Source of the DNA: an uncultured delta proteobacterium
Lineage (GTDB): Bacteria; Desulfobacterota; Syntrophobacteria; BM002
DNA: 64,000 nt
NCBI GenBank assembly: GCA_963712115.1
Contig: CAVQGX010000003.1
Span: 32,001 to 96,000, forward strand
Direction: 5' to 3'
A model generated the notes under the pieces. That model did no database searches and was not told the origin of the DNA. It worked only from the letters and a program-made list of their open reading frames with translations. Positions 1 to 64,000 of this stretch are shown here, piece after piece (position 1 is the stretch's first letter; each line of letters opens with the position of its first letter). The position numbers and the translations under genes were made by a program.

Positions 1-71
1 AGTACGATTTCCCAGACTCGCTCGCCCATATTCATGGCAAGCTGATAGACCTGAAGATCCTCTAGTTGCAT
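1..71 (-). CDS. Four helix bundle (23S rRNA-IVP/bAvd-like) protein, N-terminal part, truncated by window edge
   Basis: Not in ORF track. Minus strand from ATG at 71 reads MQLEDLQVYQLAMNMGERVWEIV, matching the 'EDL.VYQ.A' start of this family; purine-rich AAAGGGGG upstream. Confidence 0.75.
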   Translation of the reverse strand, partial: MQLEDLQVYQLAMNMGERVWEIV

Positions 72-147
72 AATGGTGCCCCCTTTCAGTTAACAACCTA
101 ATGACAGCGAAGCGTAGTGACGGCGAAGCGTAATGATTTAATGACAA

Positions 148-202
148 ATTGGTTGGTAGCTCTCGCGCAGCGCAGGCTGCTGCTCGAGAGCTACCAACCA
201 AT
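148..202. repeat. Perfect 18-bp inverted repeat overlapping the deacetylase stop codon
   Basis: ATTGGTTGGTAGCTCTCG (148-165) and CGAGAGCTACCAACCAAT (185-202), with an inner GCAGC/GCTGC mini-stem. Confidence 0.8.
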
Positions 203-889
203 CTCTACCCGATGAAAGCCTTCTGCCAGTTCGAAATCCTCTCCCTCCGCCATGTCTTTGCACCTTTTCTTGAGCCACTCTTCCAAATTTGCTGGGTTGG
301 GGAAGCCCGTTACCTGGCTTTCATGACACCGTAGAGCTGTTAGTTTGCGATCAAAGGTATCGGTAATATCTGATCGATGATTTATGTCCTCAGCCGCCCA
401 GAACCATATTTCTTCCACGTTGTGAGGCTCCAGACCTTCCTCCAACAAATCAGGATATGCCAAGTGATCCCTGGCATAGGGGAATACCGCATCCAGGGTA
501 ACCTGGCCGGCAATGCGATGGTCACGGTGCCAGAGATAACGACGGTAGGGATCGGAAGTCACAACAATCCTTGGCCGATACATCCTTATCACACGGACTA
601 TCTGTTTCCGGAACTCTGGGGTATCCTCCAGCTCCTGGTCGGGATACCCCAGGAACACTACCTCCCGGACCCCCAAAGTCTTGGCTGCCGCCTCTTGCTC
701 TCTTTGGCGGATCTTAGCCAAATCATCCGGTTTCAGGCTGCGATCGCTCGTACCCTTGTTGCCGTTGGTGCAAACTACGTAAACAACCTGTTTTCCTTCT
801 CTGGTCCACCGGGCTACTGTACCGGCAACACCAAATTCTGCATCATCCGGATGAGCTGTTATAACCAATACATCAACTGCTGTGGTCAC
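191..889 (-). CDS. PIG-L/LmbE family deacetylase (MshB/Mca/BshB-like)
   Basis: AHPDD metal motif, YVVCTNG, R..E...A...LG, H.DH, 'K..AL.CH.SQ'. GTG start at 889 preceded by GGAG (ORF track extends to 943). Confidence 0.9.
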   Translation of the reverse strand: MTTAVDVLVITAHPDDAEFGVAGTVARWTREGKQVVYVVCTNGNKGTSDRSLKPDDLAKIRQREQEAAAKTLGVREVVFLGYPDQELEDTPEFRKQIVRVIRMYRPRIVVTSDPYRRYLWHRDHRIAGQVTLDAVFPYARDHLAYPDLLEEGLEPHNVEEIWFWAAEDINHRSDITDTFDRKLTALRCHESQVTGFPNPANLEEWLKKRCKDMAEGEDFELAEGFHRVEIGW

Positions 890-899
890 AGTAAAACTC

Positions 900-2153
900 C
901 TAGAGCATCGAGACTTTTCCGCAACAGCAACTGTTAAAAACACCTTCTCTTAGCACTGCCGCGTATTGGTCAATCATGGCAGACGCCACATTTGCCCAAC
1001 TGAATCGAAGAACTGAGGCTCGAACCTCATGGGCCGACAACCCATTCGAACCCGAGACAAACTTTTCTATACCCTGTGCCAGCAAACGGGGCGAGCCATT
1101 GCTCACCACATGTCCTGTCATACCCTCTATGAGTATATTCTCCATCGCTCCAACTTTGGTTGCTACCACCGGCGTACCTGAAGCCAGGGCCTCCAGCGCT
1201 ACCAGCCCGAAGCTTTCATAGTAAGAAGGCACAACTAGCACGTCTGCGGCACTGTAGTAGGCCGGCAGGTTATCTTGCTCTATCCTACCAACAAAAGTGA
1301 CCTCCTCCTGAATGCCAAAATTTCGGGCTAGTTTTTGCAGGCCTTGAAACTCAGGTGTGTCATTGCCGTCGCCACCGACAATTACCAATCGTAACCGCTG
1401 ATGGTGCTGCAAATGGCACACGGCCTCCATCAACCTGTCTATTCCCTTTAAGGGGGCGAATCTACCTACAAACAAAACAATTGATTCATCTTGAGCAAAA
1501 CCTAGCTTCTGCCGAGCCTTCGCCCTGTTCCATGGGCGAAAAAGATCCAAGTTTACCCCACAGGGAACGACGCCGATCGTCTCAGGGGATGCCCCATAGT
1601 GTCGCATCAAGTGACCTCTCTCATTATCCGTAGCCACGAGCAGGCGGTCGCAGTTTCTAGCCAAATGCTTTTCAGTAGCCGTGCGAAGTTCGGGTTCTTT
1701 CTCCGACCCGACTGTACTGTTCTTTACCGCACTAATAGTATGAAACATGAAAACATGAGGAACTTCCCACCTTTCCTGGGCCCACTTCCCCACCCTGCCG
1801 GACAACCAGTAGTGACTGTGAACGAGATCATAGTGGAGAGACTCAAGGGTTCTAAATCTTTCCAGCTCCTTAAAAAACTCATCAAGATGACCATAAAGAG
1901 CCAATTTATTCATCTCACCGTTCTTTCCGGCTCTTAGATGAATAAGCCTGACGTTCTCGTACAATTGGGCTATTTGCTTTTGCCTGGAACCGTTCAGACG
2001 GGTATAAATGTCCACCATATGACCGCGCTTCCCAAGTTCCCGGGCAAGCTCCCGGACATAAACGCTCATGCCCCCCGTGTCTTTCGTTCCCAACTCGCCC
2101 ATGGGGCTTGAATGGACGCTTAGCATTGCGATCCTTAGCTTCTCTGCTTCCAC
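900..2153 (-). CDS. mshA: GT4 glycosyltransferase, MshA (D-inositol-3-phosphate glycosyltransferase)-like
   Basis: IAMLSVHSSP..LG..DTGGM.VYV, HSHYWLSG, PCGV, VGR..PLKG, PSYYESFGLVALEA. GTG start at 2153 after GGAGAGGTGG; the upstream ORF extension runs through repeat sequence. Confidence 0.8.
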   Translation of the reverse strand: MEAEKLRIAMLSVHSSPMGELGTKDTGGMSVYVRELARELGKRGHMVDIYTRLNGSRQKQIAQLYENVRLIHLRAGKNGEMNKLALYGHLDEFFKELERFRTLESLHYDLVHSHYWLSGRVGKWAQERWEVPHVFMFHTISAVKNSTVGSEKEPELRTATEKHLARNCDRLLVATDNERGHLMRHYGASPETIGVVPCGVNLDLFRPWNRAKARQKLGFAQDESIVLFVGRFAPLKGIDRLMEAVCHLQHHQRLRLVIVGGDGNDTPEFQGLQKLARNFGIQEEVTFVGRIEQDNLPAYYSAADVLVVPSYYESFGLVALEALASGTPVVATKVGAMENILIEGMTGHVVSNGSPRLLAQGIEKFVSGSNGLSAHEVRASVLRFSWANVASAMIDQYAAVLREGVFNSCCCGKVSML

Positions 2154-2236
2154 GTGAACCACCTCTCCAATTCCAACCAGCTTAAATAAGGAATTCTTTT
2201 TCGCTATGCGCTTGGCGCTATGCGCTATGCGATTCG

Positions 2237-3217
2237 TCACCCAAGTTTAACTTGACATCTGTACAAGGGAATAGGTTTACCACCTAAGCGATGTTTATAT
2301 TCTTCCGTGCCCTTTAGAAAATCGTACTTCTTCCTCCCTTTGATAATGCTGTCTTTAATGGTTAACACTTTACTTAGCAGACCTACGCTCAGCGAACTAA
2401 ATCTGCCGTCATAACCATTGTTGTAGAGATATATTGTAGAATTATAATCAAAGCACATCACCGCAGCCGCAGGTGTACCATCAAGTTCGAGAACAAAGAG
2501 TTTCAGAAGGTTTGTTTTCGCCATTGACTCTGCCAGTAAACGAAAATAAGTATTCATCTGACTGGTCATGAAGGCCGCCTTATCTGAGCGGCTTAATCCG
2601 AAGAGAGCTAAGAACGTCTCCATTTCATCCATCACCTCTTTGAAACCTTCCACCACCCGATAGTTGACCTCCCCGGCCTCTTTTAACCTCCTGAGTTTTC
2701 GTCTTACCTCATGCCTTTGCTTCCCGGTCAACTCGCCCAAGAATTTATCCCAGCTAGATGGCAGGTCCAATTCCAAAGTAAAGTCCTCCTGAGCACAAAA
2801 AATTTCGCAGCCCAGACTCTTAGCCACTGCAACAAGTTCGGTGAGCACCTTGGAGTCAGCTCGCACGGTGTTCAGGTCGAGGCTGCGGATACCTTGCTGC
2901 CGCAAGTGATTAATCATAGTTTCAAAAAACTCCCGTCCCCTCCCGGGGGCAACGATAAAATCTTGATAATCGCAAACATCCGGATCACCGATAAAGCGTG
3001 CCTCTTCTCCTTTAACCAGAAGGGGCGCAATACCAATTAGTTTTTCCTTGTCTCTGACGGCAGAGATGTAGGGGGAAGATTCGTTACTGAATACACTCCA
3101 CCACACCTTCAACCAGCTGGGCAGAACAAAAAGGCAATCCCATTCCAAAGGATGTTCACCATCCACCCAGAGGGAGTGCAAAGTTTCAAAGGTTTCTTGC
3201 GTAACGGTATATGCCAT
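2237..3217 (-). CDS. GNAT family protein, CelD/BcsL (Acetyltransf_6) type
   Basis: 'WL..WW', LIGIAPL, 'DY.DF', 'R...RRKLRRL', 'YDFLKG.E.YK..LG'. Confidence 0.85.
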   Translation of the reverse strand: MAYTVTQETFETLHSLWVDGEHPLEWDCLFVLPSWLKVWWSVFSNESSPYISAVRDKEKLIGIAPLLVKGEEARFIGDPDVCDYQDFIVAPGRGREFFETMINHLRQQGIRSLDLNTVRADSKVLTELVAVAKSLGCEIFCAQEDFTLELDLPSSWDKFLGELTGKQRHEVRRKLRRLKEAGEVNYRVVEGFKEVMDEMETFLALFGLSRSDKAAFMTSQMNTYFRLLAESMAKTNLLKLFVLELDGTPAAAVMCFDYNSTIYLYNNGYDGRFSSLSVGLLSKVLTIKDSIIKGRKKYDFLKGTEEYKHRLGGKPIPLYRCQVKLG

Positions 3218-3226
3218 CCGAATCAC

Positions 3227-3523
3227 AAATGCCTAAAGTGTCTAAAGAGTAAATGCCTAAAATGTTCTAAAATGCCTAAAGTGCCTAAGATTTCTAAAGT
3301 GTTTAGAGGTCGTTGAAATCGTTCAAGTCGTTCAAGCCGTTCAAATCGGTGCCTAGTCCCTGGTGCTTAGTGCCTAGTTCTCCCTGCTGTCATCTGTCCT
3401 CTACCGCTTACAACAAATGACAGCGAAGCGTATTGACCCAATGACGCCGTAGGCATATGACTAGTTCCTACCCTATGCTCTATGCCTTTTCAAATCCGCA
3501 ATCCGCAATCCGAAATCCGCAAT
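3227..3523. repeat. Intergenic mosaic of short tandem repeat modules
   Basis: Successive degenerate units AAATGCCTAAA, TCGTTCAAG, TGCCTAG, AATGAC, CTATGC, AATCCGC. 3251-3391 is the reverse complement of 26942-27082 with 3 mismatches. Confidence 0.85.
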
Positions 3524-4537
3524 CTACAATCTCACCGTTTTTCCGGTTCGTGCTGCCTCTGCCAAGCCGTCCAGAACGCGCATATTGCGCACACTCTCTT
3601 CCGGCGTTAGAGCCAATGCTTCCTTACCCAGTAGCGCATCAGCAAAATGTTCCACCATGAGTTGATACTCATCCGCACCCGGTGTTACGTGTTTCTGCCC
3701 TACCTCCTGATCTTTTCCCCTCACAGTAAAGGCCGCCTCCTTTTCCCAGGGGATAAAAGCATCGTGAGGCAGTTCGATGGCACCTTCACTACCTAAGACG
3801 GAATATGTCTGCTGCAGTGAGGTGATAAAACTAGCTTCAATAGTAGCAAGACCATTTTCAGCAAACCTCAGCGATCCCACCAGGTGCATATCGACGCCAC
3901 TTGGATGATATACAGCCTGTGCCTGCACTGCAGTCGGCTCCATGCCCATGAACCAGCGGGCCACACTTACGCTGTAGCAACCAACATCCAGCAGAGCGCC
4001 ACCGCCCATTTCTGCTTTTAACCGCGCATTGTTACCCTTTGCCAAAATTTCCTCGTCCATTCGATAACAAAAAGAAGATCTAACTAAGGCTACTGTGCCG
4101 ATTTTGCCAAGAGTCACCATATCTCTAATGAGCTGGTTGCGTGGATGGAAGCGATACATTATTCCTTCCATTAAAAGCAACTTGGCGCCCGCAGCTGCAT
4201 CTGCCATTTCTTGAGCCTCCCGACCGTTGCACGCCAGGGGTTTTTCGCACAACACGTGTTTGTTTGCCGCCAATGCCTTCAAAGTCCAAGTATGGTGCAG
4301 GTGATTGGGCAGCGGAATATATACCGCATCAATAACCGGATCAGCCAAGAGATCATCATAACGATCGTAGACCTGAGTGATGTTGTTGTCTGCCATCACC
4401 TGTCTGGCATTCTCTGGAGAGCGTGTGGCAAGTCCATGAACCGTGCCGTTTCTGGATTTCTGCATGGCAGGGATAACACACACCCGGGCAATCTCGGCAT
4501 TGCCCAAAACCCCCCATTTGATTCGCTCAGCCATCAA
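3524..4537 (-). CDS. Gfo/Idh/MocA family oxidoreductase
   Basis: WGVLG.A.IA, DAVYIPLPN.LH, HVLCEKP, GGALLDVGCY. Confidence 0.92.
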   Translation of the reverse strand: MMAERIKWGVLGNAEIARVCVIPAMQKSRNGTVHGLATRSPENARQVMADNNITQVYDRYDDLLADPVIDAVYIPLPNHLHHTWTLKALAANKHVLCEKPLACNGREAQEMADAAAGAKLLLMEGIMYRFHPRNQLIRDMVTLGKIGTVALVRSSFCYRMDEEILAKGNNARLKAEMGGGALLDVGCYSVSVARWFMGMEPTAVQAQAVYHPSGVDMHLVGSLRFAENGLATIEASFITSLQQTYSVLGSEGAIELPHDAFIPWEKEAAFTVRGKDQEVGQKHVTPGADEYQLMVEHFADALLGKEALALTPEESVRNMRVLDGLAEAARTGKTVRL

Positions 4538-6179
4538 GCACCTCTACCGTACCCCCCTTGGATGCTGATCTTGCGGCTGCCTCTAAAATCTCCACCACCC
4601 GAAGCGAATCTTCAAGTGGAGCTATTAATGGCTCTCCTGTCAACAGGTGATCAGCCAGGTTACGGTGAAAAAGATAATGCTCTCTTTTGGGAAGTGCCAG
4701 TTTTTGGGCAACTATCTGGCCGGTATGATGACGGCGGTGCAAAGTTAAATCCGGGACCATTTCGGTGGCAGGGATGTGGTGCTGGTGGAAGTAGAGCACA
4801 GGATCAATCTCGTAGGTGCTCACATCCCGCCAATGACCGACGATTGCGCCCTCTGTTCCCAGGAGATACCATTTTGGCTTGCCCACGGCGGCAATGTCGG
4901 AGTGAATAAACTCCGCTTCTTGTCCCCCGGCAAACCTTATTTGTATGCGTTCCTGGTCGGCATTGGTGACATCGTGCCAAACTCGGTTTTGCCGGGTGGA
5001 GATAACTGCCGAGACCTCGTGGGGGATCAAACTCACCAACCAATCCAGATAATGGGCGCCCCAATCATAAGCCGTGCCTCCTGAAATCGCATCGTGCGAA
5101 TGCCAGTAACCACAGGGATGGTTGAAGCCGCCAACAAAGGTCTCCAGATAAAAGAGTTCACCAATCAGACCTTCAGCCAGGGCTTGTCTGATCGCCAAGT
5201 AATCTACATCCCAACGCCGGTTTTGGTGGCAGCTGAGGTGTACCTGCTGTTTTTCAGCCATTTCCACCATAGCGGCTGTTTCTTTCCGATTGATTGCCAA
5301 GGGCTTTTCGCAGACCACGTGCTTGCCCGCCGCCATCATCTGCACAGACAGATTGGCATGAGTATTAGGCGGCGTGGCAACGATAACCAGATCAACCTCA
5401 GGGTCCGCCGCCAATGCTTCAGCAGAGTCATAGATCTTCACCTGGGGAAAGTCATGTTGCGCCTGTTCAAGCCTTTGCTGATCCAAATCACAAGCGGCGC
5501 CAAGACTCAAACCAGCCGTCGCCTCGATGCCCAGGCCGTGAGCCTTGCCTATAGATTGGGCGTAGCCCAAAAGCCCAACCCCTAGGGTGCGATGGCTGAA
5601 CGGTTGTCCAGCTAATTGGCTCAACAAGCGGTAGAGAATTTGTTGGAAAGCGGGATGGTCATAAGCTTGCAGTGTTGTGCAGGCAACCTGTCCGTCACCT
5701 GCAGGGCGATACACGAGTACTGGGCTGTGCTGGTATTGCCAGTCACCATAAAGGATTGTTTCTGTCTCTTCAGATGTCTTATTAAGAGCGCGGTAACACC
5801 CTTGCAGATAAATGGCATCGGCCAAACGTATTGCCAGGGGATGGTTGCTCTTCTTAAACAGAACCCGCAACTCGGCCTCAGGTCCCACTGGATTAGGCTG
5901 CGCCCCAAATATCTTTGGCAAATCCTCATCCGAGGGGCGGACCAGTCCTAACCATCCACCCCCCCGGTGAACAAACTTTGTCAGTTGCTCATCGTCCTTC
6001 GCAAAAGCTGCAGTGTTAGCAGTGGCAACAACATCATAGGGACTCAAATCGTTGGGCAATTGGGCTTCTGAGGTCAATTTGACGTGATGGATCGATCCCA
6101 AATACGACAACAAAGGCTGGAGAAATGAGTCGTGGTTATCCGCCACGAAGAGTATTCTTATAGGAGAATGGAGGATCAT
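4527..6179 (-). CDS. ThuA-like domain fused to Gfo/Idh/MocA dehydrogenase (inositol dehydrogenase-like)
   Basis: N-terminal ~190 aa with 'FV..GGG.LGL', 'HPL', 'PV...R..G.G.V'; C-terminal VGLLGY, ATPPNTH, HVVCEKP, QNRRWD, GG..YDWGAHYLD. Confidence 0.85.
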   Translation of the reverse strand: MILHSPIRILFVADNHDSFLQPLLSYLGSIHHVKLTSEAQLPNDLSPYDVVATANTAAFAKDDEQLTKFVHRGGGWLGLVRPSDEDLPKIFGAQPNPVGPEAELRVLFKKSNHPLAIRLADAIYLQGCYRALNKTSEETETILYGDWQYQHSPVLVYRPAGDGQVACTTLQAYDHPAFQQILYRLLSQLAGQPFSHRTLGVGLLGYAQSIGKAHGLGIEATAGLSLGAACDLDQQRLEQAQHDFPQVKIYDSAEALAADPEVDLVIVATPPNTHANLSVQMMAAGKHVVCEKPLAINRKETAAMVEMAEKQQVHLSCHQNRRWDVDYLAIRQALAEGLIGELFYLETFVGGFNHPCGYWHSHDAISGGTAYDWGAHYLDWLVSLIPHEVSAVISTRQNRVWHDVTNADQERIQIRFAGGQEAEFIHSDIAAVGKPKWYLLGTEGAIVGHWRDVSTYEIDPVLYFHQHHIPATEMVPDLTLHRRHHTGQIVAQKLALPKREHYLFHRNLADHLLTGEPLIAPLEDSLRVVEILEAAARSASKGGTVEVLDG

Positions 6180-6444
6180 TTGCCTTAGCCCTTATATCTG
6201 CAGTGTCTGGACTTCTCTAGGGTCTGTTATCCTTTGCTTGCGGGGTAATTGTGTCATGTGCTTCGCGTCATTTGGCTCCGCCGTCATTACGCTTTGCTGT
6301 CATTTGTTGTCACAAGGTCTTTAGGGTAAGTGAGCATCAATGACGCCGAAGGCTAACTGGGAACCCGCTTGCGGGCCTGAGCGGAGCGCAGCGAGCGCGA
6401 AGAAATGACTATAAATGACCTAATGACCATAAAGCGCCTGCGCT

Positions 6445-7698
6445 TTATGACTTGAGCCGCCAGCGGGGACCCTCTTCTGTATCTTCAATTATTACGTCCC
6501 CTCGCTCGAGGCTCTCCCTGATGGCATCGGCTTCTTCCCACTGTTTGTTGTCTCTGAATCTCTGGCGTAAGCTCAGAAGTTCACCCATGACCGGGGCCAG
6601 GCATTCAGCCTTGTCTTTTGGGGAAGTCTCGAGCTCCATCCCAAAGAGAACTATCAAATCTCGGAGTACTTCCCTTGCCTGGGAGATAAATTCCTCGTTT
6701 TCCAGCTCCTGTTTACCTTTCCATATGGCCCTGTCAAGCTCGAGAAGGGCATTTGTGGTTTTCTTTGAATCATGTTTCTCAAGACCTATACGAAACGTCT
6801 CTTCGATCCCATGAATTCTATCCCAGAAAGACTCTCCCTCCGAACCACGGGTGAGTTTGGCAGCTTCCGGCTGCGAAACTTTCTTTCTTATTCCTTCACC
6901 AACAGCTCCGCCGCGAAGAACCTCCAGAGAAAACCTATCTCCTTTCTCAAAGACGATTTCCTCTCCTCTCCGTCTCAGGCATACACTGCCGAGTCCCTTG
7001 ATCACAGCTTCCTCTTTTTCGAGATCTATAAGGCAAGCTGTGTGCTCGTCTAGACCAAAGACTGAGACATCCTCCGGCAGCATGGATTCCAGCTTGCTGA
7101 AGCGGGATTCACCCATAAAACAGAACCGGGTGTCATGAGTCCCACCTTCGGCATTGTTCCAATGGGGTATGACCACAAGATTGAAGCCGAAGTGCGCAAG
7201 GATATTTACCCCTTCTACCCAGTGCAGGTCCTGGCCCACTTTGTAAATCTCGTATACAGGGAGGGTGAAGCGCCCTACTGTCAAGGCCGCAGCACTGGCA
7301 GCCACCAGACAACCCCCTTCTTCCACCTGCCTGGTAATGATTTCCGGAATGGCTGTACCTTGCCACTGGAGAACAGCGTAAGTAGGGCTGCCCGGGCCAA
7401 TGAGAATGAAATTTGCCTGGCGCAACTTGTGAAAGGCCTGCTCTGCTTCAAATTCCGTACACCTCTCCTTCGATTTGAAAGAGGCTAAGAGCATTTGCTG
7501 CTGAACGTGCTTGCGAAAATATTCTGCAGCTCTTTCGGAAAGTTGATCCACATTGAGCTGAAACCCTGCCGGCGTGTCAAGAAATACGGCCTGAGGGGGC
7601 TGGGCCAGACTCCCCAGCAGTTCCTTGTGAACTTCAACCATAGTGGCCGTCAGTTCACCCGAACCCATCAGAGCAATAATGCCCTTTTTCGATAACAT
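6445..7698 (-). CDS. Peptidase S51/cyanophycinase-like domain fused to C-terminal CysRS anticodon-binding-like domain
   Basis: IALMGSGE, GPGSP, ASAAA (Ser), IPHWNN (His), GLDEHTA (Glu); C-terminus LLSLRQRFRDNKQWEEADAIRESL...IIEDTEEGPRW. ATG at 7698 with GAGGAAGG upstream. Confidence 0.8.
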   Translation of the reverse strand: MLSKKGIIALMGSGELTATMVEVHKELLGSLAQPPQAVFLDTPAGFQLNVDQLSERAAEYFRKHVQQQMLLASFKSKERCTEFEAEQAFHKLRQANFILIGPGSPTYAVLQWQGTAIPEIITRQVEEGGCLVAASAAALTVGRFTLPVYEIYKVGQDLHWVEGVNILAHFGFNLVVIPHWNNAEGGTHDTRFCFMGESRFSKLESMLPEDVSVFGLDEHTACLIDLEKEEAVIKGLGSVCLRRRGEEIVFEKGDRFSLEVLRGGAVGEGIRKKVSQPEAAKLTRGSEGESFWDRIHGIEETFRIGLEKHDSKKTTNALLELDRAIWKGKQELENEEFISQAREVLRDLIVLFGMELETSPKDKAECLAPVMGELLSLRQRFRDNKQWEEADAIRESLERGDVIIEDTEEGPRWRLKS

Positions 7699-7923
7699 AT
7701 CAGTAACCTTCCTCGGCACAAAAAACATTCGAGTACACCCAAAGTTCCTTAACCCGGATGTTTCATGAATCGCTTGCTGAGGGTCAAAAAGTAGGTTGCT
7801 TTGTAAGCTAAGACACGCTATGCGGGTTTGTCAATATTTCCAAAGCACGAGGAAGGACTCACTTCTCAAACACTTTGCATTCGAGATGCGATCTCTGCCC
7901 ATTGAGTCTTGCCAATCTCAAAT

Positions 7924-7939
7924 TGGCACATCCATTGCT
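7924..7939 (+). promoter_or_regulatory. sigma54 (-24/-12) promoter
   Basis: TGGCAC-ATCCA-TTGCT, consensus match about 70 bp upstream of ORF 8009. Confidence 0.7.
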
Positions 7940-8008
7940 TAAGAATATCCGACGAGATCTTTAAAAGCCAGTGGTCTTGATAATACATTGTTTTAACGGG
8001 AATTAGAA

Positions 8009-8224
8009 ATGACTTACATTTGCATCAAGTGTAGAAAAACGTGGGATAATGGAGGTCGTTCTAGTGAGTACTCCGGGGGATTGTGTGAGGATTGCACTTC
8101 GGAATACGTTCGAGAGAAGCAAAAAAACCAGGGATTTCACGATTGCTACAAGCGTGCGGTTGAAGTCTGTTCGAGAGACGAGTGTAGTTATTGGCAGTTA
8201 TGCAACAAAGAACTCCTAGGATAG
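8009..8224 (+). CDS. Small 8-Cys metal-binding protein
   Basis: CxxC...CxxC plus 'Q...G..DCY.RA...C....C..W..C' motif; sigma54 promoter upstream. Confidence 0.7.
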   Translation: MTYICIKCRKTWDNGGRSSEYSGGLCEDCTSEYVREKQKNQGFHDCYKRAVEVCSRDECSYWQLCNKELLG

Positions 8225-8272
8225 CCTGCGCTTTCTTCTCCCCGATTCTTAAGCCATGCCAATTTTTACACC

Positions 8273-9565
8273 CTACCTCCCCGTCTCTGTGAAATCGGAG
8301 TTGGAGGTCGCGATTAGGGAAGGATCGGGCAGGTGTAGAAGAACCACCTCGCCGCTTTCCCCCAGAGCCTTGAGCGGCTGGTCGTTTAGGTAGAGCTGAA
8401 GGCCAGCAGCGTTGCCGATGTGCAGCCTAAAGCCTGACATTGCCCTCCAAGTATGCTTTTCATCAGGTTTAAGCAGGTATTCGAGTTCTTGACTGTCATC
8501 TATAATCAGGTGAAGCCAGGTCCTCGCCAAGGTTTCGGCTCGTAGAACATAGACCGCCGGTGTCGAGGCTAGTCCAAAAACTTGCTGGTCTTCTTCAAGC
8601 CAAGGAGAGACGCTTTTTTCCGAAGAGGCTGAAGCTTCAACCCTGGGGGAGTAAGGCTGAGGGGTATGACCATTGAGTTCTCCTAGCTCTCCTGCCTTCG
8701 GTGTTATTGCGGCTTGGAGCTGCTTAGATGGCTCTTGGACCACCCTGGCGGATTGTTCTCGCAGTAGCTTGGAATCCAAGACAGTCTGAGAGGTGGCCTG
8801 GACTGTTCCAGACCCATAGACCTGCCCCTCGGTGACAGGTGACGGGGGCTGCGTCGGGGAACGGTTAGACCACCACACTGAGAGAATCAGAACTCCCAAT
8901 AAGGAGAGGATGCCCAATGGCACCATCTTTTTTCTCCCAGAACCCTCACGCCGCAGACCTTGGTTACCTAATAATTCTTTCCAAGAAGGCCTCTTAAGAG
9001 GCTTTAACTCCTCTTCAACTGCACACAGTCTGGCTTGAGTCTCTTCTCTTTTGTGATCACTAACGTCCGCTGCCTTGTCGAAATTCAACAGCCTTTTTTT
9101 CTGCTCTTTCTCCAGTTCCCTAAGTTTGCTCTTGGTCTCCGCCAGTTCACCGGTTTGGGTCTGTAAATTTTGCCTCAAGTCATCGAGCTCAGATTTCAAC
9201 CTCTCCAATTCCTTATGCTTCGCTTCTAGTGCTGCTGGAGGTAGACCCTGACGCTTTTTTTCAAACTGTCCGAAATGGGTCAAAGGCTCCTTGGGCCGGT
9301 CCCTCTCTGTTGAACCAGCAGCCCCCCTTTTGCGCTCACCAAGACTCCTTACCTCATCCATGTCGACGTAGATGCGGCCGTCCTCCTTTAGCCGCGTGAG
9401 CAGTCTTTTATTCAAATAGTTAATTATCGTGCCTTTGGAGACTCCAAGGGCCCTAGCCGCCACCTGGATAGTGACTCTTTCCTTCACCACAGAAGGTTCC
9501 GGGGCTGAGAGGAAAAAATGAGATACTCTCTCTAACCCTCTCTCCTGGTTTTTCCTAGCCTTCAT
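8273..9565 (-). CDS. HTH + coiled-coil + TM + DUF4115 (RodZ C-terminal-like) protein
   Basis: HTH 'TIQVAARALGVSKGTIINYL'; heptad-rich region; TM MVPLGILSLLGVLILSVWW; C-terminal 'TWL.L.ID...L.P....W.A...F.L.IGNAAGL.L.LN...LG..GEV'. Confidence 0.8.
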   Translation of the reverse strand: MKARKNQERGLERVSHFFLSAPEPSVVKERVTIQVAARALGVSKGTIINYLNKRLLTRLKEDGRIYVDMDEVRSLGERKRGAAGSTERDRPKEPLTHFGQFEKKRQGLPPAALEAKHKELERLKSELDDLRQNLQTQTGELAETKSKLRELEKEQKKRLLNFDKAADVSDHKREETQARLCAVEEELKPLKRPSWKELLGNQGLRREGSGRKKMVPLGILSLLGVLILSVWWSNRSPTQPPSPVTEGQVYGSGTVQATSQTVLDSKLLREQSARVVQEPSKQLQAAITPKAGELGELNGHTPQPYSPRVEASASSEKSVSPWLEEDQQVFGLASTPAVYVLRAETLARTWLHLIIDDSQELEYLLKPDEKHTWRAMSGFRLHIGNAAGLQLYLNDQPLKALGESGEVVLLHLPDPSLIATSNSDFTETGR

Positions 9566-9582
9566 AAAAGATCCAAGGTAGA

Positions 9583-10662
9583 TTACAGGCTGATGAGCGA
9601 ATTTACCCCGCCGTAAGCATCTTCAACTGTGCTGTCGTTGGCAGGATCAGCTATCCAGCGGCCATCAACCAGGTACTTATACTCATAGGATCCAGGCCTG
9701 AGGGAAATAGTCTTGTGCCAGAGCGGTCTACCCTGGGACTCGGTGAAATCCAACGATTCCGGCACCCACTCATTAAAATCTCCTGCGATCTGCACTACCG
9801 CGCCCTCAGGCGCTTCCACCCTGAACAATATTTCCCTTTCTGGTTGTAACTTCAGCCGTCCCTCAGCTGCCAAAAACGACTCCAGAGTAAAACCCCTGGC
9901 CAGCATTTCAGGCTCCTCATCCAGAATCTCCCTGGTTAAACTTCGATAATCGCGGAAGCCAGCACAGTGCTTGTCGAATTCGGCTATGGCCTTTCCCTCC
10001 CTTGCAGCTTCTCTCAATCTGGTGCAGGTCTTGATCATGGTGTCGAAACAGTTTTCGGGAAATCTAGCCCTAAGATCCTCTACTAGACTCCTGCAGAAAT
10101 TGGTCCTGAGGTCGACGTTGGTGGCTAAAATCTTGATGTTGAGCTGATGTCGGACCCTCTCTTCGATAATCCGGATAGTATCTAGAAGCTTTCCGAGACC
10201 GTGAATAGAGAAAAAACTGGAGTCCACGGGAATGATCACCTCCTCAGCTGCCACCAGTCCATTAAAGGTCAAAAGACCCACGCTGGGAGGACTGTCAATG
10301 ATGAGGTAGTCGTAATTTTTTTCAACCTCCACAAGGCTCTGGGTGAGTTTGTATTCCCGCTCGCTGGCACCTGCCATGACCTGCTCAAAGGCACTCAATA
10401 CCACATCACTCAGAACAGCGTCGAGATTCTCTTTCAATGTCTGGGTGGCTTCGCTAATCGGTATTTTGCCTAGCAGGACCTCATAGATAGTCTTCTCTGC
10501 ATGGTCAACCTCTGCCCCAAGTCCAAGCCCTGCATGCCCTTGCGGATCCAGATCAATCAAGAGCACCTTCTTACCCTCACCTGCCAAGAAGTGGGCTAGA
10601 TTTATTGCTGTTGTCGTTTTGCCGCAACCGCCCTTTTGATTGACAAGAGCAATTTTTCTCAT
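9583..10662 (-). CDS. parA: ParA/Soj family ATPase with C-terminal glycogen-binding CBM48 (AMPK1_CBM-like) domain
   Basis: NQKGGCGKTTT, DLDPQG, IIDSPP; C-terminal 'VQIAGDFNEW...L.PG.YEYKYLVDG.W..DP.N'. Strong RBS before ATG 10662; alternative in-frame ATG at 10806. Confidence 0.9.
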   Translation of the reverse strand: MRKIALVNQKGGCGKTTTAINLAHFLAGEGKKVLLIDLDPQGHAGLGLGAEVDHAEKTIYEVLLGKIPISEATQTLKENLDAVLSDVVLSAFEQVMAGASEREYKLTQSLVEVEKNYDYLIIDSPPSVGLLTFNGLVAAEEVIIPVDSSFFSIHGLGKLLDTIRIIEERVRHQLNIKILATNVDLRTNFCRSLVEDLRARFPENCFDTMIKTCTRLREAAREGKAIAEFDKHCAGFRDYRSLTREILDEEPEMLARGFTLESFLAAEGRLKLQPEREILFRVEAPEGAVVQIAGDFNEWVPESLDFTESQGRPLWHKTISLRPGSYEYKYLVDGRWIADPANDSTVEDAYGGVNSLISL

Positions 10663-11436
10663 GGCTCTCCCTCCTTCCTTTCTTAAGGCAGGGAAAGAAG
10701 AGCGACTTCTCTCCCTGGTTGATTTCCCATCGAAGTCATCTAACTTCTTGAACCTATGAAATAGTCCGCTTAACAGGGCTCCAACCTTTCGAAGTAGAGA
10801 TCTCATGGTCGATATTCTCCTTGCCGGATTAATAAGGGATGTTTCTGGCTGGAAAGCTGTATTAAGTAATCTGGGGTAGTAGAAGAAAAGCTTGCTAAAT
10901 CGTGGATAAATGAAACGGCTACACCATTTGCAGACAAGGAAATTTTTGTCCACTTACGGTGCCGGTAGAGCCCGGTTCTTTCCCTTGATTGGGGAAGAGA
11001 CATGTCAATGCCAAGGCGATTCGGTGGTTTCTGTTCAATAACCAGCTCAAACATTAATGAGCCGGATAGCCTTGTCACAATCGATACATATTGTGATGAA
11101 TTATCATCAGCCTCCTGTATCCTTTAACCACCTGCTGCGACTTAAACCACAATAAATTAGACATGTCAAGTAAATAGAGGGCAAGTTTGTTTAAATAAAT
11201 GGTTTTTTTCTTTAGAAAAAAGAGAGTTTTCCGCTTCAAATTAATCTTCATCCCAGAATCTACCTTGTTCAATAGCTGAGATTTTTAGTCAATAGATTGG
11301 CACTTTCCCGTGAGATCAAACAAATCAAGAGATTGGCCAAAACGGCACTTACTTGCGATGCAAAAGAAATTCCGCAGTTTGACACAGAGATTTCGCAAAA
11401 GGCTTACTTGTGGTGGAAAGTAGTTGAATTACACCT

Positions 11437-11452
11437 TGGCATGTTTATTGCT
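11437..11452 (+). promoter_or_regulatory. sigma54 promoter
   Basis: TGGCAT-GTTTA-TTGCT upstream of ORF 11512/11542. Confidence 0.6.
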
Positions 11453-11511
11453 CAACAACTGGTTTGGACTTCATTGTTAAAGAGGAATACATGGAATGAT
11501 CTAACAAGACA

Positions 11512-11937
11512 ATGGAATGTAGGCCAGAAAAAACTGAGTTGATGGAACTAACTGAAAGACAAAAGCTACTGCTGGAGTCTGCCAGCGATTGGATTCAAAA
11601 CAATTATCCAGAAGCGCGCCTAGTAGGTGTAGCTTGGTGGTTTTTTGACTGCGGTTGTATGGCTGGAATGGGCTTCTCCCTTGAATCCGGTATAGTTACT
11701 CCAGCGGTTCGAGTTGATCGGGCATTGGTAGAAGACGGAGCAGTTCCACCGTGTGAAAAGTGCTTGGAAGACAATCCTGCTAATGTAAATAGAGTGTTTA
11801 CCTTTGGGACGGCTTGGTTTAGACCAATACCGGACTCGAAAACAAGAGATCGGGTCAAAAAAGAACTATTCAGCCCGCTGCTGGAGAGGGAAACTGTCGA
11901 AATGTATCAAGAGGGCGAATTCCAAATAACGCACTAG
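11512..11937 (+). CDS. Hypothetical Cys-containing protein (start may be 11542)
   Basis: Protein-like ORF with CGC and CEKC motifs; sigma54 site upstream. Confidence 0.6.
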   Translation: MECRPEKTELMELTERQKLLLESASDWIQNNYPEARLVGVAWWFFDCGCMAGMGFSLESGIVTPAVRVDRALVEDGAVPPCEKCLEDNPANVNRVFTFGTAWFRPIPDSKTRDRVKKELFSPLLERETVEMYQEGEFQITH

Positions 11938-12112
11938 ACAATAAAGTGAGTCGTCAGCCAGAGAAAAGTTGGCGCCCGTTCTGCAGAAGAGTTCCCGTCC
12001 TCTCTAATTCAGTCTTTCAGTAGTGAACGAGTTACTTTCCTTTAACACTCCTATTCTTCCGGGCAAATACCACCACAGGTCATTTCCCCTGCCTTATACT
12101 GCTCCTAAAATC

Positions 12113-12400
12113 CTATACCTTCAAAATGTTGTTATGGGTACCGAAGGTGTTAGGGACAATCTGATCATTGCCGGGATCATTGTGCCATTGCCCATCCACC
12201 AGAAACTTGTACTCGTACCTCCCGGGGGCAAGAGTAACAATCTTGGTCCACCTCCCTTTATTGTCCCTTTTCATTATGTGCTTTTTTTCATCCCAACTGT
12301 TAAAGTCTCCCACCAAGATGGCCTGCTTGGCTTCGGCTGCCTCCAACTTGAAGGTAATCCTTTTTTTCTCCGCCTTGTTTTTCTGCTTTGTTCTGGACAT
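12113..12400 (-). CDS. Stand-alone glycogen-binding CBM48 (isoamylase early set) protein
   Basis: 'LVGDFNSW...MKR..KG.W...L.PG.YEYKFLVDG.W..DP'; RBS GAGGAGGG. Confidence 0.9.
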   Translation of the reverse strand: MSRTKQKNKAEKKRITFKLEAAEAKQAILVGDFNSWDEKKHIMKRDNKGRWTKIVTLAPGRYEYKFLVDGQWHNDPGNDQIVPNTFGTHNNILKV

Positions 12401-12705
12401 TGCTCACCCTCCTCGGTTTGCTTTGTATGTACGCCCGAACATCCAAGCAATGACATGATAGACCACTAAGTATATGCATGTAAATAGGAAAAACCACCAC
12501 ATTGATAGGTCATTGTCTACAGCCTGCCCATTTGCCTTGTACTCAGAGCCCGCATGTGTTATGAAACTAAAAAGTAACTCGGTAACAATCTGTGAAACAA
12601 GGGGGGCGCCGAGACATTCCTGATTTACTCCTGTTGCAAGAATCTCTTTTGTACCTGGACCTCCCGTAACTATCCCCGAGTTTTTTCCTCATTTGGTCAC
12701 GACCT

Positions 12706-12887
12706 AGCCCGGATGTTTTATGAATCAATGTCGTGAGATTATGAAGATGGGCGTGCCACCGGGCAACCGCAGGGGGTTTGATCCTAGGCGTACCTGAACG
12801 GTACGTCGCAGGAACCAACATCCGAGGACGCCCGGAAGGACGACCATATTCACGGTCGCAACAAGCTATTCATGAGACATCCGGGCT
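12706..12887. mobile_element. MITE-like element
   Basis: 20-bp terminal inverted repeats AGCCCGGATGTTTTATGAAT / ATTCATGAGACATCCGGGCT (18/20); internal palindrome CGTACC-TGAAC-GGTACG; lone end copy at 7751-7770. Confidence 0.65.
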
Positions 12888-12996
12888 TGAAGCAAGTCAA
12901 TTTATAGGCGAAACAAATTGAGTTTTTTGGAGACTAATATTAGGAGGATCTTTTTAGCTCAATCTTGTCTTCTCCATCTCAGGAGGGAACTTTAAT

Positions 12997-13203
12997 ATGG
13001 TTGCCAAGAATCAAGATGCCCATTATTTCACGATTGAAGTGGATCGTGACATACCGCTTTCAGAGCAACTTCACAAGGCCAACTCTCAATTGTGTTTTGA
13101 ACTCCGGGTCGAAGAGAAGGTGTTCTTGGAGGATATTCAATTCAAGAACGGTTATAAGGTCTTGCGTTATCGATTTTGGAGAGATGAACCTGCCAAGAAG
13201 TAG
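12997..13203 (+). CDS. Small hypothetical protein
   Basis: 68-aa ORF with strong RBS AGGAGGG. Confidence 0.55.
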   Translation: MVAKNQDAHYFTIEVDRDIPLSEQLHKANSQLCFELRVEEKVFLEDIQFKNGYKVLRYRFWRDEPAKK

Positions 13204-13326
13204 AAACCAGAGAGTGGCAAGTTCTTGTTTTGTTACGAAAAAAAGCCCCTCATTCTTTTTCTGTCCTGGCAGGATTGAAGCAAGGCTGAAGTATTAGTTG
13301 GCATTCGTCGAAGGCCCAAGTGAGAT

Positions 13327-13698
13327 TCAGTTCCTAGCTGCCAAGCGTTTAAGCTTCATCACGTAGTGTTGGGCGATTAAATTGCGTAACCGTTTGCGAC
13401 CGATGGTTGACAGGTGCGTAAACCGCACTACCATACCCCGCGGGCTAACCTGGTCATTATTATCTGACTCATAAAATTCCAGTCGGACCACCTCGGCCTC
13501 CACCAACAGGGTCTCATTTTCCGAAATATCTATACTTATAGTGGCAGCCTCATTTAAGCGTGGAGGCTGGTGGCAGCGAATAAGCGCTCCGCGGTTATTG
13601 ATTAGCCGCGTTTCTCCGTGCACATGCCCCTCTGAGGTTAACAAAGTAACAGGGTACCGGACTTTGATCGCTGGATAATTGTATGGTTTTTCATTCAT
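13327..13698 (-). CDS. PilZ domain protein (degenerate c-di-GMP motifs)
   Basis: PilZ pattern 'G.T..I...GA.I....AEVVR...GM.VRF..L'; lacks RxxxR. Confidence 0.75.
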   Translation of the reverse strand: MNEKPYNYPAIKVRYPVTLLTSEGHVHGETRLINNRGALIRCHQPPRLNEAATISIDISENETLLVEAEVVRLEFYESDNNDQVSPRGMVVRFTHLSTIGRKRLRNLIAQHYVMKLKRLAARN

Positions 13699-13843
13699 TT
13701 TTTTATCCGAAATGATACGTCCATGAAGTGTTAAAACGGTTGCCCTTAAAAGGCAAAAAGCCCTGCTGGCCCTAGTGGAGCGATGAATGAGCTTTGTTGT
13801 CACTAGAACCAGAGCTTAATATATTTTTTCTCTATCGAATAAG

Positions 13844-13859
13844 TGCAACTTGTGTGCCC
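13844..13859 (-). promoter_or_regulatory. sigma54 promoter
   Basis: Minus strand GGGCAC-ACAAG-TTGCA upstream of the PilZ gene. Confidence 0.5.
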
Positions 13860-13980
13860 TACTCCCTCACCAATTCAGCCCCAACATAGTAAAAAATCAG
13901 GCCCAGAGGACCTTGTTTTGAGCTGCCCTTGAGCTGGTCTTTCCTTGACCCACCATTCAACCAACTGGAGTGATGGAATA

Positions 13981-14109
13981 ATGAAATCCCAAACTCCAAG
14001 CACCAAATTACAAACAAATCTCAAATTCCAGTATTCAATGACCAAAACAGGTTTGAAATTTTGAATTTTGGTCATTGTGATTTGTTTGATATTTGTGATT
14101 TGGAATTTC
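13981..14109. repeat. Dispersed ~130-bp hairpin repeat (copy 1 of 3)
   Basis: AAATCCCAAA..CACCAAATTACAAACAAATCTCAAATTCCA..AATGACCAAAACAGGTTTG..TTGGTCATTGTGATTTGTTTG; related copies at ~46151-46290 and ~53552-53680. Confidence 0.8.
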
Positions 14110-14236
14110 TGATACTCTATTACTCCAAAACCGCTAGTCATCTTTGACGGCAAAGCCATTGAAAATTGACCTGGCCCAGAGGACCAGGTTTTCTATGTTA
14201 AAATAAATTATTATGATAAGTGGAAAACTAAGCTCT

Positions 14237-15280
14237 ATGCCTAAACATCCCTTGGCCATAGCTCTTTTAGCTGCTCTTTTGTTCGGTGCTGCGACCCCGG
14301 CAAGTAAGGCACTCTTGCAAACACTGCCAACTTTTCAGCTCGCCGGGCTGCTTTATTTGGGCGCAGCCATTGGGGTTATTCCCCTATTAATCAGGGAAAG
14401 GAGGTTTTCTTATCCCTGGGATCTCGATGTCAAAACGGGTTACCGCCTTCTTGGAGCCATTGGTTTGGGTGGTGTGGTTGGCCCCCTGCTACTGCTCTTT
14501 GGTTTGAGTTTGGCCTCGGCTGCTTCAGTATCTCTGTGGCTCAATTTGGAACTCATAGCCACTGTTATTCTCGGATTTCTCATTTTTCGCGATGAATTAC
14601 ATCTTGCCGGCTGGGGCGCAACCACGGGAATAGTGGCAGCAGCAACTTTGCTCGCTTTTTCTGAGGGACATGCCGGGGTAAAGGCCGGCTTACTTGTTGG
14701 CGCAGCTTGTTTTTGCTGGGGCTTGGACAATCATTTCACCGCCTTAATCACTGGTATTACTCCGGCCCAGACCACCTTTTGGAAAGGTTTGGTGGCGGGG
14801 ATCGTCAATCTTAGTATTGGAATACAATTGGATCCATACATTGCGACATTTTATCTTTCCACCGCGGCCATTTTGGTTGGTGCTTTCTGTTATGGTTTAA
14901 GCCTGGTGCTATATATAGCTTCGGCCCAAAGACTTGGCGCCGCCCGTAGTCAGATCATTTTCTCCAGTTCCCCGTTTTTTGGAGTCATCCTTGCTGCGGT
15001 TTTCCTGGGAGAATCCATTTACCCCGCTCAGATGATTGCAGCGCTGATTATTGCTTTCTCTTTGGCGCTGTTGTTTTTCGAAAAGCACTACCATCTGCAC
15101 CATCACAAAGCGACTGCACATGAACACTGGCATGGTCACGATGACGGACATCACCATCACCCTTTCTCAGAAATGGAGCAATCCAACTACCACGGTCACT
15201 GGCATGAACATAGGGAGACCACACACGCACACCAACACTGGCCTGACCCCCAACATAGGCACAAACACGATGAAGAGTAA
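14237..15280 (+). CDS. DMT/EamA family transporter with His-rich C-terminal tail
   Basis: About 10 hydrophobic segments, 'LFGA.TPASK.LL', 'WGLDN'; tail HHHKATAHEHWHGHDDGHHHH...HAHQHWPDPQHRHKH. Confidence 0.9.
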   Translation: MPKHPLAIALLAALLFGAATPASKALLQTLPTFQLAGLLYLGAAIGVIPLLIRERRFSYPWDLDVKTGYRLLGAIGLGGVVGPLLLLFGLSLASAASVSLWLNLELIATVILGFLIFRDELHLAGWGATTGIVAAATLLAFSEGHAGVKAGLLVGAACFCWGLDNHFTALITGITPAQTTFWKGLVAGIVNLSIGIQLDPYIATFYLSTAAILVGAFCYGLSLVLYIASAQRLGAARSQIIFSSSPFFGVILAAVFLGESIYPAQMIAALIIAFSLALLFFEKHYHLHHHKATAHEHWHGHDDGHHHHPFSEMEQSNYHGHWHEHRETTHAHQHWPDPQHRHKHDEE

Positions 15281-15476
15281 CGATTTCGGATTGCGGACTG
15301 CGGATTGGGGATTGGGAAAATTGGAAGCATGAAAATCCGCAATCCAAAATCCGAAATCCGAATTCCGCGATCCGGAATCGGAAATGTCCTTGACTCCAGC
15401 AGGGAAGATGGTAATAATTTCTAATAAAGGTTGGGGCGAAGCCCACAGATTAAGATAAGAATTTATTATCGACAAT

Positions 15477-15540
15477 AGGTCACGAAGGCTTATCAATGCT
15501 CCGAAGGGTTATTTGAAGATAAGCTTGTGTGACCTTTTTT
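15477..15540 (+). terminator. Leader hairpin plus T-tract directly upstream of cbiM (candidate attenuator)
   Basis: AGGTCACGAAGGCTTATC ... GATAAGCTTGTGTGACCT followed by a T run, ending 26 nt before the ATG. Confidence 0.55.
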
Positions 15541-15566
15541 GTTAGTTTCAAATTAGAGAGTTAACT

Positions 15567-16181
15567 ATGCATATATCTGAAGGAGTTCTTTCTCCACCCG
15601 TTCTTATAGTTGGGGCAGCCCTCACGGCAGCCGGAGTCGCCATTGGGTTGAAGAAGATGGACAACGAAAAGATCCCCCGGGTGGCGGTATTGACTGCAGC
15701 TTTTTTTGTGGCCTCCCTCATCCGGGTGCCCGTCGGCCCTTCTGCTGTGCATCTGGTTCTGAACGGCCTATTGGGAATTGTGCTCGGCTGGGCTGCCTTT
15801 CCTGCCATTCTAGTGGGGCTAGCTCTCCAAGCTCTTCTCTTCCAATTTGGAGGTCTGACTACCCTGGGAGTCAATACCTTTATCATGGCCATGCCCGCCA
15901 TCCTCTGCTATTACCTTTTCGGTCGATCCATAACCTCGAAACACCCAGGTGTGGCCACAGCCCTGGCTTTTGCTTGCGGCTTTTTCGCCATTTTGCTCAG
16001 TTCTCTATTATTGGCCATGTGTCTGATATTCACCGGCGAATCGTTTATGCAAGCAGCAAAGGTTCTTGTACTGGCCCATCTTCCTGTGATGTTTCTCGAA
16101 GGATTAGTAGTAGCTTTCTGCCTGGCATTCCTCATGAAAGTCAAACCCGAGCTCTTGGGAGTGACCCATGCTGCTGGCTAG
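15567..16181 (+). CDS. cbiM: Co/Ni ECF transporter substrate component CbiM/NikM
   Basis: N-terminal MHISEG, 'S.VHL.LNGL.G', 'LQALLFQFGG.TTLG.N'. Confidence 0.93.
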   Translation: MHISEGVLSPPVLIVGAALTAAGVAIGLKKMDNEKIPRVAVLTAAFFVASLIRVPVGPSAVHLVLNGLLGIVLGWAAFPAILVGLALQALLFQFGGLTTLGVNTFIMAMPAILCYYLFGRSITSKHPGVATALAFACGFFAILLSSLLLAMCLIFTGESFMQAAKVLVLAHLPVMFLEGLVVAFCLAFLMKVKPELLGVTHAAG

Positions 16182-16782
16182 TTACCCCCGTCTCATTCGG
16201 GGTGCTACCTTAGTCATATCGGCTTTGGGAATAATCGCTTTTTTGACTCTGGCCTCCCAAGTCTGGGCCCACAAGGTCAACGTTTTCGCCTGGGTTGAAG
16301 GGGACATGGTTTTAGTGGAAGGTTATTACCCCGGTGGGAAAAAGGCGCAAAACTCGCTGGTGGAGGTATACAATAGTACCGGAGCCAAGCTCTTGGAAGG
16401 CAGAACAAACCAAAAGGGTGAGTTTTCCTTCAAAATACCTGCGAGGGAAGATCTGAGGATTGTTCTTACTGCCGGCATGGGCCATAAAAATGATTTCACC
16501 ATAACAGCCGGCGACCTTGGAGGATCGGAGCCATCTTCAGAGGAATCAGTTCCAAAAACAAGAGATAAAGTTGCAGCTCCTTCCTCAACAACTGTAGACA
16601 TGGACCAGTTGGAGTTAATGATCGATCAGGCTCTGGATCGAAAGCTCGAGCCGGTGATCAAGCTTATTCGTAATACCCGAAAAGAGGGACCTGGTGTTAC
16701 GGAAATAATTGGCGGCATAGGATATATTTTGGGCCTTTTTGGGTTGGTTATGTATTTCAAGAGCAGGAACAGAAGCAAGTAG
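16168..16782 (+). CDS. Accessory periplasmic/membrane component of Ni/Co ECF transporter (CbiL/NikL-like)
   Basis: Signal peptide ending AHKVNVFAW, 'G.T...GEFSF', 'AGMGH', C-terminal TM IIGGIGYILGLFGL; lies between cbiM and cbiQ. Confidence 0.75.
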   Translation: MLLASYPRLIRGATLVISALGIIAFLTLASQVWAHKVNVFAWVEGDMVLVEGYYPGGKKAQNSLVEVYNSTGAKLLEGRTNQKGEFSFKIPAREDLRIVLTAGMGHKNDFTITAGDLGGSEPSSEESVPKTRDKVAAPSSTTVDMDQLELMIDQALDRKLEPVIKLIRNTRKEGPGVTEIIGGIGYILGLFGLVMYFKSRNRSK

Positions 16783-16885
16783 TCAGTAGTCAGTAGTCAG
16801 TAGGGGGGAAGATTGTAATAATGGGTTAGGTGATACCCCCTAGTTTAGCTGAAAGCTGACGGCTGATAGCTGACAGCTAAGAAAA

Positions 16886-17644
16886 ATGCATATTGACAAC
16901 TTCGCCACGGGAGATTCCCTTCTCCACCGTCTTGACCCCCGAATTAAAATAGTCGTAGCCGTGCTTTTCTCCGTAATTGTCGCAGTAGCTGACAGGCCCC
17001 TTTGCCTGGCAGCGGCTATTTGCTTTTCCCTCGCTTTGTTGCTCATCGCCCGCCTATCCTTAAGAGAAGTTTTCTTGCGACTTTTAGTGGTCAACGCTTT
17101 TATTTTTTTCCTCTGGCTTTTTTTGCCCTTTACCTATGGTGGGGAAAAGCTTTTCAGTATCGGTCCTCTAGATGCCACCCGGGAAGGGATCATCTACGCT
17201 CTCCAAATAACGGTCAAATCTAACACCATCGTTGTCGCCCTAATCGCGCTCCTTGCCACTACCCCGATTATTACCCTGGGACATGCCTTGGGCCACCTAT
17301 ACGTGCCGCAAAAGCTGATTCATCTGCTATTTTTTACCGTCCGCTACCTCCAAGTCCTTCATTTGGAATATGATCGGCTGCGCGCCGCCATGCGGATTAG
17401 AGCTTTCAAGCCAGGCACCAATTTGCATACCTATAGAAGTTTCGCATACCTCATCGGCATGCTGTTAATCAAAAGCTTCGATCGAGCTGACCGCATCCGC
17501 AAGGCCATGCTCTGTCGAGGATTTCATGGAGAATTTTATCTCCTCAGCCATTTCGACCTGCAAAAAATCGACGTTGTCATGCTCTTGATCATGATGCTCG
17601 TCGTAGGTGGCATGGCATCGTTGCAATGGATAATTCTGAAGTAA
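16886..17644 (+). CDS. cbiQ: ECF transporter T component CbiQ
   Basis: 'LHRLDPR.K', 'RY', 'AM..R.F', 'AM.CRGF.G'. Confidence 0.93.
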   Translation: MHIDNFATGDSLLHRLDPRIKIVVAVLFSVIVAVADRPLCLAAAICFSLALLLIARLSLREVFLRLLVVNAFIFFLWLFLPFTYGGEKLFSIGPLDATREGIIYALQITVKSNTIVVALIALLATTPIITLGHALGHLYVPQKLIHLLFFTVRYLQVLHLEYDRLRAAMRIRAFKPGTNLHTYRSFAYLIGMLLIKSFDRADRIRKAMLCRGFHGEFYLLSHFDLQKIDVVMLLIMMLVVGGMASLQWIILK

Positions 17645-18300
17645 TCATAGACCTAAGAGGGGTCTCCTTCGACTACCACGGCAACCAGTCCCAGTGGCCG
17701 GTGCTCGATGAGCTTAATTTGCAGATAGGCCGTGGTGACCGGGTTGGTTTAATTGGCCCCAACGGCAGTGGCAAGACCACTCTTTTTCACCTTCTTATGG
17801 GTCTGCTACGACCCACTAAGGGTGAAATAGTAGTGTTCGGCAAAAAACGTCAACAGGAAAAGGATTTTAGAGAGGTGAGGGAAAAAATCGGCTTGCTTTT
17901 TCAGGATTCCGACGATCAGCTCTTTTGCCCGACAGTAGCGGAAGACGTGGCCTTTGGTCCACTCAATCTTGGCAAGAGCCAAGAGGAGGCCCTGGAAATT
18001 ACCCGCCAGGTGCTTGAGCGTTTGGCCCTCGAGGAATTCGAGAACCGTCTGACTTATAAGTTGTCCGGGGGAGAAAAAAGGCTAATCTCACTGGCAACAG
18101 TCCTGGCCATGCAACCCGAGGTTCTAGTTCTGGACGAGCCCACTACCGGGCTGGACGAAGACACGGTGGAAAGGCTCATCCAAATACTCAGAAGTTCCGA
18201 TTTAACCTACCTGATTGCCTCCCACAATAGGGATTTCCTCTCCAAGACCACCGACATTGTCTACCATTTGGGGCGGGGCAAGCTAGAACGTAGCCCCTGA
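17626..18300 (+). CDS. cbiO: ECF transporter ATPase CbiO
   Basis: GPNGSGKTT, FQDSDDQLF.PTV.EDVAFGP, LSGGEK, LDEPT. Confidence 0.93.
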   Translation: MDNSEVIIDLRGVSFDYHGNQSQWPVLDELNLQIGRGDRVGLIGPNGSGKTTLFHLLMGLLRPTKGEIVVFGKKRQQEKDFREVREKIGLLFQDSDDQLFCPTVAEDVAFGPLNLGKSQEEALEITRQVLERLALEEFENRLTYKLSGGEKRLISLATVLAMQPEVLVLDEPTTGLDEDTVERLIQILRSSDLTYLIASHNRDFLSKTTDIVYHLGRGKLERSP

Positions 18301-18422
18301 TCCACCAGCAAGGTATCATCTGCGGCGTTGCCTTCGATCGCTCCTCCTTGCGGCGTATTGCCCCATACGCCTCAGTCGTCGCTCCTCGGCGCCTTGCATC
18401 TAATACCTTGCTGGTGATCAGG
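18296..18422. mobile_element. MITE-like element overlapping the cbiO stop codon
   Basis: TIRs CCTGATCCACCAGCAAGGTAT / ATACCTTGCTGGTGATCAGG; internal palindrome GGCGTAT..ATACGCC. Confidence 0.65.
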
Positions 18423-18538
18423 AATACTCCATAAGCCGCTGATATCAGTCCTGATAACTAAATTAGACGGTGGATTTGGGTAGCCTGGATCTTTGATGAA
18501 TCCGACAGGTCCGTTGGGTTTGCAACATTAGGGTCCCG

Positions 18539-19636
18539 TTAAGAGATAGTTAATTCTTCTATGGGCGCGGCCTTCTGGTGCAGCCACGCCAAGAATAATT
18601 GATAGCCCACCACAAAAACGATTGCACCGATGAAGAGGCCGATGATGCCCGAGTTTATGAATCCACCGATCGCTCCAATGAAAACAATGACCATGGGCAC
18701 CTGAACACCACGGCCCAATAAGATGGGCTTCAGGAAGTTGTCACATAGACCGACAAAGACACTCCAAATTGCAAACAACACTGCAGTAACCATACTTGCA
18801 GTGGAGAATACATAGATAACAATCGGTCCCAGGACCAAGAGAGTGGGAAGCTGGGCCACGGCAACAATCAGCACCAGCAAGGCCCAAAGCCCCGCCCCTG
18901 GCACGCCGGCCGCAAGACAACCGACTCCCGCAAGAAGCGACTGGATGACGGCGACCCCTATAATACCTTTGACTACGCTGCGGAGCGTTGAGCCCGCAAG
19001 ACCGACAAGCTCTACTCCCTGCTCACCCGCAAGTCGCGTACCTATGGATTTTGCCGCCTCATAACCGGAGTCGGCTTTTGTCAGAAAAATACCTGCAATG
19101 AAGATAGAAACGATAAACTTCAGGACTCCTACCCCGGTACGCGCGGTATTCGCTAGAAGCCATTGGCTGAATGCTTTTAGTTGAGGGGTGAACCTGCTCA
19201 GGGCGGCTGCGAGGTTAACCGAGGCAAGCCTCCAGGCCTGATGCAGCGGTTTACCGATAATCGGCCAGCTCTTGACGCTTTGAGGGGCTGGCGGAACCGC
19301 CAATGTTCCTTCTTTGATTTTAAACGACAACTCCTTGGCCCCGTCAATCAGGGTTCCAGAAAGCATAACACCTACGATGATGACCAGGACCAGGGCAAAG
19401 AGTGTGATTAAGGCCGCTGCCAGCTTGCCACGACCGCCGAGGGCAGATTGTATCTTGCGGTGGATGGGACGGAGGGCAACAGCAATAATGATGCCCCAGA
19501 GGATAATCTGAATAAAGGGGCGGCCAATCTTGAAGCACCAAATTATCAGCAAGCCGACGACGCCGATACGAATGAAGGCCTCAAGCGCATTGGCAACAAA
19601 GGTTCCCTGGTTGGATGTTTGAGTGGAATTTGTCAT
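18539..19636 (-). CDS. AI-2E family transporter
   Basis: Multi-TM with 'DN.LKP.L.GRG...P', 'G.IGLF.G'. Confidence 0.9.
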   Translation of the reverse strand: MTNSTQTSNQGTFVANALEAFIRIGVVGLLIIWCFKIGRPFIQIILWGIIIAVALRPIHRKIQSALGGRGKLAAALITLFALVLVIIVGVMLSGTLIDGAKELSFKIKEGTLAVPPAPQSVKSWPIIGKPLHQAWRLASVNLAAALSRFTPQLKAFSQWLLANTARTGVGVLKFIVSIFIAGIFLTKADSGYEAAKSIGTRLAGEQGVELVGLAGSTLRSVVKGIIGVAVIQSLLAGVGCLAAGVPGAGLWALLVLIVAVAQLPTLLVLGPIVIYVFSTASMVTAVLFAIWSVFVGLCDNFLKPILLGRGVQVPMVIVFIGAIGGFINSGIIGLFIGAIVFVVGYQLFLAWLHQKAAPIEELTIS

Positions 19637-19811
19637 GATGCCGTCCTCCCGTCTTCAATTGAAATCATCAGGCTTTTTAGCAATGCGGCTGCGAGCCCTT
19701 GGCAATCTAGTCCATGAAATCCAATATAAGGCACTATAGCTAATAGTAAATTCTATTAGGGAAAAGAGAAGAGGGTAAAGGACAGAGGGCAAGATGGGGC
19801 GTTAGATACGG

Positions 19812-20672
19812 TTAATCTAATAAAGCTGCTAAAACTTTGTCTTTCTGAGCCCATAGTGCATTTAGCCAATCCCTGAATCTCTTACGGAATTCCCTGTCTT
19901 GAAAATAATCCCCGGATACCTCTTTGTCGATTGGCAACGATTCCACTCTTACCTTGATTTCACTAACTTCACCGCAGAGGAAGGCCCAAAAACCCTTGGC
20001 ACCTTCTGGATAGGCGATGGTTACGTCCAGGATAGAGTGCAACTGCTCTCCCATGGTAGCAAGTACCAGAGCAATACCGCCGGCCTTGGGTTTTAGTAGA
20101 TGGGAATAGGGTGAATGTTGTTCACTGTGCTTTTCCATGGTGAAGCGCGTTCCCTCCACAAAGTTCATTATGGACACTGGAACTGTCCTAAATTTTTCGC
20201 ACGCTTTCTTTGTGGTTTCTATGTCTTTAAGGGTTGAGGATGAACGCTCCAGGAAAGGATAATCCAATGCCCACCAGGCAAGTCCCAGAACCGGCACCCA
20301 AAATAACTCCTTCTTCAGGAAGAATTTCAAGAAAGGGATCTTCCGAAAAAAGATTTTTTGCATAACCAGGATGTCTACCCAGGTCTGATGGTTGGCCAGC
20401 ACCAGATACCATCTGTTGGGTTCCAGCTTGTCCGTACCACTAACGTCCCAGCGGATTTCATTGAATAGCCTCGTGTTACAATTGTTGAAAAAAATCCAAA
20501 TGGTGCCTATGCCATCCATTGCTCTGCTACAGAGCTCGCGCCAACCAGTCACCGGTAATGACAGTTTCAAAAGCGCTACCACAAACAGCACCATCGACCA
20601 GAAAATTGTGTTGATCGCATAGAGAAGGAATAACAACACCCCGCGGACAGGACCTGGTAAAAAACTTAGCAT
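19812..20672 (-). CDS. PlsC-family acyltransferase (YihG-like)
   Basis: NHQTWVD, KFFLKKEL, FVEGTRF, LLKPKAGG. Confidence 0.9.
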   Translation of the reverse strand: MLSFLPGPVRGVLLFLLYAINTIFWSMVLFVVALLKLSLPVTGWRELCSRAMDGIGTIWIFFNNCNTRLFNEIRWDVSGTDKLEPNRWYLVLANHQTWVDILVMQKIFFRKIPFLKFFLKKELFWVPVLGLAWWALDYPFLERSSSTLKDIETTKKACEKFRTVPVSIMNFVEGTRFTMEKHSEQHSPYSHLLKPKAGGIALVLATMGEQLHSILDVTIAYPEGAKGFWAFLCGEVSEIKVRVESLPIDKEVSGDYFQDREFRKRFRDWLNALWAQKDKVLAALLD

Positions 20673-20965
20673 TGACTCCTCGGCTAACTCTAAAAGTCAG
20701 AATGGATGGAAGGTCCAGCTATTGTCCTCCAGGATCTTCTAGATGGACACTAGCGAATTCACTTGTATCACATTCACCGGTGGCAACAAAGCAAGTTCCC
20801 CTTCACGCCCCTGCAGCGCCCATTTTAAAAAATTTACAAATATCTTCCCCGGTATAAATTTCCCCAGCTCAAGCTGTTAAAATATCATCTTTGCGCTCTT
20901 CATCAAAGGACCTTATGTGGCCGGTGGTCGGATATTGACCCGACGAGATTCTCTGTTTATGCTAA

Positions 20966-21120
20966 TTACTGTCCAGCCGGAAATCGAAGATTTCCGGCTG
21001 GAGCTGTCAGTGTTCAGCAGTCAGCACTGAGCTTCAATTTTTGGATTTATTCTTATTCCGCTGAATGGTAATCGCTGATTGCGCAAGTCCGAAAAACGTC
21101 TTTTTCGGATGAGCACTAAG
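20966..21120. mobile_element. Degenerate MITE/REP-like element
   Basis: Terminal hairpins CCAGCCGGAAATCGAAGATTTCCGGCTGG and TCCGAAAAACGTCTTTTTCGGA with related outer ends. Confidence 0.4.
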
Positions 21121-21166
21121 TACCCACCTTTTTGTTAGACTACATTTTTGGCTTAACAATCACGGG

Positions 21167-21802
21167 ATGAAGAAAATGAGCGCGAACCGAATCGTCCTTC
21201 TCAGCTTCATTTTCCTCCTGTCTACTGGCTTCACCACCCTTTCCGTCCAGCCTCCTACCATCGAACCAGATCTAAAACAACTCTTGAGCGGAGAACCTTT
21301 CATCTACAGAATCGAACCGGAAGCAAGAGGTGGCGAGGCCTACAAGCTTGTTTACATTGTGCCGGTCCCGATTGAGATTTTCTGGAGGTTCAAGACAGAT
21401 TTTCATGGCCCTTTCGTCGAGACCAACAAGTACATAAAAGAGCAAAGAGTAATCCGAGAAGACCAAAATTTGGTCATTATAGAGAACAGGTTGTCCAATA
21501 AACCAGATTCAAGATTCAGATGGCGGAACATACTCTATCCCAGTAAATATCGTCTGGATTTTGTCCTAGAAAACCCAGAACAATGCGGGCAGAGATTTCA
21601 CTACGGCCGCATCCAACTCGAACCCGTAGGCAACTACACCAAAGTCACCCACGCGGCCTACTTTGATTTCTTTGGCTCTTCCCTTTGGGCGCAATATCCG
21701 TGGGAGGGTGGGATGCAACCATTCTTGGATTACATTGCCAGGTGGGAACAGAAGACTATTCTGCAACTTAAGCAGAATTACCAGGGCAAATCCGCAGATT
21801 GA
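21167..21802 (+). CDS. Exported hypothetical protein (possible SRPBCC/START fold)
   Basis: Signal peptide; 'VP.E.FW...TDF' and C-terminal helix pattern. Confidence 0.6.
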   Translation: MKKMSANRIVLLSFIFLLSTGFTTLSVQPPTIEPDLKQLLSGEPFIYRIEPEARGGEAYKLVYIVPVPIEIFWRFKTDFHGPFVETNKYIKEQRVIREDQNLVIIENRLSNKPDSRFRWRNILYPSKYRLDFVLENPEQCGQRFHYGRIQLEPVGNYTKVTHAAYFDFFGSSLWAQYPWEGGMQPFLDYIARWEQKTILQLKQNYQGKSAD

Positions 21803-22119
21803 AACCATGGATCAATATTTGTCAATACAGCCTCACCCAATCCAAGGACTTCCGGTTTTTTCTCCCTTGACATTCTCAGCCCGCCTTTGTTATTCTAATC
21901 CGAATCAAAACTATTCTAATAATTCTCAACATTTATCTACAACAATTGTCTGCTATTTATGCAGCCGTTGCAAATTATTCCAGGTGAGTTTGATCCATTC
22001 TCTGTCTTTTAAGGGCCGCAGATATTGCCTTTGAAGGTAACATGGGATATCGTTTAGTACCTCACAATTTATGCCAACCATCCTTAGTCAACTAGTCTAG
22101 TCGAGGAGCCATTTGTAAG

Positions 22120-25062
22120 GTGGACCGGAGAACCTTCCTGAAGATTGCCGGTGTTGGGGGGCTCTCGTTTGCCGCTGGTTGCACTTCTCAACCTGCGAAG
22201 ACCCTTTACTCTCTGGTACAGGCCCCGGATGACATGGTAACGGGCAAGGCCACTTGGTATGCCTCAACTTGCCGTGAGTGTCCGGCCGGTTGTGGCGTCC
22301 TGGTCAAAAACAGGGAGGGCAGGACCGTCAAGGTTGAGGGCAATCCCCTGCATCCCATCAACCATGGTAGGCTCTGCATGCGCGGCCAGGCCGCCCTCCA
22401 GGGAATTTACAACCCCGACAGAATCAAGACTCCCCTCCTGAAAGAAGGTGGCAAGTACCGCTCGATCACCTATGCCGAAGCTGAAGCTTTGTTGTACGCC
22501 AAGGCTCAAGATGCGGCCAAGAAAGGAAGGGGCAGAGTCCGCATTGTCACTGAGACTGTGGGAGCAAGCCTCCTCAAAGTAATGGGCGAGTCTCTGGACA
22601 ATTGGGGTTCCAGCGAACCGCTAATCTTTGAGCCTTACGGTTATGAAGCTTTGAAGGAAGCGAATTTGCAGGTCTTCGGCCTTGAAGGGTTGCCTTCCTA
22701 CTTACTGGACAAGGCAGATTTCCTCTTATCCTTCGGTGCGGATTTTGTGGAAACATGGCTTTCTCCAGTGGAGTATGCCCGAAAATTTAAAGAAATGCAT
22801 GGGTTGAAAGAGGGCACTAAATCCCTATTTTTCCACGTAAGCCCTTACCAGTCCACAACCGGCGCTAATGCAGATTTATGGTTCTCCTGTGCGCCCGACA
22901 GCGAATATGCAATAGCCCTCGGACTCTTGCGGGAAAGCGTGCGCCACGGCAAAGTCAGTTCATTGTCCGAGAATATTCGAGCTGCCATCGAAGAAATCTC
23001 AGCACCCTACACTAGTGACAAGGTCTCCGAGCTTTCTGGTCTACCACCGGAACTTTTGCATAAGCTTTACGTCCATCTCCACACGGCGCGGAGACCTCTC
23101 ATCCTTGGCACCTCCACAGGAGTATCTGGAGCTTCCAGCCTGCAAACCAACATTGCTGCCAATCTCCTCAATTTGGTTTTCGATCCCGCTCTCAGCCTCA
23201 TCGACTTCGGCAACCGGCAAAGAGTCGAGCTGGCGGCCAGAAGGTCGGAAGTTCAGAGATTTTTCAGCGAGCTCGACAGTGGTGACGTGCATCTCCTTTT
23301 ATTGAACAACGTCAACCCCGTTTATGCTTTACCTCAGGAAAGCGGTGTCAGGGAGGCATTGAATAGGGACAATTTATTTGTTGTTAGTTTTAGCAATTTC
23401 ATGGATGAAACCTCTGAACTGGCCGACCTTATTCTGCCGGTCCGCCTTCCCTTGGAGACCTGGGACGAGTACGGAGGGAAGGTTGGAATGGTTTCAACCT
23501 TGCAGCCAACCATGGGTAGCCTGTCCGGGGCGCCAAACTTTGGCGATTTGTTGCTTCGGGTTGGTTTTGGCCCGCAGCGGCCTTATGAAAACTTTCAGGC
23601 TTACCTTTTCGCCCAGCTCAGCCTAAATGGAACTATCCAGGATAAAAGAGATTGGCTTCAGGCCTTACAAAACGGTGGGCTATTCGACCTTGAGAGCCGA
23701 AAGGGTAAACCTGGGCTGACCCTTTCAAGCAAATTTCAGTCAGTTTTTACTGCTCCTCCCATGCCAAAAAAAGCCGAATTAGTTCTCCTTACAATTCCAT
23801 CCATCCGTTTCTTTGATGGCAGGGGTGCCAACAAACCTTGGCTTTGTGAGGTACCGGACACCTTAACTCAGGTCGCCTGGCAGACTCCCATCTTGTTGCA
23901 CCCCGAAACTTTGGCTGGAAGAGGTCTGAAACAGGGCGATATTGTCCAGGTAGAATCGCGCTGGGGCCGGCTAGAGGCTCCTGTCTATGAATCCTCTAGC
24001 GTTCATTCTACTGTGGCTGTCATGGCCATCGGGCAGGGTCATACCGCTTATGGGCGCTATGCAGAAGGCCAAGGGTTGAATCCCGTGGCCCTTTTGCCTC
24101 CCGAATTGGAACCTAGGTCCGGCGCTCCCTTCTTCACCGCCGGACCTATTGCTCTCAAAAACACTGGTCGCTCCATAAAGTTGGCCCACACCGATGGAAG
24201 TCGATTGCAACATGAAAGAAAAATTGCCCTCTCGGTGAACTTAAAAAACCTGAATTACACTGAACCTCATGAGGAGCACGGTCTGTCCATGTGGGAGTAC
24301 CCCCTGGTGCTCCCCTTGCCCGAGGCCTATGACCGAAAAACCAGGGATATCTATCCTCCTCACGAACACCAGGATTATCGCTGGGCCATGGTGGTGGATA
24401 TGGACAGATGCGTGGGCTGCTCTGCTTGCGCCGTCGCCTGTTATGCCGAAAACAATCTTGGGGTTGTAGGAGAGGATAGAGTTACTGAGGGCAGAGAAAT
24501 GGCCTGGCTCCAGATCCAGCGTTATGAAGATCCTGAGGCTCGAGAAAAACTCACCTTTATTCCCATGCTCTGCCAGCACTGCGACAATGCTCCCTGTGAG
24601 TCGGTGTGTCCCGTCTACGCCCCACACCACTCTAAGGAAGGAATTAACAACCAGATTTACAACCGCTGCATCGGCACCCGTTTTTGCTCTCAAAATTGTC
24701 CTTACAAGGTGAGGAGATTTAATTGGTACTTATGGGAATGGCCGAAGCCGCTCAACTTGCAACTCAATCCGGACGTTACCGTGCGTACTAAAGGTGTCAT
24801 GGAAAAATGTTCATTTTGTATCCAGCGAATTAAAGAGGCTCACAACAGGGCCAAAAATGAGGGAAGGAAAATATTGGACGGTGAGATTCAACCCGCCTGT
24901 CTGCAGACCTGCCCTACCGGGGTTTTTACCTTTGGAAATCTCATGGATAAGGAAAGCGAAGTAAGGAAAAAAGTCGAGGACAAGAGAGCATACCAGGTGA
25001 TGGGATATCTCAACACCAAACCTGCGGTGATCTATTTAAAGAAGGTGGTGCAGGAAATATGA
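22120..25062 (+). CDS. actB: Alternative complex III subunit ActB (molybdopterin-oxidoreductase-like + Fe-S domain)
   Basis: Tat motif DRRTFLK and lipobox FAAGC; 'KVEGNP.HP'; C-terminal CxxCxxCxxxC, CQHCDNAPC..VCP, CIGTRFC..NCPY, EKCSFC. Confidence 0.9.
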   Translation: MDRRTFLKIAGVGGLSFAAGCTSQPAKTLYSLVQAPDDMVTGKATWYASTCRECPAGCGVLVKNREGRTVKVEGNPLHPINHGRLCMRGQAALQGIYNPDRIKTPLLKEGGKYRSITYAEAEALLYAKAQDAAKKGRGRVRIVTETVGASLLKVMGESLDNWGSSEPLIFEPYGYEALKEANLQVFGLEGLPSYLLDKADFLLSFGADFVETWLSPVEYARKFKEMHGLKEGTKSLFFHVSPYQSTTGANADLWFSCAPDSEYAIALGLLRESVRHGKVSSLSENIRAAIEEISAPYTSDKVSELSGLPPELLHKLYVHLHTARRPLILGTSTGVSGASSLQTNIAANLLNLVFDPALSLIDFGNRQRVELAARRSEVQRFFSELDSGDVHLLLLNNVNPVYALPQESGVREALNRDNLFVVSFSNFMDETSELADLILPVRLPLETWDEYGGKVGMVSTLQPTMGSLSGAPNFGDLLLRVGFGPQRPYENFQAYLFAQLSLNGTIQDKRDWLQALQNGGLFDLESRKGKPGLTLSSKFQSVFTAPPMPKKAELVLLTIPSIRFFDGRGANKPWLCEVPDTLTQVAWQTPILLHPETLAGRGLKQGDIVQVESRWGRLEAPVYESSSVHSTVAVMAIGQGHTAYGRYAEGQGLNPVALLPPELEPRSGAPFFTAGPIALKNTGRSIKLAHTDGSRLQHERKIALSVNLKNLNYTEPHEEHGLSMWEYPLVLPLPEAYDRKTRDIYPPHEHQDYRWAMVVDMDRCVGCSACAVACYAENNLGVVGEDRVTEGREMAWLQIQRYEDPEAREKLTFIPMLCQHCDNAPCESVCPVYAPHHSKEGINNQIYNRCIGTRFCSQNCPYKVRRFNWYLWEWPKPLNLQLNPDVTVRTKGVMEKCSFCIQRIKEAHNRAKNEGRKILDGEIQPACLQTCPTGVFTFGNLMDKESEVRKKVEDKRAYQVMGYLNTKPAVIYLKKVVQEI

Positions 25063-26384
25063 GTGAGGCGCCCCAGCTCACATACGGCGAGATCGACCGA
25101 ACCGTACTAGACACCTTGAGGCCCCCTTCAGGAGGCTATTGGCTGGTCGTCATGGTGCTCATCCTGGGGGTGCTTGTAGGAGCTGCGTGCTGGGCCTATC
25201 AGATTTTTATCGGTATCGGCGCAGGTGGGCAGAATATTCCCGTTGCCTGGGGTACCTACCTAATCAATTTCGTATTCTGGGTAGGTATTGCCCATTCGGG
25301 AACACTCATATCCGCCATCCTCCACCTCATGCGAGCTGGATGGCGCAATCCCATAGCCAGGGCAGCGGAGACCATGACCGTCTTCGCCGTCTCCATTGCA
25401 GGCCTTTTTCCCTTCATTCACCTGGGACGTGTCTGGCTGGTGTACTACATGCTTCCCTACCCCAACCAGCGCTACCTCTGGCCCAACTTCCAATCTCCCC
25501 TGGTCTTCGACGTGGTGGCCATCAGTACCTACCTGACGGTGAGTAGTCTGTTCTGGTACACGGGTCTGCTCCCTGACCTTGCTGCAGTGCGCGATCGCGC
25601 CACAGGATTGCGCCAGAAGATTTTTACCATCCTCTCCCTGGGCTGGACCGGCAAACATGAGCAGTGGCGGCACTACACCAGAGGCTACCTCTTTTTTGCC
25701 GCTCTGGCCACCCCGCTGGTGGTCTCAGTTCACAGTGTGGTTTCCTGGGACTTTGCTCTCAGTACTGTTCCGGGTTGGCACAGTACCATCTTCGCTCCCT
25801 ACTTTGTCGCCGGCGCCATCCATTCGGGACTCGCCATGGTTTTAACCCTGATGATCCCCCTGAGGAAAATCTTCCACTACGAGAGAATCGTCACCATGAA
25901 GATACTGGAAGCCGTGGCCAAGACCATCATCTTTACCGGCCTGATTGTGGGATACGCCTATGGGATTGAATACTTTTTATCCTGGTACAGCAACAATATT
26001 GTGGAGCAGGAAGCCTTCCGTTGGCGGGCCCTTGGTGATTACAGCCTGGAATTCTGGATCATGGTGGTGTGTAACAGCATGGTTCCGCTGCTGTTTTTCT
26101 TTAAGAGAATTCGTACCAGCATCGCCTGGCTTTTCTCCATCTCGATTCTGATTAACATAGGCATGTGGTACGAGCGTTTCGTCATCATCATCGGCAGCGT
26201 GGCTCACGACTTCATCCCGCATGCGTGGGGACTGTACTGGCCGTCCGGTATTGAATGGGGAATCATGATCGGCAGCTTCTCGTTGTTTTTCCTTTTCTTT
26301 GTGCTGTTTGTCAAACACCTGCCCTCCATCTCTATGACGGAGATGAAGGAGACTCTGGATCATGGAGGGAGCCATGGCGACTGA
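25059..26384 (+). CDS. actC: ACIII quinol-oxidizing subunit ActC (NrfD family)
   Basis: NFVFWVGIAHSGTLISA, R.AE.MT, HLGR, VHS.VSWDFA, WHSTIFAPYFVAGAI. Confidence 0.92.
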   Translation: MSEAPQLTYGEIDRTVLDTLRPPSGGYWLVVMVLILGVLVGAACWAYQIFIGIGAGGQNIPVAWGTYLINFVFWVGIAHSGTLISAILHLMRAGWRNPIARAAETMTVFAVSIAGLFPFIHLGRVWLVYYMLPYPNQRYLWPNFQSPLVFDVVAISTYLTVSSLFWYTGLLPDLAAVRDRATGLRQKIFTILSLGWTGKHEQWRHYTRGYLFFAALATPLVVSVHSVVSWDFALSTVPGWHSTIFAPYFVAGAIHSGLAMVLTLMIPLRKIFHYERIVTMKILEAVAKTIIFTGLIVGYAYGIEYFLSWYSNNIVEQEAFRWRALGDYSLEFWIMVVCNSMVPLLFFFKRIRTSIAWLFSISILINIGMWYERFVIIIGSVAHDFIPHAWGLYWPSGIEWGIMIGSFSLFFLFFVLFVKHLPSISMTEMKETLDHGGSHGD

Positions 26385-26880
26385 CATCAGTGTTATGGCG
26401 CTCTTTCCGGATGAACAAAAGACTGCCTCAACCATTGAGGCCATGTCGGGGTATCCGTGGAAGGTTGACCGGGTTCTTAGCCCTTTTCCCAGTCACAAGA
26501 TTTTTGCCGCCCTGAAGTTGAAAAAGAGCCCTGTGGGGTGGTTTACCCTTGTCGGCGGCATATTAGGGTTTTTTACCGGCTTCAGCCTTGCCATTTACAC
26601 TGCTATTGAATGGAAACTCATTGTCTGGGGTAAACCTATAATTGCTTGGATTCCTTTTGTCATAGTCGGTTTCGAATTTACCATCTTGTTTTCTGTCTTC
26701 GCCAACGTCCTGGGTCTTATCGTTTTGGGCGGTTTGCCCGATTACCAGGGACTCAAAAGATATGATCCCCGCTGCTCCGCAGAACACTTTGGCATCCTGG
26801 CAACCTGTGCTGCGGGAGAGGAAGAAAAGGTCATTGAGTTCTTCGAGAATCAAGGAGGAGAGGCCAGGGTTTTTGAGTAA
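26374..26880 (+). CDS. actD: ACIII subunit ActD (DUF3341)
   Basis: 'SPFP', 'GKP', 'FE.TILF', 'YDPR.S...F'. Confidence 0.85.
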   Translation: MATDISVMALFPDEQKTASTIEAMSGYPWKVDRVLSPFPSHKIFAALKLKKSPVGWFTLVGGILGFFTGFSLAIYTAIEWKLIVWGKPIIAWIPFVIVGFEFTILFSVFANVLGLIVLGGLPDYQGLKRYDPRCSAEHFGILATCAAGEEEKVIEFFENQGGEARVFE

Positions 26881-27117
26881 ACAGTAAGCAGAAGACAGAG
26901 GACAACGGGCAGCAAGTAGAATCAGAGATCAGAGGTCAGAGGACAGCAGGGAGAACTAGGCACTAAGCACCAGGGACTAGGCACCGATTTGAACGGCTTG
27001 AACGACTTGAACGATTTCAACGACTTCTAAACACTTTAGAAATCTTAGGCACTTTAGACATTTTAGTACATTTTAGGCATTTTAGAACACTTTAGACACT
27101 TTAGGCATTTCCCAACT
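26881..27117. repeat. Intergenic repeat mosaic inside act operon
   Basis: Near-identical inverted copy of 3251-3391; ends in TTTAGGCATTT just before the actF ATG. Confidence 0.85.
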
Positions 27118-28317
27118 ATGGCCCGAGCAAACGCAGCGAGAAAAATCTCAAAGCCTCTTTTAGGGGTTTTTGCCCTTCTGGTATTTGTGGGGCTGACCAC
27201 CTTTTTTGTCCAACTTGCAGGTGATCATCCTGAGCGAGCCTGGCAAACCTATCACATCAATTTTCTTCTCTGGTCGGCAATTGCCCAGGGAGGACTTTTG
27301 TTTTCCATTGTTATGCATCTGGTTGGGGCCAAGTGGAGTCAGCCCATGCAGAGACTGGCTGAATCCTTTGCCGCTTTTTTCCCCCTTTCATTTGTGCTCT
27401 TCATCTTATTGTTCTTGGGCAGGGAGTATCTTTTCCCCTGGTTGCACCACGAACACGGAAAGGAAGTTTGGCTCAACCTGCCCTTCCTCTTTTCCAGGGA
27501 CCTAATAGGTCTCTTGCTTCTTTACGGGCTGGGGTTGGCTTATCTTTACTATGCCCTGCGGATCAAGCTAGACCCGGGGCAGACTCAAGGAAAAATAAGG
27601 AGTTTTCTCCTTCGAGGTAAGACGGGGAGCGAGGAAGAAGCTGAGGCCTATAAGGCAAAGATGAAAGTTCTGAGCGTGCTCTACATTCTGACCTACGCCC
27701 TTGTCCTTACTCTTTTAAGTTTCGATCTGGTCATGAGCATGGAGCCCCACTGGTTTTCAACTCTTTTTGGGGCCTTTGCCTTTGCCAAGGCCTTTTACTT
27801 GGGGCTGGCTGGACTGATGATTCTCTCTGCCATCTTCTGGGTTGGCAAGGGGGCGAAATCGAGCCTGACCTCTTCCCACTTTCATGACCTTGGCAAGCTC
27901 CTCTTCGCCTTTTGTCTGGTTTGGGCGGACTTCTTTTATGTGCAGCTCTTGGTCATCTGGTATGGCAATATCTCCGAGGAAACCACTTACGTTATCCAGC
28001 GGGTAATGCTTCTTCCCTGGCGGCCCCTTGCTTTCACTGTGCTCATTGTTGGTTTTTTGATTCCTTTCTTCGTCTTGTTGAACAAGAAGGTGAAGTCAAA
28101 ACCGATCCCCATGATCATCCTTTGTTCCGTGGTAATTATTGGCCTCTGGCTCGAGAATTTTCTCCTTTTGGGCCCTGCTTGGCATCACCATGTTTCTTCA
28201 CTGCCCATAGGTCCCACGGATTTTTTGATCACTCTGGGCTTTCTTGGCCTCATGGCCTTTTCCGTAGCTTATTTCTTGCGCTTGTTTCCTGAGTTTATTC
28301 CTGAACGGACGGGTTAA
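27118..28317 (+). CDS. actF: ACIII subunit ActF
   Basis: About 10 TM; 'WLN.PF', 'D.VMS.EPHWFSTLFG', 'HDLGKL', 'QLLVIWYGN..EE'. Confidence 0.88.
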   Translation: MARANAARKISKPLLGVFALLVFVGLTTFFVQLAGDHPERAWQTYHINFLLWSAIAQGGLLFSIVMHLVGAKWSQPMQRLAESFAAFFPLSFVLFILLFLGREYLFPWLHHEHGKEVWLNLPFLFSRDLIGLLLLYGLGLAYLYYALRIKLDPGQTQGKIRSFLLRGKTGSEEEAEAYKAKMKVLSVLYILTYALVLTLLSFDLVMSMEPHWFSTLFGAFAFAKAFYLGLAGLMILSAIFWVGKGAKSSLTSSHFHDLGKLLFAFCLVWADFFYVQLLVIWYGNISEETTYVIQRVMLLPWRPLAFTVLIVGFLIPFFVLLNKKVKSKPIPMIILCSVVIIGLWLENFLLLGPAWHHHVSSLPIGPTDFLITLGFLGLMAFSVAYFLRLFPEFIPERTG

Positions 28318-28862
28318 TGACCAATCATTCACAGAACAGTTTCCTTCAAACCCTCAAGCGAAACCGGGCCCCCTTGCTGCTCACCATCTTTGCAGCCCTT
28401 GGGGTCGTCCTATTTCTATATTTCTTTTATGGTTATGGTACTTACATCGGTCCGGAACAACCCATACCGTTCAGCCACCAGTTGCACGCTGGGGTAAAGC
28501 AGATCCAGTGTTTCTATTGTCATCCCTACGCGGGCTACTCCAATTTTCCAGGAATACCGCCGGTGGAAAAGTGTTTGCACTGTCACAAGTACATCATTGC
28601 CAACCATCCCTGGATTCAGAAAGAGCACTGGTATTTCAACAACAAAACGTCCACCCCGTGGCAAAAAGTATACTACATTCCGGAGCACGTACTGTTCAAT
28701 CATCAGCGGCACATAAGGAAAGAAATTGCCTGCAAGGAATGCCACGGTGCGGTGGAGAAAATGCACAGACTCAAAAGTCACCGCTTCAAGATGGGGTTCT
28801 GTGTGGACTGCCATCGGGAAAAGAAAGCCAATCTCGACTGCTGGCTAGCATGTCACAGTTAG
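28317..28862 (+). CDS. actA: ACIII pentaheme cytochrome c ActA
   Basis: TM anchor, PEQPIPFSH..HAG; CFYCH, CLHCH, CKECH, CVDCH, CWLACH; 'MG.C..CH'. Confidence 0.9.
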   Translation: MTNHSQNSFLQTLKRNRAPLLLTIFAALGVVLFLYFFYGYGTYIGPEQPIPFSHQLHAGVKQIQCFYCHPYAGYSNFPGIPPVEKCLHCHKYIIANHPWIQKEHWYFNNKTSTPWQKVYYIPEHVLFNHQRHIRKEIACKECHGAVEKMHRLKSHRFKMGFCVDCHREKKANLDCWLACHS

Positions 28863-28872
28863 GAGAAATTTC

Positions 28873-30246
28873 TTGATGTCTTCAACCAACCAAGAAAAGC
28901 CAAAAACCTACAAAACCGCCAAGGCCTTCTGCCTCACCTCGGCATTTTGGTTTACCATGGCCACCTCCGCCGGGATGATTGGTGCAGGATATCTTATCGC
29001 CCCTGATTTCATGGCCAATATCGAGTGGATTCATTTTGGCAGGATTCGTCCCATTCATGTGAACATCAATCTCTTTGGCTTTGTCACACCCGGTTTTCTG
29101 GCAGCGGCGTTTTATTTCCTTCCCAGGCTGTTGAAGACCGAGATTTACAGTGAGAAAATCGGGGTTCTTTCGGCAGTTCTCTGGAACATCTATGTCTTGG
29201 CCGGTGTTGTGGGAATTGCCTTGGGCTATTCTCAGGGGAGAGAATATGCCGAGTTGCCTTGGGCGGTTGACATCTTGGTGGTCATTTCTTTTGCTCTGGT
29301 GGTCTTCAACCTACTGATGACTGTCAGGCAGCGCCAGGAGCCTATTCTTTACGTTTCCATTTGGTACGTCTGTGCCGCAGTGCTCCTCACAGCTACTACC
29401 TACTGCATCGGCAACGTAATCTGGCGGCCGGACACCGGCGCCTTGCTCGGCATACCCGATGCTATTATTCTCTGGTTTTATGGTCACAACGTTTTTGGCC
29501 TCCTCCTCACCCCAATGGGCTTGGCCGTTGCCTACTACGTCCTCCCCTTGGTCAGCCGCAGCCCATTGTACAGTCACACCTTATCGCTCATCGGCTTCTG
29601 GTCCCTCCTGGTGGTGTACACTCACATCGGTACCCACCATCTGCTGCAGGTTCCTGTCCCCACCTGGCTCAAGGTAATCGCCATTGTGGACAGCGTGGCC
29701 ATGGTCATACCGGTAATGCTTTTTCTCATAAACATCTGGTACACGGTCAAGGGTAAACTGGGGGTGATTTATGCCGACATCGCCGGCAAATTCATTTTTA
29801 CCGGTACGATAATGTACTTCTTCGTCAACATCCAGGGTTCTATTATGGCATTACCCCAGGTGCAACGGGTGACCCACTTCAATAACTGGGTGGTGGCACA
29901 CGCCCATCTGGGAGTCCTTGGCTTTGCTGGAATGACCGCTTTGGGAGGGCTCTACTACGTCCTGCCAAAAATTACCGGCAAGCCCCTCTACAGCCGATTC
30001 TTAGCGGATCTGCAATACTGGTTGGTTCTCATAGGTGTTATCGGCTTTACTATCGGGCTCACAATCGCCGGTCTGATTCAGGGTAACGCCTGGATTATCG
30101 GTGAGGCCCTATACCGGACGCTACCCGAAATCCACATATATTATGTGGCCAGGGCCTCAACCGGAGTCCTGGTTGCAACTGGGGCCTACTTAGGTCTTTA
30201 CAACATAGTTAGAACGCTATTTTTCAATCCCGGAGTATCAAAATGA
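28873..30246 (+). CDS. ccoN: cbb3-type cytochrome c oxidase subunit I
   Basis: FGRIRPIHVN, REYAE, WFYGHN, Y..IGTHHL, W..AHAH. Confidence 0.9.
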   Translation: MMSSTNQEKPKTYKTAKAFCLTSAFWFTMATSAGMIGAGYLIAPDFMANIEWIHFGRIRPIHVNINLFGFVTPGFLAAAFYFLPRLLKTEIYSEKIGVLSAVLWNIYVLAGVVGIALGYSQGREYAELPWAVDILVVISFALVVFNLLMTVRQRQEPILYVSIWYVCAAVLLTATTYCIGNVIWRPDTGALLGIPDAIILWFYGHNVFGLLLTPMGLAVAYYVLPLVSRSPLYSHTLSLIGFWSLLVVYTHIGTHHLLQVPVPTWLKVIAIVDSVAMVIPVMLFLINIWYTVKGKLGVIYADIAGKFIFTGTIMYFFVNIQGSIMALPQVQRVTHFNNWVVAHAHLGVLGFAGMTALGGLYYVLPKITGKPLYSRFLADLQYWLVLIGVIGFTIGLTIAGLIQGNAWIIGEALYRTLPEIHIYYVARASTGVLVATGAYLGLYNIVRTLFFNPGVSK

Positions 30247-31175
30247 GAATGACTCCGAAGGTGGTGGTGGCAGGTAGCTTGGCAATCCTTGCCGCCGTAG
30301 TCTTTGTGATGGTTTGCTGGCCGTACGCCAAGAGAGATATGACTCCTTCTAAGATATATCGAACACGAACCCCGGTTGAGGTCGAAGGCAGGGCTATCTA
30401 CATTCAAAACGGCTGCGTTTACTGTCACAGCCAGTCTATCCGTGCAATCGACTGGGGCCTCGGCGCGGAAAGAATTGCCCAGTCGGGGGATTACGTAGGT
30501 GACCGCCCCATCCTTCTTGGCTCCCAGCGCACCGGAGTTGATCTCTCCCAAGAGGGAGGAGAACATCCGGACGACTGGCACATTGCTCATTTTGTCAACC
30601 CACGTTATGCCCGACCAAACTCGATTATGGTTCCTTTCAAATGGCTGGGTGTGGAGAGGATCAACACCCTAACCCAGTATGTTCAGAGTTTGGGCTTGAA
30701 AGATGCTGATGTGCGCATGGCGCGACAACGGTATTGGAAAAAGCAGGCCATCAAGGCCTATGAGGCAGGGGTTGATCGTAACGCCAAGTGGCTCGCCGAG
30801 ATTGTGCCCGAGGGTTGGCGAAACATTCCCAATCCCTACCCCACCACACCGGCAGGACTGGAGCGGGGACACCTTATTTATCAACAATTTTGTATCGGCT
30901 GCCACGGCCCGGTTGGAGATGGCATGGGTCCGGCTCAGCCGTATATCTATCCACCGCCCCTCAATTTCACCATTCTCAAGGGAAGGGGGATTTCCGGCGG
31001 CATTCTTTACTACCAGATTATGAACGGCATCACCGGCACCGCCATGCCTTATTTCAAGCGAGAACTTGAATCTCAAAAGATCTGGGAAGTGGGGAACTAT
31101 GTGGCGGTATACTTCATAAACCAGAGCGATGCCAATAAGGATCCTCGAGGAATTGACGCCTCGTGGGAACCGTAG
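30243..31175 (+). CDS. ccoO: cbb3 oxidase subunit II fused to a second cytochrome c domain
   Basis: GRAIY..NGCVYCHSQ..R, GSQRTG.DL, 'WH..H..NPR...SIM'; second CIGCH with 'GTAMP'. Confidence 0.88.
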   Translation: MRMTPKVVVAGSLAILAAVVFVMVCWPYAKRDMTPSKIYRTRTPVEVEGRAIYIQNGCVYCHSQSIRAIDWGLGAERIAQSGDYVGDRPILLGSQRTGVDLSQEGGEHPDDWHIAHFVNPRYARPNSIMVPFKWLGVERINTLTQYVQSLGLKDADVRMARQRYWKKQAIKAYEAGVDRNAKWLAEIVPEGWRNIPNPYPTTPAGLERGHLIYQQFCIGCHGPVGDGMGPAQPYIYPPPLNFTILKGRGISGGILYYQIMNGITGTAMPYFKRELESQKIWEVGNYVAVYFINQSDANKDPRGIDASWEP

Positions 31176-31381
31176 GGAGGTGGCAGCGGACAGCCGGCAG
31201 CTGGCAGGTTGGTCAATTTGAGAACTAGGGAATTGGAGAATTAGAAAATTAGAAAATTAGTCAAATAGTAAAGTCGGGTACGGTTCACCGTTTACGATTT
31301 GCCTAATCCACTAATCGACCATTTAACGATTTGAACCATTTCTAAACATTTTAGGCATTTTAGACACTTTAGGCATTTGCC

Positions 31382-31642
31382 ATGTATTACCCTTACTTTT
31401 TGACCTACATGCTCAGCGGCTTTGTTATCAGCCTTGTTGTCTTGTTCTGGGCTCTGCGAAATGGTCAATTTAAGGATCAGCAGCGAGCACGTTTTCTGCC
31501 TCTAGAAGAAGGGCTGGAGACAGAACCGGTCAAAGTGTCCAAGATAGGTCGAATTGAGGCTTATGCCCTGATAGTTCTCGCTTGTTTAGGACTGTTCGGA
31601 ACAGCTGCAACTTTGATTTTCTCTTTGCTGACCAACGGGTAG
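31382..31642 (+). CDS. ccoS: cbb3 assembly protein CcoS/FixS-like
   Basis: 'FWAL.NGQF.D' motif after a TM segment. Confidence 0.8.
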   Translation: MYYPYFLTYMLSGFVISLVVLFWALRNGQFKDQQRARFLPLEEGLETEPVKVSKIGRIEAYALIVLACLGLFGTAATLIFSLLTNG

Positions 31643-31733
31643 TAAAGCCGAACCGGTAACGACCACAAAAACTTTAATTTTAGGCATTTTAGACACTTTA
31701 GACATTTTAGGCATTTGTTTCGGAGGAACCAAC

Positions 31734-32009
31734 TTGCACTTTTTTGAACTGCGAGATATCCAGCATTTCGTGCTCTATTTTTTCCCGGCCTTTATTTTCA
31801 TCCTTCTCTTTGGTGCGGCTCTCGCCTTTACCATCTTTTACAGGAAGGATGCGGAAGAGAGAAAAAAGAGGGTAATCGAAACCTACTTGGGAGAAATAGA
31901 GGAGAGGAATGCACCCTTTCCCCTCATAGCATTCCTCACTATATTAGGAACCGTTTTGTGGCTCTTCTTCTACATACTTTTTACTGGTGTATTGGGGGTA
32001 AAAATATAG
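31734..32009 (+). CDS. Small two-TM protein of oxidase operon
   Basis: TTG start with GGAGG; 'IEERNAP.P' resembles the CcoP N-terminal motif. Confidence 0.65.
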   Translation: MHFFELRDIQHFVLYFFPAFIFILLFGAALAFTIFYRKDAEERKKRVIETYLGEIEERNAPFPLIAFLTILGTVLWLFFYILFTGVLGVKI

Positions 32010-32010
32010 C

Positions 32011-32238
32011 ATGCATACTGAGGAGCACCGTGGGTCGGCTTTTGCCACCTGGATCATAATTGTACTACTTGTACTTCTGGTTCTGGCACAGGGAGCATTT
32101 TCCTTCCTAGCAGTTGGTGATCAAGGCCAACCCAACTGGGACTACCGTCCTGTCAAAGACGTACCAGGAGAATCTCCCTATGCCATTTACGAACCCCTGC
32201 CATATCCGCAGCACGTGAGAGGGCAGAAAGGGGAATAG
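32011..32238 (+). CDS. Small single-TM protein of oxidase operon
   Basis: Tightly packed between neighbours; TM followed by Pro-rich tail. Confidence 0.65.
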   Translation: MHTEEHRGSAFATWIIIVLLVLLVLAQGAFSFLAVGDQGQPNWDYRPVKDVPGESPYAIYEPLPYPQHVRGQKGE

Positions 32239-32757
32239 GTGAAGAAAGCTCTGGTCTTAGGTGTAGTTGTCGCTTTCGTTTTGCTGGTGGCTGTTTTGGC
32301 CTTGCGGCACATAGACAACTATGCCGACTTCTGGCGGATGCGGGAGACTCCTGCGGTCAGACCCCACGAAGAACCGCTGCTCCTAATGGAAGAGGGGGTG
32401 GTTCCTGTCTCCGCAGCCGAAGAAGTCTTGCGCGCCACCAAAGGCGAAGACCTCAGATCACCCTTGAACCTCGACGACCCGGCTGTGGTCGAGGAGGGTA
32501 AAAAGTTGTATTTTAATTTCTGCTTTATGTGCCACGGGCCCAATCACGACGGCAACGGCACCGTGGGGCAGAGTTTCTACCCCCTGCCAACAGATTTGAG
32601 AAGCGCTAAAGTTCAGTCCAAGGCCGAGGGTGTGCATTTCAAGGAGATAAGCTACGGGGTTCCTGACGGCAGACAGCCAGCTCTGGCTACGACCATCCCT
32701 GTTTTAGACCGCTGGCGAATCGTGGCCTACGTGAAGTCCCTTGGCGTCCGCAGATAA
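32239..32757 (+). CDS. actE: Monoheme cytochrome c, ActE-like
   Basis: 'M..TPA.RP.E...G.VP', CFMCHG..DGNG.V, 'DRW.IV.YV'. Confidence 0.75.
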   Translation: MKKALVLGVVVAFVLLVAVLALRHIDNYADFWRMRETPAVRPHEEPLLLMEEGVVPVSAAEEVLRATKGEDLRSPLNLDDPAVVEEGKKLYFNFCFMCHGPNHDGNGTVGQSFYPLPTDLRSAKVQSKAEGVHFKEISYGVPDGRQPALATTIPVLDRWRIVAYVKSLGVRR

Positions 32758-32758
32758 A

Positions 32759-35242
32759 ATGAATGATTCCTCAGATGGCTGCGATCTCTGCGGCCTCCCC
32801 CTTCGTTACCAACATTTCACCACAGAGATCTCGAAAAAAATCTTCCGCTTTTGTTGCCTGGGATGCAAGCAGGTATTCCACATTCTTATGGAGGCAACCG
32901 ACTCGCCCGATTCTGAATCTTTCCGTCAGTCTGAACTTTTCAGAAAGTGCCAAGAGATTGGCATCATTCCAAAGTCTGAGGCTGAGTTGGCAGAAAGGGC
33001 CGGATCTCAAGAAGGTGCGGCTTCCACTCCTTCCATGACTACTCCGGCCAAAGAGCTAGCAAGCCAAAAAGCCACTTACAACGAAACCCTTCTGAGCCTA
33101 AACCTTTATGTCCACCAAATGTGGTGTCCCGCCTGCGCCTGGGTTATTGAAGAAACTATTAAAAGCAGCCCTGGAATTGCCTCAGCATCCTGCAATTTCG
33201 CCACGGACAGGGTTAGGTGTGACTACAATCCGATTATCACTTCTCCCCAGAAGATCATTGGCTACATAAATGACCTTGGCTATGAAGCCTCCTTACCTGG
33301 CGAAGGTAAGGAGGAAAAGGATCATAAAGTAGAACTCATCCGCTTCGTCATCTCAGCTTTCCTCACCATGAATGTGATGATGCTGTCCTTTGCTCTTTAT
33401 TCGGGGTTTTTCACTGAACTGAGCAGGGACAATGTTTACAAGCTTTCCTGGCCTATATTTGTCATGGCCAGCGTTGTTCTCTTTTACGGTGGCAGCAACA
33501 TCTATCGCCGGGCCTGGGCTGGCATTAGCACCGCCGCCTTTAGTATGGAAACGCTTATAACCGTGGGTTCATTCAGTGCCTATTTCTACAGCATCTTTGG
33601 GTTGATAAGGGGCAGTATACACCTCTACTTTGACACAGCCTCCATGCTCGTCACCCTTGTGCTCTTAGGGAAATTGCTTGAGAGAAAAGCCAAAGACGAA
33701 GTCCAAGAGGACCTGGCGAATTTTTTCTCCCTTCGCCCCACCAAGGTTAAAATCTGCTCGGAACATTATCCACAAGGCCGCTATGTAGACGCAAAGCACT
33801 TGCACAGAGGCGATACCTTTAAAGTGGAAGAAAACGAGATACTCCCTGCCGACGGCCTCATACTTGGGGGCGAAGGCTCCGTGGACGAGTCTTCTCTTAC
33901 CGGTGAACCTCTGCCTATTACAAGAAAAAGTGGAGACCGAATAAAGAGCGGCAGCAGGGTCATCCAGGGGATTTTTACCATTAAAGCTGAAGGGGTGGGT
34001 GAGGACTCCATCGTTGGTCAGATGATTACCATTATGGAGCAGGCCCTGAGCAAAAAGACACCCTTTGAGGGAAAGGCTGAGCGTGCTTTGCAGTGGTTTG
34101 TGCCTGTCATCCTCGCCCTGGCTGCAGGAACCGGCCTGGTCTGCCTGTTTTTAGGACTTACTCTCGAGGAGGCGCTGATCCGGGCGGTCACGGTCACAGT
34201 CATTTCCTGCCCTTGCACCCTGGGTATTGCTATTCCAATGGCCCGGGTGGCGGGCATATCTCTGTCAGGCAGGGCTGGGATTTTAGTCAGAGACTTCACC
34301 TCCTTCGAACAGGCAGGCAGAGTGGACTCTTTCGTCCTAGATAAGACCGGAACAGTTACCAAAGGTCAGTGGTCACTTTTGAGAATTGTTCCAGTTGGAC
34401 CTCTTTCTGAGAAAGAATTACTGGGATTGGCTGCATCGTTGGAAAAGGAGTCTGATCATCTGGTTGCGAAGGAGATCATCAGAGAAGCAGCAAAACACCG
34501 AGCCGAACTGGTTACCCTTCAAGGAGTGGAAGTATTTGAAAATGGAATATCAGCGCTCTTGAACGGAGACAGGGTTAAAATAGGATCTAGAGGATTTCTC
34601 GCCGATGAAATTAAGGGCAGTTCTCATCTAACCCTACTCGAAAACAAACCTGAACACTCCCAGGTCTTTCTAAGCTTTGCCCATAAGGTCTGCGGTGTTT
34701 TCATATTTGGCGACGAGATAAAGTCCACCTCCACCCAGACAGTTAAGACTCTACGGGAAGCCGGATACCAGGTTGCCCTGATTTCCGGCGACGACGACCT
34801 GACAACCAAAACAATTGCTGCTGAAATGGGAATCGAGGAGGCACGGGGAGGGAGACTGCCCCAAGAGAAGGCAACCTATATTTCTGCATTGCAGCAACAA
34901 GGTCGCCAGGTCGCCATGGTTGGAGACGGCATAAATGATGCCCCTGCCCTTGTACAGGCTGATTTGGCCATAGCGGTTCATTCCGGCAGCCATCTGGGCA
35001 AAGAGGCGGCGGATCTCACTCTCATGCGAGGAGATCCCCTGCAAATATGTGATTTTATCGACTTGGCCAAAAAGGTTAAAAGCAAGGTCCATCAAAACCT
35101 TGGCTGCTCCTTCATCTACAATCTGGTCAGCATCCCTATTGCCATGAGCGGCTTGCTCACCCCCCTCATTGCAGTCTCTGCCATGCTACTGAGCAGCCTG
35201 AGCGTTATTGGCAATACGCTCCTGCTTCTTAAAAAGGACTAA
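32759..35242 (+). CDS. ccoI: Cu-transporting P1B ATPase CcoI/FixI
   Basis: CDLCG...FCC.GC, C.AC HMA, TGEP, CPC, DKTGT, GDGINDAP. Confidence 0.9.
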   Translation: MNDSSDGCDLCGLPLRYQHFTTEISKKIFRFCCLGCKQVFHILMEATDSPDSESFRQSELFRKCQEIGIIPKSEAELAERAGSQEGAASTPSMTTPAKELASQKATYNETLLSLNLYVHQMWCPACAWVIEETIKSSPGIASASCNFATDRVRCDYNPIITSPQKIIGYINDLGYEASLPGEGKEEKDHKVELIRFVISAFLTMNVMMLSFALYSGFFTELSRDNVYKLSWPIFVMASVVLFYGGSNIYRRAWAGISTAAFSMETLITVGSFSAYFYSIFGLIRGSIHLYFDTASMLVTLVLLGKLLERKAKDEVQEDLANFFSLRPTKVKICSEHYPQGRYVDAKHLHRGDTFKVEENEILPADGLILGGEGSVDESSLTGEPLPITRKSGDRIKSGSRVIQGIFTIKAEGVGEDSIVGQMITIMEQALSKKTPFEGKAERALQWFVPVILALAAGTGLVCLFLGLTLEEALIRAVTVTVISCPCTLGIAIPMARVAGISLSGRAGILVRDFTSFEQAGRVDSFVLDKTGTVTKGQWSLLRIVPVGPLSEKELLGLAASLEKESDHLVAKEIIREAAKHRAELVTLQGVEVFENGISALLNGDRVKIGSRGFLADEIKGSSHLTLLENKPEHSQVFLSFAHKVCGVFIFGDEIKSTSTQTVKTLREAGYQVALISGDDDLTTKTIAAEMGIEEARGGRLPQEKATYISALQQQGRQVAMVGDGINDAPALVQADLAIAVHSGSHLGKEAADLTLMRGDPLQICDFIDLAKKVKSKVHQNLGCSFIYNLVSIPIAMSGLLTPLIAVSAMLLSSLSVIGNTLLLLKKD

Positions 35243-35700
35243 TCCACTTTGTCAGTTGTCCGTGGTCCGTTGTTAAAGACGCAAAGCGCATAGCGTATGC
35301 GGCGAGACGGGCGAGACGGGAGGTCGGGCGAGACGAGGATTTAAACGCGGAAGTCGGAACGGGGAACGTGGAATTCTTTTCTGTGCTTGTGGCCAACGGG
35401 CTAAACCGGTATAGGGCATAGATTGAAGGACTTTAAATTTGCCCTATGCTCCATGCCCTATGCCCCATGCTCAGTTCTACTGACTACTGACTACTGGCTA
35501 CTGGCTACTTAATTCTTTGATTTCGGACTGCGGATTGGGGATTGCGAAACTTGGAGATATGGGATGTGAGATTTCGGATTTCGGACTGCGGATTGGCGGA
35601 TGTTCAGCGATTTAAAAGATCAATAACCTATAACCCATTACCTTAACTTTAGACATTTTAGACATTTTAGCTCACTTTAGGCATTTTAGGCATTTCCTAC
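35243..35700. repeat. Large intergenic mosaic of about 10 short tandem repeat modules
   Basis: GGCGAGACG, GGAAC, CTATGC, CTACTGA/CTACTGG, GGATTTC/GGATTGC, TTTAGACA/TTTAGGCA units in series. Confidence 0.8.
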
Positions 35701-35822
35701 CCTACCCCTTCCTTTTTTGACAGGCTATAATTTAATGTTTAGTATTTTCGAGATAAGAACGACCATATTATAGGAAATGCTGGTCAATGGGAGGTTTGGG
35801 CTAGCGGGGTGACAAGGAGGAG

Positions 35823-37007
35823 ATGATCATGGAAACAGGAATGGACATCAAGAACATCGGGCTTCGGGGCGTCGTTGTTGCCAGTACTAATATTGGTGAT
35901 GTAGATGGCTCTGTTGGGCGACTGGTTTACAGAGGTTATTTGATTAAGGACTTGGCCGGCAAAGCCTCCTTTGAAGAGGTTGTTCATCTCCTGCTCAATA
36001 CCATTCTACCTACCAGAGACCAACTCCGACTTTTCTCGGCCCAGCTCGCGGCGGAACGAGCAGTGCCTGCTGAACTAATTGCCGCACTCAAAACAAGGCC
36101 TAAAAACGCCTTGCCCATGGACATCTTGCAGGCCGGTGTCTCCATGCTCGCCCATCATGACCCCGAGGCTGATGATCCTTCCAGAGAAGCCAATCATCGG
36201 AAAGCGATCAGATTGGTTGCCAAATTGGCCACTGTTGTCGCCGCCTGGGAGCGCATCCGTACTGGCCAGGAACCCATTGAACCTGATCCCAGTCTAAGCC
36301 ATGCCGCAAACTTCCTCTACATGATGAAAGGTGACGTACCTGACGAGGATATAGCCGGTTTTTTTGACGCTGCCCTGGTAATGCACGCGGAGCATGGTTT
36401 CAATGCCTCAACTTTTGCCGCTCGAGAAATTGCCTCCACCCGAGCGCACATTTACGCTGCGGTAGCGGGTGCTGTTGGTTCCCTTTCCGGTGAATTGCAC
36501 GGTGGTGCCAACACCCGGGTGATGGAAATGCTCATCGAGATCGGCTCACCCGACCGGGTGGAAAGTTATGTCAAAGAACAGTTTGATCAGGGCGAGAGGA
36601 TCATGGGGTTAGGGCATGCTGTCTACAAGGTAGACGATCCCAGGGCGTTGATTCTGGCTCCCATGTCGAAGATCGTGGGTGAAAGGTTTGGGGATACTAA
36701 ATGGTACGAGATGTCGGCACTCCTTGAAAAGGTAGCCAAAGAAGAGTTCAAGAAGCGCAAAGGCAGGGACATTTTTACCAACGTGGATTTCTACAGCGCC
36801 TCACTTTATTACATGATGGGCATTCCCATGGATCAATATACTCCTATTTTCGCCATCGCCAGGGTCGCCGGCTGGACAGCCCACATAATAGAAGAGCAAT
36901 TTGCTGAAGCGGCGCCAAAGCCAATGCTCTACCGCCCCGAATCCGACTATGTGGGAGAATATTGCGGTCCCGAGGTCTGCGAGTTTGTCTCCATCGACGA
37001 TCGCTAG
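35823..37007 (+). CDS. gltA: Citrate (Si)-synthase / 2-methylcitrate synthase family
   Basis: GL.GV, L.YRGY, HAEH.FNAST, LHGGAN, MGLGH.VYK..DPRA, NVDFYS. Confidence 0.9.
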   Translation: MIMETGMDIKNIGLRGVVVASTNIGDVDGSVGRLVYRGYLIKDLAGKASFEEVVHLLLNTILPTRDQLRLFSAQLAAERAVPAELIAALKTRPKNALPMDILQAGVSMLAHHDPEADDPSREANHRKAIRLVAKLATVVAAWERIRTGQEPIEPDPSLSHAANFLYMMKGDVPDEDIAGFFDAALVMHAEHGFNASTFAAREIASTRAHIYAAVAGAVGSLSGELHGGANTRVMEMLIEIGSPDRVESYVKEQFDQGERIMGLGHAVYKVDDPRALILAPMSKIVGERFGDTKWYEMSALLEKVAKEEFKKRKGRDIFTNVDFYSASLYYMMGIPMDQYTPIFAIARVAGWTAHIIEEQFAEAAPKPMLYRPESDYVGEYCGPEVCEFVSIDDR

Positions 37008-37017
37008 AAGAGGCAGA

Positions 37018-37284
37018 TCTCTCGCCCGAGCCCTGCGGACTCTCGAGTCCTCAGAGAGCACAGAGAGAAATTGGGAGCAGACTCGGGGATCGCTTGAATA
37101 CCCCGCAAGGCGGGGGATCCCGATAAATCGGGACTAATGGGGGGTCGTTGATGACCAGAATAAGCAAGCTTAAGCTGGTCATCAACATCTCCCCATTTAT
37201 CCTTCAAGCGATCCCTTCACCAATTTTGCCATAATCCTTATATTAATAAAGCTCTCTGAGGTCTCTGTGAACTCTGTGAGAGAT
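37018..37284. repeat. Nested long inverted-repeat element
   Basis: GTTGATGACCAG/CTGGTCATCAAC, GGGATCGCTTGAA/TTCAAGCGATCCC, AAATTGG/CCAATTT, CAGAGAG/CTCTCTG in concentric order. Confidence 0.7.
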
Positions 37285-37318
37285 AAAATTCTAACATTAC
37301 GGTGAAACACGAGAAATA

Positions 37319-38227
37319 GTGATGCGAGATAAAGCGGAAGCTATGGTTCTGGCTTCTTTTGCTGCTGACTCCCTGGCCTTGGGGGTGCACTGGATTTATG
37401 ATGCCCAGCAAATTTCCAACAAATATGGCCGGGTAGAGAAGTTCCTCGAGCCAAGAGAAGGTTCCTACCATCCCACCAAGGACAAGGGAGAATTCACCCA
37501 CTACGGCGATCAGCAACTGGTTTTGCTGGAATCTGTGGCCGCCAAAAAAAAATTTGATCTCAACGATTTCTCCGAGCGCTGGCAACAACTTTTTCAAGAC
37601 TACAATGGCTATTTTGATGGAGCTACCAAGGGAAGCCTGACTAATTTTTCAAAAGGCAAGGGTCCCCAGGATTCCGGTTCCCCTTCCAACGATCTGGCCG
37701 GTGCTTCCAGGATCGCCCCCTTGGTCTTCTGCTATAGAAACAACCTGGACGAACTGGTTGTGGCCGCACGAGCGCAGACCAGGATGACCCATGGGGACCC
37801 TCTCACCGTCCACACTGCTGAGTTTTTCGCCAGGGTTGCCTGGAAGACTCTCAGAGGCGCTTCACCTTCAGAGGCAATTACTGAGGTCACCCGGAAGAAC
37901 TACCCTGAGACTATTTTTGCTGAGTGGGTCCAGGAGGGATTCGAGTCAAAGGACATGGAAAGCGTATCTGCCATAGGCAGCTTCGGACAATCATGTCACA
38001 CCCCGGTTGCCTTTCCCGGTGTCATCCACCTTATTGTCAAGTACGAAAAAGACCTGAAAGAGGCTTTGGTCCAAGCCGTCATGGCAGGCGGTGACAACGC
38101 CGCCAGGGGCTTGGCAGTCGGCATGATCCTCGGGGCGCATTTGGGTGAACAACACCTTCCTGAGGAATGGGTAACAGACCTAAGAAAAGGTGGGGAAATT
38201 AAGAAACTTCTCCACCAGATCGGCTAA
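37319..38227 (+). CDS. ADP-ribosylglycohydrolase family protein
   Basis: 'F.ADSLALG.HW.YD', 'G.FTHYGDQ', 'TH', 'AGGDNAARG..VG..LGA'. Confidence 0.88.
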   Translation: MMRDKAEAMVLASFAADSLALGVHWIYDAQQISNKYGRVEKFLEPREGSYHPTKDKGEFTHYGDQQLVLLESVAAKKKFDLNDFSERWQQLFQDYNGYFDGATKGSLTNFSKGKGPQDSGSPSNDLAGASRIAPLVFCYRNNLDELVVAARAQTRMTHGDPLTVHTAEFFARVAWKTLRGASPSEAITEVTRKNYPETIFAEWVQEGFESKDMESVSAIGSFGQSCHTPVAFPGVIHLIVKYEKDLKEALVQAVMAGGDNAARGLAVGMILGAHLGEQHLPEEWVTDLRKGGEIKKLLHQIG

Positions 38228-38240
38228 TCGAGGTCTGCTT

Positions 38241-39110
38241 ATGAAGCTCTTCCGACTGCCTATCATCTTCTCTTTGCTTATCCTTTTTTCTCTACCCATG
38301 GTTCTTTGCAGCCATGCTCCCGTAAATGATCGAATCCTTCGGGTAGCTGACGGCCAGATATTATCCCTGGCGGATATAGTCAAAGATCTCACCGAATCCC
38401 CTCTGGTTTTCGTGGGTGAGTTGCATACCGCTCAAAGCCACCACCGTGCTCAATTGGAGACAATTCGCGCTCTGAAAAAGGCCAATGCTCCCGTGGCCAT
38501 TGGCCTGGAGATGTTTAGGCGGGACAGCCAGTCAGATCTCGACCTCTGGGTCAATGGGGAGTTGGCCGACAAAGAATTTGAGGAGATCTACTACAAAAAC
38601 TGGAATTATCCCTACCCCTTGTACAAAGACATATTCCTTTATGCCAGAGAGCATAAGATCCCCATGGTTGGGCTCAACGTATCACCCGAGGTAACCAAAC
38701 AGGTTGCCCGTGAGGGCTTCGATTCTCTCACCCCGAAACAACGTGGCGACCTGCCCATGGTGACCTGCCGGGTGGACCCCGAATATTTGGCCTTCATCCG
38801 GCGGTCCCTTGCCATGCATGGCCACGGCGGTATGGATTTTACTAGATTTTGTGAGGCTCAGTTGGTCTGGGATACGGCCATGGCCTGGAGTCTTCTGCAG
38901 TATTTGGAAACTAACCCGAAATCCACCGTGGTAGTCGTAGCCGGCAGCGGCCATTCGTGGAAAAAAGGGATTCCGGCACAAATTCGCAGCAGATCTGAAC
39001 TGCCATTTCGAGTAATCCTTCCTGAGGTAACCGGCAGAGTAGACAAAGAAAATATTGCACTGAATGAAGCCGACTATGTGTGGTTGGAGCTGAAAAATAG
39101 GAGCCAGTAA
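38241..39110 (+). CDS. ChaN (haem-binding uptake, Tiki/EreA superfamily) protein
   Basis: VFVGE.H...HH..Q, LEMF, AQ..WD..MA, AGSGH. Confidence 0.85.
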   Translation: MKLFRLPIIFSLLILFSLPMVLCSHAPVNDRILRVADGQILSLADIVKDLTESPLVFVGELHTAQSHHRAQLETIRALKKANAPVAIGLEMFRRDSQSDLDLWVNGELADKEFEEIYYKNWNYPYPLYKDIFLYAREHKIPMVGLNVSPEVTKQVAREGFDSLTPKQRGDLPMVTCRVDPEYLAFIRRSLAMHGHGGMDFTRFCEAQLVWDTAMAWSLLQYLETNPKSTVVVVAGSGHSWKKGIPAQIRSRSELPFRVILPEVTGRVDKENIALNEADYVWLELKNRSQ

Positions 39111-39338
39111 GGCATGGAGTAAAGCGAGAAGTGATGTCGGGCGAGACGAGCGAGACGGGATCAGAGGTCAGGGAATCCTATGCACTACACGCTGAAGAGT
39201 GAAGGGTCGGACTCGAAAAGGAATAATCCAAGAGGCAAGAATACAAAGAGTGATCTTCTCTTCTGGCTACTGTCTCCTGGCTCCTAACTCCTTGTTTTTT
39301 GCACTATGCCTGCCGCATTCTAAAATCTGGAATCAGTA

Positions 39339-40028
39339 ATGCCCAAATTCGTTTTGTTCGACATCGATGGTACCCTCGTTAGCTTGGACGGTGCTGGTAG
39401 TCGGTCTTTGAACCGGGCCATGGAAGATCTGCTCGGTATCCCGAATGGATTCCGCGAAATAAACTTTGCGGGAAAAACCGATTTACAGATTATTCGTGAA
39501 GGTTTGCAAAAATTTGATCTGCTGGATCGGGATGACTTACTCCATTCCCTCCTCGACCGCTATTTAGGTTATCTGCATACTGAGGTGGCTACCGGCAGGG
39601 GGCACGTAAAAGATGGGGTAAAAGAACTCCTCTTCAATCTCCAAGACTTAAGGGGTGTCTACCTTGGACTACTTACGGGAAACGTTGAGGCTGGGGCTAG
39701 GCTAAAGTTGAATACTTTCGGCCTTAACCGGTTCTTCCCTGTGGGTGCCTTCGGAGACGACAGCGAAGATAGAAATCTTCTTTTGCCCTTTGCAGTTAAA
39801 AGACTCCTGGAGGCGGAATCAATCGAGGTCAACTATGAGCATTGTGTGGTCATCGGGGATACCCCGAGTGATGTTGAGTGTGCCCAGGTCCACAGAGCCT
39901 CTTCTATTGCGGTGGCCACCGGCACTTACTCCCTGGAGCAACTAAAGAAGACCACCGCTGACCTTGTTCTCTCCGACCTTTCCAACACAGAGCAGATTTT
40001 AGAATGGATCTGCCGCAGAGAACGCTAA
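39339..40028 (+). CDS. HAD family hydrolase (phosphoglycolate phosphatase-like)
   Basis: LFDIDGTL, LLTGN, IGDTP.D, VATG. Confidence 0.9.
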   Translation: MPKFVLFDIDGTLVSLDGAGSRSLNRAMEDLLGIPNGFREINFAGKTDLQIIREGLQKFDLLDRDDLLHSLLDRYLGYLHTEVATGRGHVKDGVKELLFNLQDLRGVYLGLLTGNVEAGARLKLNTFGLNRFFPVGAFGDDSEDRNLLLPFAVKRLLEAESIEVNYEHCVVIGDTPSDVECAQVHRASSIAVATGTYSLEQLKKTTADLVLSDLSNTEQILEWICRRER

Positions 40029-40050
40029 CACAGGAATGGGCTAGGTCTTT

Positions 40051-40470
40051 TCAAAGCTCATATCTTCCTTCCAATTCGAGAATGAACTCGCCTCGTCTCT
40101 TTGCTGGTGTGATCTTGAAAGTGCCCTCTCCTTTGATGTTAGCTAGGATGCCAATACCGTTGTAGGTTTCCCATGTTCCTGCGCTAATTTTGGTAGTGCC
40201 GTCTCGGTGGCCTTCAAAGCAGCTCTGTACTGCACCGTGCTTGAAAGTGGCCTGGACGTAACCTTGCATGGGACCAGAGCCCTTAATCCGGTCATGAAAT
40301 GTGACACTGCGGCGGGAGACAAACTCACCAGCCACCCCCGGGGTGAGTTCTATGGGTTCCCCCTCCATTTCGGTCAGGGTCAGAGTGTGGCCGGGCTTGT
40401 CGTGAACCTGGAGCGATGCTATTTTAGTAACCCGTAGCAGGTATTTGTCCTTGCGTGTCTTCTCTTCCAT
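40051..40470 (-). CDS. Hypothetical beta-rich protein, paralog of 41559-41978
   Basis: Shares 'VHD.PGHTLTLTEMEGEPIE', 'RRSVTFHDR.KG.GPMQGYV' with the paralog. Confidence 0.75.
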   Translation of the reverse strand: MEEKTRKDKYLLRVTKIASLQVHDKPGHTLTLTEMEGEPIELTPGVAGEFVSRRSVTFHDRIKGSGPMQGYVQATFKHGAVQSCFEGHRDGTTKISAGTWETYNGIGILANIKGEGTFKITPAKRRGEFILELEGRYEL

Positions 40471-40550
40471 ACCCTTCTCCTTCCCTTGCGTCATCCTTGA
40501 GCTTGTCGCAGTTGAACTGAAAGCTAAGAATTCCCTTTTTAAAGGCTGGC

Positions 40551-41486
40551 TTAGTTCACTAGTACTATCGTACAATCGCGAGCACTACGGAGGATCTTCG
40601 AGGCGCGGCTTCCCAGATCAACTTGGCTGCTGCCAGAGCCACGCCTTCCGAGGGCCACTATGTTGTAGCCACCCCGCTCTGCTTCGGCGAGGATGTCCCG
40701 GGCGGTGCCGCTCCTGCGAGTTTGCATCTTTGTGCTGATTCGCTCTTCGGCAACGCCTGCTTTGGTAAGAGCTCCCCTCGCCTTGGCAAAGATACCTCCC
40801 ATCATTTCTTCGTAGCCCCACTGCCATTTTTTCACCACCCCCCGCCGCTCCCCTCGCTCTGCCTTGTCCAAAATGTGGCCATCGTCCCAATAAGCAGGCG
40901 GTTTTGCCGGTATTACATTAAAGAAGGTAACCCGCACTTGGGGAAGCGGTCCAAGAGTCTGGGCCAGGTGGGCAGCGATCCGGTCAGCGTAGGCAGATTC
41001 ATCCACTGCCGCCAGGATGTGGGGCGGTTGGAGTGGGAGGTTGCCGATTGCCCACAGAGGCTTCACCTCCGCGTATTTATAGATATTGTGAGTAGTAGCA
41101 TCCGGAAGCAAGCGCTTAAGACCCGCAGGCTGCTTTCGGGCAAAAACGATGGCCATGATCTCTTCACTCTTGCCGGCATTAAGGATTTCCTGGACTTCAT
41201 TCATACTTTCCAGCCTTGTCTCAGTGCTGATCCGTGCCCGTTTGTAACCCATCTGCAGCAGCGCACTGACCGCTTTGTCCAAGATCTGTTGGGTCTGTCT
41301 CTTCTGCACCTCTAGCCAGTCGCCGGTCTCGGTTGAGGTTGGAGGACGGGCCGGGAGGTGACTCTCAGTCACGGCTTGAAACAGATGGAAATGGGCCTCA
41401 GTTTTAAGGAAAAGACCACCCAGTTTTTCCAGGGCTTCAAAGGTGTCCTGTGAAGCGTCAACCCCGAGGAGGAATCTTTTGGCCAT
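40551..41486 (-). CDS. Tandem universal stress protein
   Basis: Two USP domains: 'LLGVDAS', 'ILAAVDES', 'LGRRG...LGS.A.KIL'. Confidence 0.88.
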   Translation of the reverse strand: MAKRFLLGVDASQDTFEALEKLGGLFLKTEAHFHLFQAVTESHLPARPPTSTETGDWLEVQKRQTQQILDKAVSALLQMGYKRARISTETRLESMNEVQEILNAGKSEEIMAIVFARKQPAGLKRLLPDATTHNIYKYAEVKPLWAIGNLPLQPPHILAAVDESAYADRIAAHLAQTLGPLPQVRVTFFNVIPAKPPAYWDDGHILDKAERGERRGVVKKWQWGYEEMMGGIFAKARGALTKAGVAEERISTKMQTRRSGTARDILAEAERGGYNIVALGRRGSGSSQVDLGSRASKILRSARDCTIVLVN

Positions 41487-41558
41487 AACAAAGCCTCCTT
41501 ACTAGTCATATCCCGACTTCTTCAGGTAGATGGGCAACAGAACGCAGTCTTATCTGCT

Positions 41559-41978
41559 TTACGCTGCCTCATAGTCGCCCTCTAATTCGAGGATGTACTC
41601 GTTCCAGCGCTCCCCTGCAGTCACCCTGAATGTGCCCTCGCCTTTGAGGCCACCCAGTTTCCCGGTGGAGTGATAAGTCTTCCATGTGCCTGCGCTAACT
41701 TTTGTCTTGTGGTCACGCTCCCCTACGAAGCGGCTGTATGCTGATCCTTCTTGGAAATAGGCCATAACATAGCCCTGCATTGGCCCTGCCCCCTTGGTCC
41801 GGTCGTGAAAGGTCACACTTCGGCGGGTGACAAACTCGCCGGCCAAACCCGGTTCGTACTCAATGGGCTCCCCTTCCATCTCGGTTAGAGTAAGGGTGTG
41901 ACCAGGAGTGTCATGAACCTGGAGCTCTTCTACCTTGGTGAGTCGAAGTAGATACCTGTCCTTTCTTTTCATAAGCAA
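41559..41978 (-). CDS. Hypothetical beta-rich protein, paralog of 40051-40470
   Basis: High similarity to 40051-40470; RBS AAGGAG. Confidence 0.75.
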   Translation of the reverse strand: MLMKRKDRYLLRLTKVEELQVHDTPGHTLTLTEMEGEPIEYEPGLAGEFVTRRSVTFHDRTKGAGPMQGYVMAYFQEGSAYSRFVGERDHKTKVSAGTWKTYHSTGKLGGLKGEGTFRVTAGERWNEYILELEGDYEAA

Positions 41979-42713
41979 CTCCTTTCATCCATCCAATGGT
42001 GTTGGGCAGTGTCTAATGACTTCTCATCAACCCGTTGGTAGGTGATGCTGCAGAGCAGAACAGGAGGACTAGATGTGATTCAGAAGGTTTGAGAAAATCG
42101 CTTCAAAGGGAAGTGCTGGCCGGGATGGTTGACGGGCGGTCTCTTTCACTGGTGGTTCTGATCCAGATCTCGTGGTCGGCGAAATATACTGAGCTGGGCT
42201 GCACATTACGGCGCCATCACCCTGAATTCATTCGCTCCCAAATAGAACGGGGTATGTTCTATTGGGAGCTTACAAAACCCGTTTTAAATTTCATATACCC
42301 CCCCTCAATTTCACTCTCTCTATTCTAGCCAGAAAGGCAAATTTACTCAAACCATGCTACGACCAACGGCAGCCCATTGTCAAAGAGAAAAGCAGTATGA
42401 TTTGATTTCTTTTGCTCCGCAGGATAACTAGACGGCCCCTTTCCCCTCAAGAGACTGTGTGGCAATTCGTCACTTTAACTGGATTCCGCATCTCGCCCGG
42501 CGAAGTCCGCCGGCGGCGGACTCGTCCGGAATGACTGTGACTTAGCCCGACTTGCCTTTTTCTTCCCCCGTGGTTATCAAAGTACATTGAAGATTGCAGA
42601 TTTAAGATTGTAGATTTTAGATCTCTAAGTCCTATGACTCTCCCATGCTCCTTGATCAATCTGCAATCTACAATCTAGAATCATAAATCAAGGGTGGGTA
42701 TTTCGCACCGAAT

Positions 42714-43826
42714 GTGAGTATTGATTCAATGGATCGGCGTATGTTTTTAAGAAAATTTTTAGATCTGGGTAAGAAAGCAGCCTTTCTTCACGTCCTGGCT
42801 GGCTGCACTAATCTTAAGACTAGCGCTGCCCAAGGTAAAGAGGAAATAGCACCTTCACCCTTCAAAGACTACGGTTTGCGGGAACTGGCCCAAAAGAAAC
42901 TCCATCACGGCAAGGAACGATTCATCAACCCTTTTAGTACCAAGGAACACGGTAACATGTTGCGCGTTCTCCACTGGAAAATGTTCAGTGAGAACAAGTT
43001 CAAGTCTCACTATGATGAGGAGAGAGTCATTCCGGTTTCCATCGATTGGGAACCCATAAGAGATCACCGAAGTTTATCTGTCACCTTTGTTAAACATGCC
43101 AGCGTCATGATTAAAGACCAGGACCAGTACATCCTGGTAGATCCGATCTTCTCCGAAATCTTTCGATTCATCAAGGATTTTACCCCACTGGACTTCGATC
43201 TAGAGGAAATACCACGGCCGGATCACGTCTTGATAAGTCATGGTCACTATGATCATTTGGACACCCGTTCACTTTCTTCCCTGAGCGGGGACACCCATGT
43301 TGTCAGTCCCCTTGGCTATGAAGACGTTTTCGCTGATGTCAAAATGACCAATCGCACCCAGCTGGACTGGTTTTCGACTTTTGAGGACGGTAGAAGGGAA
43401 ATTACCCTCCTTCCATGCGACCACTGGACCATGCGCAACCCCATCGAGGGACCAAACACCTCTCTATGGGGGTCCTATTTATTGAAGACCGCCTCAGGGC
43501 CTACTATCTATGTGTCTGCAGATACAGCCTACTTTGACCGCTTCCGAGAAATCGGTGAGGAGTACTCCATCGACCTGGCGATAATTAATCTCGGTGCCTA
43601 CGAGCCCCGCTGGTTCATGGCAGGCAGTCACATAAATCCCATGGAGACGGTTCAGGCTTTCAAAGAACTCGGGGCCACCCGCCTGATGATCGTACATTGG
43701 GGTACTTTCCGCTTGGGTGATGAACCGGTCCACTTCCCACCGCTTGATATCAAGAGAGAGATGGAAAAGGAAGGTCTCTTGGATCGCCTGGTTTATTTAG
43801 AACATGGTGAGACGCTATTTCTTTAG
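42714..43826 (+). CDS. Tat-exported MBL-fold hydrolase (NAPE-PLD/RomA-like)
   Basis: RRMFL Tat motif; SHGHYDHLD, 'LWGSY', 'GAYEPRWFM..H', HWGTF. Confidence 0.88.
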   Translation: MSIDSMDRRMFLRKFLDLGKKAAFLHVLAGCTNLKTSAAQGKEEIAPSPFKDYGLRELAQKKLHHGKERFINPFSTKEHGNMLRVLHWKMFSENKFKSHYDEERVIPVSIDWEPIRDHRSLSVTFVKHASVMIKDQDQYILVDPIFSEIFRFIKDFTPLDFDLEEIPRPDHVLISHGHYDHLDTRSLSSLSGDTHVVSPLGYEDVFADVKMTNRTQLDWFSTFEDGRREITLLPCDHWTMRNPIEGPNTSLWGSYLLKTASGPTIYVSADTAYFDRFREIGEEYSIDLAIINLGAYEPRWFMAGSHINPMETVQAFKELGATRLMIVHWGTFRLGDEPVHFPPLDIKREMEKEGLLDRLVYLEHGETLFL

Positions 43827-43982
43827 CCTGTAAATAGCGATGATGAAAAGTACGGCTGAAAAAACAATTAATATATTCTGCAAGTCGCCTGTTCTAAAAA
43901 GGGTCGAAAGCCCGTAAAAGACCGCAGCAGCAGTCATTAAGCCCCAGAATTCCTTAGATTTTTTGCTAGCAAATAGCGCCAT
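43815..43982 (-). CDS. Small two-TM membrane protein (55 aa, below ORF-track cutoff)
   Basis: MALFASKKSKEFWGLMTAAAVFYGLSTLFRTGDLQNILIVFSAVLFIIAIYRLKK; AAGGAG upstream; Lys-rich ends. Confidence 0.55.
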   Translation of the reverse strand: MALFASKKSKEFWGLMTAAAVFYGLSTLFRTGDLQNILIVFSAVLFIIAIYRLKK

Positions 43983-44083
43983 AGTCGGCTTCCATCTCCT
44001 TGCAGATTATATTTTTTTGCATTTGGAGGAGGTCTTATATCCTTTTCAGCATGCCAATAAACCTCCTAGTTAGCGGTATGGCT

Positions 44084-44704
44084 TTAGGGTAGCAGTTTGT
44101 TCTTCTTGAGGTCTTTTACCAGGGAGTCTATCACCGAGTCCATAAGGGCGGTGTCCGACTTCGGGTTCAGCGTTCTGGATCGGGCGGACCACACTTTTTG
44201 CTCCGTTTTGGCATCGTAGAGATTTGTTTCCAACCGAACCTTTACCCGGGTGGTGTAATATTGCGGACCGGACCTGTACTCGTAGGCGGAGGAGAGATCA
44301 GGTATAGTTCCGCCGTGATAGTCGTCTGCTCGCGAGTATGTAGGCCCAGGGCTGGCCACCTCTTTTTCCTTTACAGCCAACAGATATGTCAAGAGGACAC
44401 CATCGACTCCTGTTTTTTCAACTACAGCCAGGATGGTTTCTTTATCCATTTTTTGATCCTTTGACATTACCGAAGAACTCTCCACTGCCTTAATCCCACC
44501 TGCCTCAAGCCTTTCTACAAATTTCTCTTCAAAGGAGCGTCTTATGTCCTCTTGTTCTGCCACCCCGATGACCAAGAGATGGGAGTATTGCGAACCCCGG
44601 TATTTCGGATCTGTCCAGGTGCTGGTCAGCTTGGTGCTCGAACAAGAAATTAGGAATAGACAAGTGAATGCGGCAATGGCTAAACGGTTCAGATACAGTT
44701 GCAT
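44084..44704 (-). CDS. Lipoprotein (DUF4136-like)
   Basis: Lipobox LISC; 'W.DP', 'RR.FE', 'LETNLYD'; RBS AAAGGAGG. Confidence 0.75.
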   Translation of the reverse strand: MQLYLNRLAIAAFTCLFLISCSSTKLTSTWTDPKYRGSQYSHLLVIGVAEQEDIRRSFEEKFVERLEAGGIKAVESSSVMSKDQKMDKETILAVVEKTGVDGVLLTYLLAVKEKEVASPGPTYSRADDYHGGTIPDLSSAYEYRSGPQYYTTRVKVRLETNLYDAKTEQKVWSARSRTLNPKSDTALMDSVIDSLVKDLKKNKLLP

Positions 44705-44727
44705 GAGTGAACCTCCTTTTTTCTCCA

Positions 44728-45036
44728 CTAGTTCCTTTTCTGCTCTGCCCTGCACAGAATGCCCGGACCAGGGTATCCCTGGCAGACCCAGGGTCTCACG
44801 GGGTAAATTTTGCAAATAGCTTTTTCTTTGTCATATTTGAGGAAGGGACAGGGTGTGACCCCTAAGTCCATAGGTTCGATTTCCCCAGAATATTCATTGC
44901 CCTGGAAACCGTACAAACCAAGGAAGTCATCTAAGTCCATATTCAAGTGAGCAGCAACAAGATGAACGTCTAATTCCGACCAGGGAATCCCTATCTCCTT
45001 GCAGCATTTCCCACATCTCTGACAGTTGAAATCCAT
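44728..45036 (-). CDS. YkgJ family Cys-cluster protein
   Basis: CQRCGKCC, CPFL, CKIY.VRP.VC..YP. Confidence 0.88.
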   Translation of the reverse strand: MDFNCQRCGKCCKEIGIPWSELDVHLVAAHLNMDLDDFLGLYGFQGNEYSGEIEPMDLGVTPCPFLKYDKEKAICKIYPVRPWVCQGYPGPGILCRAEQKRN

Positions 45037-45045
45037 TGAACACCA

Positions 45046-46056
45046 CTATGTCACCAGGGAAGCACGGAGTTCCTCCACCTCGGGTCTTTTCCACTCCCGC
45101 TGGCGCAGGTAGGTGGGGGGGGGCTCAAAGGGGCGAATGCAATCTTCTAGCCTCTCACCCATAATGCGAATTCCAGCCAACGAACCCTGACCCAAGCCGC
45201 CCGTTATGGCGTGGTGAAGATAGCCCACTTCCATGGGATCGAAACCCATAATTCGTGTTGCAATGCTATCAGCAGCAACGAAATCGGTGGAAGCCACGGC
45301 AAGACGGAGATCCACTGGCTTTCCCTGCGTGGGCCCCGGCCCTTCCATGGCGGTAAAACCGTCCAGAATTGCCAGGTGAACGGGGTAGGTTCTGGCGATG
45401 AGGAAGAGATTGTAATTCAAGGTGGGATAGGTTTGATGCATGGTCACCTTGTCGCTCCGAAGGATATGTTTCACTACCCAACCCATGCCGCGGGGATAGA
45501 GGGCATCCCGCGGCCGGACCCAGTGGCTCAGCCTGTGCGATAGCTTATCGAGATTTACTACACCCTGGCTTATTAGACTTCCCATAACCATGTTTTTCAA
45601 CGACAAGGTGACGATTACCGCATCGTGGGTCTTCATCGGCGTCAGGGAGATGCGACAATCGCTTTCCGCCACGGTTCGGGCAAAGCGCAGAGTCATTGGC
45701 TGCAAGTCCCTATCAACCACCTTGACCTCCACCCACTGGTCGCGGTTGAGGTCCACCAACCGCGCCCCGTAACCTTTGGCCACCTCGGCCAGCCCATATA
45801 TCTCAAACCCTTTCATTGAATCGGCATAGGCAGAGCCTTCAGCCACCACAATCTCCCTGTCTGTGCGCTGGCGGATAAATTCCAACACCGCATCGAGGGC
45901 TTCGGCATGGGTCCCAGACAGAGGTTTTGTTACCGACACCATGTTGGGTTTGACCACAATGCGTTCCCCGAAACTGATCTGATCTTCTATCAGCTCAAGA
46001 GCTTTGAGGATATTCTGCCGCCGCTCATCACCCTTTACCAAGGAAACATCCGACAC
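45046..46056 (-). CDS. DUF362 domain protein
   Basis: VKPN, AEGS, KTH, SLKN, DG..AMEG.GP, D.VA.D. Confidence 0.88.
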   Translation of the reverse strand: MSDVSLVKGDERRQNILKALELIEDQISFGERIVVKPNMVSVTKPLSGTHAEALDAVLEFIRQRTDREIVVAEGSAYADSMKGFEIYGLAEVAKGYGARLVDLNRDQWVEVKVVDRDLQPMTLRFARTVAESDCRISLTPMKTHDAVIVTLSLKNMVMGSLISQGVVNLDKLSHRLSHWVRPRDALYPRGMGWVVKHILRSDKVTMHQTYPTLNYNLFLIARTYPVHLAILDGFTAMEGPGPTQGKPVDLRLAVASTDFVAADSIATRIMGFDPMEVGYLHHAITGGLGQGSLAGIRIMGERLEDCIRPFEPPPTYLRQREWKRPEVEELRASLVT

Positions 46057-46150
46057 GATGCTATCTCCTTATCGATAGCGGATTACATGAAATTATGGGT
46101 TTATTTTATCCCTTCCCATCCTCCTTGGCCAGCTCATTAGAAAGAACATC

Positions 46151-46290
46151 TGAAATTTCAAATTCCAAGCACCAAATTACAAACAAATTCCAAATCCCAA
46201 TACTAAATGACCAAAACAGGTTTGGAATTTTGAAGCGTTGGTCATTGTGATTTGTTTGGAATTTGCGATTTGTTATTTGGATTTTTCAGT
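46151..46290. repeat. Dispersed ~130-bp hairpin repeat (copy 2)
   Basis: Similar to 13981-14109; supplies the stop codon of the HD gene. Confidence 0.75.
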
Positions 46291-46884
46291 CCCTTCAGTT
46301 GCCTTGGTCACTTCTTCCTCAGTGACCACCATCTGCCGCAGTTTGCTGTAAAGCTCATAAGCCGCCATCCCCCGGGGATGCCCCCGTGAGGCGATCGAGT
46401 CTACCCTTAGAAGCTCGAGGAGGAAGGGAAATCGGGGGTCGGTAACAAACTTTTTTTGCCGCCGGGAAGCCTGCTCTGGGGCTGTCAAATTCCAGGAAAG
46501 ATGGAAAGTGTGATGACGGATCGCCCATACAATCAGCGCCTTTCGCTCTGGATTCATTTGGAGTCTTTGTAATATCCTTGTCGCTATCTCGGCTCCCACG
46601 GCATGGTGACCGTGAGCCGTTATTCTCTCACCGTCGTCTTTTGTTGTTAGAGGTTTGCCCACGTCATGAAGAAGGGAGGCCCAGAGGAGATCGGGCTCGC
46701 AGTCTGGGGGACAAGCTTCTACTGCTAATCTGGTGTGATTGGCCACATCGCCCTCAGCGTGGTATTGAACCGGTTGCGGAGTGCAACTGAGCTCGGCAAG
46801 CTCAGGGATAGCCTGAACCACCCTGTCCCACCAACCAGGATTTCTCTGTCGCAGCTCTTTCTCTATTGGTTCAAATGGTTTCAT
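46273..46884 (-). CDS. HD domain protein (CCA-adding enzyme HD-like)
   Basis: PQ...YH.EGDV..HT, LLHDVGKP, GH...GA. Confidence 0.85.
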   Translation of the reverse strand: MKPFEPIEKELRQRNPGWWDRVVQAIPELAELSCTPQPVQYHAEGDVANHTRLAVEACPPDCEPDLLWASLLHDVGKPLTTKDDGERITAHGHHAVGAEIATRILQRLQMNPERKALIVWAIRHHTFHLSWNLTAPEQASRRQKKFVTDPRFPFLLELLRVDSIASRGHPRGMAAYELYSKLRQMVVTEEEVTKATEGTEKSK

Positions 46885-47004
46885 TCGGGCAAAGAAGGAA
46901 CCTTCACGGTTTTCTCGCCAACCCGCAAGGATTCACACATCTATGCAGTTTACCTATATGTGTAAGGAGAGTCAATTTAGTTAGGGAAGAAGTAAGGCCC
47001 AGGG

Positions 47005-48456
47005 CTAGGAATCCATCCTGCCGTGGCTGGACCGCTTGAGGGAGAGGACAAAATCATAGAACGTCCCAGTTGTAAGATAGATGACTGTTGTCTGCGGGCC
47101 AAAGGAGATTTCGTCACCATCTGACAAGTTGTATGTCACGTGTGGTGCTATGTTTGTGTCGTTGAGAAAGGTGCAGTTGGTGGACTTCAAATCCACCACA
47201 TAGGCACCCCTGTCAGAAAGTGGGAAATAGAGGAAGGCGTGTGATTTGGAAATAGTTTTGTTGTAGAGGACGATATCATTACTCGCTGCTCGACCAATGG
47301 TTACCACCCCTTCATCGCTGTCAATTTTTTTCTTATTGATCTCGATAACCCTAGCTTCCAGAAAATCTTTTATCATAAGGGCATCGGGAAGCTGATTTCG
47401 GACCCTTGGAACATCTATTTCATTTGTACTGAACTGGAAGATGACATTGTGGTCAAAATCCAGTCGAAATCTTTCCACGAAGAAACCTTTTGGATAAATC
47501 TCCGAAAACTCAGCTAATGACATCTTCTCCAGAAGGCTTAGGTAGTGGGCAAGTTTCTTGTATCTTATTTTGCCGGCAACCTCTGTTTCTCCTACCCTTT
47601 TGAACTGCTTGAAACTTCTGATGAACTGTATGCCAACACCTTCATTTTCTTCATCGACCCTGGTTATTATCCCCGGTCCCACCATTTCGACGGCGGCATA
47701 CTGCTCAGAGAAGACTGAGGGGAGAGATATTGCTACTGATACCTGGTCGTCAGGTTTGAAATTTCCCCATTCTTTGGTCTTGATGAAGGTTCCAACCTGG
47801 CTGATATTTTCTGTAACCCCCTCTATGAAAGAACCTTTTTGTCCTTTGGACAGTCTGGCAGGAAAGTGACCTGTACACCTCATGTACTCTCTGTTGTGCC
47901 TTATTTCATTGATTTCTCTACTTTTTGCGTTCTCAACAGAAAGATTGTCGTTGTGTAATCCGGGATTACCTTGTATCCTCAATGACTTAATAAAGAACTC
48001 CGCCTCATCATAGTTGCCTTGAGATTTGTGTAAGTCCGCCAAGTTGCCCAAGATCTGAGATAGTTGAGTATTCTCCTGCCCAAGGCCGTATTTTTTGATA
48101 GCCAAGGCCCGTTCAAAAAAGGACTCTGCCTGGGAGTACTTCCGCTTGGCGAGATTGAGTAGCACCAGTTTGTTTAAATATTGGGCAGTATCAGGGGATT
48201 CCGGCCAAAGCACAACGCCTTGGCGCTGAGACAATGTGTGCTCGAAAATGGCAGCTTCAGCCTCCTTGGCCTGGGAGTAGCAGATCAATGCCAAATTGTT
48301 CAAAGACTCTGCAACATTAGAGTGATCGGGGCCAAATGCTTTCTCGGCAAACTCCAGAGTTTCCTCTGCCACTTTTTCCGCTATGGCATACCAACCCTGT
48401 TGATAGAAGGCTACCACTCTAGCGGTAAGAGTATTCCATTTTTTAAGTAGTCTCAT
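47005..48456 (-). CDS. TPR + PilZ + FHA multidomain protein
   Basis: 'A.SLNNLA..Y' TPRs; 'R..MR..NISQ.G' PilZ; 'IGR..NDI...ISK.HA...DL.STN.T.LN' FHA. Confidence 0.85.
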   Translation of the reverse strand: MRLLKKWNTLTARVVAFYQQGWYAIAEKVAEETLEFAEKAFGPDHSNVAESLNNLALICYSQAKEAEAAIFEHTLSQRQGVVLWPESPDTAQYLNKLVLLNLAKRKYSQAESFFERALAIKKYGLGQENTQLSQILGNLADLHKSQGNYDEAEFFIKSLRIQGNPGLHNDNLSVENAKSREINEIRHNREYMRCTGHFPARLSKGQKGSFIEGVTENISQVGTFIKTKEWGNFKPDDQVSVAISLPSVFSEQYAAVEMVGPGIITRVDEENEGVGIQFIRSFKQFKRVGETEVAGKIRYKKLAHYLSLLEKMSLAEFSEIYPKGFFVERFRLDFDHNVIFQFSTNEIDVPRVRNQLPDALMIKDFLEARVIEINKKKIDSDEGVVTIGRAASNDIVLYNKTISKSHAFLYFPLSDRGAYVVDLKSTNCTFLNDTNIAPHVTYNLSDGDEISFGPQTTVIYLTTGTFYDFVLSLKRSSHGRMDS

Positions 48457-48496
48457 CTAACTAACCTTGCGTGTTTACTATCCCTCGCTACCCAAC

Positions 48497-48512
48497 AGCA
48501 AAAAGAGTGCCA
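48497..48512 (-). promoter_or_regulatory. sigma54 promoter
   Basis: Minus strand TGGCAC-TCTTT-TTGCT about 40 bp upstream of the ATG at 48456. Confidence 0.7.
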
Positions 48513-48815
48513 ATGCACGGGTTTTTGGTGCAGAGCGATAGGTATCTATGATTATTGAGTGAATATTAAGATTAGGGTTGAAATGCGCTGTCGCACAACA
48601 GTTTTAAATTAGGGGAGGGGCCTCATTAAAAGCAGATTTTCTTACTACCACAATCGAATCTCGTATTATCAATAACACCCAATAGGTATACAAAGAAACA
48701 CGTTGAAATTAATTGACCGGAACTATGTGCACTAAAGCTGACAGCAATCAGAGTTTAACAGTTCCTCACCAAAGAGAGCAAAGTGGGAATGGAGTATTGG
48801 AGTGATGGTGCCACC

Positions 48816-49253
48816 TTAATCGGAAAATAAAGTCTTAAAGTATGGTTGGTTAGAGCCTTGTTGAAATGTTTTGTGGCTGAGGATTCCCTCAGAGTTAAAA
48901 AAAAGTGCGAGAGAGTCATAGCGCACCAGGGTACCGTAGGCAGAAGCGTCGAAACTTGTTCTAAGCAAACTACTCAAAGGAATAGGAAATCCCACCTTTA
49001 TCCGGTTTCTGTAAAGCAAGGCCCTTTCATAAATGAGCAGGTTCTCCATCCCTACTTTGTCCACATTGTCCGGAGCACCAATTAAAGATAGCACTTCACC
49101 CAAGGTCGTTTTGCCGACCTCTAACCGATCATTGGGAAGGACAACTTCATCTCCCTCCACGTACCGAGAAATCTGATAGGTTATGCAACCGCTCAAGAAA
49201 AAGCCTGCAACAAGTAGGAAAAATGCAGTAAAAATCTTAACGCGGGAGTCCAT
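48816..49253 (-). CDS. Lipoprotein, SmpA/OmlA (BamE)-like
   Basis: Lipobox LSGC; 'L.VG.TT..EV...GAP'. Confidence 0.7.
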   Translation of the reverse strand: MDSRVKIFTAFFLLVAGFFLSGCITYQISRYVEGDEVVLPNDRLEVGKTTLGEVLSLIGAPDNVDKVGMENLLIYERALLYRNRIKVGFPIPLSSLLRTSFDASAYGTLVRYDSLALFFNSEGILSHKTFQQGSNQPYFKTLFSD

Positions 49254-49617
49254 ATTTCGCCTTGTCGGCGTCGAGGCTGAGGCCGTAGTGAGTCAGAGTG
49301 TCATTGAGATCAAAGAAAAAAACCAGTTGGTCGTGCTGCTTTTCAGCATTTCCAAGGGTGATTAGAACCAACCAGCACACCGTGCCCTTGGTGACAGTTC
49401 GTTTGTAGACATAAGCATTGCCATTAGCCAGCTCCACCACCTCGCTTGGGGCGCCAAATATCTCAGTCACTTCTGAAGCTTTTGTCTGTCCCGGGGACAG
49501 TTTGTCAAGCTCCTTGGAGTCGAAGGGCTGGAATTGCTTATTCTTTCCTATGACGATGCAGCCCGAGAGTAAGCTGGTGATTAGAAGAACAGCCAAAATC
49601 TTAACTGTTGATCTCAT
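49237..49617 (-). CDS. Lipoprotein, SmpA/OmlA (BamE)-like
   Basis: Lipobox LSGC; 'L.PG.T...EV...FGAP', 'L.FFFD'. Confidence 0.72.
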   Translation of the reverse strand: MRSTVKILAVLLITSLLSGCIVIGKNKQFQPFDSKELDKLSPGQTKASEVTEIFGAPSEVVELANGNAYVYKRTVTKGTVCWLVLITLGNAEKQHDQLVFFFDLNDTLTHYGLSLDADKAKYGLPR

Positions 49618-49988
49618 CCGATTTTCTCCAGCATTGATTGACCGGCTTTATTTTCTTTTTTTTGCGCCGCAACAAAGCCCCGGATAAATTGGCGAACAGT
49701 ACTGGAGACCCGGGTGAAACGGATACCCATGCCACATGGAGGCAAATCTTTATCTGAGCAGACTACCTGCAGCCATGCCACTTCAGCACTGGCACTCAAA
49801 GGGCTGTGGTTGGGCGCTACAATGAGAAGCTTGAACCTTTCCTTTGGCCTAAGTGGCTTGTCGCAGCGGATGAAGGCTCCATTGGTGCCGATATTTTCCA
49901 TTTCTGCCACCATGCCCCCGTAGGTATGCTGCACTACAGCCGGCCAATCAACGTTCACTCTGGCGTGGCGCCGTCTTTCTTTTGCCAT
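49614..49988 (-). CDS. PilZ domain protein
   Basis: ERRRHAR, NIG.NGAFI, AEV.W, GMGIRF. Confidence 0.85.
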   Translation of the reverse strand: MAKERRRHARVNVDWPAVVQHTYGGMVAEMENIGTNGAFIRCDKPLRPKERFKLLIVAPNHSPLSASAEVAWLQVVCSDKDLPPCGMGIRFTRVSSTVRQFIRGFVAAQKKENKAGQSMLEKIG

Positions 49989-50296
49989 AAGCCACCTCCT
50001 TGCTTATGGAGGAGTTTTTTTGCACGACTCTTGCTCTAGGGACAATGGGATTGCCTTCTACCAGAGTGGCTGAGGCTTGTCAAGGTTGTCGAATCCATGA
50101 CTCCTCTCATCCTTTTAAACCCTAAGACCCCATTGATAACCCTTCTTATCAGATGAGATTCAATTTATCTGTTCTATTCCACCTCGGTGGTTGAGAAATG
50201 CGAGGAATTTTACTATATTCCTTTCTTTGCATGGTTTTATTTGCCAAAGCCAACCATTTTAGCTAATTCTAGACAATTGCCTTGGGGGATTAAGAA

Positions 50297-50776
50297 GTGA
50301 CGCTTACCAACTGCAATAAGTTGCTGCCACTTGCAGCAATATGGCTGGTTTTGACCTTGGGCTACGGGTGTTCTGCCTGCATTGGCTCTTCTCTGTTTGG
50401 CCCGTCAGTGACGGTTGGCTCGAGCGCGGGCCAGGCTGGAGTCTCACGTTTCGAAGGTGGCAAGCTAAAAAGCTTTGAGGTCGCCCGGTACGAGGACGTA
50501 GTTGCAGCGGCTCGCCGCGCTGGAGAGGCAATCTCACTAGAACTTCGAAGAGAAGCCACGGATGTAGATAAAACCACACTCCATTACATAGCCGGCAAGA
50601 ACGAGGAAGTGAAAGTGCTTATCGAACGCCGAACCGATACTCTCACTTACATTCAGATCGACGTAGGTTTTTTTGGCTCTAAGGGGTTGGCTATCGTCAT
50701 GATCAACCAGATCAGTCACGAGATAGCAAGTGAGGGAAAGTATTTACAGGAATGGTCGCACCAACAGGTCATCTAG
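50297..50776 (+). CDS. DUF3568-like lipoprotein
   Basis: Signal peptide with Cys; 'G.L..', 'T.I.I.VG.FG'. Confidence 0.65.
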   Translation: MTLTNCNKLLPLAAIWLVLTLGYGCSACIGSSLFGPSVTVGSSAGQAGVSRFEGGKLKSFEVARYEDVVAAARRAGEAISLELRREATDVDKTTLHYIAGKNEEVKVLIERRTDTLTYIQIDVGFFGSKGLAIVMINQISHEIASEGKYLQEWSHQQVI

Positions 50777-50790
50777 CCCTCCCATGAGGT

Positions 50791-51108
50791 TCACTGGCAC
50801 CGTGCGGGACCACTGCCGTAGTCTGCCAGTTCAATTCGGTGAACAACCCCCCCCTTTAAGGTAATAATCCGCATAAATCTCAACGAGCCGCAGTTGTAAG
50901 TCCACTTTTCTACAATCAACCCATCTGTATTCAGGACTTCTCTGAGATCCGGTTCTCCACACCTTTGGAGCAACTCTATGGTGGGATCACCAACCCGGAC
51001 TAATTGGTTGCCACACCGAATTGATCTAGCCCAGCTTGGTGCGGCCAGAAGTAAGACTATACTTGTCAGAGCCGTCAGGCTTATCAACTTTACTGTTTTT
51101 CGTTTCAT
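50791..51108 (-). CDS. DUF2845 domain protein
   Basis: 'SIRCG..LV..GD....L..CGEP', 'E.WTYN.G'. Confidence 0.8.
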   Translation of the reverse strand: MKRKTVKLISLTALTSIVLLLAAPSWARSIRCGNQLVRVGDPTIELLQRCGEPDLREVLNTDGLIVEKWTYNCGSLRFMRIITLKGGVVHRIELADYGSGPARCQ

Positions 51109-51279
51109 ACCTTTTACTTCCTTAGGGTATCGGCTTTCCACTAGGGATAAGTTCTAAGGCGCGAGATGTCAAGAATTGCCAAGATGTTGACTAACATAGT
51201 ATGGACGGTTAAGCTCAAATGCGTTTCAGCCTCTACTTTCCATCAGAGGGATAATTGGGGTCCATGAAAGGAAACATTA

Positions 51280-52515
51280 TTGATGTTTAGAAAAAAACCT
51301 ATGAGAAAAAAGCCATTTCTCTCGGCTCTGCTCTTTTTAAGTCTTCTTTTAGTCCTCGCCAGTTTTACTGCGAAAAAGGAATACCAAATCAAGAGTGGGC
51401 CCCCCTCAACAGCCAAAAACATCATCTTGATGGTTCCCGACGGCATGGGCCTTGCCAATGTCACTGCAGCTCGCATTTTTAAACACGGCTCGGAGGGAGG
51501 AAACCTCTATCTAGAGACACTGTCAACTATCGGCTACCAGAGAACCCATTCCGCCGATAGTTCGGTGACCGATTCTGCCGCTGCCGCCTCCGCCTGGGCG
51601 AGTGGCGATAAGTTCCGAAACGGAGAAATTTCCTGTCATGACGATGATCAAGACGGCAAATGCAAGCCCACACCTGGCCCTACAATCCTGGAAACTGCCA
51701 AAGATAAGGGTAAGTCAACCGGTTTAGTGGTCACCTCCACTGTTACCCATGCCACTCCCGCCGCCTTTGGCGCCCACGTTTCATCGAGGGATTGCGAGAA
51801 AGAGATCGCCCGGCAGTATGTTCAGGTCACAGGAGTGGATGTAATCCTGGGAGGTGGACTGAAGCATTTCAATTCCACTGACAACCAGGCCGACAAGTGT
51901 GGCACTTTCGGCAACTTCATTGCAGACGCTGAGAATAACGGCTATGACGTCGTTTACACTGGGAAAGAACTGGATAGTGCAGTTGCAAAGGGCTCAAAAA
52001 AGATTCTTGGGCTTTTCACCCTAAAAGGAAAAACTCCTGAACTGTTCCGGGTTAATCCGGCAGAATACTATAGGAAAGAGGAGCCAACCCTGCCACAAAT
52101 GACAGCAGCAGCGCTCAAGGTGTTAGAAAAAGATGAAGATGGTTTCTTTCTCCTGGTGGAAGGCTCTCAGATCGATTGGGCAAACCACCGGAACGATGTT
52201 GCTTATCAGGTCGGTGAAACCCTCGCCTTTGACCATGCCGTCCAGAGAGTACTTGATTGGATCAATGATGAGCCAAGTCGAAGGCAGCACACCCTCTTAA
52301 TTATCGTACCCGATCACGAAACTGGTGGCTTCGCCATCAATGATACCAGTGGGGGCAAGTACCAACCCGGCGATTTGGTGCATGGGGCCTGGGCCACAAA
52401 AGACCACACGGCTGGAGACGTATTGATCTGGAGCCAGGGTCCGGGAAGCGAATATTTAGGAAGGGCTGTGGATAACACCGATCTGTACAAAGCAATGCGG
52501 GAGGTTCTGAGATGA
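51280..52515 (+). CDS. phoA: Alkaline phosphatase
   Basis: DGMG, VTDSAA, THATPAAF, VEG.QID...H.N, DHETGG. Confidence 0.92.
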   Translation: MMFRKKPMRKKPFLSALLFLSLLLVLASFTAKKEYQIKSGPPSTAKNIILMVPDGMGLANVTAARIFKHGSEGGNLYLETLSTIGYQRTHSADSSVTDSAAAASAWASGDKFRNGEISCHDDDQDGKCKPTPGPTILETAKDKGKSTGLVVTSTVTHATPAAFGAHVSSRDCEKEIARQYVQVTGVDVILGGGLKHFNSTDNQADKCGTFGNFIADAENNGYDVVYTGKELDSAVAKGSKKILGLFTLKGKTPELFRVNPAEYYRKEEPTLPQMTAAALKVLEKDEDGFFLLVEGSQIDWANHRNDVAYQVGETLAFDHAVQRVLDWINDEPSRRQHTLLIIVPDHETGGFAINDTSGGKYQPGDLVHGAWATKDHTAGDVLIWSQGPGSEYLGRAVDNTDLYKAMREVLR

Positions 52516-52868
52516 AATCCGCAATCCCCAGTTCTAAATGCCTAAAATGTCTAAAGTGTCTAAAATGCCTAAATTAAGGTAATGGGTTTAGAAGGTGAGT
52601 GACAGCGACCCATTGCCCATTACCAATCACCTATCTATAACCTGCTTGACGCTGCGAGCTAGAAACGTCCATTGACTTCTGATCTCTGACCTCCGACCTC
52701 TGTCATCTGTCTCTGTCCTCTGACCTCTGATCTCCGACTTCTGCCATCTTTCTTCTGACTCCTGACTCCTGACTCCTTACTCTATGCCCCATGCTCCATG
52801 CCCTATGCCCTTTGCCTTGAGCCTTAAGCCCTGAGCCTTGCGCCTCTCTGCAATCTCCAATCTAAAAT
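52516..52868. repeat. Intergenic repeat mosaic between convergent genes
   Basis: AAATGCCTAAA, CTGACCT, CTGACTC, CCATGC, GAGCCTT units. Confidence 0.75.
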
Positions 52869-53531
52869 CTATAGGTGTCCGTATTTATCTAAAGCCTCGA
52901 GTAGCGGCGTACCCATGCGAATATCCTTTCTTGCTCTGGAATCTTTTTCTGCCCATTCCAAGACTTGAGCCTCTATCTTATTGACCAATTCGGCAGGAAG
53001 GATGATAACTCCGTCGTCATCGGCGACAACTATGTCACCCGGCCTTACCTCCACCCAATCTTTTAAGGCTCCACGGACACGAATCACCACCTGACTGTCT
53101 GTGACACGCCAGCGGCCGATTGCCTGGGCAGGAGTGTGGTAGCGAACCATCATAGGCAGGTCCAAGGACTTAAGGTAGGCCAGATCTCTTACCCCACCGT
53201 CTACCACCACCCCGGCACAGCCCCTTGCTCTCATAGCCTCTGAGAGCAAATCGCCAAAACAACAGACGCCCCGAATATCATTACCTGCCCATACCGGGAC
53301 AACCCCCGGAACCATTGCATCGATGGCAGCCAGCTTTGCTCTGTCACCCTTTCCCGACCACCGATGTGACTCTCCAGTGATGGTGTAGGCTGGACCAGCG
53401 AATCTTATTCCCGGACCGGGTATGGGAACAAGGGAGTTGTCCAAAACGGGCGGCAAATGCCCCAGCTTATCGAAGACATCAGAGATAACGGCTGTTCCTG
53501 CTTCCATTAGAGATTGAATCGAGCTTGCCAT
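52869..53531 (-). CDS. RraA family / HMG aldolase-like protein
   Basis: 'SD..D', GPAYT, 'GD', VVDG.VRD, PGD.VVAD.DGV. Confidence 0.88.
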   Translation of the reverse strand: MASSIQSLMEAGTAVISDVFDKLGHLPPVLDNSLVPIPGPGIRFAGPAYTITGESHRWSGKGDRAKLAAIDAMVPGVVPVWAGNDIRGVCCFGDLLSEAMRARGCAGVVVDGGVRDLAYLKSLDLPMMVRYHTPAQAIGRWRVTDSQVVIRVRGALKDWVEVRPGDIVVADDDGVIILPAELVNKIEAQVLEWAEKDSRARKDIRMGTPLLEALDKYGHL

Positions 53532-53551
53532 TTACTGACCTCCAGAGTCAT

Positions 53552-53680
53552 ATGAAATCCCAAAATCCAAACACCAAATCACAAATAAATCTCAAATTCC
53601 AATACCAAATGACCGAAACAGGTTTGGAATTTGTGATTTGTTTGGAATTTGTGATTTGTTATTTGGGATTTTCAGTCACT
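53552..53680. repeat. Dispersed ~130-bp hairpin repeat (copy 3)
   Basis: Similar to 13981-14109. Confidence 0.75.
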
Positions 53681-53750
53681 CAAATATTCCAGTACTCCAA
53701 AACAGCTCACAATCTATTGACCTGACCCAAAGAGCAAGGTTTCCGGGATC

Positions 53751-54209
53751 TTAATAAAGCACCTTAAGCTTTGCATCAATTAGTTGTTTGTGGCTGAGAC
53801 GTAACAATTTGGCTAATTTATGAACCAAATAATCTTCATGTTTATCTAATATTCCATCTGTGTATATAACCTGCCAGACTGTCTCAATAACTTCGATTTT
53901 CTCCTCAGTTGAATAGTTCTCATTTATAAGTTTTGCGAACTGCCACAAGTCTATACTTTTTTCCAGTTCATCTTCGGCCGCTTTCATGAGCGCAGCAGCA
54001 TGTTCAGCTGATAATTGATAATTATTTGTTAATACCTCAACAATTCTCTCTTTCTCTAATTCGCTGAATTCACCATCTATGTTTGCCATCTCGAGAAGTA
54101 GAGCACAAGTTGCTATTCTAACATCAGGAGAAGTTGGCACACTCTTACCAGCAGAAGCATCATTGGTGGTTTTTGTGAAAAACTTTTTCAGTAGATCTAT
54201 CATTTTCAA
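53751..54209 (-). CDS. TerB family protein
   Basis: 'AT.ALLLE.A..DG.F...E', 'DL.QF...IN', 'W.V.Y.DG.LD.HE'. Confidence 0.88.
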   Translation of the reverse strand: MKMIDLLKKFFTKTTNDASAGKSVPTSPDVRIATCALLLEMANIDGEFSELEKERIVEVLTNNYQLSAEHAAALMKAAEDELEKSIDLWQFAKLINENYSTEEKIEVIETVWQVIYTDGILDKHEDYLVHKLAKLLRLSHKQLIDAKLKVLY

Positions 54210-54481
54210 TCCTTAAATTCAGTAGTCAGTAGCCAGTAGTCATCCGCAGTCGGCAATCCGAAATCATCTACCCCTTGACCTCTTTCTTCTGACTTCTGGC
54301 TCACACACTCTGACTCTTTCTTCTGACTCCTGATCCTACTGAGTAGTCAGCGGTAAACGGTAAACAGTAAACGGTAAACAGGGAGAACGCTTTTAACGAA
54401 TTAACTAATCCACTAACCAACAAAACTCTATGCTCTATGCCTCCCTAAATCCGAAATCCGATATCCCAAATCCGAAATCCC

Positions 54482-55174
54482 TCAGTACCTTATGGCCTGC
54501 ACAACGAAATATATCCCCAAGATGACCATAAAAAACGAAGATATCTTATAAATTATATCTCTTCTCTTCAGCCAGCCTAGGTCGGCAAGTTTCGCTACGA
54601 CCAGCAGTGAAGGAATAGTCCCCAGCCCGAATGACAGCATTAGTCCTGCACCGATTAATGAGCCCTTGAATGTGCTCTGGACTTCCATTCCAGCCCGGGC
54701 TGCAGCTATAAGAGCTGTATAAACCGGCCCGCATGGGAGCAACCCCAGAAGCATTCCTAGGGGGTAGTAGGTAACCGTTGATCTTGTCTCAGAGAGTCGG
54801 CGAAAAGTTCGAGATAGTAGACCCCCGGGATTGTAATAGTCCCTGAAGATTGAACCCAAAGGTATCCATCCGGCCATAGCAAGTCCCATCACGATAATTA
54901 AAATGCCGGTGAAGATCATCACACCTTTCTGCAGGTTGGCAATACGGGCGGTAACTGAGGTAAAGGAGCCGGTCGCCCCCATGAAGCCACCGAGCAAACC
55001 GTAGGTGGTGATACGGCCAGTGTTGTATAGAAGATGAGGTATGATAACGCCCCGTCCCTTCAAGCTGAGTGAAAGAGAAGCGACAATGGGTCCACACATT
55101 CCAATACAATGACCGAAACCAACAGTGAAACCGGAGCTAAAAAGGATAAGATAGATAGTTTCAGTAGACGACAT
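54482..55174 (-). CDS. DsbD_2 / TauE-SafE-like membrane protein (Cu/cbb3 biogenesis associated)
   Basis: GHCIGMCGP, YN.GR...Y, GLLPCG.VY, FG.GT.P; the ATG at 55174 overlaps the end of the read-through upstream gene. Confidence 0.88.
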   Translation of the reverse strand: MSSTETIYLILFSSGFTVGFGHCIGMCGPIVASLSLSLKGRGVIIPHLLYNTGRITTYGLLGGFMGATGSFTSVTARIANLQKGVMIFTGILIIVMGLAMAGWIPLGSIFRDYYNPGGLLSRTFRRLSETRSTVTYYPLGMLLGLLPCGPVYTALIAAARAGMEVQSTFKGSLIGAGLMLSFGLGTIPSLLVVAKLADLGWLKRRDIIYKISSFFMVILGIYFVVQAIRY

Positions 55175-55598
55175 CGAAGACGAACTCCACAGAACCAACA
55201 TTGGGAGCAGTTACCGTAGCCTTCCAGGTACGGCGACCACTGGGTCAGCGGACAATGACTCCTCTGCCCTGGTACAGAGATTCTCCTGTTAGCTTTAGAA
55301 CAACCCGGTTTCTGCCCATGTTCATGCCGGGCATTCCTAGGTCTATGTAAGGATCGGCCACAAATTTGTCTCCAGCAAAGCGAACAGTAAAAGTGAGATC
55401 CTCCATTGCCTTGACCGGTTTGGGCTTGATGTCTAGGGTGACCTGGATGTCTTTTAGGCTGGCACTGCATGGTCCGGCGTGGACGTCGCAGTCGACCCGC
55501 TCTGGCTTTCTCTCAGCGCTGGAGGCCATAGAGCAAATGGCAAATGTCATGAGAAAAAGGATCGCCGCAAACAGCTTAGCTTTCACAACCAGTTTCAT
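55161..55598 (-). CDS. Exported YtkA/FixH-like protein, probable selenoprotein (UGA at 55245-55247 read as Sec)
   Basis: Signal peptide, CDVHAGPC, MPGMNMG; in-frame continuation VIVR-U-PSGRRTWKATVTAPNVGSVEFVFDVVY-stop; SECIS-like hairpin 11 nt after the UGA. Confidence 0.75.
55208..55244 (-). promoter_or_regulatory. Candidate bacterial SECIS element
   Basis: UGA-CCCAGUGGUCG-CCGUA-CCU-GGA-AGG-C-UACGG-UAACUG: stem-loop with a G-initiated apical loop 19 nt from the UGA. Confidence 0.65.
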
Positions 55599-55960
55599 AG
55601 GGGACTCCCAAATTCTAAATGCCTAAAGTGAACTAAAATGATCTAAAATGCCTAAAATTGAACTGACCGCACCAACTAAGTAAATGAATATAGAAAAATT
55701 ATTTCTACTTCACAATCAGAAATAATGGCTTATGTAAGTCCCCGCATTAGCCCTGTGGTCTCAGATGAAAATTCCCGCATACCATCTAACTTTAGGCACT
55801 TTAGATCATTTTAGTCACTTTAGGCATTTGTCTCACCCTAGACATTTTAGGCATTTGCGATTGCATCTACTGGATTCGTGCCTATATTTGAAGCAACGCC
55901 TTGCGGGCAAATGAAGTTTTAGTGATAACTTAATGTTTTAGACAACAAAGGAGGTCTAAG

Positions 55961-56590
55961 ATGGCTCGTCTATTATATATAGAAGCTTCCCCGCGCAAAG
56001 AAAGATCTGCTTCAATCAGAATTGCCAGAACCTTTATTGAAGAGTATGAGCGTACTCACCCGGGCGATGTGGTTGAAACCATGGATCTCTGGCATACCAG
56101 TATGCCCGAGTTTGATGGCCATGTGATCGATTCCAAGTACGTCATACTCCAAGGTCTTGAGCACACAGATGAACAGAAACGTGCCTGGCGTGCTGTGGAA
56201 GATGTCATCTCACAATTTACCGGGGCTGACAAGTATCTCCTCTCCTTGCCCATGTGGAATTTCGGTATCCCCTACAAGTTGAAGCATTACATTGATGTGA
56301 TAGTCCAACCGGGATACACCTTCAGTTTCTCTCCTGCGGAGGGTTATAAAGGTCTGGTAACTGGAAAGCCCGTCGCAGTAATCTACGCTCGGGGTGGTGC
56401 TTACGGCCCTGGTACCGGAGCTGAGAGTTACGACCTGCAAAAAGCTTATTTGGAGCACATTTTGGCTTTCATGGGCTTTAGCGACTTTCAAACCATTCTT
56501 GTAGAGCCAACTCTCGCTTCCCCTGAAGAAACAGACAAATCTGTGAAGGCAGCCACTGAGCTTGCCAAGACTATAGCGGCCAACTTCTAA
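55961..56590 (+). CDS. azoR: FMN-dependent NADH-azoreductase
   Basis: ASPR..S.S, PMWNF.IP..LK.YID, G.TF, ARGG.Y; RBS AAGGAGGT. Confidence 0.9.
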   Translation: MARLLYIEASPRKERSASIRIARTFIEEYERTHPGDVVETMDLWHTSMPEFDGHVIDSKYVILQGLEHTDEQKRAWRAVEDVISQFTGADKYLLSLPMWNFGIPYKLKHYIDVIVQPGYTFSFSPAEGYKGLVTGKPVAVIYARGGAYGPGTGAESYDLQKAYLEHILAFMGFSDFQTILVEPTLASPEETDKSVKAATELAKTIAANF

Positions 56591-56989
56591 TCGATGGCCC
56601 CCATGGCAACTAGGCACCCACAAGTCATTACACTTCGCGCTTGTGCGCTTCGTTGTCACTTGGGCTGCGCCTGTCATTAGGCCTTACGACCGTCATTAAG
56701 TTGTTTTAACACCACAATGACAGTTAACAATGAATGACAGCGAAGTGTATTGACCTAATGGCTATGAATGACGCTGAAGGCATATTGACAGCGTAGCGTA
56801 GTGACGGCCACCTTCAGTGGCCAAATGACTACAAATGACCGCGAAGCCATATGACTTAATGACAAATGAGCGAAGCTTTGTGCCATGCGCATCTAGACAA
56901 TTGCGGGGGAGTGGAGTATTATGCCGGGGTTGCAGACCTGGAACCTTTTGAAATAATCACACATGAGGATTACAAACGAGGAGGGCTTG

Positions 56990-57610
56990 ATGGCAGTTAT
57001 AACCATTAGCAGGGAATGTGGGGTGGAGAGCGAAAAGGTGGCGTCCCTCTTGGCCGAAAAACTGGGTTGGGAATATATTGGCAAGCAGCTAGTGGCTAGA
57101 ATTGCTAAAGAACTCCGCATCTCAGAAAGTGAAGTAGAGGCCTTTCGCCAGGATTCACAATCGCGCCTTCTTCGGTTCGTGGACAAATATACCTGTACGC
57201 TCGTACAAAAGGTGGTTGATCGCGAGCGCGGTTGTTTGGACGACAATGCCTATTTTGAGACCACGAAGAAGCTGGTGGAGAACATCTATGGGGAAGGCAA
57301 TGCCATTATTCTCGGTTGGGCAGCACAGTGTATCTTAGGAAGGAAGCCGGATACCCTCCACGTGAGATTGATCAGAGATGAGGAGGGGAAAATTAAAACC
57401 ATCATGAAGCGTTTCAACATAGATCGGGATGCAGCCAGAGATCACATTCGCCGGGAGGAAAAGGACTCAAAAAGTCTGATCAAGCATTACTTCAACGTGG
57501 ATTGGAACGACGCCAAACTTTACGACCTGATCATAGATATGGGTAAAACCTCTGTTGAGGAGGCTTTAAACACCATCATCGATAATCTAAAACGGAAGAC
57601 CAAGTTATAA
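56990..57610 (+). CDS. Cytidylate kinase-like (Cytidylate_kin2) protein
   Basis: ITISRE.G, 'LA..LG', 'YDL.ID'; directly upstream of nhaA. Confidence 0.85.
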   Translation: MAVITISRECGVESEKVASLLAEKLGWEYIGKQLVARIAKELRISESEVEAFRQDSQSRLLRFVDKYTCTLVQKVVDRERGCLDDNAYFETTKKLVENIYGEGNAIILGWAAQCILGRKPDTLHVRLIRDEEGKIKTIMKRFNIDRDAARDHIRREEKDSKSLIKHYFNVDWNDAKLYDLIIDMGKTSVEEALNTIIDNLKRKTKL

Positions 57611-57727
57611 ATAGACCAAGCTGAACCATTTAGCAGGTGGAGAAGTTTGGATCCAAACTTTCCGCTCTCCTAATACTACCAGAAAGTCTTCCAAAGACTC
57701 TGGGAATCATCGTCTCATTAAATTGAA

Positions 57728-59098
57728 ATGCTAAAGAGTTACAAGTCATTACCATCCACACTCGTGGCGGACTATATTGTTCGACCGGCAGAGTCTTTCT
57801 TCAAGAAAGAGGCATCAAGCAGTGTGTTACTGCTCCTGGCCAGCTTTGTGGCAGTTGCTTGGGCCAATTCCGCTCTCGCTCCTTTTTATCATGATCTATT
57901 GCACACCCACCTCACTCTCGAGTTAGGCGAATATCAGATAACCAAGTCCCTGCTTCATTGGATCAACGATGGTCTAATGACCTATTTTATTTTTATTGTG
58001 GGGTTGGAGATAAAGCGCGAAATTTTAGTAGGCGAGCTTTCAAACCCCAAGAGTGCCCTTCTCCCCGTTGTCGCTGCCCTCGGAGGCATGCTTGTTCCCG
58101 GAGCCATTTATTTTGCCATAAATCGCGGTACTCCGACTGCCAGTGGCTGGGGCATACCCATGGCAACAGATATCGCCTTTGCCCTGGGGGCCATTGCTGT
58201 ATTCGGCCGAAAACTACCTGTGGGCTTGAGAGTTTTCCTTTCTGCCTTTGCTATTGCCGATGACCTTGGTGCCGTGGTGATTATCGCGGTCTTTTACACC
58301 AAGGAAATCGTCTGGGGTTATCTGATAATCTGCCTATTCTTCGTTGCTGGACTCGTCGTTGCCAATCTCCTCTGGATCAGGTGGGCTCTGCTCTATGCCC
58401 TGCTGGGTCTCGGCATCTGGGTTGCTGTTTTGGGTTCCGGGGTTCATCCAACGGTGGCAGGGTTCGTGGTTGCCATGTTCATCCCGGCGCGGGGTAAATA
58501 TGACACCGATAGATTCGTCAAGAAGATTAAAGAAATCATGGATGAGTTTCAATGTGAGGAACAGAGCTGCGGCTACTCTATACTACTTGACCGCGGTCAC
58601 CTCAATGCGGTGCACGCTTTGGAAATGGCCTGCCACGAGGTGGAAACCCCTTTGCAGAGGCTTGAACACTCCCTGCACCCATGGATCGCCTTTGTTTTGC
58701 TTCCCCTTTTCGCTTTTGCCAATGCAGGTCTGTCCCTCAAGGGAATCGACTTGACAAGTATTATGCATCAGCCTCTGACCTTGGGGATCACCCTGGGTCT
58801 TTTCCTCGGAAAACCTATAGGCATCGCCCTTTTTTCCTTGCTGGCCGTCAAGACAAATATAGCGGTGCTCCCCGCTGAAGTTAGGTGGTCACACATCATC
58901 GGTGCTGGCCTATTGGGCGGCATAGGCTTCACCATGTCCTTATTCGTCTCCGGACTCTCCTTTACCGCACCGGAGCTACTCAATTACGCCAAGTTGGGAA
59001 TTTTGTTGGGATCGATCCTCTCAGCATCAGCGGGACTTGTGTTCCTGGCGTGGTATTGTGCTTTCCAGGGTAAGAGAAAAGAAAACACACCCGCCTAA
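57728..59098 (+). CDS. nhaA: Na+/H+ antiporter NhaA
   Basis: WINDGLM, GLEIKRE, GWGIPMATDIAF, AIADDLGA, GIGFTMSLF. Confidence 0.95.
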   Translation: MLKSYKSLPSTLVADYIVRPAESFFKKEASSSVLLLLASFVAVAWANSALAPFYHDLLHTHLTLELGEYQITKSLLHWINDGLMTYFIFIVGLEIKREILVGELSNPKSALLPVVAALGGMLVPGAIYFAINRGTPTASGWGIPMATDIAFALGAIAVFGRKLPVGLRVFLSAFAIADDLGAVVIIAVFYTKEIVWGYLIICLFFVAGLVVANLLWIRWALLYALLGLGIWVAVLGSGVHPTVAGFVVAMFIPARGKYDTDRFVKKIKEIMDEFQCEEQSCGYSILLDRGHLNAVHALEMACHEVETPLQRLEHSLHPWIAFVLLPLFAFANAGLSLKGIDLTSIMHQPLTLGITLGLFLGKPIGIALFSLLAVKTNIAVLPAEVRWSHIIGAGLLGGIGFTMSLFVSGLSFTAPELLNYAKLGILLGSILSASAGLVFLAWYCAFQGKRKENTPA

Positions 59099-59228
59099 GG
59101 TAACTAAGCACTTTGTCGGTTGCCCTGCTTGCCCTAATCAGTTATAGTCTACTACCTCCGTATGAGATCTTCACCAGCCTTGCACAACAAAAGAATGAAG
59201 ACTGACAAGAATAGCATGGGAAAGCGGT

Positions 59229-60128
59229 ATGAACTCTTCATTGACACCTGATCGTGAGTTACGCAAAGTCATCGAAACAGCTGCCCGGGCCGACAGCAAT
59301 CTTTGCTGGGCTTGCGGCACTTGTGACAACGAATGCCCTATTAACGCCGCCAGCAACCGGCTTAGCCCGCGAAAAATTGTGAGGTTGGCCAATTATGGAT
59401 TATTGGATGAGTTGCTCGGCGAGCCGGAAATCTGGTACTGCCTGACTTGTTATCGTTGCTTCGATGGTTGTCCCAACGGAGTGAGACCGGCGGAGGTAAT
59501 CCAGTTTATTCGGGAAGAAGCTTTGCGCCGTCAAATAGTGAAATGGGAAGCGGTACAAAGCTGCAAGAGACTTTTCGGCCGTTTCCAGCGAGTCCGCTGG
59601 CACGCTACCGTGCGATGCATGGATGGGGAACTGAACGGTGTTTCTGAACAACAGTGGTACGAATGGCTGGAAACCCCCGTGGAAATGTCGCGGACCAATA
59701 TAGAGCCCAAGGGTGTTGCCAACCGGACGGTGTATTTCCGTCAGGCGGCCGATTCAAATATAACCCTCTGCCTGACTTGCAGCGAATGCACCAACTGCTG
59801 TCCGGTATTCCATGAGCGATCTATTTTTGACCCCCAAGCAATCATCCGCATGGTAAACATGGGCCTTACTGAAGAGCTCCTGGGTTCTCCGTCCATCTGG
59901 CTTTGCATCGGTTGTGGTCGCTGCAGCCAAGCCTGTACCCAGACGGTCAAGGGAAGGGAGATTATCGCCCGTCTGCGGAAAATGGCCATTGACGGCGGCT
60001 ACGTAAGCCCGCAACTGCCCAGGAGACTGAAAAAAGCCGAAAAACTAATCTATCCAAGATTGCTGGACGAAATCGATGCATGCTTTGATTTCTCCAGAGC
60101 AAGAATACCCATCTCTGCTACCGCTTAG
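59229..60128 (+). CDS. Tandem HdrC-like 4Fe-4S dicluster protein
   Basis: Two repeats of CxxCxxCxxxCP ... IW.CxxCxxCxxxC. Confidence 0.85.
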   Translation: MNSSLTPDRELRKVIETAARADSNLCWACGTCDNECPINAASNRLSPRKIVRLANYGLLDELLGEPEIWYCLTCYRCFDGCPNGVRPAEVIQFIREEALRRQIVKWEAVQSCKRLFGRFQRVRWHATVRCMDGELNGVSEQQWYEWLETPVEMSRTNIEPKGVANRTVYFRQAADSNITLCLTCSECTNCCPVFHERSIFDPQAIIRMVNMGLTEELLGSPSIWLCIGCGRCSQACTQTVKGREIIARLRKMAIDGGYVSPQLPRRLKKAEKLIYPRLLDEIDACFDFSRARIPISATA

Positions 60129-60331
60129 CCATCCCAGTCTACCCCAGCGTTTCGAGTTGGCGATTCTTTTTTGACGCCCCAGATAAAATCGACAAGCTGA
60201 TTGACAAATAGGATCAACTACGATATAAGCTAACATCCTATTTTATGATTTTTAAATGGAAGTGAAGATCAGCAGACTTTCTCTGCTGGCGAGTGCGTTA
60301 TTTATCTCTGAACTATTTGGCCACTGCCCAT

Positions 60332-60778
60332 ATGAATGCCGGAAGCAATAAAACAGAAGAGAGACTCCGTTCTTTCGAAAGCATTTGCCGCGAGCATGGT
60401 TTGAGCATAACTCCTCAAAGAGTTGCCATTTATAAAGAGTTAGTTTTCTCTGCAGAACATCCATCAGCTGTTACAATCTTTAACAAGGTAAGGGAATACT
60501 TTTCGAATATTTCATTAGATACGGTAAACCGTACCCTGTTGACTTTTTACGAGATCGGCTTGGCCAAGGTAGTTGAAAGCTCTGGGGACCCGAAGCGTTT
60601 TGACCCTAACCTAGAGCCGCACCATCATTTCAGATGCATCAGCTGTGGAGAGATTATAGATTTTCGTGATGAGTTCTACGATGCTCTGGAGATTCCTGCC
60701 GAAATCAAAGAAAAGTTTGTTGTCTTGGAGAAAAAGGTACACTTGGAAGGATTTTGTGATCAATGCAGAGCAACCTGA
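60332..60778 (+). CDS. perR: Fur family regulator, PerR-like
   Basis: TPQR.AI, HPSA, HHHFRC..CG, G.C..C; immediately upstream of katG. Confidence 0.85.
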
Positions 60779-60806
60779 AAGATTATCAACGAAAGGAGGA
60801 AACATT

Positions 60807-63004
<2,198 letters not shown>

Positions 63005-63135
63005 TCGTAGCATAAACGTCTTCGAGGGCTTCTGAAGCGTATTCTGAACTGCAAATCGGATGATCAGGAAGCGATAACCGCCACGAATTGACGGATGTTT
63101 TGAACGCTCACGGAGGCTATTAGCAACATATGAGC

Positions 63136-63174
63136 GCGGCGTTTCAATACAATCTGAAACGCCGCCCTTTCTTT
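63136..63174 (+). terminator. Putative intrinsic terminator downstream of katG
   Basis: GCGGCGTTTCA-N8-TGAAACGCCGC followed by CCTTTCTTT. Confidence 0.45.
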
Positions 63175-64000
63175 AGGCCCTTACAGTCTGCTGGTCACAG
63201 AATCGGAGCCAAAAACACATAACAAGCGCCTCAAGGGTGACACCTTCCGCGTTGCTCCAGGCGCACCTTAGGCGAGCGTTCAAGGATAATTATCCTATAC
63301 ACGATTTTCAGTCGCTCCTAAGAATCAACCATACATTTCGTAAGCATGATCATCCACAGCATCCTGTGGTCAATGGGTTAAGACAAACCCGGAGACAAAT
63401 GCTATAGATGTGAAGTCCTGGATGTCTTCGAAACCTTGCCATACGCATATCATATGTGAACTTTCTTAAAAGTTAACATCTTGGCAAGAAACGCACCAGA
63501 GTACCAGAAAAAGATCAACTCTTTTTTTGCCCTTCTTTCGAGACAACACTTCCCCTGTGCCGGTTTAGCCCGGTTTTTTTGAGCTTTTGTGAAACCGAGG
63601 TGAAAGCTCACAGTCATGGATATCTGCAGTTCGGCGTAGCCGGTGGTTACCCCCCGCCCATGGTGTCCGACTTTGGCAAACTGGTATGACAAGATCTTCT
63701 GTTCTGTCCAGGATCAGAGTACCTTGGAGCCATAAGGGTTCGGACGGACAGGGTGAGGCATTCTTGCCATAGCCGTCGATGATCTCGCTCGCATTGTCGA
63801 GCACCGCGGCAGTTATGTTGAAAGCCATCCTGTCCGCCGAAACTACAAAGTTCTCTCGCTGTTGCTGCCATCTGCGTTTTCAGGCTGGGGTTATAGCTTG
63901 AGTTTTATCCCATAGATCTCCTGTACAATATGTCGCCATTGACCTAAGGGGTTGTGCTTTGCAAAGGCTACTTTGAGTGCATCGGCTTTATTCCATTTTT

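Follow-up and report, generated by a model that had tools for sequence, protein, structure and literature searches.

A six-gene operon in a member of the Desulfobacterota: a candidate tRNA-dependent pathway to a mycothiol-like thiol

Near one end of a 64,000-nucleotide stretch of DNA (the window) from an uncultured, sulfate-reducer-type member of the Desulfobacterota, we found a six-gene operon whose product may be a glucosaminyl glycoside with an N-linked aminoacyl group; a low-molecular-weight thiol of the cysteinyl-glucosaminyl-inositol type is the likeliest. Aminoacyl-tRNA chemistry would here replace MshC and BshC, the ATP-dependent cysteine ligases of the mycothiol and bacillithiol pathways. 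We give this reading a probability of about 0.45. A sequence-only reading of the same DNA had already proposed six co-oriented genes at 191-7698, and all six ORFs are found on the minus strand:

A, 6445-7698, minus strand: 417 aa, fusion of an S51 fold and a CysRS anticodon domain
B, 4527-6179, minus strand: 550 aa, ThuA-like N-terminal domain and Gfo/Idh/MocA oxidoreductase
C, 3524-4537, minus strand: 337 aa, Gfo/Idh/MocA oxidoreductase
D, 2237-3226, minus strand: 329 aa, predicted double-GNAT Fem-type transferase
E, 900-2240, minus strand: 446 aa, MshA-like retaining GT4 glycosyltransferase
F, 191-943, minus strand: 250 aa (start uncertain), PIG-L/LmbE-family de-N-acetylase
Inverted repeat I2, 148..202, no strand: palindrome with 24-nt arms, 96% complementary

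The start of C overlaps the stop of B by 11 nt, and the start of E overlaps the stop of D by 4 nt. The operon ends with F, and the genes downstream lie on the plus strand in convergent orientation. The palindrome sits directly beyond the F stop, between the convergent genes; by its sequence it looks like a bidirectional terminator, and a consensus terminator scan gave no call there. All six genes are covered, at 90-99% identity, by contigs from metatranscriptome libraries of two studies, and such contigs span the F/E and C/B junctions, with DNA carry-over possible in both cases. None of the six proteins has an obvious membrane segment when the translations are judged by eye.

The MshA-like and MshB/BshB-like genes expected from the first reading are both present. 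E scores 370.8 bits against the MshA family TIGR03449 (equivalog cut-off 462.5), with the runner-up family at 131 bits. It matches the MshA of C. glutamicum (3c48/3c4v) with 267 bits (E 2.6e-78), the sucrose-phosphate synthase Tll1590 with 220 bits, BshA with 116 bits and PimA with 47 bits. K78, Y110, T134 and R154 of CgMshA, residues that reportedly bind the phosphate of 1L-Ins-1-P, are all matched by identical residues of E in the alignment. F is a clear PIG-L protein (PF02585, E 2.9e-36, 125 bits against a cut-off of 28.2), and AHPDD and HxxH motifs can be read from its translation. Among the NCBIfam families it scores 112.6 bits for BshB1, 89.5 for BshB2, 74 for Mca and 63.3 for MshB, all under cut-off (182.5 bits for the BshB1 equivalog, 224 for MshB). 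Since neither E nor F reaches the equivalog level for MshA, MshB or BshB, a different phosphorylated sugar or polyol might serve as the acceptor.

D had been proposed as the equivalent of MshD, and here the analysis leads elsewhere. It is the sole Acetyltransf_6 gene of the host genome (E 2e-30) and also exceeds the cut-off of FemAB_like (PF04339, 28.6 bits against 27). Its structure model (pLDDT 94.4) was compared with solved structures using Foldseek, and among the matches listed, ranks 1-19 are taken up entirely by FemX, FemA, Sbb17/Sba18 and the synthase domains of MprF, while tandem GNATs that use acyl-CoA start at rank 21. TM scores are 0.55-0.66 for the aminoacyl-tRNA-dependent enzymes, whereas those for the acyl-CoA tandem GNATs are 0.38-0.51; TMq reaches 0.66 for FemX, and TMt is 0.72 for Sbb17/Sba18 with a bound amino sugar. 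No sequence similarity of D to solved Fem-type members is detectable. According to a review, Fem enzymes combine a double-GNAT fold with a basic tRNA-binding helix, use a catalytic lysine (Lys305 in FemX; Phe328/Lys329 in DhpH-C), and include members that carry out tRNA-dependent acylation of amino sugars (PMC12945691). The basic helix R171-L181 of D is invariant across 31 orthologues, and near the C-terminus lies a dyad of invariant Tyr310 and near-invariant Lys311; these may correspond to the tRNA-binding helix and the catalytic lysine of Fem enzymes. An MshD-type acetyltransferase was rejected, as the model matches Fem, MprF and Sbb17 transferases best. The folds nearest to that of D belong to transferases that depend on aminoacyl-tRNA, which makes D a candidate for the cysteine-adding rather than the acetylating step, that is, a candidate aminoacyl-tRNA-dependent N-aminoacyltransferase on the strength of its model. 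The last GNAT strand of D is followed by a loop of the form R-x-x-S-x-S, which we take for a decayed version of the acyl-CoA motif, so D may possibly use acyl-CoA.

A combines two regions. Its ORF extends to 7728, and M11 is the likely start, since more than 100 homologues among those listed are about 417 aa long. The N-terminus scores 20.5 bits for Peptidase_S51 (under the cut-off of 23.9) and the C-terminus 27.3 bits for CysS_C (PF23493, cut-off 23). With Foldseek, the structure model (pLDDT 79.6) matches 6nqc (TMt 0.81), PepE and cyanophycinase (E 1e-9 to 1e-13), as well as 1u0b_B, the E. coli CysRS-tRNA complex (probability 1.00, 129 columns). Residues 284-417 align by hhalign to residues 343-494 of the host genome's own CysRS with 96% probability over 195 columns. 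The C-terminal region is the anticodon-binding region of CysRS, made of a helical bundle (DALR-2) and an alpha/beta domain (CysS_C), and the synthetase catalytic core is absent, in agreement with the first reading; its idea of Cys-tRNA as the donor gains support. In NCBI annotation the CysS_C domain also carries the name YqeB, so CysS_C alone does not necessarily signify tRNA binding. Ser135, His179 and Glu218 are invariant among 30 orthologues. Ser135 aligns with the SAGA serine of 6nqc, and His179 and Glu218 are presumably the other triad members, assigned from a motif pattern; the putative Ser-His-Glu triad of the S51 domain is apparently intact. The A family comprises no fewer than 7,990 protein clusters when grouped at 90% identity and 571 representative clusters at E<=1e-30, chiefly from sediments and fresh water.

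B and C were first read as inositol-dehydrogenase-like, a specificity that does not hold up. Both match GFO_IDH_MocA, and B has in addition a marginal ThuA match (33.1 bits against a cut-off of 33.4). The closest solved relatives of B are uncharacterised oxidoreductases, DgpA and YvaA, and C scores 110-143 bits against glucose-fructose oxidoreductase, sugar 3-ketoreductase and 1,5-anhydrofructose reductase. By sequence, they are generic Gfo/Idh/MocA sugar or cyclitol oxidoreductases, B being a likely accessory tailoring enzyme.

The host genome is 94.4% complete, and no MshC lies above the cut-off of 485 in it, the best scores being 314 bits for the canonical CysRS and 144 bits for a CysK-CysRS-like fusion; BshC has zero matches. 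The best MshD score in the genome (TIGR03448, cut-off 163) is 20.6 bits, for a gene outside the operon. The same genome encodes three Ino1 homologues and one tRNA-Cys gene; a dedicated tRNA-Cys isoacceptor and an E. coli-type GshA were not found in it, and its matches to GSH-synthetase domains are weak only. The Ino1 homologues and the glutathione results favour the thiol reading, and the single tRNA-Cys gene counts against it.

The neighbourhood is conserved, as the check proposed early on shows. We examined the best 80 of 411 loci, 46 of which are Desulfobacterota loci that extend 7 kb or more past A on its downstream side (long loci). D and/or E lie beside A in 37 of these 46, and at least one partner does so in 41, leaving A without a partner in five. 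The B-C pair is present in 27 and missing from 19, and in four C is followed directly by E, D being skipped. Among 106 genomes of the class, A occurs in 45 and D in 42; 41 have both, four only A and one only D. In one genus, A and D-E are on separate contigs in three genomes (G064, G065, G069), whereas in a fourth (G066) they share a contig with some 190 kb between them, and all four retain both. A clade of actinobacterial-type A proteins, represented by 80 metagenome loci and 33-40% identical to A, is different: neither D nor F was found in these loci at tblastn E<=1e-6, with B and C nearby in nine and E in three. These loci weaken a strict pairing of A with D.

The pathway that we consider would run as follows, every substrate and the amino acid being assigned by homology. 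One of the three Ino1 homologues, encoded outside the operon, would supply inositol-1-phosphate, and E would transfer GlcNAc from UDP-GlcNAc to this phosphorylated inositol acceptor. The phosphate would then be removed by some phosphatase, and F would strip the N-acetyl group to give a free 2-amine. D would shift the aminoacyl group from aminoacyl-tRNA to this amine, much as the aminoacyl-tRNA-dependent Sbb17/Sba18 act on the amino sugar streptothrisamine. A may hold tRNA-Cys through its anticodon-binding module and so confer cysteine specificity on the step; this module is the single feature that points to cysteine as the amino acid. Its S51 domain might serve in hand-over or proofreading of the aminoacyl ester, or itself be a cysteinyl carrier. 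B and C would provide optional tailoring of the cyclitol or sugar, for example epimerisation via a keto intermediate. Both the thiol product and the role of A are our inferences.

The product may, in an unlikely but serious alternative, not be a thiol at all: E, F and D would produce a glucosaminyl glycoside, or the head-group of a glycolipid (e.g. a GlcN-inositol-lipid, GPI-like), bearing another amino acid, for use as a compatible solute or in envelope modification. A, as a hydrolase for tRNA-Cys-related editing or deacylation, would be linked by shared regulation rather than chemistry. The fold of D is equally like the lipid-aminoacylating domains of MprF, and a GT4 and a PIG-L protein are the first two enzyme types of GPI-anchor synthesis, as the PF02585 description also has it. 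The scores of E and F below the thiol-pathway equivalog cut-offs are compatible with such a product, as is the Actinomycetota A clade, which lies mostly beside an alpha/beta hydrolase and without sugar genes. However, the six proteins lack obvious membrane segments by eye, E is far nearer to MshA, with its soluble substrate, than to PimA (267 against 47 bits), and A and D co-occur tightly (41 genomes with both, five with one). A CysRS-derived anticodon module beside a pair that generates a glucosamine amine also fits cysteine most simply.

Rather improbable, in our view, is a division of labour with the same E and F chemistry in which A itself is the cysteinyl transferase: tRNA-Cys docks on A, the cysteinyl group passes via Ser135 to the glucosamine amine, and D is an acyl-CoA N-acyltransferase that, as an MshD analogue, caps the cysteine amine to give an N-acyl mycothiol-like thiol. 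MshD is itself a tandem GNAT, enzymes of this kind appear among the structural matches of D from rank 21, and the putative triad of A is invariant. D is moreover absent from some Desulfobacterota loci and genomes, and it is missing from three loci of a distant lineage (L186, L190, L191) where A is grouped with B, C and an MshA-like GT4 that scores 354 bits for TIGR03449. Against it stand the 19 best listed matches of D, all aminoacyl-tRNA-dependent and with higher TM scores, together with its FemAB_like match above cut-off and Fem-typical basic helix, and no S51 enzyme is known to us to transfer aminoacyl groups. That A is an ordinary exopeptidase placed by chance or regulation next to an unrelated sugar pathway would agree with the database names of its relatives ('peptidase E', 'cyanophycinase-like exopeptidase') and with the five long loci where it stands without a partner. 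We find this very improbable given synteny and phyletic coupling in several families of the class, and given the full CysRS anticodon-binding region of A, which is absent from the characterised S51 peptidases among its structural matches.

The preferred reading, with D as the aminoacyl transferase, resembles mycothiol synthesis (Ino1, MshA, MshA2, MshB, MshC, MshD) in its MshA-like GT4 with phosphate-binding residues, its PIG-L-family deacetylase and the Ino1 homologues, and in the logic of GlcNAc transfer, deacetylation and acylation of the freed amine. It differs in that E and F stay under the equivalog cut-offs, MshC and MshD are missing from the host, the amine-acylating candidate has a Fem fold, and the set also includes two Gfo oxidoreductases and a protein with an S51 fold and a CysRS tail; the host is one of the Desulfobacterota, whereas mycothiol is a thiol of Actinomycetota. 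With bacillithiol (BshA, BshB, BshC) it shares a GT4 and a PIG-L deacetylase, F scoring higher for BshB1 than for MshB, and without an acetylation step the cysteine amine of the product would stay free; but E is far less BshA-like (116 bits) than MshA-like (371 bits), and the host has no BshC. D shares its double-GNAT fold and proposed amino-sugar acceptor with Fem-type transferases (FemX, and Orf11/Sba18/Sbb17 of streptothricin-type pathways), and its basic helix and aromatic-Lys dyad may correspond to theirs, yet it lies in a primary-metabolism-like operon of anaerobes and is partnered with a protein bearing a synthetase anticodon module, an arrangement for which we know of no precedent among Fem enzymes. 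A, finally, shares the C-terminal region of CysRS and carries an S51 serine-hydrolase fold where CysRS has its Rossmann catalytic core.

Our literature search found no paper describing such a tRNA-dependent mycothiol-like pathway. To our knowledge, and from that search, sulfate-reducer-type bacteria have no agreed main low-molecular-weight thiol, and the operon is a concrete, testable candidate pathway for one. We suggest, with more doubt than conviction, that a new cysteinyl-glucosaminyl-cyclitol redox buffer is made by many Desulfobacterota that live anaerobically, and perhaps also by Chloroflexota and some Actinomycetota. A new two-protein module, a Fem-fold transferase together with a serine hydrolase fused to the CysRS anticodon reader, would take cysteine directly from Cys-tRNA-Cys as a tRNA-dependent substitute for MshC/BshC; A would then be the first adaptor to read an anticodon and thereby direct a Fem-type enzyme. 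If true, this would give aminoacyl-tRNA a further role in primary metabolism and would be a new means of giving a Fem-type enzyme its tRNA specificity, and would explain mycothiol-like or bacillithiol-like thiols in lineages without MshC or BshC.

The six genes called here A to F, together with their proteins, lie at 191-7698 of the window, all on the minus strand by ORF reading. Their co-orientation and claimed domains, on which the sequence-only reading had built a mycothiol-like thiol operon, were borne out, the domains by Pfam and NCBIfam with one correction, at D. In transcription order, with the two genes upstream placed first, they are:

8273-10953, upstream of the operon: RodZ_C/HTH coiled-coil protein and ParA-type ATPase
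6445-7698, minus, first: A, fusion of an S51 fold and a cysteinyl-tRNA synthetase (CysRS) anticodon region
4527-6179, minus, second: B, ThuA-like/Gfo fusion
3524-4537, minus, third: C, Gfo oxidoreductase
2237-3226, minus, fourth: D, Fem-type double-GNAT protein of 329 aa
900-2240, minus, fifth: E, MshA-like GT4 glycosyltransferase
191-943, minus, last: F, PIG-L deacetylase

Three gene pairs overlap (B/C by 11 nt, D/E by 4 nt, E/F by 44 nt), and spacers of 265 nt and 297 nt separate A from B and C from D. On the downstream side of F, genes for an MBL-fold hydrolase, a HAD hydrolase and an ABC-2 transporter are convergent to it, and F is therefore the end of the operon. The HAD-family and MBL-fold hydrolases lie just before the window (L109:9900-11615, equal to C3:29900-31615 of the host assembly, G000); a HAD hydrolase also adjoins A in locus L035, and the HAD enzyme might fill the missing sugar-phosphate phosphatase step. 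The upstream ParA-type ATPase carries a C-terminal glycogen-binding CBM48/AMPK1_CBM domain (Pfam), and tblastn of loci found the upstream pair kept only in the closest relatives. Over 1-8600, searches for Rfam families, promoters and terminators returned nothing relevant, no tRNA gene was found in the window, and the A-B and C-D spacers held no persuasive small ORF.

Each of the six genes is covered, at 90-99% identity, by contigs from metatranscriptome libraries (four runs, two studies), and single contigs bridge each of the F/E and C/B junctions; being assembled, from related strains and open to DNA carry-over, they are not proof of one transcript or of an expression level. A short dispersed repeat recurs in each of the operon's three non-coding stretches (96-137, 3410-3445, 6283-6310 and 6418-6436); its 15-base core occurs 297 times with at most two mismatches on 53 of the 70 host contigs. 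Because of this repeat, the pile-up of RNA-library contigs over both spacers, and some related-strain contigs that skip them (3215-3508 and 6179-6449 missing), each spacer seems to be an inserted REP-like element. Tandem repeats of 7 nt and 9 nt, in four arrays with 4 to 8 copies each, make up most of the C-D spacer (3233-3531).

Protein D had been taken for an equivalent of the acetyltransferase MshD. This assignment did not hold: Acetyltransf_6 (E 2e-30) and FemAB_like are both over the Pfam cut-off, and in a Foldseek search with the model of D (pLDDT 94.4, pTM 0.90) the listed matches are, through rank 19, all aminoacyl-tRNA-dependent transferases, a class whose features are set out in a review (PMC12945691). 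These matches include FemX (Weissella, S. aureus), FemA, MprF synthase domains and Sbb17/Sba18 (TMt 0.72), the last deposited as aminoacyl-tRNA-dependent peptide synthases with the amino sugar streptothrisamine bound. Acyl-CoA tandem GNATs score lower in TM and come in from rank 21 onwards. The fold search alone was informative, a sequence search of D against solved structures giving no meaningful match. In the orthologue alignment, a basic helix (R171, H172, E173, R175, R176, K177, R180, L181) and Y310 are invariant and K311 is nearly so; K311 is the putative counterpart of the catalytic Lys of the Fem class. Because of the fold matches, the basic helix and Y310/K311, D is the better candidate for the amine-acylating step than for MshD-type acetylation. 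It is the sole Acetyltransf_6 gene of the host genome.

Protein A reaches 27.3 bits for CysS_C (cut-off 23) and 20.5 bits for Peptidase_S51, under the cut-off of 23.9. Its matches number at least 7,990 protein clusters, with source names such as 'peptidase E', 'cyanophycinase-like exopeptidase', 'CysS/YqeB C-terminal domain-containing protein' and hypothetical; more than 100 of those listed are about 417 aa long, and we therefore placed the start of A at M11. Across 30 orthologues (59-91% identity) the invariant long motifs include ASAAAL with its serine (S135), PHWNNAEGG (H179) and GLDEHTA (E218). In the AlphaFold model (pLDDT 79.6), the first 260 or so residues resemble S51 peptidases (6nqc, TMt 0.81; PepE; cyanophycinase), and 1u0b_B, the E. 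coli CysRS-tRNA complex, is a match to the tail. By profile comparison, residues 284-417 align with 343-494 of the host's own CysRS at 96% probability, a region comprising the helical bundle and the C-terminal anticodon domain. From the fold matches and this alignment, we read A as an S51 serine-hydrolase fold, seemingly active, joined to the part of CysRS that reads tRNA-Cys, with no synthetase core. A predicted A-D complex scored 0.00, which counts neither for nor against binding.

E scores 370.8 bits with the MshA equivalog model, under its cut-off of 462.5, and the next family reaches 131 bits. It aligns to C. glutamicum MshA (CgMshA) at 267 bits (E 2.6e-78) and to the Thermosynechococcus sucrose-phosphate synthase at 220 bits. 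In the pairwise alignment E carries K, Y, T and R, as CgMshA does, opposite its positions 78, 110, 134 and 154, which we take to be the phosphate ligands for inositol-phosphate; this agreement suggests that the acceptor of E is likely phosphorylated, inositol phosphate being plausible. F belongs to the PIG-L family, with AHPDD and HxxH motifs in its translation, and scores higher with BshB1 (112.6 bits) than with MshB (63.3 bits), neither reaching its cut-off. B (marginal ThuA plus GFO_IDH_MocA in Pfam) and C (GFO_IDH_MocA) resemble many sugar/cyclitol oxidoreductases, among them DgpA, YvaA, glucose-fructose oxidoreductase and sugar 3-ketoreductase, a similarity that points to no specific substrate for either.

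No gene over the family cut-off for the cysteine ligase MshC was found in the host assembly (4.9 Mb, 70 contigs, 94.4% complete; the window is on contig 3). Here the MshC model, with a cut-off of 485 bits, gave at best 314 bits, to a canonical 496-aa CysRS, and 144 bits to an 804-aa CysK-CysRS-like fusion; BshC, MshD and an E. coli-type GshA were not found, and the GSH-synthetase ATP-grasp domain gave matches of 27-33 bits only. The genome has three myo-inositol-1-phosphate synthase homologues and, among 42 tRNAs, one tRNA-Cys gene. The 804-aa fusion, outside the window (contig C30, L002:484-2898), combines PALP (PLP cysteine-synthase-type), a CysRS-like catalytic domain, DALR_2 and CysS_C. 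Read by eye, the fusion has lost the HIGH motif and two zinc cysteines to substitutions and does not resemble an adenylating ligase. In many relatives, including genomes that lack A, frames of 771-827 aa end in this tail. The fusion may act as a cysteine or persulfide enzyme linked to tRNA-Cys.

The neighbourhood proved to be conserved in Desulfobacterota. A scan of species-representative genomes gave 411 loci with a relative of A, of which the best 80 were kept; 46 of these are long loci, with at least 7 kb downstream of A. With partners counted at 80% coverage or more and partial matches scored as absent, so that the counts are conservative, 37 of the 46 keep D and/or E by A, 41 keep at least one partner and 27 keep B and C. 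The patterns are BCDEF (12), DEF without BC (8), BCDE (7), none (5) and mixed (14), and tblastn with the six proteins shows that in most long loci all partners lie downstream of A and share its strand. Where E is not followed by F, an alpha/beta hydrolase takes its place (two loci checked).

Among 106 genomes of the class, each at least 85% complete and the related ones not independent, A occurs in 45, D in 42 and both in 41, leaving A without D in four (G007, G015, G017, G049) and D without A in one (G039). E is detected at E of at most 1e-90 in 34, of which 32 have A; in the two genera where E does not reach this level, D is still followed by a GT4 of greater divergence (seen in G029 and G031). 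Several genomes of one genus have A and D-E on separate contigs (G064, G065, G069) or on a single contig with about 190 kb between them (G066), and A and D are kept in 7/7 genomes of this genus. An apparent A-D gene fusion in G046, a 720-aa frame, proved to be an artefact of an upstream open frame. The ORF of about 800 aa often upstream of A is not the CysK-CysRS-like fusion: in L048 (7370-9796) it is a divergent penicillin-amidase-family gene (Pfam, this locus only), and L030, L072 and L080 have ORFs of 808-850 aa in the same place.

The family of A is broad, with 571 representative clusters at E of at most 1e-30, and its Atlas clusters come most often from Chloroflexota and Actinomycetota. 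One cluster carries Ilumatobacteraceae/Acidimicrobiia MAG names; a member of it, 33-40% identical to A, recovered 80 metagenome loci of 1.9-17 kb. No homologue of D or F was found in these 80 loci (tblastn, E of at most 1e-6), and B and C homologues lie close by in nine. B and C occur in three high-GC soil loci together with an MshA-like GT4 (TIGR03449, 354 bits) and an NlpC/P60 gene upstream of A; a 485-aa protein heading this cluster (L190:640-2097, with a counterpart in L186) has no Pfam or NCBIfam family, and no relation to D was found. In all five freshwater or marine loci inspected, an ORF of about 305 aa abuts or overlaps the start of A. It is an alpha/beta hydrolase in L151 (7084-8001; family scan, this locus only), and ORFs of 294-310 aa hold this position in L116, L157, L171 and L177; its similarity to the hydrolases of the Desulfobacterota cluster is generic, with no specific kinship. 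The link of A to E and B-C thus extends past Desulfobacterota, whereas the A-D link, at the level of adjacency, does not. With A beside E and B-C in a few of the actinobacterial-type loci and D absent there, room is left for a less likely rival, in which A itself would be the cysteinyl transferase.

With subscription journals largely outside coverage, our literature search found nothing on MshA-like clusters in Desulfobacterota, an S51/CysRS-tail protein or a tRNA-dependent mycothiol-like route, and a term search of PMC2922099 and PMC8762117 gave no description of the A-F system. The original interpretation is partly supported: the MshA-like/PIG-L pair, the lack of an MshC hit and the conserved neighbourhood stand, and the idea of Cys-tRNA as donor is strengthened, with D no longer of MshD type. 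In the reading that we prefer, E and F would produce a glucosaminyl-(inositol) glycoside whose amine is free, D would aminoacylate it with an aminoacyl-tRNA as donor, and A would give specificity for tRNA-Cys or handle the cysteinyl ester. We give this complete mycothiol-like or bacillithiol-like pathway a probability of 0.45. The narrower proposal, with an N-aminoacylated glucosaminide as the product of E, F and D through tRNA-dependent chemistry, is probably correct.
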